Below, piece after piece: positions 1 to 32,000 of a stretch of 32,000 bases of DNA. How positions within the stretch are numbered: the first letter of the stretch is position 1; each line of letters starts with the position of its first letter. The translations under genes were made by a program, and so were the position numbers. The notes under the pieces were generated by a model. It had not been told where the DNA came from and ran no database searches. It saw only the letters and a program-made list of their open reading frames with translations. The stretch comes from Pyrodictium abyssi (GTDB lineage: Archaea > Thermoproteota > Thermoprotei_A > Sulfolobales > Pyrodictiaceae): contig NZ_AP028907.1 of NCBI RefSeq assembly GCF_036323395.1, positions 1,560,001 to 1,592,000 on the forward strand, in the 5' to 3' direction.

Positions 1-1398
1 GAGCGCAGTATGTATAATGACTGGGTAGTGCTCCTTATTGTTCTCGTCGACATACTTTATTCCAAACCGCTTAGCATTGCCTATATCGAACTGGAACGTG
101 GCTATCTCTCGTGGTCGTCCGGCTACATCGACTATGTGGTACTCAACGTTGACTACCCAGTAGTAGATCCCTGCAGGGTAGACAACCACTACTGCAGGTC
201 TACCGTCACGCCTTATCAGCTCTAGAAGGAGATCGCGCCGATTCTCCCAGAAGTCCTCTGTAACGTTGTATACTGCATAGTACCTCTGGTTCAGCTTCTC
301 GGCCTCCCTGTGGATTACCTCCTGGAGCTTTTCACTCACTTTCACGGCTTCCTCTACGTCGCGTGTGAGTATGTGCAGGTCTGGCATGTAGAACTTACGG
401 AGGCGGAAACAGAGAGTTACTTCGCCGCTCTGTTCTAGCCTATAGCTGTCAGCTATCTCGAACATGCCAAGCGGTAAATCCTTGTAGCTTAGTACGTAGT
501 CTCTCAGCATTGCAAACTGCTGATGACACGCAGCATAGCGTAGCACAAGGTGCTTTTTATCCGTCCATAGCTCGTATAGCCTATCGCCAAATAGCTCAGC
601 GTGCTCGTAGACCGGCTTAGCTGCAAGGTCGAACATGTTTGTTCCACGGATGCGTAGCACCGGTATACCCAGGCTTCTTGCTAGCTTCCATGCATACTCC
701 GATACCGCGTCAACCATTAGCGCAGCGTGTGGCTCATACCTCATGTGACCATAGTCGGACAGCGGCTCCCACTCGAAACCAAACTTAGCGCAAAGGGCAT
801 TAACCGGGTTTTCAACCTCACCTATCTCCTTGCCTAGCGCTTCCTTCTCAATTAGTATCCGGAACTCTTTGTCAGCCTTCGGTAGATACTCCTCCGGCTT
901 GTAGACTTCGCCCTCAGGAGTTAGGATGAAGTATTTCTTCTCCACCTGGAGTTTCGCCGAAGCTTTAGGAGTATAAGCTCTAGATAGCTCGGAGAGTGGA
1001 TGACCATAACAATGTATCCTGAATTCCTTGTACCATCCAAAGGGCGCTCTTATCACGTGGTACTTGTCTCCAGCCCGCTTCTTAATCTCCTCTTCAAGTA
1101 GCTTTAGTGCCTCTATGCCAGCCTTGGGGGGTGCTAGTCTCCGGGATAAGTGCGCATAGGGGTACACAACTATTGTCGACGCCTTAACCTTCTCCGCTAC
1201 TTCGATTATATCGTTTGCAGCCTTCTCCACTACTTCGCGTATGTTCTGGGTGTCAACGTCTTCTACCGTGGTGAAGACTACTAGCGCGTTTTCAGCAGAA
1301 GCTTCCGACGGTATACTATCCGGGGGCTCTGCGTCGGCTATAGCCTTGCTCTTAGCCTTGAAGGAGAACTCTCTAGCATGTATCAATAGTATACGCAT
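1..1398 (-). CDS. thrS: Threonyl-tRNA synthetase, N-terminal 466 codons (archaeal editing domain fused to class II catalytic core). The 3' end lies beyond the left window edge.
   Basis: Absent from the ORF track because there is no stop inside the window. The reverse frame is open from ATG (1398-1396) to base 1. Translation: MRILLIHAREFSFKAKSKAIADAEPP...TIVVYPYAHLSR (archaeal ThrRS editing-domain N-terminus)...GFEWEPLSDYGHMRYEPHAA...PLGMFEIADSYRLEQSGE (class II core)...HYPVIIHTAL. Confidence 0.9.
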   Translation of the reverse strand, partial: MRILLIHAREFSFKAKSKAIADAEPPDSIPSEASAENALVVFTTVEDVDTQNIREVVEKAANDIIEVAEKVKASTIVVYPYAHLSRRLAPPKAGIEALKLLEEEIKKRAGDKYHVIRAPFGWYKEFRIHCYGHPLSELSRAYTPKASAKLQVEKKYFILTPEGEVYKPEEYLPKADKEFRILIEKEALGKEIGEVENPVNALCAKFGFEWEPLSDYGHMRYEPHAALMVDAVSEYAWKLARSLGIPVLRIRGTNMFDLAAKPVYEHAELFGDRLYELWTDKKHLVLRYAACHQQFAMLRDYVLSYKDLPLGMFEIADSYRLEQSGEVTLCFRLRKFYMPDLHILTRDVEEAVKVSEKLQEVIHREAEKLNQRYYAVYNVTEDFWENRRDLLLELIRRDGRPAVVVVYPAGIYYWVVNVEYHIVDVAGRPREIATFQFDIGNAKRFGIKYVDENNKEHYPVIIHTAL

Positions 1399-1532
1399 AG
1401 TGGTGCACCATCGCTGCTAAATGATACTCTAGGTATGTCCAGGCTTAGGCTAGGCTCATGGCTGGATAAAAAGGTAATATAGACGCCTGCCCCCCATCAG
1501 CAATGGAATAGTTTCGGCCAGGTAAAGAGCCC

Positions 1533-1539
1533 TATATAA
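1533..1539 (+). promoter_or_regulatory. Candidate TATA box for radA
   Basis: TATATAA lies about 40 nt upstream of the radA ATG (1578), in the divergent thrS/radA spacer. The distance fits an archaeal TATA at about -27 plus a short leader. Confidence 0.45.
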
Positions 1540-1577
1540 GGGTGTTACTGGTAGCCCCCTCCCCGGGATAGAAGGGT

Positions 1578-2549
1578 ATGGCTAAAGGAGAAGTAAAGTC
1601 GATAACAGACCTCCCCGGCGTAGGCCCGGCGACAGCCAACAAGCTAATAGAGGCCGGATACGCGACTCTCGAGGCGATAGCAGTAGCTACGCCGCAGGAG
1701 CTAAGCGCAGCAGCAGGGATACCAATAACCACAGCGCAGCGCATAATAAAGGCGGCACGTGAAGCCCTAGACATACGCTTCAAGACCGCGCTTGAAGTAA
1801 AGAAGGAGCGTCTACAGACACACAAGATAACAACCGGCAGCCGTAACCTAGACGACCTCCTCGGCGGAGGTATTGAGACAAAAACGATAACAGAGTTCTT
1901 CGGAGAGTTTGGCAGCGGTAAGACACAGATATGTCACCAGGTAGCAGTAAACGTCCAGCTACCCATAGAGAAGGGCGGGCTGAGCACACCCGATAAAATG
2001 GCTAAGGCTGTATACATAGATACTGAGGGGACCTTCCGCTGGGAACGTATAGAGGCAATGTCCAAGAGGTGGGGGCTCGACCCAGACGAGGTAATGAGCA
2101 ATATACTTTACATAAGAGCCATAAATAGCGATCATCAGATGGCTATAGTGGACGAGCTATTCAACATAGTGCCAAAGGAGAACATAAAGCTAGTCATAGT
2201 GGATTCTGTCACCGGGCACTTCCGAGCAGAATACCCCGGGAGAGAGAACCTCGCAGCACGCCAGCAAAAGCTGAATAGGCATCTACACCAGCTCTCAAGA
2301 CTAGCCGAGATATACGACGTAGCAGTTATCATAACGAACCAGGTAATGGCAAAGCCAGACGTATTCTACGGCGACCCAACACAAGCGGTCGGCGGCCACG
2401 TCCTATACCATGCTCCAGGTGTACGTGTACAGCTGAGGAAGAGTCGTGGCAACAAGAGAATAGCAAGGATAGTTGACGCGCCACACCTGCCAGAAGGCGA
2501 AGCAGTATTCATGATAACAGACTATGGCATCGCGGACCCAGAAGACTAA
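1578..2549 (+). CDS. radA: DNA repair and recombination protein RadA
   Basis: N-terminal HhH region ([20 protein letters not shown]), Walker [10 protein letters not shown], Walker B KLVIVDS; 323 aa, typical archaeal RadA. Confidence 0.95.
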
Positions 2550-2644
2550 CCACACAACCATAGAGCCATAGGAACCTTTTAGCCATATATCGCCGCAAAC
2601 ACTACACCAGGTCTAGACAGCCATACATCTAGCTCTCATACAGT

Positions 2645-3070
2645 CTACGCCACCTTGTAGCACCGGCGGCAAGACTCAATCATGCTAGAGGTAAGCACGA
2701 AACGTGACCTACTCCACTCAAGCTCAATTCTACACTCATCAATAACTATTACAGGAGCCCTAACCCTTAGCTTCAACCCGCTCATGTCGTCGCTAACCAT
2801 TCTGGCATCAGTTGTAACGCGTATCACAGAGCCTACACAGACGTAGTATTGCCTACGTAGGCCAGCTTCATCAAGAAACACGAGTACATGGTAGGACTTA
2901 CCACCGATATCTACGCGTGACATTTTGTTCTTGATTACGCGATCAAATAGGTTAATGCTGCGCGTCTTGTACGGTAGTTGAAGAACGTCGCCGCGGCTGA
3001 TAACCTCTACATTCATATCCTTCGCGAATGGCTCCAAAAGCTTAACTATATCCAGTCTCACTATGCCCAC
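2645..3070 (-). CDS. Hypothetical protein (141 aa), GTG start
   Basis: Clean ORF with host-like codon use filling the gap between radA and the peptidase gene. No motif recognised. Confidence 0.5.
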   Translation of the reverse strand: MGIVRLDIVKLLEPFAKDMNVEVISRGDVLQLPYKTRSINLFDRVIKNKMSRVDIGGKSYHVLVFLDEAGLRRQYYVCVGSVIRVTTDARMVSDDMSGLKLRVRAPVIVIDECRIELEWSRSRFVLTSSMIESCRRCYKVA

Positions 3071-3106
3071 CAGGCGTTATCACAGGTGTAGAGGGCTTTT
3101 CAAGCC

Positions 3107-3853
3107 TTGTATACAGAGATAGCAGCCATACTAGCGCTATTGGCATTCTCCCTCTATGATATAAAGACTAGAGAACTACCGGAGAAGCACGTCTACGCGG
3201 CTCTCGCCATAATGCTAATCCTCCGAGTAGCTGAGTACCGGCTATACGGATTGGACGTTCTCTTCCCTTTATGGGTATACATTGTCCTGGACGGCGTAAT
3301 CCTGGCAGCTACGGCAACTGTGGCAATACTGGGCTTCTTCGGCTGGGGCGACGTAGCGGTATTACTACTCATTACTATGGCTTCGCCTGTAGCCGAAGGT
3401 AACTGTATAATAATGCCACCGGCGCTAATGGTCCTCGTATACTATGTGCTGGCAAACGTAGCCATAATGGTGGCTAACCTGGTCGTAAACGTTACGCGCA
3501 ACATGCACGAACTCAGAAGGTTACCACTCAGGTACAGGCTAATATACGCGCTCATAGCACGTCCAGTTAATGTGCAGAGACTGCTAGATAAACCGGGCTG
3601 GTGGTACCCACTAAGCCTCTGCGGAAACTACACGGTAAAGTTCAACATATACCTAGACCCGGACGATATAGTGGAAGAGGTAAGAAAGGCTATACGAAAA
3701 GGATGCACATCACAAAGCGATACGGTATGGGTGACATACGGCATACCAGGAGTACCGCTATTCACCGCATCTTACATGCTGACGCTGCTAGTGGGCGACA
3801 AACCTCTGCTTAGCATGCTAGGAATCAGGTTAGACAGCATACTAGCCGGCTAG
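3107..3853 (+). CDS. Type IV prepilin/preflagellin peptidase-like membrane aspartyl protease (A24 family, PibD/FlaK-like)
   Basis: TTG start. Polytopic membrane protein with the two catalytic Asp contexts of A24 peptidases: LYDIKTRELP near the N-terminus and FFGWGDVAVLLL (GxGD-type). Confidence 0.7.
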   Translation: MYTEIAAILALLAFSLYDIKTRELPEKHVYAALAIMLILRVAEYRLYGLDVLFPLWVYIVLDGVILAATATVAILGFFGWGDVAVLLLITMASPVAEGNCIIMPPALMVLVYYVLANVAIMVANLVVNVTRNMHELRRLPLRYRLIYALIARPVNVQRLLDKPGWWYPLSLCGNYTVKFNIYLDPDDIVEEVRKAIRKGCTSQSDTVWVTYGIPGVPLFTASYMLTLLVGDKPLLSMLGIRLDSILAG

Positions 3854-3889
3854 AAAAAGATACAAGCATCGCGAAGCAGGGCAAAATCG

Positions 3890-4432
3890 ATGGGTGGACA
3901 CAGCACTATGGACAGTCACATTAACGTGCTCTACGCGCCATGGCGCTACAAGTACATAAAGTCAACCGTGGAGAGAGAGCCGTCAGAATGCATATTCTGC
4001 GCGGCGCCAAAAAAGAGCGACGATGAAGTCCTCATCCTGTACCGGGGCCGATATAACTACATAATAATGAACCTTTACCCCTATAACACAGGACACGTAA
4101 TGGTAATACCCTACCGGCATGTAGCCGACATAACAGAGCTAACTACAGAAGAGCTGACAGAAATGATGGATCTCGTGAAGCTGTCTGTAAAATTGATAAG
4201 ACAAGTTCTAAAGCCACACGGATTCAACATAGGCATGAATATAGGACGTATAGCAGGAGCAGGCGTAGACAAGCACATACACATACACGTCGTGCCACGC
4301 TGGAACGGCGATACCAACTTCATGCCAGTGATAGCCGGAGTAAAAGTGATATCACAAGACGTTAGAGAAACATACAAAGCCTTAAAAGAAGCACTAAAAA
4401 GCCAGAGCGGTTCCCAAGGAGCCATCGGCTAG
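3890..4432 (+). CDS. HIT (histidine triad) family nucleotide hydrolase/transferase
   Basis: Histidine triad HIHIHVVPR plus YNTGHVMVIPYRH. The start may instead be the ATG at 3908. Confidence 0.85.
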   Translation: MGGHSTMDSHINVLYAPWRYKYIKSTVEREPSECIFCAAPKKSDDEVLILYRGRYNYIIMNLYPYNTGHVMVIPYRHVADITELTTEELTEMMDLVKLSVKLIRQVLKPHGFNIGMNIGRIAGAGVDKHIHIHVVPRWNGDTNFMPVIAGVKVISQDVRETYKALKEALKSQSGSQGAIG

Positions 4433-4812
4433 CTTATGTACATCCTCAGCCTGTCTATAAAAGCTCTAATATCCGACAAGTGTGTCGCAACATCGTCTCT
4501 TATGCTACTAAGCCCGCGCAGCGTATGGAACTGTTCAACGCGCAGCCTATATGCCCTTACATACCTCGCGAGAAGCCTAGCCTTCTCAGCATAAGTATAT
4601 GCGTCACTTATGCCAATATGCCCAATGTTATCTAGATGCGATGCCAGATTGGATAGCGTATCCTCTATAGTTCCATTGAGCAGGTTGCTCTCAAAATAGA
4701 GCAACTGCCTAGCTATCTCGTCTAGGAGTGCTAGAGCGGAGTCGATCTCCCTACTAAGCTCCCTAACATCAATGCTTCTCTGCAATTCTAAAAACCATCT
4801 TCTTCCTCTCAT
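4429..4812 (-). CDS. Hypothetical all-helical protein (127 aa)
   Basis: ORF with host-like codon use. It overlaps the upstream wHTH-like gene by 44 nt in another frame. Confidence 0.5.
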   Translation of the reverse strand: MRGRRWFLELQRSIDVRELSREIDSALALLDEIARQLLYFESNLLNGTIEDTLSNLASHLDNIGHIGISDAYTYAEKARLLARYVRAYRLRVEQFHTLRGLSSIRDDVATHLSDIRAFIDRLRMYIS

Positions 4813-4996
4813 AGTCTGGCTCCCGTATAACTATACCACTTCTAATTAGTCCCGCTAATGCTTCTCGTACAGCCTTTTTCTGAGCATTAATACCCAAGTT
4901 TAACAGAGCCTTATGGATCTCCTCGAACGTTAACGCAGCTTTGCTCTGCGATAGCAGATCCACAAGGGCCTTCTCAATATCGTTCATGAGCGTCAC
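4769..4996 (-). CDS. Small winged-helix-like DNA-binding protein (72-75 aa)
   Basis: LTFEEIHKALLNLGINAQKKAVREALAGLIRSGIVI resembles a wHTH recognition helix plus wing. CTTTTAC/GTAAAAG TATA-like element at 5007-5014 lies about 25 nt upstream of ATG 4987, so the likely leaderless start is 4987. Confidence 0.55.
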   Translation of the reverse strand: MTLMNDIEKALVDLLSQSKAALTFEEIHKALLNLGINAQKKAVREALAGLIRSGIVIREPDYERKKMVFRIAEKH

Positions 4997-5110
4997 CCAT
5001 AACCGTACTTTTACCCTGATACATGTGGGAGTCTTGTCCAGTAAATGGGCTCTGCTAGGCCTAGATTATTAGACCTCCCTTGTACCCTACAGAGCCCGGG
5101 TCCAGAAGCT

Positions 5111-5299
5111 ATGGAGCAGATTGAACTAGAGCTAGTAGAGGAGTACGAGCTTCTAGGCGAAAAGCGCTACAGGTTCCGAATAAAGGGTACATCTATATAT
5201 CTGAACGTAGGTGGGAAAGACGTGGAAGATGCTAGACAAAAAGCGCTCAGCATGGTAAAGGATATGCAGCTAGACACAATACTATCCAAGCTAATGTGA
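5111..5299 (+). CDS. Small hypothetical protein (62 aa; the track ORF 5045..5299 is probably over-extended)
   Basis: ATTATTAG TATA-like element at about 5064-5072 lies 40 nt upstream of ATG 5111. Sequence MEQIELELVEEYELLGEKRYRFRIKG... Confidence 0.4.
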   Translation: MEQIELELVEEYELLGEKRYRFRIKGTSIYLNVGGKDVEDARQKALSMVKDMQLDTILSKLM

Positions 5300-5307
5300 C
5301 TAGGCAC

Positions 5308-5544
5308 CTATATCCTCTTAACTGTCTGTTTGGCCTTCCTCAGTTCTTCAAACTCCTTTATAGCCTCCCTTGCAGCCTTCTTGAACTGTCCCTCGTCTAT
5401 ACGCTCGATGAAAAGTTTGAAGAACTTTGAGAGACACGCTTTGCTATGAAATGCTAGCTCGATGCCCGCTCTCCTTAGGACTATTCCCTGGCCCTGTGGG
5501 AATACGCGCCCGCATACTACGCATGTATAGCGCTTCACCTTCAT
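5308..5544 (-). CDS. Small zinc-ribbon protein (TRASH / L24e-like fold)
   Basis: CVVCGRVFPQGQGIVLRRAGIELAFHSKAC matches the C-x2-C...F-x-S-x-x-C pattern of L24e/TRASH-type zinc ribbons. TTTAATATA TATA element on the minus strand at about 5578-5590. Confidence 0.6.
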   Translation of the reverse strand: MKVKRYTCVVCGRVFPQGQGIVLRRAGIELAFHSKACLSKFFKLFIERIDEGQFKKAAREAIKEFEELRKAKQTVKRI

Positions 5545-5721
5545 AGTGCTACTACCGTCATGGCTGTTTCTGCCACAATTATATTAAACCCTATTGCGCT
5601 TCCCGGCTGTCTGCTAGGGTTCACCCCCTGGGCACAAGTGGTGAATAAGTGTACATACCGGGTCAGAAATGCCGCTGTGAGTGATGTCCACAAAGAGTGT
5701 AGATGACGAGGTAAAAAGAGG

Positions 5722-8592
5722 TTGGTAGGCATGTCAGTTAAAACGGCAGAGGTCAGCAGTTCCCTAGAGCTACTTCACGAGAAGGTACGCGAGCTAGTAC
5801 GTCAAAGGGGCTGGGAAAAGCTCACAGAGATACAGGAAAAGGCCATAAAACCCATAATGGAAGGGCACAACGTGGTAATAGTAGCGCCTACAGGGTACGG
5901 CAAGACGGAGGCAGCGCTTCTGCCTGTCCTTTCAATGATGCTGAAAGAGGATATTGAGCCGGTAACAGTGCTATACATCACCCCGCTGAGGGCGCTCATA
6001 AACGACATATACGAGCGGATTAACTGGTGGGCTTCGCAGCTCGGCTTTATCGTCGCCAGAAAGCATGGGGACGTGCCGCACTCCGAGAGAGCCAGGCGAC
6101 TAAGAAAGGCTCCACACATACTAGTGACAACTCCAGAGAGCCTCGAAATAGACCTTGACTGGGCGTCTAAGTTCCGCAACTTCTACCGTAACCTGCGCTG
6201 GGTAATCGTGGACGAAGTACACGAAATAATATCGACGAAGAGAGGGGTACAGCTAGCGGTCCTCCTAGAGCGTTTCCGCAAACTTGCCGGAGACTTCCAG
6301 CTAATAATGATATCCGCTACTATTGGCGAGCCCAGCCTAACCGGTAAAACGTTTGTAGGTAGCTCCAAGCGCCCTCTCTCGATAATTACTGTCGAGAAGA
6401 GGAAGGAACTAGAAATAGTAGTCGACTACGTCGATGCTCCAAGTACCGAGTTCTGGAAGCGCGCTGCGCAGAAGCTACTAAACCATATGGAGCCGCTGAC
6501 ACTCGTCTTCGTTAACTCGAAGCATGTAGCTGAGAGGCTTCATAGCGAGATAGAGAAAATGGGTATAGACGGTGTAGTAGTACACCATGCCTCTGTCTTT
6601 GGTGAAGAGCGGCGCCGTATAGAGAAGATGGCCAAAGAAGGAAAGCTCAAGATGATAATAGCGACTAAGACGCTGGAGCTGGGTATAGACATAGGCTCGG
6701 TCAAGCGCGTCATACTGTTTAGGCCGGCAGGGAAAGTTGCATCCCTAGTCCAGAGGCTGGGTCGAAGCGGCCACAGTATAGGCGGCAAGATAAACGGTAT
6801 AATCATAGCTACAGACGAGCTAGAGCTGTTAGAGGCCATAGCGGAAGCACGTCTAGCAATAAAGGGCCGTGTAGAGGTTCCGGAGCTTCCCGTAAAGCCT
6901 TTGGATATGGCTGCCAGGGCTATCATAGGAATGGCTCTCTCGGGAATGTACACTGTAGACGACGCCTACGAGATACTACGCAACGTATACTACTTCCGTG
7001 GGCTTTCGCGCGAAGAATTCGACCAGCTCGTCAAATACCTAGTGGAGAACAAGATGATAAAGATAAACGAAGACGGCAAGATATCCAGTGGCGCGCAGTT
7101 CTACAGAATATGGAGGTTCGATGCAGGGGACAGCAGGTTTAGCTGGTGGGTACACAACTTCTCAGAATTCTTCACGACTATGGGCGAGAAGAAGACATAC
7201 GTAGTGAAGACAGCCGATGGGAAGACTATAGGCGAACTAGACTCTGACTACGTAATACGGATGCTCCGTATAGGCCACGTAATCAGGCTGGCGGGCAGAA
7301 ACTGGCAAGTGATAAACATAGACGAGCATGTTAACAAGGTAGTGGTCACTGAGTCGCAGGGAGAGACAACGGCAGTTCCATTCTGGAAGGGTCAGGGCCC
7401 AATAGCGTCAAGACTTGTTCTGTCAGAGCTCGAGCAGATAATACACGAAGTGCACCGTGGCTCGTTAGACTTGCCCGAGGGGTTGATACTCTCTGGGGAT
7501 GCTCGCAAGGCGCTAAGCAGGCTCATAGAGGAGATAAAGAAGTACAGATATCCAGCACCGAGCAGGGACAGTATAATAGTGGAGAGGATGCCAGACGAGC
7601 TAGTATTCGTCACGCTTGCGCCAGAGAAAGTCCTCAGGACGCTAGCGTACTTGGTGATGCTCGAAGCGTACCGTAATAGCTCAGACGTCTATACAAGGAT
7701 ATCTCACTACGGCTTTAGCCTCCCAGTAAACGCGCTAGACTTCGACCCTATAGAGTTCCTTACGAGCATGGACAGAGAGGAGTTCATGAAAAGGGTATGG
7801 GAGGCTGCTAGCAGGTCACCATTCTTCGTCGAAGTTGCTCACAATATACAGCTCGTATTCGGCATAACTAGGAAACTACGTAAGAGCGACACACTAGTCT
7901 ACGAGGAAGTTATCAGGCAGACGCTGCAGGAGTACTTCGATCCCGAGTCAGCCTGGGCGCTACTAGAGGGGCTTCGTAAGGGACGTGTAAAGCTAAAGAT
8001 AAACCATGGCCGTACGAGCATCTATGCAAGGATAGTGGCTAAAGAGATACCAGAAAGGCCCTGGATAAGCGACGTAGACGAGCTAATAGCCGAGACGCTC
8101 AAGGGTATGGCGTTTACTGCTGAAGAGCTGGTAGAGGCTCTAGGGCTACCACTAAACCTCATAGAGGCAAAGCTACGCGATATGCGTAAGCCCTCGTCAC
8201 AGTATAGGGTGTTCAGCTTCATAGACGTGGATACCGGCGAGCAGCGATGGGCCCTAGTAGAAGACGCGGCAGAAATAGTACGCTCTGAGGAGTTCTCTTC
8301 ATCGTTTGAGCCGCCGGTGAAGGACAGTCTCTACATGCTGCTAGTGAAGAACGAGACAGGAAGCCTAATACACGCCATAGTGAGGCTGGGCGACGTAATA
8401 GAGAAGCCAGACCAGGTGATAAAGCAGATACCGTTTAACGAGATCTACGAGTTAAAGGTGGTACCGCTAACTGGCTACTATGAAGGCCAGCCACCCAAGT
8501 ACCAGTACGTGCCGCGAGACATAGCGCCGTATCTAGTACTTAACGCAGCAACCCTAATACAGAAGATACAAATGAACAACCCAATATTCTAG
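5722..8592 (+). CDS. Lhr-like large superfamily 2 ATP-dependent helicase (DEVH box)
   Basis: Motif I APTGYGKTEA, motif II VIVDEVHE, motif III ISATIG, motif VI QRLGRSGH, and a long C-terminal extension as in Lhr-type helicases. The likely true start is ATG 5731 (the track uses TTG 5722). Confidence 0.9.
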   Translation: MVGMSVKTAEVSSSLELLHEKVRELVRQRGWEKLTEIQEKAIKPIMEGHNVVIVAPTGYGKTEAALLPVLSMMLKEDIEPVTVLYITPLRALINDIYERINWWASQLGFIVARKHGDVPHSERARRLRKAPHILVTTPESLEIDLDWASKFRNFYRNLRWVIVDEVHEIISTKRGVQLAVLLERFRKLAGDFQLIMISATIGEPSLTGKTFVGSSKRPLSIITVEKRKELEIVVDYVDAPSTEFWKRAAQKLLNHMEPLTLVFVNSKHVAERLHSEIEKMGIDGVVVHHASVFGEERRRIEKMAKEGKLKMIIATKTLELGIDIGSVKRVILFRPAGKVASLVQRLGRSGHSIGGKINGIIIATDELELLEAIAEARLAIKGRVEVPELPVKPLDMAARAIIGMALSGMYTVDDAYEILRNVYYFRGLSREEFDQLVKYLVENKMIKINEDGKISSGAQFYRIWRFDAGDSRFSWWVHNFSEFFTTMGEKKTYVVKTADGKTIGELDSDYVIRMLRIGHVIRLAGRNWQVINIDEHVNKVVVTESQGETTAVPFWKGQGPIASRLVLSELEQIIHEVHRGSLDLPEGLILSGDARKALSRLIEEIKKYRYPAPSRDSIIVERMPDELVFVTLAPEKVLRTLAYLVMLEAYRNSSDVYTRISHYGFSLPVNALDFDPIEFLTSMDREEFMKRVWEAASRSPFFVEVAHNIQLVFGITRKLRKSDTLVYEEVIRQTLQEYFDPESAWALLEGLRKGRVKLKINHGRTSIYARIVAKEIPERPWISDVDELIAETLKGMAFTAEELVEALGLPLNLIEAKLRDMRKPSSQYRVFSFIDVDTGEQRWALVEDAAEIVRSEEFSSSFEPPVKDSLYMLLVKNETGSLIHAIVRLGDVIEKPDQVIKQIPFNEIYELKVVPLTGYYEGQPPKYQYVPRDIAPYLVLNAATLIQKIQMNNPIF

Positions 8593-8604
8593 ACGATGTG
8601 GACC

Positions 8605-8609
8605 TTTTT
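8605..8609 (+). terminator. Oligo-T tract downstream of the helicase gene
   Basis: TTTTT lies 13 nt after the TAG stop (8590-8592). Archaeal terminators are typically oligo-T tracts. Confidence 0.4.
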
Positions 8610-8714
8610 ACTAAACAAGGCAAATACAATGTGCTCGTGCTGAATTAGTATTGCCTTACATCATCTATTACTATGGAGGGGTGTGTAGGCGGCACGCTGA
8701 CAGCGGCCCTGTAT

Positions 8715-8786
8715 GCTGCGATGAAGAGCGCCACGAGTTGCTGAGGAACAACGGCTCCGTGATGAGGGTCCGTGTTGCGGAGCAGC
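8715..8786 (+). ncRNA. Candidate C/D-box-like (K-turn) sRNA
   Basis: Terminal stem GCTGC(8715-19)/GCAGC(8782-86). C-like box ATGAAGA 8721-27, then a 13-nt guide, then D' CTGA 8741-44. A 14-nt spacer can form a mini-hairpin. C' GTGATGA 8759-65, then a 12-nt guide, then D-like CGGA 8778-81. The terminal boxes are non-canonical and no target was identified. Confidence 0.3.
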
Positions 8787-8919
8787 ACCATATAAAGGAG
8801 ATAGCCCTAGACACAGCAGGACATGGATGATGAAGAGCGTTCGGCCTACCGCTCTCCACGCCCTGGAAGGGGATGAAGATGTTATCCCCGACTGAAGAAC
8901 CCAGCTATGAACCAGGAGA

Positions 8920-9459
8920 GTGGCAGAGCAGCGGTATGAGGGCCATAGGGTCATGCCACGCTACTACATGTTTATGACGCTGATAATGCATGTAAAACTA
9001 GAGGCTTCAATAGCCAGTCTACTAGCCAACATAATGGAGAACAAACAGGTCACACTAATAGACCACGATGAGGTAGCTAGAAGGGTGGTGGTACGAGCAC
9101 CTGTAAAAGAAGCAGCGTATATACAGCTTCTCGTAAACCACTACGCTGACACAGCAAGCTTTGAGGTAAAAGCATCTGCAAAGGGTAAGGTAGAGCCAAA
9201 GACTCTACGAGAGGGTGTCGATGCATACGCCAGGCTAGGTGACAGGATACTCTTCTTCAAGAAATGCAGGGAAGGCGCTGTCTTCGGGGAGGTACGTAAG
9301 AGGAACATACTGCTCAAGTATTGTAAAAACGCAGCCCTAGTTGACCCGGCTGCGCTGCCGCCTATACTCTGTAGCTTTGATGCAAAAACGGGCGGCATAG
9401 TGGAAGTGGTCGAGAAGGCTAGGAAGTGTTTTGACGAAATAATGCGGCTGGTTTCATGA
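8920..9459 (+). CDS. Hypothetical protein; start uncertain (GTG 8920; ATG 8953, 8968, 8986 or 9034)
   Basis: Long ORF with host-like codon use from about 9000 onward. Its 5' part overlaps the structured, ORF-poor spacer, so a later start is plausible. No motif recognised. Confidence 0.5.
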   Translation: MAEQRYEGHRVMPRYYMFMTLIMHVKLEASIASLLANIMENKQVTLIDHDEVARRVVVRAPVKEAAYIQLLVNHYADTASFEVKASAKGKVEPKTLREGVDAYARLGDRILFFKKCREGAVFGEVRKRNILLKYCKNAALVDPAALPPILCSFDAKTGGIVEVVEKARKCFDEIMRLVS

Positions 9460-9621
9460 TAGCCACTGTTTAAGGACTTTTCAGAGTATCATGCAGTGTT
9501 TTAATGTAGATGGCTGTGTCTAGACTATCTGCCTAACGGCTGTATTGGAGAACGAGGCGAGTAGTTTAAAGTGTCTTAATGAGTAGCCCTTGCAGTGGCG
9601 TGGAAGGGGGTGGAAACGGTC

Positions 9622-9891
9622 ATGGCGGCTGAAGAGAATGTCGTTATTATTGGAAAGAAGCCTGTCACTGACTATGTGCTGGCGGCAATACTCCTATTCA
9701 ACGAGGGCTACGACGAAGTGACTATACGCGGCCAGGGCCCAAACATAAGCAAGGCTGTGGACGTCTATAACGCTCTCGTTAATAGGCTCCAGGACGGTGT
9801 AGAGCTGATAGGAGTAAGCATAGACAGCATACAGCGGGGAAGAAGACTCGTTCCTATAATAGAGATAAGAGTGCGTAGAAAGATAGTCTAA
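9622..9891 (+). CDS. albA: Chromatin protein Alba (Sac10b family)
   Basis: NVVIIGKKPVTDYVLAAILLFNEG...RGQGPNISKAVDVYNAL...IEIRVRRK closely follows the Sso10b pattern. GGGGGTGG Shine-Dalgarno-like element lies 8-10 nt upstream of ATG 9622. The track start GTG 9595 is probably over-extended. Confidence 0.9.
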   Translation: MAAEENVVIIGKKPVTDYVLAAILLFNEGYDEVTIRGQGPNISKAVDVYNALVNRLQDGVELIGVSIDSIQRGRRLVPIIEIRVRRKIV

Positions 9892-10246
9892 GCCCACCGC
9901 CTAGAATTTAGGCCTCTATGGCGCCTGTTATTCAGCGTCGCTGGCTAACGCTGTCCTCGGCTAGGGCATGCTTCATACGAGTATTAGGCTAATCCTCGTA
10001 GTAGGCGGTACCGATACCCGGGGTCCTAAACCCCAATGCCATGTCGCGCTGGGCAGCGATAACTATGTGGGCTGGTGTAGCTCTGGCCCAGCCGTTTATA
10101 GATGACGGTATGTTGTAATTGACACAGCTACTAGGCAGCTGTAGGAGTCTTCGTCCCGGGGTATAGCCAGACGTATAATTCTGCCTCCGGGTTACTAGCT
10201 GTAAGTAGCCTATGTGGCTCCCTGAAAGGCTCTGTGGTGGCTGTTA

Positions 10247-11572
10247 ATGGCCTCTGGCCTAGCAGACGGGGTTGAAGCCGACCTACTTGGTAGAGTGATT
10301 GTTGCCTTCCTCTCTGGCATGCTTATAGGTATTGAGCGTGAGAAGGCTAGGGCAGCACTAGCCAGAAGAAGGCAACGCGGTATAGGCATCGAGGAGCTCG
10401 TGGTAAAGGAGTTTCCGGGAATACGTACCTTCAGCCTCGTAGCCGTATACGCTGCGGTGATAGGTGTCTTATGGAGCCGTGGCCTCCTGGACAGCACGCA
10501 TGTGTCCGTACTGCTTATAATATTCGGGATAATTGCGGCCATATTCTCAGCTCATAGACTCCTTGTAGCAAGGATGGCTGGAATAACAACTATAGTTGTG
10601 CTAATGGTTGATTTCGCTGTAGGGCTGCTCGCTGGTCTAGGCGAGATACTGCTGGCCGCTAGTGTGGCAGTTCTCACCACGTTTATCCTGGCTATCAAGC
10701 TGCCAGCAGAGAGGATGGTCGGAAGAATAAGGTATGAGGAGCTGCTATGGGCCCTGGAGCTCGGTGTTATACTAGTAGTCGTAGGGCCGTTGCTATTTAT
10801 GGTTGAGTACGAGTTCTATGGGGTTAGTCTTCGCAGTCTTTACCTATTCTTCGCGCTAGTGCTAGCAACATCGTATATAGGCTATATTATGGCGCGCATC
10901 AAGGGCGGCGAGGGAATAGCGTATGCGTCCCTCTTTGGAGGGTTAGCAAACAGCGAGGCTACACTAATGGCGTTGTTGACGCTTATCCCCTCTAGCCTAA
11001 GGCGTGAGCTGGCGTTCCACATAGCCATGTTAACGAACTCTGCGATGATACTACGCAACATGGTGATAGCTGTTGCGGCTGCGTACCTGGTAGGCAATAG
11101 CTACCTGCAGCTTGGCGACCTTGCACCACTCTTGGTGGCTGCAACAGCGGCTATGGTGCCGGCGTTCCTTTCTTGGCGTCATTCTCTACGGATAGGCACG
11201 TCGATAACAGCTGTAAGGATAGAGAACCCGCTACGCTTCACTACAGCCGCCAAGAGCACGATACTGTATCTCGTGATAACCTTTGTATCATACCTGCTGC
11301 AGCACAGTAGTATAGCTAGCCTTGTGCTAGTAGTGGTTGCAGGTGGGTTCGTCTCAAGTAGTGCAACAATACTCGCCCTATTCTCTATAGGGGGGCTCGC
11401 TGCGGTAGACTTAGCCCGCCTTGCAATAGTGGCGACGATCGCGGGCGTCTTAAACAAGGTTATATACGCCTACCTTGTCGACACCGAGCCCGAAACCATA
11501 AGGCGTGTAGCTCTGGCATGCGTGCTTCAAGCTGTCCTAATGATACTAGGGCTTGTTGTAAACAGTGCCTAG
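10247..11572 (+). CDS. MgtC/SapB-family N-terminal domain fused to a DUF4010-type polytopic membrane domain
   Basis: LLGRVIVAFLSGMLIGIEREKA is the MgtC-family signature; about 10 further predicted TM helices follow. Confidence 0.75.
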   Translation: MASGLADGVEADLLGRVIVAFLSGMLIGIEREKARAALARRRQRGIGIEELVVKEFPGIRTFSLVAVYAAVIGVLWSRGLLDSTHVSVLLIIFGIIAAIFSAHRLLVARMAGITTIVVLMVDFAVGLLAGLGEILLAASVAVLTTFILAIKLPAERMVGRIRYEELLWALELGVILVVVGPLLFMVEYEFYGVSLRSLYLFFALVLATSYIGYIMARIKGGEGIAYASLFGGLANSEATLMALLTLIPSSLRRELAFHIAMLTNSAMILRNMVIAVAAAYLVGNSYLQLGDLAPLLVAATAAMVPAFLSWRHSLRIGTSITAVRIENPLRFTTAAKSTILYLVITFVSYLLQHSSIASLVLVVVAGGFVSSSATILALFSIGGLAAVDLARLAIVATIAGVLNKVIYAYLVDTEPETIRRVALACVLQAVLMILGLVVNSA

Positions 11573-12183
11573 GGTGCCTGGTAGAACCCAAACTTCTGGA
11601 AGACAGCTATGTGGCCGAGGTCTACAAGCACAGTCAAGGTTCGCACGCCACCGGCATACAGGCCTGCGACAACGTAGGGTGGTGCGTCGCTCACGTCAAC
11701 GACTCTTGACGATACGCCCTTGGCTAGGCGTGCGACTCGCCTAGCTACATCCCGTGCCGTAGGCTTTGCCGAGGCTATTAGCGGCAGGCGATATACCTCC
11801 ACTATACCGTTATCCTCCATGACAGCGAGTACTTGGTTGAGTGGCTTCCACCCGGCTATGGGCTCGCTAGAAGCTATTACACGTAGACGCTTCCCCTCCT
11901 TCCACGCATAGGCGGCCGCGGCGAGGACGAACTCTAGAGCAGTCCTGGCCACAATAGTATCCGGTACAGCCTCGCCGCCAACCCTCCTAGCTATCGCTTC
12001 AAGCCCTCGCTCCACGTCTTCGAGGAACGCTGCTGCGAGCCTTTCTCGGGCCTCCTCGCTTCCCTCGGCTAGTACGAGCCTAAACAGCTCGCCTACACCA
12101 GGACCCGCCACGGCTCTATACCCTCCGCGGAGCCCCCGGGTACTAAGGCCTCTGGGATCACCCCTAGCTAGAGCTTGTCGCAC
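11569..12183 (-). CDS. Hypothetical protein (up to 204 aa; Arg/Gly-rich N-terminus, so the start may be internal)
   Basis: ORF overlapping the upstream gene by 16 nt (operon-like). It shares a CTAG stop overlap with the convergent mgtC-like gene. No motif recognised. Confidence 0.45.
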   Translation of the reverse strand: MRQALARGDPRGLSTRGLRGGYRAVAGPGVGELFRLVLAEGSEEARERLAAAFLEDVERGLEAIARRVGGEAVPDTIVARTALEFVLAAAAYAWKEGKRLRVIASSEPIAGWKPLNQVLAVMEDNGIVEVYRLPLIASAKPTARDVARRVARLAKGVSSRVVDVSDAPPYVVAGLYAGGVRTLTVLVDLGHIAVFQKFGFYQAP

Positions 12184-12746
12184 AACACTTCTGCGCGGAA
12201 CTCGCCGTCGACGAGGTTTATGTACGCTCTACACTCGGGAGACCCGAGACACACGTATAGTACGTCGTTCACGCGGGCTACACCCGGACCATAACAGTCT
12301 CCTAGCACCACCACTCTAGGCCTCCACGCGGCTACGGCATCACTGACCTCGAATAGGCCACGGCTTACACCTATACGTGAGCGGTCAAAGAGCCCATGCG
12401 GCGGGTACTCGCTCACTAGGAGTAGCATACTCGGCTTCTGCTCCTCTATCTCCGCGCTTAGAGACTTTATGTTTGCCAATGGCTCTCTTCCACCGATCCC
12501 CGCTACGTAGAGCCCGCTACCGTGGTATACCAGGTGCCCCTCGACGCTAGTAGAGTACGCAGAAAGGAGCCTGGCAACGTAGTGATCATCCCGCCTGCCC
12601 GGGACGCTGTAAACCCTGTTCCCGAGACTAGTGAGTCTCTCCACTTCACGTGCTTCACGCGGCGACCCCACAACTATGGCGGCATCGACGCTTGATGCGA
12701 TGGGTAGCCTCCTTCTGTGCGCTACTAGCCGTAGCACTCCCGACAC
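12168..12746 (-). CDS. Calcineurin-like metallophosphoesterase fold with degenerate metal-binding motifs
   Basis: The order and spacing of MPE blocks are kept but the ligands are replaced: LRLVAHRRR (for D-x-H), IVVGSP (for GD), VPGRRDDH (for GNHD/E), LLLVSEYPPHG (retained H), VVVLGDCYG (for GH-x-H). Confidence 0.5.
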   Translation of the reverse strand: MSGVLRLVAHRRRLPIASSVDAAIVVGSPREAREVERLTSLGNRVYSVPGRRDDHYVARLLSAYSTSVEGHLVYHGSGLYVAGIGGREPLANIKSLSAEIEEQKPSMLLLVSEYPPHGLFDRSRIGVSRGLFEVSDAVAAWRPRVVVLGDCYGPGVARVNDVLYVCLGSPECRAYINLVDGEFRAEVLCDKL

Positions 12747-12935
12747 CCTCTCCAGAGGAGCAATGAAGGAGCCTCAGCGCTACAATGTATCCTCATCCCC
12801 GTACGCGGTCGAAGGGTCTGGCCGCCCATCGCTCTTCACCGGCCCTCTACAGCGGAAACAACCACTGTAATGTCGGCGTATAAACATGATGCAAAGCCCA
12901 GGGTAGAACAACGGCTCAGAGCAAAGCCTCCAGGC

Positions 12936-13538
12936 TCAGCTCTTGCCTCCACAGTCCACACGCTTAACATGTACACCAAAGCCAGCATTTATAGCATGCT
13001 GCAACGCGTATGCTAGGTCACTAAGCCTGTTAAGAAGCCTAGCAACCATCCTATGTTGCTCGGGAACATTACCATCAATAGCCTCTATACAGCGCCATAA
13101 TGAGCGCTCGGCTCTCCGTATAACAGCTCTCGCATAAGATGTAGCGGCAGCTGCTGGATGACCACCATTAATCGTGAAGAGAGGCTTTATAAAGACGGAT
13201 AGCTCGTCTATAAGCTCCTCTACATGCCTAATGTCGTCCCCGTCTATGCAGCTCCTACCAGCTAGTGTGAACCCGGCACGGAATAATAGGACTTGCATAT
13301 ACTCCAGGATTCTGGCATACCTTCCTGCATCCCCGCTAGCAGTAGAAGCCTCTAGTAGGCTTTGGGCAAGCCCTAGGGCAGCCTCGGCCTCGTCCAGCGC
13401 GCCAACGAACTCTATGCACGGGTGCGTCTTGGGGACACGGCTGCCGGTCAGCAAGCACATAGTATAGCCGTCGTCGCCGCTCCTAGTGTATATCCTCCTT
13501 CGCTCTCTGCTTTGTTGCAGAGCAGCTCCCCGGAGCAC
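12936..13538 (-). CDS. ATP:cob(I)alamin adenosyltransferase, PduO type
   Basis: RIYTRSGDDGYT N-terminal signature and helical-bundle remainder. The track ORF (to 13706) adds about 56 non-homologous residues and would leave only 9 bp to the divergent gene. GTG 13538 sits 27 nt downstream of the minus-strand TATA-like CTTTTTAA (13562-13569), which suggests a leaderless start. Confidence 0.8.
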   Translation of the reverse strand: MLRGAALQQSRERRRIYTRSGDDGYTMCLLTGSRVPKTHPCIEFVGALDEAEAALGLAQSLLEASTASGDAGRYARILEYMQVLLFRAGFTLAGRSCIDGDDIRHVEELIDELSVFIKPLFTINGGHPAAAATSYARAVIRRAERSLWRCIEAIDGNVPEQHRMVARLLNRLSDLAYALQHAINAGFGVHVKRVDCGGKS

Positions 13539-13561
13539 CCACTCTATCAAGTAAATCCGGG

Positions 13562-13569
13562 TTAAAAAG
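13562..13569 (-). promoter_or_regulatory. Candidate TATA box for the adenosyltransferase gene
   Basis: CTTTTTAA on the minus strand, centred about 27 nt upstream of GTG 13538. Confidence 0.4.
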
Positions 13570-13715
13570 GACGTAGGCACGAAGCACGCTAAGTGGACCT
13601 TGCGCTCTAGCTGCGTCCTAAACCATGCGCTGCACCGTAATCTGGCTGAACACGCACCGGGGTGGCAAACCACGCAAGACAGTTTAACCTCTTGTAGCCG
13701 AAACATACAGTATAG

Positions 13716-15674
13716 ATGAGCTACCGTAACTATATTTACAGACTAGGTGTCTGTGTTTTGCCTTTAAGCGATGTAAAGATGCTCATAGGTGGCCCCCAAG
13801 GCACCGGGCTCGAAACAGTATCCCATGTACTCATTGCGGCGCTTGCCTACAACGGTTACGGTGTGCTATCCGGCCGTGAATACCACTCGAACATAAAGGG
13901 TAGACACAGCTACATCCTCCTCCGCGTATCCTCACACGAAGTGCCGAAGAGCCTCACCTACCCCGTGGACATTCTAGCTGCAATGGACCCTGAGACTGTA
14001 TTCACGCACTGCGCCGATGTATCGCATAGCGGCTTCCTCGTATACGACGTAGGCGGCGAGGATACACGCCTCGATAAAATAGTGAGCATGGAGAGCTATA
14101 CACGCCAGCGCATAGAGAAGAGGCTCCAGAGGGAAGGGGTAGAGCCTGTACTAGGGAAGCTCGTAGAGTATCTCGAGTCTAAGGGCGTCAAGGTAGTAGG
14201 GCTAGACTACCGGAGTATCCTCTCCGAGCTGCGGGAGAGACACGGTATAGCCCCGCACATGCTTTCACGTTTCACGAGCTCGGTCATAGTCGGGGCTATA
14301 GCTGGGCTAATAGGCCTCGACGAGGAGTCTCTACGTGCAGGCTTTTCGCATAGATTCGCTGCAAGAAAGCAACTTGTAGAGCCGAACGTATACATAGCAG
14401 TAAAAGTGGCCGAGCATGTTTCCAGCAAGTTCGGTCCAAGGCTCATCCTAGAAGAGAGTATGCTGCAGCATGAGGAGTACATGGTTGTGAGTGGCAACGA
14501 GGCTGTAGCCATAGGCAAGATTATTGGAGGAGTAAGGTTCCAGTCGTACTACCCCATAACACCGGCGCAGGATGAGAGCTTCTTCCTTGAGAGCCACGAG
14601 AAGCTAACAGACGGTAACAGGCAGCTAGGATCAGTGCTGGTTCTACAGACGGAGGACGAGATAGCAGCAATAGCCGCAGCCATGGGCGCCGCCCTTGCAG
14701 GGACTAGGGCAGCCACAGCTACGAGTGGCCCAGGCTTCGACCTAATGGCGGAAGGGCTCTCGTGGGCTGGCATGAACGAGGTGCCCATAGTAGTGACCTA
14801 TTACCAGCGCGGCGGCCCATCAACGGGCATGCCTACTCGCGGTGCCCAGAGCGACCTCTTTACAGCGCTATTCTCCGGGCACGGGGAGTTCCCGCGCGTC
14901 GTAATAGCCTCTGGAGACCACCTGGAAGCACTCAACGATGCCGTGGAGGCGTTGAATATCGCCGAGCGCTACCAGGTCCCCGTGATTCATCTCCTAGACA
15001 AGTTCCTCGCCAATAGCATAGCCACCATACCCATACCAGACACCAGCAGTATGACCATAGATAGGGGTAAGCTGGTTACCAGGGTAGAGGCTCCTCTTAA
15101 CTATAAGCGTTTCAGCTTAGACGAGCTGGTATCTCCTAGAGCTCCGCTAGGCTATGCTGTATCATGGTATACTGGGGACGAGCACGACGAGTACGGCCAT
15201 ATAACGGAGGACCCGGTACTCCGGGTGAAGATGCACAGCAAGCGCATGAGGAAGATGGAGCTTATAGCCAGCGAGATACCGGAGGAACATCGAGCCCAGC
15301 TATACGGCTACACAGAGCCAGACCTCCTGCTAATCGGCTGGGGAAGCGTGAAGGGAGTAGTACTGGACGCAGCTAGGATCCTCGAGAAGAAGGGGGTAAG
15401 GGTAAGCTACCTACACATACGCTATATGAGCCCATTCGCCTCAAAGCTTGTAGGTAAGGCTATAGGCCGGGTGGGCGTTGATAGAACTGTGGCGGTAGAA
15501 CACAGCTACGAGGCACACATATCTAAACTAGTCGCCATGAATACTGGGCAGCGCATCACAAAGGAGATAGTGAAGTTCACTGGACGCCCCATCTACACGC
15601 ACGAGCTTGTCGACGCCGTTTTGCGTATCCTCGACACGGGAGAGAAGAGGGTGGTGCTAGACTATGGAGCGTAG
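13716..15674 (+). CDS. 2-oxoacid:ferredoxin oxidoreductase, alpha subunit (fused gamma-alpha type)
   Basis: [11 protein letters not shown] (gamma-like N-terminus) and [25 protein letters not shown] (alpha domain I). Two-subunit architecture as in Sulfolobus/Aeropyrum OFOR. The probable true start is ATG 13779. Confidence 0.9.
13731..13738 (+). promoter_or_regulatory. Candidate TATA box for the OFOR operon
   Basis: TATATTTA lies 41 nt upstream of the in-frame ATG 13779 ([10 protein letters not shown]...), which is the conserved N-terminus of OFOR alpha/gamma subunits. Confidence 0.4.
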
Positions 15675-16650
15675 CCCTACAGACTATAGGACCGGGCTAT
15701 GGGTTGACTGGTGCCCGGGATGCGGTAACTACGGGATACTAGCAGCACTGACACAAGCGCTAGCAGAGCTAGGCCTCGACCCGGCGAAAACAGTGATAGT
15801 GTCCGGTATAGGATGCTCAGGGAAGACACCCCACTATGTACGCGTTAACGGTGTCCACACGCTCCATGGCAGGGCTATACCGTTTGCAACCGGGGTTAAG
15901 CTAGCAAACCCAGAGCTAACGGTGATAGTGGAGGGCGGTGACGGAGACCTACTCGGGATAGGTGCAGGGCACTTCGTGGCACTGGGCCGCCGCAACGTTG
16001 ACATGACGGTGATTATGCACGACAACCAGGTCTACGGGCTGACAAAGGGGCAGGCATCCCCGACACTCCCCTACGGTGTGCAGACCAAGGGCCTCGCGAA
16101 GCCCAATATACAGGGCATGCTGAACCCAGTTCTGCTCGCACTAGCTAGCGGCTATACCTTCGTCGCGAGGGCACTCGCCACCGATGTAAAGCACTTAAAG
16201 CAGCTGATAAAACAAGCGGTAAAACACCGTGGAGCAGCGTTCATAGACGTACTCCAGCCCTGCCCGACATACAACAATGTCTACACAGCCCAGTTCTACA
16301 GGAAGACGGTATACCGGCTAGACGAGGATCCGGACTGGGACCCGGTAGTCAGAGACCCGTCGCAAGAACACAGTAAAAAGATGGCAGCAATGGCCAAGGC
16401 ACATGAATGGGAGCCCCGCATACCCGTCGGAGTATTCTACCACAACCCACTGGTGCCGAGCTTTGAGGAGAGGCTACAAAGCCGCCTGGGCAATTACCTC
16501 GAGGAGCCTCCTGCACGCCAGACCATAGTAAGCGGCTCCGACGGAACTCCGGTCGTGAATACGGAGAGCCTCCGGAGGATGCTTGGCGCAAAGGTAATCA
16601 CTGTGCGTAGAAGCAAGAGGGCAAAACCAGTGATAGCACCCATGCCCTAG
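15664..16650 (+). CDS. 2-oxoacid:ferredoxin oxidoreductase, beta subunit (TPP-binding)
   Basis: [16 protein letters not shown], and the [17 protein letters not shown]/Mg motif. It overlaps the alpha gene by 11 nt. Confidence 0.9.
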
Positions 16651-16770
16651 GCCCGCGGGCTCGTGCCAAGCCCTATGTAGTATCCCTAGGCGTCGGATAT
16701 GGTTTCTTAGCCCCTTTTCTCTCCCCCGTAGACACCCCGGGGCCTTTCGGAGCCTCCGGGGGGGCCCGAG

Positions 16771-17289
16771 GTGGAGCAGCCGGCGGCTGGCACAGGCAGC
16801 GCTGCAACCGGGAACGGTGGTGTAGTGATTAGAAAGGCTAGGCTAGAAGACATACCAAGGGTCATCGTTATCAATAGAGTCACGCTGCCCGAGAACTACC
16901 CTGAGTGGTTCTGGCGGGATCACCTAGAGAAGTGGGGAGAAGCGTTCTTCGTAGCCGAGGTAGACGGCAAGGTAGTAGGCTACGTGATGTCAAGGGTAGA
17001 ATACGGCGCGCCAAACATAGCCAAAGGAATGCTAGTCAAGAAGGGACACATAGTGTCCATTGCGGTGCTAGAGGGGTACCGGCGCCGCGGGATAGGGACA
17101 GCCCTAATGAAGGCGGCTATCGAGGCCCTACGCGAAAGGTACGGGTGTAAAGAAGTATACCTCGAAGTACGCGTCTCCAATGAGCCGGCTATAAAGCTTT
17201 ACGAGAAACTAGGCTTCAGGAAGGTGCGCGTAATCCCAATGTACTACCTCGACGGAGAGGATGCTTACCTAATGGCCAAGGAGCTCTAG
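16771..17289 (+). CDS. ard1: N-alpha-acetyltransferase, Ard1/RimI-like GNAT
   Basis: INRVTLPENYPEWFW, KGHIVSIAVLEGYRRRGIG (acetyl-CoA Q/R-x-x-G-x-G/A motif), EVYLEVRVSNEPAIKLYEKLGF and GEDAYLMAKEL closely parallel Sulfolobus Ard1. GTG start. Confidence 0.85.
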   Translation: MEQPAAGTGSAATGNGGVVIRKARLEDIPRVIVINRVTLPENYPEWFWRDHLEKWGEAFFVAEVDGKVVGYVMSRVEYGAPNIAKGMLVKKGHIVSIAVLEGYRRRGIGTALMKAAIEALRERYGCKEVYLEVRVSNEPAIKLYEKLGFRKVRVIPMYYLDGEDAYLMAKEL

Positions 17290-17369
17290 CCCTAGATAGG
17301 CCTCTTGCCGCCGGGCCAGCGGCCCGAGAGTCTCGCCTCATGTGCATTCGGCGTGTGTAGCTGTTTGGG

Positions 17370-17681
17370 CTACTTTAGCCCGAGCCGTTTAAGAGCATAG
17401 TATATTGTTGACTCCGGCCTATCGAGCCTCTTAGCAATCTCGTAGACTGATGCGCCGCTAAGGTAGAGCTGCCGTATCTGCTCTAGCTCTTCGTCACTTA
17501 GCCTCCTATGCCTGCGGTATCGGCCCTTTCTCCTCTTAATTCTGCCCATAGCCTCTAGCCTGTCAAGCGCCTTATAGACGGTGCTCATGCTATTACCACA
17601 GTGCTTCGCTATCTCCTTCACTGGTGTACCCTGGTTGTATAGTCTCTCGACTATCTCGAGACACTCTTCTACGGAGGGCAA
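17370..17681 (-). CDS. Small protein with two tandem helix-turn-helix modules
   Basis: Internal repeat: LEIVERLYNQGTPVKEIAKHCGNSMSTVYKALDRL versus LEQIRQLYLSGASVYEIAKRLDRPESTIYYALKRL, joined by a basic linker RIKRRKGRYRRHRR. Confidence 0.6.
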   Translation of the reverse strand: MPSVEECLEIVERLYNQGTPVKEIAKHCGNSMSTVYKALDRLEAMGRIKRRKGRYRRHRRLSDEELEQIRQLYLSGASVYEIAKRLDRPESTIYYALKRLGLK

Positions 17682-18020
17682 GCCTTCTTGCTCCCCCGGC
17701 TCAGCGGCTCGGCGGGCTTATTTCAGCATTCGGTTCCGCTTGAACCCGGCTGGTATTAATTCGTGACCCAGGCTCCTGCCCGATAAGAGTCAACCAGGCC
17801 TGTGCCCTAGTTCAGCCTCGTGCTACGCGGCTTGTAGCTCTCTAAGCCTCTGTACCATGTAAGCAGCCCGTAGTACTGTAGACGGAACCTGGTTCGTTTT
17901 CTAGGCCACAGTGTATGTTTAGCAGATGTTATGGTATGTCCTAGAAGGATATTATTCTACATTTTCTATACAGCTTGACTGTTTAATAACTATGAAAACT
18001 AGTTTTAAATACTTCTACTA

Positions 18021-18323
18021 ATGGTGCGTCAGAAGCCGGTGCACGGTACGTTGTCTGCATCGACTCCCGTAGACCGTGAGGGCTACAAAAGAGCCTTCAC
18101 AGCAGCGACGTTAGCATTCTTCATAGCCTGGGCCATCATAGCTATCGGCTTCCACCTACCCGCCAAGAGCCTCTACGCCCCGCCCGGTAGCCCCGAGCGC
18201 ATCAACGGGGCTCCACTAAACTGGTGGATGATACAGATCAGCATCGGCCTCGGCGTCGTCCTCGCCTTCGTCTATGCTTTTGTGATAAACAGGCTCGACG
18301 AGAAGTTTGGGATAGAGGCCTAA
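18021..18323 (+). CDS. DUF4212-type small membrane subunit of a solute:sodium symporter
   Basis: Two TM helices and the C-terminal block NWWMIQISIGLGVVLAFVYAFVINRLDEKFG, as recalled for DUF4212. It sits 13 nt upstream of the permease. TTTAATAA TATA-like element at about 17981-17988. Confidence 0.7.
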   Translation: MVRQKPVHGTLSASTPVDREGYKRAFTAATLAFFIAWAIIAIGFHLPAKSLYAPPGSPERINGAPLNWWMIQISIGLGVVLAFVYAFVINRLDEKFGIEA

Positions 18324-18336
18324 GGGGTGGGACCGT

Positions 18337-20031
18337 ATGGACGTGATAGCGGTTTCATTCTTAATAGCCACGATAATAGCCTACATGCTCATAGCCTACC
18401 GTGCACGCGCAACAAGCACAGAAGAGTTCTACGTAGCCGGCCGTAAGGTATCACCAATCCGTAACGGTATGGCTACCGCGGCAGACTGGATGAGCGGTGC
18501 AAGCTTCATATCAATGGCCGGCGCGGTAGCCGCTCTCGGCTACGACGCAAGCGTCTTCCTAATAGGATGGAGCCTTAGCTACGTGCTACTAGCAATGCTC
18601 GTCGCGCCATTCCTACGCAGCTACGGCAAGTACACCATACCAGACTTCTTCGAGGACCGCTACTACAGCAAGAAGGCAAGGCTCTTCGCAGTCATAATGC
18701 TATACGTAGTATCGCTAACATACCTCACTGGCCAGCTACTAGGCGTAGGCATAGTGCTGTCCAGGGCCTTCGGCGTAGACGCCACCATAATGACCCTAAT
18801 AGCGCCGCTACTAGTGCTGCTCTACAGCAGCCTTGGCGGCATGAAGAGCATTACCTGGACACAAGTGGCACAGTACATAGTACTCATATCCGCATACTGG
18901 CTACCAATAGTGCTGATAAGCCACCTATGGAACCCGATACCACACATAGCCTACGGCCAGCACGTAGAGAAGGTAGACAACATAGTAATGGAGCTCAAGG
19001 GCCACGCGTGGACCGAGCCCTTCTGGCGTACCTACGCTAGCGGCACGGGTCAGCTCAACTGGCTACTAAGCACATTAGCGCTAATGCTAGGCACCATGGG
19101 CCTACCCCATGTGCTAATGAGGTTCTACACGGTGCCTAGCGTACGCGACGCACGCAAGAGCGTGGCATGGAGCCTCTTCTTCATAAGCCTGCTATACCTA
19201 ACAGCGCCAGTATACGCAGCGCTAGCAGGCGAGAAAGAGTACCAGCTATACGCTATGGTTAAGCAGCTCGACGGCCAGCCTATCGATGTCGTGAAGCAGG
19301 AGCTGATGAAGGAGCCCTGGGTAAAGAAGTGGATGGAGGCTGGCCTCATAAAGCTAGTTGACAAGAACGGCGACGGCATATTCCAGTACGGGAAGGACGT
19401 CTTCAGCATTCATAAGGACATAGCAGTGCTAGGCCTACCAGACATGTACGGTCTAGGCGCGGTGATAGCCTCAATAATACTAGTAGGCGGTATATCTGCT
19501 GCACTATCAACTGCTGACGGTCTAATACTGGCAATGACTACTGCGGCTACTCGCGACATCTACAAGTCCATAATCAACCCGCGCGCGACTGAAAAGAAGG
19601 AGCTAATGGTGGCAAGAATATCAATGGTAGGCATAGCCTTCATATCCGGTACACTAGCATACCTAATGGCCTCCAACCCGGTGATAAAGGCCTACATAGC
19701 CAAGACAGTAGCCTGGGCGTTCGCGTTCGCCGCGTCAACGCTAACGCCAGCGATGATACTAGGGCTGCACTGGAAGAGGGCCACCAAGGAGGGCGCTATC
19801 GCTGGTATGCTGGCGGGCCTGGCGGTAGCTGTACCCTACGTAGTCGGTGTGTCTCTGGGCTACATGGAGCCGGTGAGCATAGCGGGCCAGAAGATAGGCA
19901 CCATAGCATGGGGCGTGATAGGCTTCATAGTAAACATAGTAGTCAACGTAGTAGTATCGCTAATGACAAGCGAGCCTCCGAAGAAGGTACAGGAGCTTGT
20001 CGAGCAGATTAAGGTCCCAGTGAGAAAGTAA
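18337..20031 (+). CDS. Sodium:solute symporter family permease (ActP/VC_2705-like carboxylate permease)
   Basis: 564 aa with about 13 TM helices. SSS blocks include AADWMSGASFISMAG and GGMKSITWTQVAQY. GGGGTGG Shine-Dalgarno-like element upstream. Confidence 0.9.
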   Translation: MDVIAVSFLIATIIAYMLIAYRARATSTEEFYVAGRKVSPIRNGMATAADWMSGASFISMAGAVAALGYDASVFLIGWSLSYVLLAMLVAPFLRSYGKYTIPDFFEDRYYSKKARLFAVIMLYVVSLTYLTGQLLGVGIVLSRAFGVDATIMTLIAPLLVLLYSSLGGMKSITWTQVAQYIVLISAYWLPIVLISHLWNPIPHIAYGQHVEKVDNIVMELKGHAWTEPFWRTYASGTGQLNWLLSTLALMLGTMGLPHVLMRFYTVPSVRDARKSVAWSLFFISLLYLTAPVYAALAGEKEYQLYAMVKQLDGQPIDVVKQELMKEPWVKKWMEAGLIKLVDKNGDGIFQYGKDVFSIHKDIAVLGLPDMYGLGAVIASIILVGGISAALSTADGLILAMTTAATRDIYKSIINPRATEKKELMVARISMVGIAFISGTLAYLMASNPVIKAYIAKTVAWAFAFAASTLTPAMILGLHWKRATKEGAIAGMLAGLAVAVPYVVGVSLGYMEPVSIAGQKIGTIAWGVIGFIVNIVVNVVVSLMTSEPPKKVQELVEQIKVPVRK

Positions 20032-20048
20032 CGCCTGAGGGATCATTT

Positions 20049-21704
20049 ATGAGGGAGAACTCTGTTCCACGCGATATACTCATTTTTTTACAGAGTAAGG
20101 TGTTTCCTCATACCTCGCCTAGGCTTCTTGAGAGTCTGTTGCAGTGTAGCAGGATTATGCTTCTACAGGAAGGCGAGGAGCAGCGCAAGCCCGGGCTCTA
20201 CATAGTCTACAGTGGCTCTATCGCTGTAGACTCTCAGCTTCTCACTGTAGGTGACTATGTTGTCTCTGAGCATGGCGTTCGGGCGGTAGAGGAGACAATA
20301 GTTATATACGCTGACTACGAATGCGCTCGGCCAGTACTTACTCTTGGCGAGGAGGAGCCTTGCCTAGTAGGTGACCTTATCTACCGTGACCCCGTTGTTG
20401 TCGGCCCCGATATGCCCGTCATAGAAGCTGTGAAGAAAATGTACCGTGAAGGCGTATCGTCGATAATAGTAGTGGATGTGGATGGCAGGCCGTTGGGAAT
20501 ATTTACTGATACAGACTTGCGCCGCTTGGTGGCGCTGGGAGAGGACCTTTCTAGGCCGATATCAGCGTACATGACGCCTCAGCCGCTCTCCATAAAAGCT
20601 TCGGCTACGTGCATGGAAGCTGCGTTCGCGATGATGAACCGGTATGTTAAGCATATAGTGGTAGTTGACGATAGTGGTAGAGTTTCGGGGGTCGTTACTG
20701 TTCGCGACATAGCCTATGCTGAGGCTCTTGGCCCGCTCTACATGCTTCGGCGTATCCGGAGCGCCTCTAGTGTTGATGAGCTAGCGCTGCGCTACCGTGA
20801 GCTGGTATCGCTTCTCCGCCGTGAAGCGCGCCGTCTCCATCCCAGCGGTGGTGGCCGTGAAGCTGTCCATATGGTGCGTATGGCTAGCCTAGCTCTGCGT
20901 GGCGTTATGTCTAAGGCTGCAGAGCTAGCTGCTAGAGAGCTCGGCTTACCGGGTGATGGACTAGCTTATCTCTCTCTAGGCAGTAATGGTAGGCTTGAGC
21001 AGTTCCTAGCTAGCGATAGGGATACTATGCTAGTGTACTGGGGGGTAGACGAGCAGAGAGCACGTGTCTTTGCTGAGCGCGTAGAGGATATTCTTGACAG
21101 GATAGGGTTCCCCGGGTGTAGGCATGGCTATACATCGCGTCAGCTGCTCTATTCTCGGGACGAGTTGCTGGAGAAGTTAAGCTCTATGGCTAGGGACCTC
21201 ATGGATGAGAACATTGTATTGTTGAGTATGATGTTTGATGCTGTAGACGTATGGGGGCAGCACGGGACGGCGGAGTGGATTAGGAGGAGTATAGCCGAGC
21301 TCCTTTCGAGGTCGAGTAGCTATATTATGGGCGTTCTGCCGGTGTATCGGCCGAAGCTGGGTTTTGCTGGAAGGCTTCCCCGCGAACTGGACCTCAAAGC
21401 TCATGGGCTAGCACCAGTAGTTTACACGGTCAAAGCTTTTGCCTTAGCTGAGACTGTTTGGGAGCCGGTTAACACGCTTGACAGGTTAATGGCGCTAGTG
21501 GCTAAGGGCGTCGTGCCGAGCGACCTAGCTGCTGACGTTGCTGAGGCTTATCGGATACTATCCGCGTTCATGGTATGGTCGCAAGCTCTTCACGGGAGTA
21601 CTAGGATAGATACTAGCGAGCTTAGTGGATTCGAACGCTCTATACTCCGCTCGGCACTGCGCACAGTTCAACGCTTTGTTGATTATGCGCGAAGGAGGGG
21701 GTGA
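20049..21704 (+). CDS. Signal-sensing putative nucleotidyltransferase: cNMP-binding-like N-terminus + 2 CBS + DUF294 NTase + DUF294_C
   Basis: CBS pair (DPVVVGPDMPVIEAVKKMYREGVSSIIVVD... and MTPQPLSIKASATCMEAAFAMMNRYVKHIVVVD...). NTase core YLSLGSNGRLEQFLASDRDTMLVY (G-S...D-x-D). Helical C-terminal domain. Confidence 0.8.
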   Translation: MRENSVPRDILIFLQSKVFPHTSPRLLESLLQCSRIMLLQEGEEQRKPGLYIVYSGSIAVDSQLLTVGDYVVSEHGVRAVEETIVIYADYECARPVLTLGEEEPCLVGDLIYRDPVVVGPDMPVIEAVKKMYREGVSSIIVVDVDGRPLGIFTDTDLRRLVALGEDLSRPISAYMTPQPLSIKASATCMEAAFAMMNRYVKHIVVVDDSGRVSGVVTVRDIAYAEALGPLYMLRRIRSASSVDELALRYRELVSLLRREARRLHPSGGGREAVHMVRMASLALRGVMSKAAELAARELGLPGDGLAYLSLGSNGRLEQFLASDRDTMLVYWGVDEQRARVFAERVEDILDRIGFPGCRHGYTSRQLLYSRDELLEKLSSMARDLMDENIVLLSMMFDAVDVWGQHGTAEWIRRSIAELLSRSSSYIMGVLPVYRPKLGFAGRLPRELDLKAHGLAPVVYTVKAFALAETVWEPVNTLDRLMALVAKGVVPSDLAADVAEAYRILSAFMVWSQALHGSTRIDTSELSGFERSILRSALRTVQRFVDYARRRG

Positions 21705-22310
21705 TGTATAACGGGTGCTAAGGGGTATGCTGCTTTAGACATTGAGTCTACGTGTCTGGATGCCCGGAAATGTAGGATGGTCTCAGCTGCTGTTGTGCCT
21801 TTCACGGGCAATAGCTTGGAGCTATCCCGTGTCGTGTACTACTCTGAGCCCCCGGATGATGGTGTTAGAGGCTCTGCTCTTGTGCACGGTGTGACTAGGT
21901 CGTCTGGAGTTGTCGGCTCTTTTGGCCGGCTTGTGGGCGTTACGAGAGGCCGTATACTTGTAGTGTATGGGCACCATGACGTAGAGTTCTTGAGAGCTGA
22001 GGCTGCGAGGCGAGGGATAGAGATCGGGAAAGTGTGCTATGTGGATGTTCTCTCTTGGGCGCTTAGCGTTCCTAGTGCACATGATGAAGCTGTAAAGAGG
22101 GGGCGCTTCACACTTGATGACGCTCTTGCGGTGCTTATGGGTGTTGAGGTGCCCCGGCGGAGTTTCCACGACCCGGTCAGTGATGCTATACATGTGGCGT
22201 TGCTCTTTATGCATCTAGCTGAGAGGCTTGGAAATCCTCCTGTAAAGTGCTGTAGTGGGAGGGCTAGTTCTAAGCTCCGTCGTGCTCTTGCTAGGCTACT
22301 CAGACTATGA
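21704..22310 (+). CDS. DnaQ/RNase T-like DEDDh 3'-5' exonuclease with an interrupted 5' end (needs a +1 shift or a non-canonical start; possibly a pseudogene)
   Basis: Exo I AALDIESTCLD (21732-21764) lies upstream of the first in-frame ATG (21777). VHGVT, Exo II GHHDVEFL and Exo III HDPVSDAIHVALLF follow. ATG 21704 overlaps the upstream TGA but is in another frame and stops at TAA 21719-21721. Confidence 0.7.
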
Positions 22311-22569
22311 TAGGGGGTATTTGTTGCCGGCTTAAGCCCCTATACCCTGGTAGAGTTCTAATACTAGTAGAGCGTATAGCTTATAGTAATGGAGCCCTGG
22401 CTGCCCGCGGCCTCGATGGAGCCGCGGGCGGGCCCGGGGCGGTGACGGGTCGGGCTATATGCTGAGGCCTCTAGGCTCAATGAGGATGTGCCGCGGCTCG
22501 GCGGTCTATTCGACGGACGCGTTAGCTGCATGGTTTGTGTTGACATAGCTATATGGGGTGGATGTGTGA

Positions 22570-22821
22570 ATGACTGGTGAAAGGGTAGTAGCCTTCGTGT
22601 TAGCGGTTACCGAGGTGGGTAAGGAGTACGAGGTTGTGGAAAAGATTAGAGAGGTAGCAAGGCAGGCAGGTGTAGATGTAGAGGCCTATGTGGTCTACGG
22701 GGAGTATGATGTTGCGGCTAAGATAGTAGCTGATGGGCTCAAGAAGGTGGATCGTGCAGTCACTATGATAAGGACTCTGCCTGGTGTAATGCGCACTGTT
22801 ACGCTTATCGCGGCAGAGTAG
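22570..22821 (+). CDS. Stand-alone Lrp/AsnC-type ligand-binding (RAM) domain protein, 83 aa
   Basis: The beta-alpha-beta-beta-alpha-beta pattern VVAFVLAVTEVGKEYEVVEKIREV...YVVYGEYDVAAKIVADG...LPGVMRTVTLIA is typical of small AsnC_trans_reg-only proteins. Confidence 0.65.
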   Translation: MTGERVVAFVLAVTEVGKEYEVVEKIREVARQAGVDVEAYVVYGEYDVAAKIVADGLKKVDRAVTMIRTLPGVMRTVTLIAAE

Positions 22822-22860
22822 CTCCGAGGGAATCCCTCATAGTGTACAGCCGTTGCATCG

Positions 22861-22865
22861 TTTTT
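22861..22865 (+). terminator. Oligo-T tract (preceded by a GAGGG-AAT-CCCTC hairpin) after the RAM-domain gene
   Basis: Hairpin at 22826-22838 directly after the stop codon, then TTTTT at 22861-22865. Confidence 0.4.
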
Positions 22866-23052
22866 ATAGCCGGTCAGAGGCGGGTGCTGCTAGGCTCTTG
22901 TCCAGTGGAAGACTCACGGTATGCTGTGTGGTTTAGGCATCCATTTAATTTCTAGCCAGTATGTTGAATACAGCAAGCATCTAGGGTAGCCTGTAGCCTC
23001 GTATGAAGCTCATAACGGGTCTAACGACATACGTTGAGATTAGTTTGCGGCT

Positions 23053-23772
23053 GTGAGGGTTGGTATGGTGTTTGGAAGGATATCTTTTGGCGAGCATAGT
23101 GTTTGTGGAGTACGGTTTAGGCTAGAGCGGTATGGTGATAAGTGTAGTTATAGAAGGGGTAGTGTATCTGCTATTGTGCCGTGTGATGACGTGTACGTCT
23201 ATCCTGTAGCACCGGTATTTTATCCGGAGTATCTAACTAGCTATATCATGATGAGGCTTCGGGAGCCAGTTGTGATTAGAGATGGTGGTGAGGAGGAGTT
23301 CTGGGCTAGACTGGAGTTTGATGTCGCTGTAGTAGTGGGCTCTAGGGATACAGGCTATGAGGTTGTCGATGTGTTTCCGTCGAGTGGAGTGGGCAAGTAT
23401 GCGCTCTATGGCTCTCCTAGCCGCGGGATAATAGCCCGGTTTGTACCCGTAGAGGTTCTTTATGAGCCGTTGGAGGAGCCTTGTAAGGCTCTGGTGAGGG
23501 TTACTGTTCATAACCGATCTATTAGGTCTATCCGTTTGTCTAGGATAGTGTTTCCTGCGCAGCCGTTTAACCTATACTACGATGATGATGGCCGTGTTGT
23601 TGGCTCTAGTCTATATGTAGCGGTTACGAGCCCGTTTACGGCTGTTGTTTCCCTCCGTGAACCGAGTCTGCCGGACGGTTTTCGGAAGACTCCGAGGCTT
23701 CTAGGACAGAAGGGCGGGGTATCGGTGCAGACACGATGGAGCCAGAGCTTTGTCATGAGCTATGGCCTCTAG
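23053..23772 (+). CDS. Hypothetical protein (239 aa), possibly DUF432-like
   Basis: GTG start and very T3-rich codon use. The VYPVAPVFYPE...VVDVFPSSGVGKYALYGSPSRGIIARF pattern resembles my recollection of archaeal DUF432; this is unverified. It overlaps the convergent gene by 20 nt. Confidence 0.5.
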   Translation: MRVGMVFGRISFGEHSVCGVRFRLERYGDKCSYRRGSVSAIVPCDDVYVYPVAPVFYPEYLTSYIMMRLREPVVIRDGGEEEFWARLEFDVAVVVGSRDTGYEVVDVFPSSGVGKYALYGSPSRGIIARFVPVEVLYEPLEEPCKALVRVTVHNRSIRSIRLSRIVFPAQPFNLYYDDDGRVVGSSLYVAVTSPFTAVVSLREPSLPDGFRKTPRLLGQKGGVSVQTRWSQSFVMSYGL

Positions 23773-24298
23773 CTTCTTCGAGCATTATCAGGGTTATACC
23801 TGCCTCTTCTTTAGAGACTTTGGCTCCGTAGCTCTCTGCTATGCCCTCAACCATGCTTCTAATAGCTTCCTCGCTAGGCCTAGTAGGCGGTAGTAGGACT
23901 ATCTTGTCTTTCTCTCTTATAGCTATCCTTGAGTCCTCTAGTATAATGTCGAGAGCCTCTTCTAGGCTAACGCCTATGCTCCGGAGTAGTGCGCCTAGTT
24001 TTCTCCCCTCAAGCCGTACTTGTTCACCGGCTTCTTCGGGGTTGCAATTGTCTAGTAGGGATAGTGGTAGTAGTGCTACTCCTGCACGCCGCAGCTTACT
24101 GTATATGAGCGCTTTCCGGAGCACTATGGGCGCGAACGAGTTGTTGGTTTCAGCGTCTATGGCGCCGGTTAGTAGTGCTCTCATGTAAGCGGATATGGTC
24201 ATGCCGTGTCTAGCAGCTATATCCTTCACTAAGTCTGCGAGTTCGGAGTCTATCATTATCGGCCTTCGTTTCCGTGCAGCGCTATTCTCCTGCGGCAA
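23753..24298 (-). CDS. Ribbon-helix-helix-like N-terminal domain protein, paralog 1 (181 aa)
   Basis: RRPIMIDSELADLVKDIAARHGMTISAYMRALLTGAI fits the RHH strand-helix-helix pattern. The C-terminal KIVLLPPTRPSEEAIRSMVEGIAESYGAKV...ITLIMLE looks like a ferredoxin-like fold. Paralogous to the next gene. Confidence 0.6.
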   Translation of the reverse strand: MPQENSAARKRRPIMIDSELADLVKDIAARHGMTISAYMRALLTGAIDAETNNSFAPIVLRKALIYSKLRRAGVALLPLSLLDNCNPEEAGEQVRLEGRKLGALLRSIGVSLEEALDIILEDSRIAIREKDKIVLLPPTRPSEEAIRSMVEGIAESYGAKVSKEEAGITLIMLEEARGHSS

Positions 24299-24372
24299 AG
24301 CAGTCCAGGCCCAGTACCTAGGAATAGTAGAAGCTAGCCTTTATACTAGGAAGCATCCTTGGCGGCGAGGTG

Positions 24373-24969
24373 TCAAGTATTCCGCCTGTATTGGAGGACT
24401 ACTATCGAGCCGTAGTTCTCGACGGACTCTACCCTTAGCCCCCACGCTTCAAGTACTCTTGCCGATACAGCCTTGAGTAGCTCCAGCATGCCTTCGCCCG
24501 GCGGCTCAGCGAGCGTTATAACTATCTTCCCGGTATCGCCTTCGTTTATCTCGTCTATAGAGGCGCTGGGCGCGAAAAGATAGATTAGGTCTTTTACAGT
24601 GACGCTGTCCATGCTGCGTAGCTTGGCAGATACAGCTATAGAGGCAGCGAGCGATTCCACCTCCTTTATAAACTGGTCTCTCACTACAGTGTCAACAGAA
24701 TCCACTAGCTGCGCGAGTCCTCGTTGAGGAACTACTATACCTCCTAGCCGGTGCATATCGGTCAGTAGTACGGCTTCGGTGAAGATTGAGGAAATGTTAT
24801 CCTTACCGTGTAGGGTGCGTGTTGCGAAAGAGAGTATGAGCGTGACTAGCTCTGAGATAGTTAGCCCAGAGCGCTTAGCTATCATGGCTAGGTCGTTTAG
24901 CAGACTCTCGGGTATTGCTATAAGCTTCTTTGAGCCCTTGGGACCCGGCATCTGGAGGCCCTCTCCCAA
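24373..24969 (-). CDS. Ribbon-helix-helix-like N-terminal domain protein, paralog 2 (198 aa)
   Basis: KKLIAIPESLLNDLAMIAKRSGLTISELVTLILSFAT aligns with paralog 1 (11/33 identical, including the I-x-I, IA-x-R-x-G and TIS positions). Same overall architecture. Confidence 0.6.
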   Translation of the reverse strand: MGEGLQMPGPKGSKKLIAIPESLLNDLAMIAKRSGLTISELVTLILSFATRTLHGKDNISSIFTEAVLLTDMHRLGGIVVPQRGLAQLVDSVDTVVRDQFIKEVESLAASIAVSAKLRSMDSVTVKDLIYLFAPSASIDEINEGDTGKIVITLAEPPGEGMLELLKAVSARVLEAWGLRVESVENYGSIVVLQYRRNT

Positions 24970-25159
24970 GCTTTACGTGTACGTCGTAAGGGGGCCAGCG
25001 TGTTCCGGGATAGTAGTCCCGCTAGGCTAACAAAGTTAAACGCTAGTTATAGCTTCCCGTGAGCCCGGCTACAACGCGTGATTGTGCAAAAGGCTTCTTC
25101 CTTGTTTGTTGTTGGTGCTTGGTGCTCTGCACACAGTAAGTATAGAGATAGTATAGGCT

Positions 25160-25164
25160 AAAAA
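25160..25164 (-). terminator. Oligo-T tract downstream of the 656-aa protein gene
   Basis: TTTTT on the minus strand about 47 nt after the stop at 25211-25213. Confidence 0.35.
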
Positions 25165-25210
25165 GCGTCATGTATAGGGTGCGTTTACTAGTCGCTGCAT
25201 CGATGGATAT

Positions 25211-27181
25211 TCACGTTAGTATTAATGGCTTGGCTCCTTCCTCGAGAACCTCGTTTATAATACTCCTTGGGAATGGTACGGGGCTCGCAGTCAGGTCGAG
25301 TTCTATGTGTTCTCCGCTGACTGTAGTCGGGTTTACTTCGACTATTACCTGGGTTCCAGGCTCTACCTGGCAGAGTACTAGGCTGGGGTTCCTAAGCACT
25401 AGCGTCTCATTGTAGCTTATGGAGTAAGTTGTATAGTATGTGCTGCTCCAGAAGCGAGTCACTAGTGTTTTTGAGTATCCAAAGGTCTTATGGTCGAGTA
25501 GTATGCTCCCTACGGGTCTTGTCGATTTGCAGGGCGTTATCGTCATCGATGCTGGAGTTAGCAGCTCGTCCGCTTTTACCGTCTCCGTATGGCTATGGGC
25601 TATGTAGAGTAGGAACTCTGTACCTAGTGGTAGGTAGCCGCCGAGATAGTAGAGGAACTTGCTGATCCACCGTCCAGCCTTAGCTGCATAGCTGACCTCA
25701 ACTACTGCCACAGCAGCTGTAGCGGTTGGGCCTAGCCGCTTCACGAGACCTGGGCTTAGTCTGAGTGTTAGCACTATAGGGTGGTCTAGGCGTGTAGCTC
25801 GTAGTATGGTGGTTGTGTATAGTGCTTCCTGGGCTCGTGCCTGCCATGTCTGGTCTACACGGCTTGCAAGGCCTCGAGCGACAACTAGTTTGCCCGGGTC
25901 GTAGGCGTTAGGTGGGAGAAGGTGTAGCTTTACCGAGACGTAGGTAGCTGGCAGCGCCATATTCTGGACAACGTCTATCCCGCGGGGACAGTCGAATCCG
26001 CGGCACTGTAGGTGGACTTTAGCTGTGACAGGGTCTCGGGGTAATAGCAGTAATGTTATGGTTTCTTGCTGGGAGTCTCTTGTGATTAGGAAAGGTATGT
26101 ATATGCTTCCTGCTGCGCCTAGGGACTCCCAGCTAGCCCATGTATAGCCGTTGCCGCCTACCCTCCCGGGAACAGTGTAGCCTTCTCTCCAGTCCATGCT
26201 AGAGAATACCGGGACGCATGGGCTATAGATACTTTTGAATACGCATTTATCGTAATCTGTTGCGAGAAGCCCTGCTGCGAGTATCTTAGCTTTCAGCTTG
26301 TAGCCTACCCAGCTAGCAGAGTTAGCTACGTGTATTGCTGCCTCCCGGTGCTCTATTCTAAATAAGCCGCCCGCCAAAGGCTCTAGCACGCGACGGTATA
26401 CATAGAGCTCACTCTCGGCTGGCGGACAGCCGTAGCTGCAGCGTGCGCGCACGTAGCCCGTCTCTCCGTACTCGCGGCTATCGCGGACCGGCCATTCCGT
26501 TATAGTGTAGAGTCTTAGCCTCTCTGGGTCGACGTATGCTCCTGGTAGTGGGCCGTTGGCAGCTGCATAGAAGGGGTTAGCACCAGGTAGAAGAGGACCA
26601 GCAGCCCATACCGGCTGTAGCACCGGACCGTACTGGACGAGTAATACTTCTCTGACAGCTTCCTGCGTGACCTGTTCTGTTACAATTCCTGTAGTGTTGA
26701 GGCTAGTGAGGCATGAGGTGGAGTTCTGTAACAGTTCTTGCCCGTTAACTCGTGCTCCGTTTAGACATGGCTTGCTAGGGTCTAGCTCATACTGGTATAG
26801 CCATACGCCGCCGTTCTTGCCGATTACCACGAGTTCGACGAAGCCGCTACACGGTATATCGACGACAGCAGTGTTGTTGACATCGAAGAATCTAGAGTAT
26901 AGTAGCTTTCTCTCCCCGGCATTGTAGATCTCCACGGCCCAGGGCTTGAATCCGCTAGTTACTGGTTCGACCTTTAGTACAGCCTCTAGCCATCCCGTAG
27001 CATTGCACTGGCCTAGGGGCTCTAGCATCATCCGCGGAGGCACGGAGAACGCAGCAGCTCTTTCTGCTAGATCCCGGACTCCAGCAGCCCACTGTGATGC
27101 TGCTGCGGCGAGCACAGCCAGAGATATAACGGTCATAGAGGCTATAAGAGCGCTGCCTAGTAGGCTACCGTATCCCCTCAA
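25211..27181 (-). CDS. Large exported protein with a type IV pilin-like (class III) signal peptide, Cys- and sequon-rich (656 aa)
   Basis: TTG start; no other start is possible because an in-frame stop lies 21 codons upstream. N-terminus MRG/YGSLLGSALIASMTVISLAVLAAAA has a short basic n-region, a Gly, then a hydrophobic helix. At least five N-x-S/T sequons (NAT, NNT, NST, NTT, NET), many Cys, and no C-terminal TM. Confidence 0.7.
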   Translation of the reverse strand: MRGYGSLLGSALIASMTVISLAVLAAAASQWAAGVRDLAERAAAFSVPPRMMLEPLGQCNATGWLEAVLKVEPVTSGFKPWAVEIYNAGERKLLYSRFFDVNNTAVVDIPCSGFVELVVIGKNGGVWLYQYELDPSKPCLNGARVNGQELLQNSTSCLTSLNTTGIVTEQVTQEAVREVLLVQYGPVLQPVWAAGPLLPGANPFYAAANGPLPGAYVDPERLRLYTITEWPVRDSREYGETGYVRARCSYGCPPAESELYVYRRVLEPLAGGLFRIEHREAAIHVANSASWVGYKLKAKILAAGLLATDYDKCVFKSIYSPCVPVFSSMDWREGYTVPGRVGGNGYTWASWESLGAAGSIYIPFLITRDSQQETITLLLLPRDPVTAKVHLQCRGFDCPRGIDVVQNMALPATYVSVKLHLLPPNAYDPGKLVVARGLASRVDQTWQARAQEALYTTTILRATRLDHPIVLTLRLSPGLVKRLGPTATAAVAVVEVSYAAKAGRWISKFLYYLGGYLPLGTEFLLYIAHSHTETVKADELLTPASMTITPCKSTRPVGSILLDHKTFGYSKTLVTRFWSSTYYTTYSISYNETLVLRNPSLVLCQVEPGTQVIVEVNPTTVSGEHIELDLTASPVPFPRSIINEVLEEGAKPLILT

Positions 27182-27496
27182 CCCTGGCTCCCAAATGGAG
27201 TTACAGCATGCTGTGAGCCCGGCGTGCCCCGGCGCCGAAACTACCTACGTAGCGTGCTCGGCTGGTTGTTTGCGGATATTGGACCAGTGCTAGGCCTGCT
27301 GGTTTCCGGCTCTTTGCCCGTCTTCGGGGGATGAAGATAATAGGCACACTTCTAGGCTGATTACTGACAAGCCAAGCCTACAGCTGGTCTACAAGCAGGT
27401 TTCACACAAACTCCCTCGTAGCTCAAGCGTTGGACACGAGACGGCGCTCAAGCAGCTAACATGCTCTGTGGGCATGCCTCGCGCTGTACCGGGGTG

Positions 27497-28543
27497 CTAG
27501 AGGAGCCCCTTAGTAGCCAGTATGAGTACAACGAGCCCTATAATGGTCTGCATAGCGAGGATAACGGCTACCACTTCAGGCTCGCGGGCTGAGCCCTTTA
27601 GCCGCTTGAGCAGCTTTATCACAGCATGTGTTAGCGTGTATATTCCTTCCAGCGGCGAGTCGAGGGTGCCATCGGGCCTTGGCACACCGAAGTCCTCTAT
27701 CACGCCGGGCTTCCAGACACGGTGCATGTAGCCCCGTAGGTTGAGTAAGGCCTTGATGAAGTACAGTGTGAAGAGAGCTAGGCCGTATTTCTCCATGTTG
27801 CCGAGTATCACGAGGGCAGCGTAGTGTGCGCCGACGCCGTAGGTGAAAGCGTTCCCGGGGAACACCTTTGCGGGGTACCAGTTGTACCGGAGAAAGCCCA
27901 GCAACGCTGCCGCCATTACTAGCGAGGCCTGCAGCACTAGGTCCAGACCCTTTAGATATGCATAGGCTGCTGTGAAGAGCATGAGTAGTAGACCCATTCC
28001 GGCCTCGAGGCCGTTAAACCCAGCTATCATGTTGAATGCGTTGGCAGCGCCCAGCACGCCTAGCGGTACAGCTACTAGCGGATACGCAGCGCCTAGGTCC
28101 ACGGTGCCTAGTAGCGGTAGCGACAACGTAGACTGGCCAGCTTTTATCACTACTAGTGGCAGTGAAACAGGCGCCATGAAGGCTACCCGTTGCCAGCGTG
28201 GTAGGCCCCGCTTCCACCCAAGGATGTCGTCTATGAAGCCTAGGAGGCTAGCAAGGAGGAGCAGCGATACTAGAGCATACAGCTCGGCTGGATAGTACAC
28301 CTCCCCCTCTAGGTAGGTATAGAGAGCCTCGAGGACAAGTAGGCCGAAAGACGCAGCCACTACCGCCCAAATCCCGCCTGCTTCAGCCACCACGACTTTG
28401 CCAGGCTTGTTCATGTCCCGGCCTACTAGGCCCCGTCTCCTGGCTACACGGATCCATGCAGGCTCTATCAGAAGCACCAGGAAGAATGCCACAGCAGCAG
28501 ATGCCAGCGCGTACACGAGCTGGACTCGCTCCAAGGCGTTCAA
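27497..28543 (-). CDS. aglH: UDP-GlcNAc:dolichyl-phosphate GlcNAc-1-phosphate transferase (glycosyltransferase family 4, AglH/MraY-like)
   Basis: Polytopic membrane protein with FIDDILG, AANAFNMIAGFNGLEAG and VFPGNAFTY blocks typical of the MraY/WecA/AglH family. TTG start. Confidence 0.8.
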   Translation of the reverse strand: MNALERVQLVYALASAAVAFFLVLLIEPAWIRVARRRGLVGRDMNKPGKVVVAEAGGIWAVVAASFGLLVLEALYTYLEGEVYYPAELYALVSLLLLASLLGFIDDILGWKRGLPRWQRVAFMAPVSLPLVVIKAGQSTLSLPLLGTVDLGAAYPLVAVPLGVLGAANAFNMIAGFNGLEAGMGLLLMLFTAAYAYLKGLDLVLQASLVMAAALLGFLRYNWYPAKVFPGNAFTYGVGAHYAALVILGNMEKYGLALFTLYFIKALLNLRGYMHRVWKPGVIEDFGVPRPDGTLDSPLEGIYTLTHAVIKLLKRLKGSAREPEVVAVILAMQTIIGLVVLILATKGLL

Positions 28544-28619
28544 GCCCTCGGTATAACGCCCCTAAGCCGCCATGCCGGCCTCGGGCTACATATAGCTTAG
28601 GCCCGGATCCCCGTCACGG

Positions 28620-29600
28620 CTAACGCTCTACTAGGAAACAAGCGACGAAGTGTCCCTTCCCTGCCTCCACTAGCTGGGGCTCCTCACGGCTGCACCTAGG
28701 CTGCGCTAGGGGACAGCGTGGATGCAGCCTACAGCCCGGCGGCGGGTTACTCGGGTCAGGTATGTCACCCTTCAGCTCGATTGCAGGAGTAGTGTGACGC
28801 CTTGACACCCTGGGTATCGCTGCTAGTAGTGCCCGAGTGTAGGGATGTAGAGGCTCGCGTAGCACTTGGTCCGCAGGCCCAAGCTCCACTATTTTACCCA
28901 GGTACATAACGGCTATCCTATCCGCCATGAGCCTGGCCGTAGCCAGATCATGGGTTATGAAAACCATGGCTTGGTTTAGCCGCTCCTTAAACTCCCGAAG
29001 AAGCTCCAGTATAGCAGCACGTACAGACACATCTAGGCTAGACGTAGGCTCGTCTGCGACCACAAGGTCGGGCTCTAGAAGCATGGCACGCGCTATCGCT
29101 GCGCGCTGTAGCTGACCACCACTAAGCTGGTATGGGCGCCGCTGGTAGAACTCCTCGGCAGGAGTAAGGCCGATACGCTCTAGCAGCCGGAGTACACGGT
29201 CTTGCGCCTCATCTCCCTCAGCTAGACCGTGGACCTCCAGGGGCTCTACAAGCTGCTCCCCAATAGAGCGTAGAGGGTTAAAGCTCGCATAGGGATCCTG
29301 AGGGATGAGCTGTAGACGGCGCCTCATAGGGCGTAGCTTCTTCTCCGGGAGCCACGTGATATCGACACCGTCTAAGACTATACGGCCAGCTGTGGGCTTG
29401 TAGAGCCGGAGAATGAGCCTGCCCAGGGTGCTCTTTCCACTACCGCTCTCGCCCACCAGGCTAAGGGTCTCGCCCCGCTCTAGGGTGAAACTCACCCCAT
29501 CTACAGCACGTACCACCCGTCTGCCTAAGAGGCCCCCACGCACGAAGTATTTCCTAAGCCCCTCGACGACCAGTAGCGGCTCTGGCACGGCTCCCGGCAC
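28620..29600 (-). CDS. oppF: Oligopeptide/dipeptide ABC transporter ATP-binding protein, OppF/DppF type
   Basis: Walker A GESGSGKST, signature LSGGQLQR, Walker B VVADEPTSSLD, H-loop ITHD, and C-terminal oligo_HPY block HPYTRALL...PPGCRLHPRCP. Confidence 0.9.
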   Translation of the reverse strand: MPGAVPEPLLVVEGLRKYFVRGGLLGRRVVRAVDGVSFTLERGETLSLVGESGSGKSTLGRLILRLYKPTAGRIVLDGVDITWLPEKKLRPMRRRLQLIPQDPYASFNPLRSIGEQLVEPLEVHGLAEGDEAQDRVLRLLERIGLTPAEEFYQRRPYQLSGGQLQRAAIARAMLLEPDLVVADEPTSSLDVSVRAAILELLREFKERLNQAMVFITHDLATARLMADRIAVMYLGKIVELGPADQVLREPLHPYTRALLAAIPRVSRRHTTPAIELKGDIPDPSNPPPGCRLHPRCPLAQPRCSREEPQLVEAGKGHFVACFLVER

Positions 29601-29643
29601 TCTCCAGCACTACCGCCTCGAGCAGCCAAGAGTCCGAGAGGAG

Positions 29644-30744
29644 CTATAGATGTATAACAGGTGTAGGCCCAAAACGTGGTAGCTCAACCATGCTTCCAGG
29701 CTCAGCATCCGCAGTCAATACGCGTAGTCCGAGCCTCCGCTTCTTCGCTTTAGAGGCGCGTTCTAGCTCCTCTATAAGAGCAGCAGCTAGCTCAACACTC
29801 CACTGGCTTCTAGAGATGACAACCATGTCGAGCCCAGCCACGCATGCGTAGTTATAGTTCAGCAAGTCGTGTAGCCTAACAGCCCCCTCCTGAACGCGCT
29901 CCTTGAGCACATTATCCTCTGCAACAGGCAGCATGACCTGGTTAAACCCGGTACACTTTATGTCGGAGCAAACACCGTATATGAACGACTCTAGCCTGTT
30001 TATGGCAGCTGCTGTTCCGGGGGCCGGCATCGGCTTGCCCGAGAACTTCTCTATGACGCGCGCCACGCTATCCTCCATCCAGGGCGAGAGAGACATGTCG
30101 AACCCCCGAAAGAACAGATCGTGCTTCTCCATCTCCATCCTTATGGCCTCGTAGACCTCGAATGCGGCGTCAACAGCGTAATCCATGGCCTCGTAGTAGC
30201 CGAACTCCTCAAGAAGCCGGGGATAGACAAGAGCTATGGATACCCCGGGAAGGCTCTGCATAGTAGTGGCTAGCGGGAAATAGGGCGTCTCAGGGTAGCC
30301 CCCGAACACCATTGCAACCCTTGAAGCCATCTCCGGCTCGAGTAGCCCAATCTTGTATAGAAGTCGCGGTGTCCGCTGGTCGCCAGGCTCCGTTATAGCC
30401 GATATGGCGGCATAGACGTTGCTACCCAGCCGAAGCACCTCTTTAAGTACATCCACGTCCAGGTTAGCCGAGCTATAATGAAACGCAGCATACAGCACGT
30501 CATCCCGCAGCTTGATAGCCTTAAGAAGCTCTAGTTGCTCCTTAGGCCTCAGAGGCGTTATAGGTAGTACTACCCGTGCCGACATAACCTCGTAGCCAGT
30601 CCTCTCCTCAGCTAGCCTAGCCAGCTCCAACGCAATATCGGAAGCCTCCTCGACGAGCCGGATTATCTCCCGCCGGTCATCCCAGTCCTCCACAGCCACG
30701 TGTACCGCAATAGCACGTACCTTGACCATCTCGGCTAGATCCAT
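29644..30744 (-). CDS. DUF711 (UPF0210)-like protein
   Basis: GFNQVMLPVAEDNVL and ACVAGLDMVVI blocks match my recollection of the UPF0210/DUF711 family (xGFxxxMLPVxED, CGxGLDxxP). At 366 aa it is shorter than bacterial members. Only 43 nt upstream of oppF. Confidence 0.6.
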   Translation of the reverse strand: MDLAEMVKVRAIAVHVAVEDWDDRREIIRLVEEASDIALELARLAEERTGYEVMSARVVLPITPLRPKEQLELLKAIKLRDDVLYAAFHYSSANLDVDVLKEVLRLGSNVYAAISAITEPGDQRTPRLLYKIGLLEPEMASRVAMVFGGYPETPYFPLATTMQSLPGVSIALVYPRLLEEFGYYEAMDYAVDAAFEVYEAIRMEMEKHDLFFRGFDMSLSPWMEDSVARVIEKFSGKPMPAPGTAAAINRLESFIYGVCSDIKCTGFNQVMLPVAEDNVLKERVQEGAVRLHDLLNYNYACVAGLDMVVISRSQWSVELAAALIEELERASKAKKRRLGLRVLTADAEPGSMVELPRFGPTPVIHL

Positions 30745-30817
30745 CGCTGCACGCCTGTGTGTCGGGAGAAGACAGTCGTCGGGCGAAATACCCTACGCGC
30801 CACCCGGCGTATACACA

Positions 30818-30888
30818 GTCGTTGCCAGAGTCGAGGCCCTGGAGGCGGCGCCGGGCTTGCTGCATGTACACGCAGCTCTGGCAACGAT
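30818..30888. repeat. 13-bp inverted repeat enclosing two nested hairpins
   Basis: GTCGTTGCCAGAG (30818-30830) pairs with CTCTGGCAACGAT (30876-30888): 12 Watson-Crick pairs plus one G-T. Inside is the near-palindrome GCTGCATGTACACGCAGC (30859-30876) and a GCCC...GGGC stem (30836-39/30853-56). Confidence 0.6.
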
Positions 30889-30928
30889 ATAACAGTGCAT
30901 AGAGTGTACCTGGTGCTGGGCGTCTGGC

Positions 30929-31144
30929 ATGCAGAATCTGTGCAAGCAGCAAGCGCTCGACGAACTATTCCAGGGCAGCCTGGCAAAGTACTTCCTAAGG
31001 GTGGTCGAGGCTATCTGGGAGCGTGGCCAGGCGGAAGCAGAGGCAATAGCGGCTATGCTGGAGAAGACGGTGTGGCGCCCGGTTCTCGGCTTCTCGAACT
31101 CGGCGCTGGCAACGCGAGAGTGGCCATCCCGCTTGCTAGGCTAG
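30929..31144 (+). CDS. Possible small helical protein (71 aa), convergent with oppD
   Basis: MQNLCKQQALDELFQGSLAKYFLRVVEAIWERGQAEAEAIAAMLEK... ATATAA (30887-30892) lies about 39 nt upstream of the ATG. It is the only protein-like frame in the 395-nt oppD/DUF711 gap. Weak evidence. Confidence 0.25.
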   Translation: MQNLCKQQALDELFQGSLAKYFLRVVEAIWERGQAEAEAIAAMLEKTVWRPVLGFSNSALATREWPSRLLG

Positions 31145-32000
31145 GACGCGTGCAGCCAGCAGGCAACCCTCCGCCCCTGCCCGGGGGAGACTGTGGGCGG
31201 CTCCTCGCTGCGGCACTTCTCCGTGGCTAGGAGGCACCTTGGGGCGAAGCGGCAGCCCGGCGGCGGGCGGCGTAGATCCGGAGGCTGGCCGGGTATCGGG
31301 CGCGGCCACCGCGGGTTATCGATGTCCGGGACGGATTCCAGTAGCGCCCTGGTATAGGGGTGTAGGGGCTCGCGTAGCACCTCCTCAGCGGGGCCCTGCT
31401 CCACTATCTTCCCAGCGTACATTATGGCTATGCTTGTCGCCCTCTCCGCTGCCAATGCTATGTCATGGGTAACAAGGACCACGGCCATGCCGTGGCGGCG
31501 CCGCAGCTCGTCGAGCAGATCCATTATCTGCTTCTGCACTATCACGTCGAGCGCCGTCGTGGGCTCATCTGCTACGAGCACTTTGGGCTCGAGCGCTATA
31601 GCAGCAGCTATCGAGACGCGCTGCCTCTGCCCGCCGCTAAGCTGGTGCGGGTAAGCCCGCGCTGCCTCACGGGGGAGCCCCACAGACTCGAGGAGCTGGG
31701 GGACCCGGCCCCGCGCCTCCTCCTTGGGCACGCCGTGCTCCAGCAGTACTTCGAGCAGCTGGTCGCCTATCCTACGCACTGGGTCGAGCGTCGTAAACGG
31801 GTCCTGGAACACGATCGAGACCAGCTCTCCACGGGCTCTACGCAGCTCGTCGCCCTCTAGCCTCGTGATGTCCACGCCGTCTACGAGTATTCGGCCAGCT
31901 ACTATCCTGCCAGGCGGCGGGACTAGGCGGAGGAGCGAGAACCCCAGAGTGCTCTTTCCGCTACCACTCTCCCCCACGACGGCTACTAGCTCTCCCCGGT
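31141..32000 (-). CDS. oppD: Oligopeptide/dipeptide ABC transporter ATP-binding protein, OppD/DppD type; the 5' end lies beyond the right window edge
   Basis: The frame stays open upstream of the track start (…RGELVAVVGESGSGKST). Signature LSGGQRQR, Walker B LVADEPTTALD, VTHD, and C-terminal HPYTRALL...PPGCRFAPRC. Confidence 0.9.
   Translation of the reverse strand, partial: RGELVAVVGESGSGKSTLGFSLLRLVPPPGRIVAGRILVDGVDITRLEGDELRRARGELVSIVFQDPFTTLDPVRRIGDQLLEVLLEHGVPKEEARGRVPQLLESVGLPREAARAYPHQLSGGQRQRVSIAAAIALEPKVLVADEPTTALDVIVQKQIMDLLDELRRRHGMAVVLVTHDIALAAERATSIAIMYAGKIVEQGPAEEVLREPLHPYTRALLESVPDIDNPRWPRPIPGQPPDLRRPPPGCRFAPRCLLATEKCRSEEPPTVSPGQGRRVACWLHAS

Follow-up and report, generated by a model that had tools for sequence, protein, structure and literature searches.

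Related gene clusters in bacteria and archaea

Gene clusters of the kind described here are already known from bacteria, where they are common. In Pseudomonas aeruginosa, PA3232-35 has the order DUF485-ActP-DUF294-exonuclease with a 4-nt overlap, and PA3232-PA3235 were co-induced ~16-fold on propionate (PMC9765439). A Paracoccus plasmid carries acs-DUF4212-SSS-DUF294-...-exonuclease. In 21 of 26 bacterial plasmid records (13 of 18 genera), a VC_2705-type permease is followed immediately by a DUF294 gene, which bears out the linkage of these families near acetate-utilisation genes proposed in the initial annotation. Several bacterial plasmid permeases occur without DUF294, and one actinobacterial-type DUF294 locus has an amino-acid permease as neighbour, the SSS permease and the exonuclease being absent. 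According to Price et al. (bioRxiv 10.1101/072470), a D-alanine/lactate transporter depends on DUF4212, which shows cofitness with the adjacent COG2905 gene; the authors speculate that symporter expression needs COG2905. Mutants of bacterial DUF294 genes display a fitness pattern like that of transporter mutants, an observation cited for the enabling step of the mechanism proposed below. The literature searched assigns no biochemical role to the DUF294/exonuclease pair, in agreement with the initial annotation.

The permease/small-subunit pair had been regarded as essentially bacterial. This view is outdated: haloarchaeal plasmids carry acs-DUF4212-VC_2705. Two Thermoproteales-type MAGs contain SSS / DUF294-exo-acs-AFOR and SSS / DUF294-exo, respectively. 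The Pyrodictium abyssi cluster is an archaeal copy of the bacterial arrangement, and its own exonuclease gene is damaged at the start.

Organization of the Pyrodictium abyssi cluster

The window, i.e. the whole stretch of 32,000 nt analysed, contains the cluster on the forward strand (Table 1), with its final stop codon at 22308-22310. Spacers of 13 and 17 nt separate the first three ORFs, in agreement with the packing and coordinates given initially. No terminator-like site was seen in these spacers, and Shine-Dalgarno sequences accompany the tight gene spacing.

Table 1. Sequence features of the P. abyssi cluster (positions within the window)
Feature	Position	Strand	Basis or remark
Tandem-HTH protein, 103 aa	17370..17681	-	Divergent from operon; Csa3/CasR-type HTH matches
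TATA-box-like element TTTTAAATA	18002..18010	+	Preceded by conserved AACTAG
Gene 1, DUF4212 / TIGR03647 small membrane subunit of symporter	18021..18323	+	Pfam PF13937, TIGR03647
Gene 2, VC_2705-family sodium:solute symporter, large subunit, 564 aa	18337..20031	+	TIGR03648, SSF
Gene 3, COG2905-type protein, 551 aa	20049..21704	+	Pfam, hhalign, AF2 model
CBS domain pair, residues 107-225	20367..20723	+	Pfam CBS, two stretches, 8.7e-27
Nucleotidyltransferase catalytic motif G311-S312-x10-D323-R-D325, GSNGRLEQFLASDRDTMLVY	20979..21023	+	Read from sequence
Anomalous junction	21701..21776	+	DUF294 TGA 21702-21704; ExoI stretch behind TGA without canonical start
Gene 4, DEDDh exonuclease open frame, 201 codons after TGA	21705..22310	+	Ortholog profile and fold
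Exonuclease catalytic codons	D12 21738-40, E14 21744-46, D92 21978-80, H155 22167-69, D160 22182-84	+	
Exonuclease peptide stretch YAALDIESTCLDAR			

Upstream of gene 1, the block AACTAGTTTTA(A/T)AT was identical in all five aligned loci, including the distant locus L004, and the TATA-box-like element is a likely candidate for the operon promoter. A divergent HTH gene (103-107 aa) is found at the same position in five loci of relatives (L001, L003, L004, L027, and L028); this position makes its product a candidate for regulating operon transcription.

Both symporter subunits were recognized by profiles above their cut-offs, in line with the initial assignment. Gene 1 matched Pfam PF13937 with 48 bits (cut-off 30; 1.6e-12) and TIGR03647 with 8.5e-09. 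Its start is probably TTG 18051 (90 aa) rather than ATG 18021, since the latter is unconserved in relatives and lies only 11 nt past the TATA box. Four of the five aligned loci keep the TTG, and gene calls in relatives give 90-91 aa. The permease scored 604 bits against TIGR03648 (cut-off 321) and 194 bits against SSF, and is preceded by a GGGGTG Shine-Dalgarno sequence 7 nt 5′ of the gene. Its identity is 67-98% inside Pyrodictiaceae and ~45% to proteins of Aquificota and Bacteroidota.

The DUF294 protein and the exonuclease

Gene 3 encodes (i) a shortened cNMP-like barrel (residues 1-100), (ii) a CBS pair, (iii) a DUF294 nucleotidyltransferase core (62 bits), and (iv) a DUF294_C helical domain (73 bits). 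Profile-profile alignment with bacterial homologs was collinear over residues 5-553 (hhalign, E = 1.7e-75). Conservation of the N-terminus in 23 orthologs begins at residue 5, which favours the 551-aa start over the public annotation of 515 aa. Pfam cNMP_binding did not match this region; the degenerate cNMP-like fold read there initially agrees with a collinear alignment, with deletions, to the bacterial cNMP domain and with a beta-barrel in the AF2 model (pLDDT 87). The two CBS modules and the GlnD/GlnE-like core were likewise recovered. In the model, the CBS pair resembles AMP- or SAM-bound CBS pairs (TM 0.8-0.9, normalised to target length) and is presumed to sense adenine nucleotides. G311, S312, D323, and D325 are identical across 23 archaeal orthologs and align with the conserved G/S/D/D columns of the bacterial alignment. 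The nucleotidyltransferase module is closest to DrrA (6yx5; TM 0.66, normalised to target length) and GlnE (3k7d/1v4a).

For gene 4, the DnaQ/RNase T-like family assignment held through ortholog profile and fold, while a Pfam RNase_T match was not obtained and NCBIfam matches were sub-threshold only. With RNase_T and cNMP_binding missing, the profile searches proposed for the four proteins returned DUF4212, SSF, CBS, DUF294, and DUF294_C. The ortholog-based profile matched the PolC-type exonuclease 2p1j (E = 1.4e-11) and also DnaQ in PDB. In the structure model (pLDDT 81.6), the fold matches RNase T and DnaQ, both at TM ~0.55, as well as Pol III epsilon. D12, E14, D92, H155, and D160 are identical in 10 archaeal orthologs.

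Disruption of the exonuclease 5′ end

The TGATG string at 21702-21706 had been taken for a stop/start overlap joining gene 3 to gene 4. This reading was rejected: ATG 21704 opens only a 5-codon ORF (MYNGC-stop). The ExoI motif YAALDIESTCLD (21726-21761; D-I-E at 21738-21746) lies in the DUF294 frame beyond the single TGA, and no ATG, GTG, or TTG occurs between this TGA and the motif, so no canonical start covers it. In another frame, a GTG/ATG-initiated mini-ORF terminates at TAA 21719-21721. The sole canonical ORF of gene 4 (21777-22310, 177 aa) starts 3′ of the ExoI motif.

A second Pyrodictium lineage ('SZUA-1523', identical in four assemblies) shares this layout, which was found in L006, L007, L008, and L028. 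Since P. abyssi and this lineage are diverged, the odd junction is no sequencing error. Ordinary exonuclease starts were present in eight other archaeal loci surveyed. L001, L002, and L027 have one additional base and a GTG start; the L001 group, the closest relative, thereby keeps ExoI intact behind a canonical start. P. abyssi and SZUA share characters against L001, which suggests that the odd junction is ancestral to all three.

The junction is either recoded or decaying. Substitutions were polarised per branch, with small counts. The P. abyssi exonuclease branch carries 7 synonymous and 11 nonsynonymous changes, in which no departure from neutral was detected (p = 0.15), compared with 13 and 4 on the sister L001 branch (Fisher p = 0.04) and 42 and 12 for DUF294 on the P. 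abyssi branch (p = 0.004). In P. abyssi, the 5′ end of the exonuclease gene is disrupted, and these comparisons show relaxed constraint on the gene along this branch. Simple decay is opposed by three observations: the 201-codon frame is uninterrupted in both odd-junction lineages; over a 17-codon stretch around ExoI, P. abyssi and SZUA are separated by 7 synonymous changes and 3 conservative ones (p = 0.003 vs neutrality); and purifying selection is strong on the branch to the second lineage (31 of 79 changes nonsynonymous, p = 3e-11).

Production of the full exonuclease by recoding or non-canonical initiation is the alternative, which we regard as rather doubtful. Possible routes are (i) translation past the DUF294 TGA into a ~753-aa nucleotidyltransferase-exonuclease fusion; (ii) a start at the TGA-overlapping GTG/ATG followed by a +1 shift at GGG-YGC-TAR; and (iii) a near-cognate start at ATA 21708, 7 nt behind the strong Shine-Dalgarno-like AGGAGGGGG(TGA), although to our knowledge ATA starts are undocumented in Thermoproteota. 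The shared layout, its possible ancestry, the conservation pattern of the ExoI segment at the protein level, and the intact motif in the L001 group speak for this alternative, as do the identical position of the mini-ORF stop in both odd lineages and the unchanged D12 and E14 across all orthologs. It is opposed by the relaxed constraint in P. abyssi and by the homologs: the 109 retrieved from 1.84 billion representative proteins are all 100-430 aa in length, with no long fusion among them. Inspection by eye found no slippery motif, and the RNA showed neither a conserved nor an unusually stable structure (z = -1.5, +2.0, 0.0). Furthermore, both odd lineages have a start available at codon 25: ATG in P. 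abyssi and, in SZUA, a TTG that follows a perfect GGAGGTG arisen by a K-to-R change. Most likely, translation of the P. abyssi gene now begins at ATG 21777 and yields a product without ExoI, or else full-length protein is made only in traces.

Inheritance of the cluster

The initial annotation had suggested a mobile unit, a model by which the four genes came from bacteria and a ligand-gated nucleotidyl writer and an exonuclease eraser work on either a nucleotide-derived signal or a nucleotidylated target through which carboxylate uptake is controlled. Mobility of the genes is contradicted by several findings. The cluster is syntenic throughout Pyrodictiaceae, and relatives down to 48% DUF294 identity share the slot OFOR-GNAT-(PK)-HTH / cassette / AsnC-like-DUF432. 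Archaeal DUF294 proteins form a single clade in 100 of 100 bootstraps, separate from the 15 bacterial sequences sampled. The nearest bacterial homologs reach only ~45% (permease) and ~30% (DUF294) identity, and Pfam matches of the genes called in L001 included no integrase or mobile-element family. From synteny and the single clade, the cluster is not recently mobile.

The change in codon use at the DUF294 gene, which had counted in favour of mobility, is real: AT3 skew moves from +0.54 to -0.32. It splits the cassette, runs ~8 kb onward to ~28.5 kb across genes of both strands, and recurs in relatives with saturated synonymous sites; it is therefore a regional compositional feature and no mark of import. 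The region is best explained as an operon passed down vertically within P. abyssi and its family.

Possible function of the nucleotidyltransferase/exonuclease pair

As a functional proposal, the writer/eraser pair draws on the catalytic residues retained in both enzymes, on the adjacency or translational coupling of the two genes in bacteria and archaea, and on the bacterial genetic tie to the transporter. Against it, messenger-synthase-like matches were absent from the top 50 fold matches, and the supposed eraser gene is damaged in P. abyssi. Known de-AMPylases have other folds, and no DEDDh nuclease is known to us to remove a protein-linked NMP. Together with its mobile origin, we consider this proposal very improbable.

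Tailing of the operon mRNA or of a small RNA/tRNA by the nucleotidyltransferase, with trimming by the exonuclease, would place the symporter under post-transcriptional, adenylate-charge-dependent control. The polymerase-beta superfamily contains CCA-adding enzymes and poly(A) polymerases, and the exonuclease fold is matched best by RNase T, an RNA 3′-end trimmer. However, within its top 50 matches the nucleotidyltransferase with its helical module resembled protein-modifying GlnE and DrrA rather than RNA nucleotidyltransferases, DUF294_C is placed in one group with the GlnD and GlnE C-terminal domains (PMC3710099), and an RNA element was not found. RNA tailing appears unlikely. Fold similarity does not separate protein, RNA, and small nucleotide as target classes.

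The best explanation overall, which we consider moderately probable, is an inherited symporter operon with a putatively CBS-gated nucleotidyltransferase and a partner exonuclease gene whose 5′ end is disrupted. In this operon, genes 1 and 2 would form a two-subunit cation-coupled monocarboxylate symporter. The CBS pair would read the adenylate (AMP/ATP) state and gate the nucleotidyltransferase, and the exonuclease would act alongside this enzyme on a phosphodiester-linked nucleotide end. By nucleotidylylating a macromolecular target, the nucleotidyltransferase may enable expression or activity of the symporter.

Symporter genes and organization of the cassette

The initial annotation had described a tightly packed cassette of four genes on one strand, and its coordinates, the 13-nt and 17-nt spacers, and the TGATG string were all found in the window. 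Profile searches confirmed the families named for the first three genes, returning DUF4212/TIGR03647 for the first, SSF and TIGR03648 for the second, and two CBS modules, DUF294, and DUF294_C for the third. The permease scored 604 bits against TIGR03648 (cut-off 320.75), covering model positions 2-547 of 547. The small subunit, whose gene lies directly upstream of the permease gene with a gap of 13 nt, scored 48 bits against PF13937 (cut-off 30) and 35.6 bits against TIGR03647 (cut-off 26.05). As in the two-subunit symporters that TIGR03647 and TIGR03648 describe, both curated cut-offs were exceeded and the small gene directly precedes the large one; however, the permease is only 42-46% identical to its bacterial counterparts. 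Outside the Pyrodictiaceae, two matches at 47-51% came first, and the next, at about 45%, included Aquificota and Bacteroidota. The permease can be placed in the VC_2705 family (TIGR03648), for which cation-coupled, small-subunit-dependent monocarboxylate transport is predicted from bacterial genetics.

Shine-Dalgarno-like GGGGTG and GAGGGATC precede the internal genes at suitable spacing. Upstream of the cassette, a TATA-like box was recognized at 18002-18010 (see table), with transcription predicted to start near 18032. The aligned loci do not share the ATG at 18021, but four of the five keep a TTG at 18051, so the small subunit probably comprises 90 aa and its mRNA is probably leadered. A scan for sigma-70 promoters and terminators gave counts at the level of shuffled sequence and is uninformative for an archaeon.

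Positions of the cassette genes and of associated features in the window
Feature	Position	Strand	Length	Remark
DUF4212 small subunit	18021-18323	(+)		
VC_2705-type SSS permease	18337-20031	(+)		
DUF294 protein	20049-21704	(+)		
Exonuclease frame	21705-22310	(+)		
TATA-like box and small-subunit start	18002-18053			Box kept in five aligned loci
DUF294 public annotation	20049-20156			Deposited as 515 aa, start Met37
Exonuclease-frame stretch before ATG 21777	21705-21776	(+)		Would encode peptide GYAALDIESTCLDAR
Exonuclease public annotation	21777-21833			RefSeq 158 aa, GTG at 21834; looks mis-started
Compositional block	20049-28543, edges near 20040 and 28580		~8.5 kb	Third-position composition

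The DUF294 nucleotidyltransferase

The third protein matched DUF294 (PF03445) with 62.2 bits (gathering threshold 21), DUF294_C (PF10335) with 73.2 bits (threshold 22.5), and the tandem CBS pair in two stretches with 93.6 bits. The C-terminal domains of GlnD and GlnE have been placed in one group with DUF294_C (PMC3710099). The nucleotidyltransferase motif quoted in the initial annotation was recovered as G311-S312-x10-D323-R-D325, which fits the polymerase-beta-type pattern G-[GS]-x9-13-D-x-[DE]; none of the residues G311, S312, D323, and D325 varies among 23 archaeal orthologs. In structure comparisons, the closest matches of the nucleotidyltransferase module were DrrA and GlnE, both protein AMPylases, and the CBS pair resembled pairs binding AMP and SAM. 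With GlnE, GlnD, and DrrA the DUF294 protein shares a polymerase-beta core, a helical substrate-binding domain, and the G-S...D-x-D motif; it differs from them in its sensors (a CBS pair and a cNMP-like barrel) and has no detectable sequence match to them in the PDB.

The degenerate cNMP-binding-like N-terminus proposed earlier drew mixed evidence. Pfam PF00027 did not match the window protein and matched one of seven orthologs, weakly (E = 0.067). Profile-profile comparison, on the other hand, aligned residues 5-553 collinearly with bacterial homologs bearing PF00027 (E = 1.7e-75). In this alignment the bacterial cNMP domain pairs with the first 100 residues, which have deletions in the phosphate-binding region, and the AF2 model (pLDDT 87) displays a small beta-barrel at the N-terminus.

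The protein is identical over 515 of 515 residues to BES82150.1 (PABY_17170) of P. abyssi. The deposited 515-aa start looks wrong because residues 5-36 are conserved in 23 orthologs. Exact-sequence look-ups returned no record for the window DUF294 protein, the P. occultum protein, or the Pyrofollis protein.

Identity of the exonuclease

The 201-codon exonuclease frame had no match in Pfam, and the best of the NCBIfam exonuclease models reached 32 bits (cut-off 189). A profile of 10 archaeal orthologs retrieved the PolC-type exonuclease domain 2p1j (E = 1.4e-11) and DnaQ (E = 1e-05), and the DEDDh model of PADLOC matched the exonuclease at 2.1e-08. The residues of the ExoI D-x-E, ExoII D, and ExoIII H-x4-D motifs (D12, E14, D92, H155, and D160) are invariant in the 10 orthologs, and the structure model (pLDDT 81.6) matched RNase T, DnaQ, and Pol III epsilon, with RNase T closest. 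Ortholog profile, catalytic residues, and fold therefore support the earlier assignment of the fourth gene to the DnaQ/RNase T-like family. Compared with RNase T, DnaQ/Pol III epsilon, and the PolC exonuclease, the fold is the same and the D-E-D-H-D residues all lie in the open frame; the cassette enzyme is, however, very divergent, has DUF294 and not a polymerase as its constant partner, and has its first two catalytic residues outside any canonical ORF in P. abyssi. The downstream ORF matches WP_338249196.1. Altogether, three public gene starts at this locus look wrong.

A role in anti-phage defence was considered and set aside: PADLOC gave no match for DUF294, and otherwise only generic DEDDh and HTH domain matches.

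The DUF294/exonuclease junction

The TGATG string had been taken as a stop/start overlap, but the ATG at 21704 reads MYNGC-stop and does not start the exonuclease. The first ATG, GTG, or TTG in the exonuclease frame is the ATG at 21777, downstream of ExoI (21738-21746). The ExoI motif YAALDIESTCLD, which carries D12 and E14, lies in the DUF294 frame beyond the single TGA (21702-21704). As read from the sequence, the gene as encoded here is without a canonical route to the catalytic N-terminus of the exonuclease.

Relatives have ordinary junctions. The P. delaneyi-type exonuclease starts with ATG in a 17-nt overlap with DUF294, three further Pyrodictiaceae-type lineages use ATG or a GTGA overlap, a Hyperthermus MAG uses GTG, and two Thermoproteales-type MAGs have an ATG overlapping DUF294. 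In the closest relatives (L001, L002, and L027; DUF294 96% identical to that of the window), one extra base is present and a GTG start lies 10 nt past the TGA. The layout of the window recurs in a second lineage (DUF294 91% identical), which comprises the 'P. delaneyi SZUA-1523' MAG and three JGI contigs. For this lineage sequencing error is excluded, since the four assemblies are identical over ~2 kb; for the P. abyssi junction, represented by a single record, it is excluded less firmly and not fully. Both lineages have a mini-ORF that begins at a GTG(ATG) overlapping the TGA and ends, with TAA or TAG, at an identical position; the exonuclease frame is +1 relative to it. Two metagenome scans with the exonuclease added no close relatives: one yielded no locus and the other two loci at 37-38% identity, one of them the locus L005.

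The G-run before the DUF294 stop varies between near-identical strains (4 vs 5 G; 4647-4652 in L027, 9647-9653 in L001). This length change alters the DUF294 C-terminus (RRRG vs RRRGDV) as well as the frame relation of the DUF294 and exonuclease genes.

Two states of the P. abyssi exonuclease have to be weighed, production by recoding or non-standard initiation and truncation or decay. That the same junction layout occurs in two diverged lineages speaks for production. Along the long branch to the second lineage, the exonuclease has been under strong purifying selection (p = 3e-11), and within the 17 codons of the ExoI segment the two lineages differ by seven synonymous and three conservative changes, a pattern that departs from neutrality (p = 0.003). 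On the P. abyssi branch itself, however, the exonuclease acquired seven synonymous and 11 nonsynonymous changes, which is compatible with neutrality, as against 13 and four on the L001 branch (p = 0.04) and 42 and 12 for DUF294 on the P. abyssi branch (p = 0.004). Codon 25 is ATG in the window; the second lineage has TTG there, with a perfect GGAGGTG ahead of it, and ATA occurs where there is an upstream GTG. Moreover, natural nucleotidyltransferase-exonuclease fusions were absent from all 109 homologs in a full HMM search, no significant or shared RNA fold was found at the junction, and no recognised slippery sequence was seen there by inspection. A -1 frameshift from the upstream ATG at 21686, the homolog of the start used in P. 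delaneyi, was also rejected by inspection: the donor ORF extends only to 21710, and a shift into the exonuclease frame before 21702 would run into the TGA. Taken together, we regard truncation or decay as the probable state of the P. abyssi exonuclease, and its production by recoding or non-standard initiation as a serious though less likely alternative.

Synteny and inheritance

Every recovered Pyrodictiaceae locus keeps the same order: OFOR alpha/beta, GNAT, (pyruvate kinase), a divergent HTH gene, the four cassette genes, an AsnC-like gene, and DUF432. This synteny holds down to 48% DUF294 identity. Between the window and its P. occultum or P. delaneyi orthologs, identity is 91% for the permease (P. 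occultum), 74-75% for DUF294, and 58-59% for the exonuclease; the three genes have evolved at different rates. In two Thermoproteales-type MAGs the DUF294-exonuclease pair adjoins an SSS permease, and in one of them (L013) the pair is followed by acetyl-CoA synthetase (acs) and aldehyde:ferredoxin oxidoreductase. By neighbour-joining, the archaeal DUF294 proteins formed one clade against 15 sampled bacterial sequences (100 of 100 bootstraps). The cassette had been suggested to be a mobile unit. Its constant locus in all sampled Pyrodictiaceae, the single archaeal clade, and the low best bacterial identity (~45% for the permease, ~31% for DUF294) do not fit a recently mobile unit; an ancient inter-domain transfer is possible.

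Several features of the neighbourhood were also noted. The pyruvate kinase gene between GNAT and HTH is intact in the distant relative L004 (481 aa; 3494-4939), broken into three fragments in L003, the P. delaneyi-type contig (2612-3780), and absent from P. abyssi (window 17290-17369); its loss appears to be under way. After the cassette come a stand-alone AsnC-type ligand-binding domain protein of 83 aa lacking an HTH (22570-22821) and a DUF432 protein (23053-23772). Both genes follow it in every Pyrodictiaceae relative, and their products may belong to its functional neighbourhood. Two adjacent genes on the reverse strand (23753-24298 and 24373-24969; 181 and 198 aa) are kept in relatives; their N-termini, read by eye, look similar and ribbon-helix-helix-like, and the two are possibly paralogs. 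A 1.7-kb contig of a Hydrogenothermaceae MAG (L016; DTZN01000017.1) encodes part of a DUF294 protein of archaeal type that shares 45% identity with the window protein; mis-binning of an archaeal contig is a likelier explanation than gene transfer into Aquificota.

A compositional block

Atypical codon use from the DUF294 gene onward had been read as a sign of a mobile unit. The shift itself is real: third-position AT skew changes from +0.54 in the permease to -0.32 in DUF294 and -0.48 in the exonuclease, and GC3 from 0.64 to 0.53 and 0.48. It opens a block whose left edge is the permease/DUF294 boundary and in which the third positions of the + strand are T- and G-rich in genes of either orientation, with A-rich flanks. 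GC3 is ~0.48-0.55 over 20049-27181, against 0.60-0.64 in the flanks, and 0.64 in the last gene of the block (27497-28543). L001, P. delaneyi, and L004 show the permease/DUF294 contrast as well, even though their synonymous sites have diverged to saturation. Because the shift splits the cassette and has been maintained over time, it is not the scar of an import. A replication-type strand bias would account well for the switch in the window, but does not fit the distant relative L004.

Comparison with bacterial clusters

Among plasmid records with a full-length VC_2705-type permease, DUF294 lies directly downstream in 21 of 26 (13 of 18 genera), which upholds the bacterial linkage described in the initial annotation. 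Nearby acetate-utilisation genes are found too: acs heads the cluster of Paracoccus denitrificans plasmid 1 (PDEN_RS22665-22695; acs-DUF4212-SSS-DUF294-hyp-RR-exonuclease), and that of Shinella pShin-06 is similar. In P. aeruginosa, PA3232-PA3235 encode DUF485-ActP-DUF294-exonuclease with a 4-nt overlap, and in Vibrio penaeicida DUF294 and exonuclease overlap by 1 nt. Some permeases lack the pair and some DUF294 genes adjoin other transporters. Haloarchaeal plasmids carry acs-DUF4212-VC_2705 without the pair, so the symporter genes, previously described as essentially bacterial, are not confined to bacteria.

The P. abyssi cassette resembles the bacterial acetate/monocarboxylate clusters in its gene families and their order (small subunit, SSS permease, DUF294, exonuclease), its single strand, and its short or overlapping junctions. 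Whereas acs is often a neighbour in bacteria, none adjoins the P. abyssi cassette; there is no CrbS/R-type two-component system in P. abyssi, the conserved neighbour being a small HTH protein. Further differences are the hyperthermophilic archaeal host, a cNMP domain that is shortened and escapes detection by Pfam, and an exonuclease that, at ~200 aa, lacks the ~40-aa N-terminal extension of the bacterial enzymes and, in P. abyssi, a canonical start. The cluster was correctly recognised in the initial annotation and is of a known type, commonplace in bacteria, newly placed in Thermoproteota and with one misread gene boundary.

Functional data come from bacteria. Mutant fitness shows a role of DUF4212 + VC_2705 symporters in the use of D-alanine and D,L-lactate in Pseudomonas stutzeri and Shewanella; the D-alanine/lactate transporter requires DUF4212, which is cofit with the adjacent COG2905 gene, and the authors speculate that expression of the symporter needs COG2905 (Price et al., 10.1101/072470). 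PA3232-35 are co-induced on propionate, and PA3234 is under MxtR/ErdR control (PMC9765439, PMC5436829). A literature search found no biochemical study of the DUF294/exonuclease pair, in agreement with the initial annotation.

Proposed role of the pair

In the best-supported working model, DUF294 would be an adenylate-sensing nucleotidyltransferase exerting positive control on symporter output, and the exonuclease would act on a nucleotide 3' end; the target may be a protein, an RNA 3' end, or a small nucleotide. A more far-reaching version would have the two proteins form one adenylate-gated pair from Proteobacteria to hyperthermophilic Thermoproteota, writing and trimming a nucleotide tail on a macromolecule by which the output of the carboxylate symporter is controlled, and a partnership so tight that it has the exonuclease of two Pyrodictium lineages arising from translation of the nucleotidyltransferase (TGA read-through, +1 shift, or non-standard re-initiation). 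As a whole, we consider this version improbable. If true, the exonuclease recoding in these lineages would be a rare case of natural recoding in Thermoproteota.

The pair occurs widely beside acetate and monocarboxylate transporters, with which it is co-regulated. The archaeal version is monophyletic and syntenic, which shows an association of ancient origin that does not depend on bacterial two-component control, and its thermostable orthologs are suited to structural and enzymatic work. The misread DUF294/exonuclease boundary hides a small but real puzzle, recoding or tolerated loss in a crenarchaeon, and either outcome would help to tell whether the pair can do without the exonuclease.

Follow-up and report, generated by a model that had tools for sequence, protein, structure and literature searches.

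Introduction

Conserved non-canonical start codons are known from bacterial infC (AUU/AUA), and the alternative starts of NCBI translation table 11 include ATA, ATT, ATC and CTG. Stop-dependent +1 frameshifts are known from prfB and antizyme, and TGA is the leakiest of the stop codons. Translational coupling has been described for gene pairs overlapping as ATGA, GTGA or TGATG (Huber et al., PMC6728339, PMC10666635), and termination–reinitiation in Haloferax and E. coli was found to act only at overlaps or over very short distances (PMC10666635). DEDDh 3'-5' exonucleases of the DnaQ/RNase T-like, PRK09145 type carry the motifs Exo I, Exo II and Exo III, and some are encoded beside DUF294 genes; no paper on DUF294 with an exonuclease was found in the literature searched.

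The gene described here lies in a 32,000-nucleotide window, the whole stretch of DNA analysed, of a Pyrodictium genome (G000). Its product resembles the DEDDh exonucleases in having Exo I, II and III and a predicted RNase T/DnaQ/TREX fold, and its position immediately after a CBS/DUF294 gene and an SSS symporter is that of the PRK09145-type enzymes encoded beside DUF294; unlike them, it is divergent in sequence, belongs to a hyperthermophilic archaeal host, and has no canonical start. As in infC-type starts, a near-cognate codon conserved between species stands at the usual N-terminus of the family with a Shine–Dalgarno tract ahead of it, but AUA initiation is here a candidate only, the genome prefers CTG and ATT and shows no other evident ATA starts, and no autoregulatory logic is apparent. 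As in coupled gene pairs, relatives have a GTGA overlap at the same junction, and the candidate start is 3 nt past the stop; it differs from them in that the restart codon would be near-cognate, while the overlapping GTG/ATG opens a dead-end ORF of 5–6 codons. The gene is best filed as an addition to the known group of genes with non-canonical starts and translational coupling.

Gene content and reading frames at the junction

The exonuclease gene belongs to a symporter cassette in which it usually accompanies the CBS/DUF294 nucleotidyltransferase; the features of this cassette are listed in Table 1, and exonuclease residues are numbered from position 21705. As stated in the initial annotation, the exonuclease frame is open back to TGA 21702–21704, and this codon, which ends the DUF294 gene, lies in the same frame, which continues to 22310. 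The 24 codons ahead of ATG 21777 read CITGAKGYAALDIESTCLDARKCR and include ATA but no ATG, GTG or TTG, and the Exo I pair lies 13 codons upstream of this first canonical start; the earlier description proved accurate in each of its sequence statements. Two canonical start codons overlap the DUF294 stop, GTG 21701 (in GTGA) and ATG 21704 (in TGATG); both open the same frame +2 mini-ORF, which from the ATG reads MYNGC and then terminates at TAA 21719–21721, as had been noticed. A run of five G residues (21697–21701) adjoins the junction.

Table 1. Positions of genes, motifs and candidate translation signals in the window.
Feature	Position	Strand	Basis
Sodium:solute symporter (SSS, ActP-like), first large gene of the cassette	18337..20031	+	Pfam SSF, E 5e-57
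CBS + DUF294 + DUF294_C nucleotidyltransferase-like gene	20049..21704	+	Pfam; dN/dS 0.08 vs sister species
Frame +1 mini-ORF (ATG...GTA-TAA)	21685..21711	+	Stop overlaps ATA 21708 by 2 nt
Shine–Dalgarno-like tract GGAGGGGGTGAT	21694..21705	+	GGAGG at 21694–98; pairing with 16S 3' end
Frame +2 mini-ORF GTG-ATG-TAT-AAC-GGG-TGC-TAA; candidate zero frame for a +1 frameshift	21701..21721	+	Sequence
TGA stop of DUF294 gene, frame 0 with exonuclease; candidate readthrough site	21702..21704	+	TGA, in frame, in sister species too
ATA, proposed near-cognate (re)initiation codon	21708..21710	+	Conserved in G000, G003, G002
Proposed full DEDDh exonuclease CDS, ~200 aa	21708..22310	+	dN/dS 0.21; AlphaFold2 pLDDT 91; Foldseek
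Exo I D-x-E (D12, E14), strand 1	21738..21746	+	D 21738–40, E 21744–46; 32-sequence alignment
First canonical start ATG (Met25), first residue of strand 2	21777..21779	+	AlphaFold2 model
Exo II Asp (D92)	21978..21980	+	Orthologue alignments
Exo III H-x4-D (H155, D160)	22167..22184	+	Orthologue alignments

The exonuclease family and its fold

The NCBIfam model PRK09145 (3'-5' exonuclease) aligns with residues 8–173 of the extended ORF with an E-value of 6.5e-8 and a score of 32 bits, below its curated cut-off of 189, and Pfam RNase_T gives 12.3 bits (E 0.26), also below its cut-off of 24. Judged by its sequence, the protein is thus a divergent member of the DEDDh superfamily that misses the curated profile thresholds. 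The Exo I D-x-E, the Exo II Asp and the Exo III H-x4-D of this superfamily were all recognised: D12, E14, D92, H155 and D160 are invariant in an alignment of six orthologues, and among 32 sequences D12, E14 and H155 remain invariant, with D92 and D160 nearly so. A profile built from the six orthologues retrieved 684 relatives, the seven closest of which are 199–208 aa long and match from at most 1–12 residues from their N-termini.

The AlphaFold2 model of the extended protein (pLDDT 91.2, pTM 0.86) predicts an RNase H-like fold of the DnaQ/DEDDh kind, and its top Foldseek matches were RNase T, DnaQ, TREX2 and the Pol III epsilon subunit, with probability 1.0. In the model, strand 1 comprises residues 8–15 (YAALDIES) and holds D12 and E14, while strand 2 opens at Met25; therefore, a start at 21777 would delete the catalytic strand 1. 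The gene calls in public annotation begin at or after position 25, and the exonuclease is thereby truncated, with the loss of two catalytic residues.

Comparison with a sister species

An independent metagenome-assembled genome (MAG) of a sister Pyrodictium species (G003; 78% amino acid identity) has the same arrangement. At its junction, the DUF294 product ends in ...RRRG, followed by TGA in frame with the exonuclease and then by RIAGARSYAALDIES; the frame layout and the G5 run are identical, and no canonical start precedes Exo I. The codon corresponding to ATG 21704 is ACG, so the TGATG overlap is absent in G003, and the suggestion that this ATG is a classic coupling start does not hold across the two species. 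No indels separate the two genomes through the DUF294 gene and the junction, and the exonuclease ORF differs by a single 3-nt indel that does not break the frame, while the spacer downstream of the exonuclease stop has accumulated about 15 indels.

For the start-less clade, the comparison consists of two DNA sequences, G000 and G003, and between them dN/dS was 0.08 for the DUF294 gene, 0.21 for the exonuclease ORF in frame 0 (dS 0.52), and 0.20 for the 24 codons ahead of ATG 21777; both other frames of the exonuclease ORF gave about 1.3. Within 21726–21776 (17 codons), 7 of the 10 differences are synonymous (P ~0.004 under neutrality), and the three replacements (A/T, K/R and R/K) are conservative. 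From such purifying selection it follows that both lineages translate the Exo I segment in frame 0. The gene is functional, its segment ahead of the ATG is translated, and the layout is conserved; by its sequence, it encodes an intact DEDDh 3'-5' exonuclease under selection, with predicted activity.

These data bear directly on two ideas of the initial annotation, a recent inactivating 1-bp insertion and an assembly error, in favour of which stands the adjoining G5 run. An independent MAG shares both the run and the frame layout, and divergence to a dS of about 0.5 has left the ORF at a dN/dS of 0.21 with no further lesions. Both ideas are therefore refuted, barring a systematic error common to the two assemblies, and we regard an artefact or a recent pseudogene as hardly credible.

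A second reading is that translation starts only at ATG 21777 and yields a truncated protein without Exo I, catalytically dead or repurposed. At position 25, a canonical start codon is present in each of the two species (TTG in G003, which has no Met codon there), in G003 it is preceded by GGAGGTG at a distance of 4 nt, and the public gene calls begin there or further downstream. However, the 17 upstream codons are under purifying selection at the amino acid level, the product would be deprived of the central strand 1 and two metal ligands, and G000 has no Shine–Dalgarno sequence before 21777. Moreover, position 25 is simply occupied by hydrophobic residues of the strand, orthologues having M, L, I or V there and using TTG, CTA, CTG, ATA or GTG as the codon. 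A start confined to this position appears very improbable.

Start sites in related genomes

A family search over 29 genomes gave a match in ten, plus a fragment from G024, and the DUF294–exonuclease junction could be read in nine of those genomes. In P. occultum (G001), G005 and G024, the DUF294 stop and the exonuclease start overlap as GTGA, with GTG as the start codon. The start lies 4–33 nt downstream of that stop in G015 and G043 (ATG) and in G044 (GTG), and in P. delaneyi (G002) the annotated start is an in-frame ATG located 17 nt inside the DUF294 gene; the ATG of the frame +1 mini-ORF in Table 1 corresponds to it. All seven of these other Pyrodictiaceae orthologues thus have a canonical start 5–14 codons before the Exo I Asp, rather than at the equivalent of 21777 with loss of the D-x-E segment, an outcome that had been envisaged earlier, and among the junctions read a canonical start is missing only in G000 and G003.

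Relative to the DUF294 gene, the exonuclease is in frame +2 in P. occultum, +1 in P. delaneyi, and 0 in G000 and G003. Three different frames within one genus indicate that the junction is prone to indels. For three Logan relatives with 92% identity (P0001, P0006 and P0007), the gene calls begin at residue 38, and these relatives probably lack a canonical start as well. Metagenome scans returned no further DNA of the start-less clade.

Candidate initiation at AUA

Since strand 1, with the Asp and Glu of Exo I, has to be part of the protein, translation must begin before 21726. We infer that it begins at the near-cognate AUA 21708–21710, by initiation or re-initiation, and hold this explanation, the best available, with slightly less than even confidence. 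ATA is the only near-cognate codon common to G000 and G003 ahead of Exo I, and it is kept in G000, G003 and P. delaneyi, always 6 codons before the strand 1 Tyr. From the DUF294 TGA to ATA, the spacer measures 3 nt in G000 against 7 nt in P. delaneyi, a difference of 4 nt; with the distance from ATA to strand 1 constant, the frame continuity of the three species begins at ATA. A near-cognate codon is thus conserved at the N-terminus of the family, with no canonical start before the essential residues in the start-less pair. Conservation of the codon is in itself weak evidence, since ATA accounts for 72% of the Ile codons in the genome.

In the proposed mechanism, the strong Shine–Dalgarno tract GGAGGGGGUGAU would position ribosomes at AUA 21708, and/or ribosomes would reach it by termination–reinitiation from the DUF294 stop, 3 nt upstream. 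The 16S rRNA ends in ...GGAUCACCUCCU, with which A21696–U21705 can form 10 base pairs, one of them G.U. Genome-wide, the distance from the end of GGAGG to the start codon peaks at -11, and GGTG is found most often 8–9 nt before starts; the corresponding GGAGG distance to ATA is -10 in G000 and G003 and -11 in P. delaneyi, which is good spacing, while ATG 21704 and GTG 21701 are closer to the end of GGAGG, at only 6 and 3 nt, respectively. In the GGUGA pairing register, ATA stands 3 nt past the duplex, an offset of -4 against a peak of -7, which we count against it. The requirement of reinitiation for very short gaps (PMC10666635) suits ATA at +3 nt and does not suit ATG 21777 at +72 nt.

Genome-wide, ATA codons are not enriched behind Shine–Dalgarno sequences (4 weak cases; 3.4% versus 6.9% overall), nor are RTA codons overlapping a stop, and the literature searched yielded no experimental support for archaeal initiation at AUA. 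The remaining probability falls to other readings such as ACG 21711 in G000. Of the two near-cognate codons named in the initial annotation, ATA fits best and ACG, because it is GCG in the sister species, less well. The in-frame ATG of P. delaneyi may be the real start in that species, which we also count against ATA.

Recoding as an alternative

As an alternative to initiation at AUA, the junction could be a conserved recoding site, giving either a UGA readthrough fusion (sensor–nucleotidyltransferase–exonuclease) or a stop-dependent +1 frameshift; taken together, we consider these possibilities somewhat unlikely. If true, this would rank among the few documented examples of programmed recoding from hyperthermophilic crenarchaea, and it might be part of a more general habit of the lineage, given that leuA and further genes in this genome are also without canonical starts. 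With its compact 30 nt, the junction could also serve as a test substrate for start-site selection, reinitiation or readthrough in archaea at ~100 °C.

Readthrough was absent from the initial list of options and follows from the upstream stop being in frame. A near-cognate tRNA would decode TGA 21702–21704 in some ribosomes, producing a DUF294–exonuclease fusion of ~750 aa. In G000 as in G003, the DUF294 stop shares the exonuclease frame and precedes a coding-like ORF, TGA is the least used stop in the genome (17%), and the GTGA overlap by which relatives couple the two genes suggests that their products act jointly. However, an in-frame stop is expected by chance in one case out of three, the base after it varies between the species (T versus C), no lineage has turned it into a sense codon, and in all relatives the DUF294 protein stops here or no more than a few residues away. 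A search of the genome for tRNAs with a UCA anticodon, opal-suppressor tRNAs and Sec tRNAs found none; the 'tRNA-Pyl (cta) with intron' reported by Aragorn at 174378–174476 looks like a mis-parse. No RNA structure is shared at the junction (folding z-scores from -0.3 to +2.5), and no natural DUF294–exonuclease fusions were found among the longer homologues, the long matches of which carry other domains. With neither a readthrough context or structure, nor a suppressor tRNA, nor fused homologues detected, readthrough seems unlikely.

Programmed +1 frameshifting was among the options of the initial annotation; here, translation would start at GTG 21701 or ATG 21704 and shift at UGC-UAA-G (CGC-UAG-G in G003). 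As in prfB and antizyme, a stop codon closes a short zero-frame ORF, and the main ORF lies in the +1 frame; moreover, P. occultum and two other genera do start at the GTG of this GTGA overlap, and the mini-ORF, which in G003 reads GTG-ACG-TAT-AGC-GGG-CGC-TAG, has the same length and stop position in both species. Unlike those systems, the junction lacks a conserved shift heptamer, re-pairing and a correctly spaced stimulatory element. Between the species, the site differs at two of its seven bases, which affects the P-site codon as well as the stop, re-pairing in the +1 frame is impossible for either tRNA, and there is neither a Shine–Dalgarno-like element 3 nt upstream nor any structure, so a conserved shift site with re-pairing or a known stimulator was not found. 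A change from T to C at 21716 is silent in frame 0 but replaces Cys with Arg in the mini-ORF, the stop of the mini-ORF is an automatic by-product of the frame-0 codons GCT-AAG and GCT-AGG, and GGAGG is poorly spaced (3–6 nt) from GTG/ATG. Because of the divergence of the shift site and the absence of re-pairing potential, +1 frameshifting is weakly supported and, in our view, improbable.

Two other mechanisms were considered and rejected. Transcriptional slippage on the G5 run would not bring any frame into the exonuclease, whether one G is gained or lost. For the frame +1 mini-ORF, a -1 shift before 21705 would run into the TGA, and no slippery site exists after this point.

Other genes without canonical starts

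The exonuclease is not the only selected gene of the lineage without a canonical start. In leuA, ATA occupies position 1 of the family models and no canonical start precedes the DTTLRDGDQ motif; this ATA overlaps the TAA of a mini-ORF led by a Shine–Dalgarno sequence. In relatives, the codon at the start position is GTA, ATC, ATA or GTG, and given this variation ATA initiation in leuA is not established.

The exonuclease, a clear-cut case that is conserved and under selection, shows that Pyrodictium expresses genes from starts other than ATG, GTG and TTG or by recoding. Together with the cases of GlmM, uS13 and LeuRS, it suggests that the start-codon rules of gene finders are too narrow for this lineage. 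The genome demonstrably uses the near-cognate starts CTG and ATT. With CTG as the 5'-most codon of long ORFs, a correctly spaced GGTG was observed 33 times against about 17 expected, twice the background. The NCBIfam model of GlmM matches from a CTG start located 51 codons ahead of any canonical start, and the models of uS13 (CTG) and LeuRS (ATT) likewise match from the non-canonical codon, well upstream of the canonical starts.

Genes with probable start codons other than ATG, GTG or TTG

CTG is the predicted start codon of the phosphoglucosamine mutase GlmM in Pyrodictium abyssi. It is preceded by GGGGTG at position −9, the Arch_GlmM model alignment to the CTG-started protein begins at residue 3, and the first ATG, GTG or TTG lies 51 codons downstream. 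In both leucyl-tRNA synthetase and uS13, a well-spaced Shine–Dalgarno (SD) sequence precedes the candidate codon, and the family-model match extends upstream of the first canonical start, suggesting that these genes are probably initiated at ATT and CTG, respectively. The CTG of a Nop2/RsmB-like methyltransferase gene, located 69 codons ahead of the first canonical start with GGGGTG upstream, is probably likewise its start.

Features located elsewhere in the P. abyssi genome
Gene product	Proposed start	Genome position	Locus	Strand	Evidence
GlmM	CTG	736799	L031:118-1500:-	minus	SD, family model
Leucyl-tRNA synthetase	ATT (probable)	858044	L032:70-3045:-	minus	SD, family-model match
uS13	CTG (probable)	1867564	L033:72-515:-	minus	SD, family-model match
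Nop2/RsmB-like methyltransferase	CTG (probable)	207906	L034:82-1107:-	minus	GGGGTG upstream
LeuA	no canonical start	around 2088580	L013:639-1781:-	minus

In leuA no canonical start lies upstream of DTTLRDGDQ; an ATA that aligns with the first position of the model shares bases with the TAA that closes a mini-ORF encoding M-E-L-A, itself preceded by an SD. This cassette is kept in several Pyrodictiaceae, where the mini-ORF begins with ATG, GTG, TTG or CTG. In other genera, ATT is seen within a conserved TATTGTTG context. The divergent gene ilvB contains in-frame GTG codons, and therefore does not seem to need recoding.

Across the whole genome, first-start codons are GTG (41%), ATG (36%) and TTG (23%), and the stop codons of 1703 long ORFs are TAG (63%), TAA (20%) and TGA (17%). 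Aragorn called an intron-containing 'tRNA-Pyl (cta)' at genome positions 174378-174476 on the minus strand; the likeliest explanation is that a tRNA with an intron was mis-parsed, not that this is an amber suppressor.

Possible internal start and 3' end of the exonuclease gene

In a MAG of the sister species (G003), a perfect GGAGGTG is located 4 nt upstream of the TTG at position 25 (L009:2560-2580, equivalent to window 21763-21779), and could drive synthesis of a truncated exonuclease isoform in that species; no such SD precedes position 25 in the equivalent P. abyssi stretch. The P. abyssi gene terminates at a tandem TGA-TAG stop (window 22305-22313), beyond which the frame continues in three 92% identical Logan relatives (P0001, P0006 and P0007), adding a 17-aa C-terminal extension.
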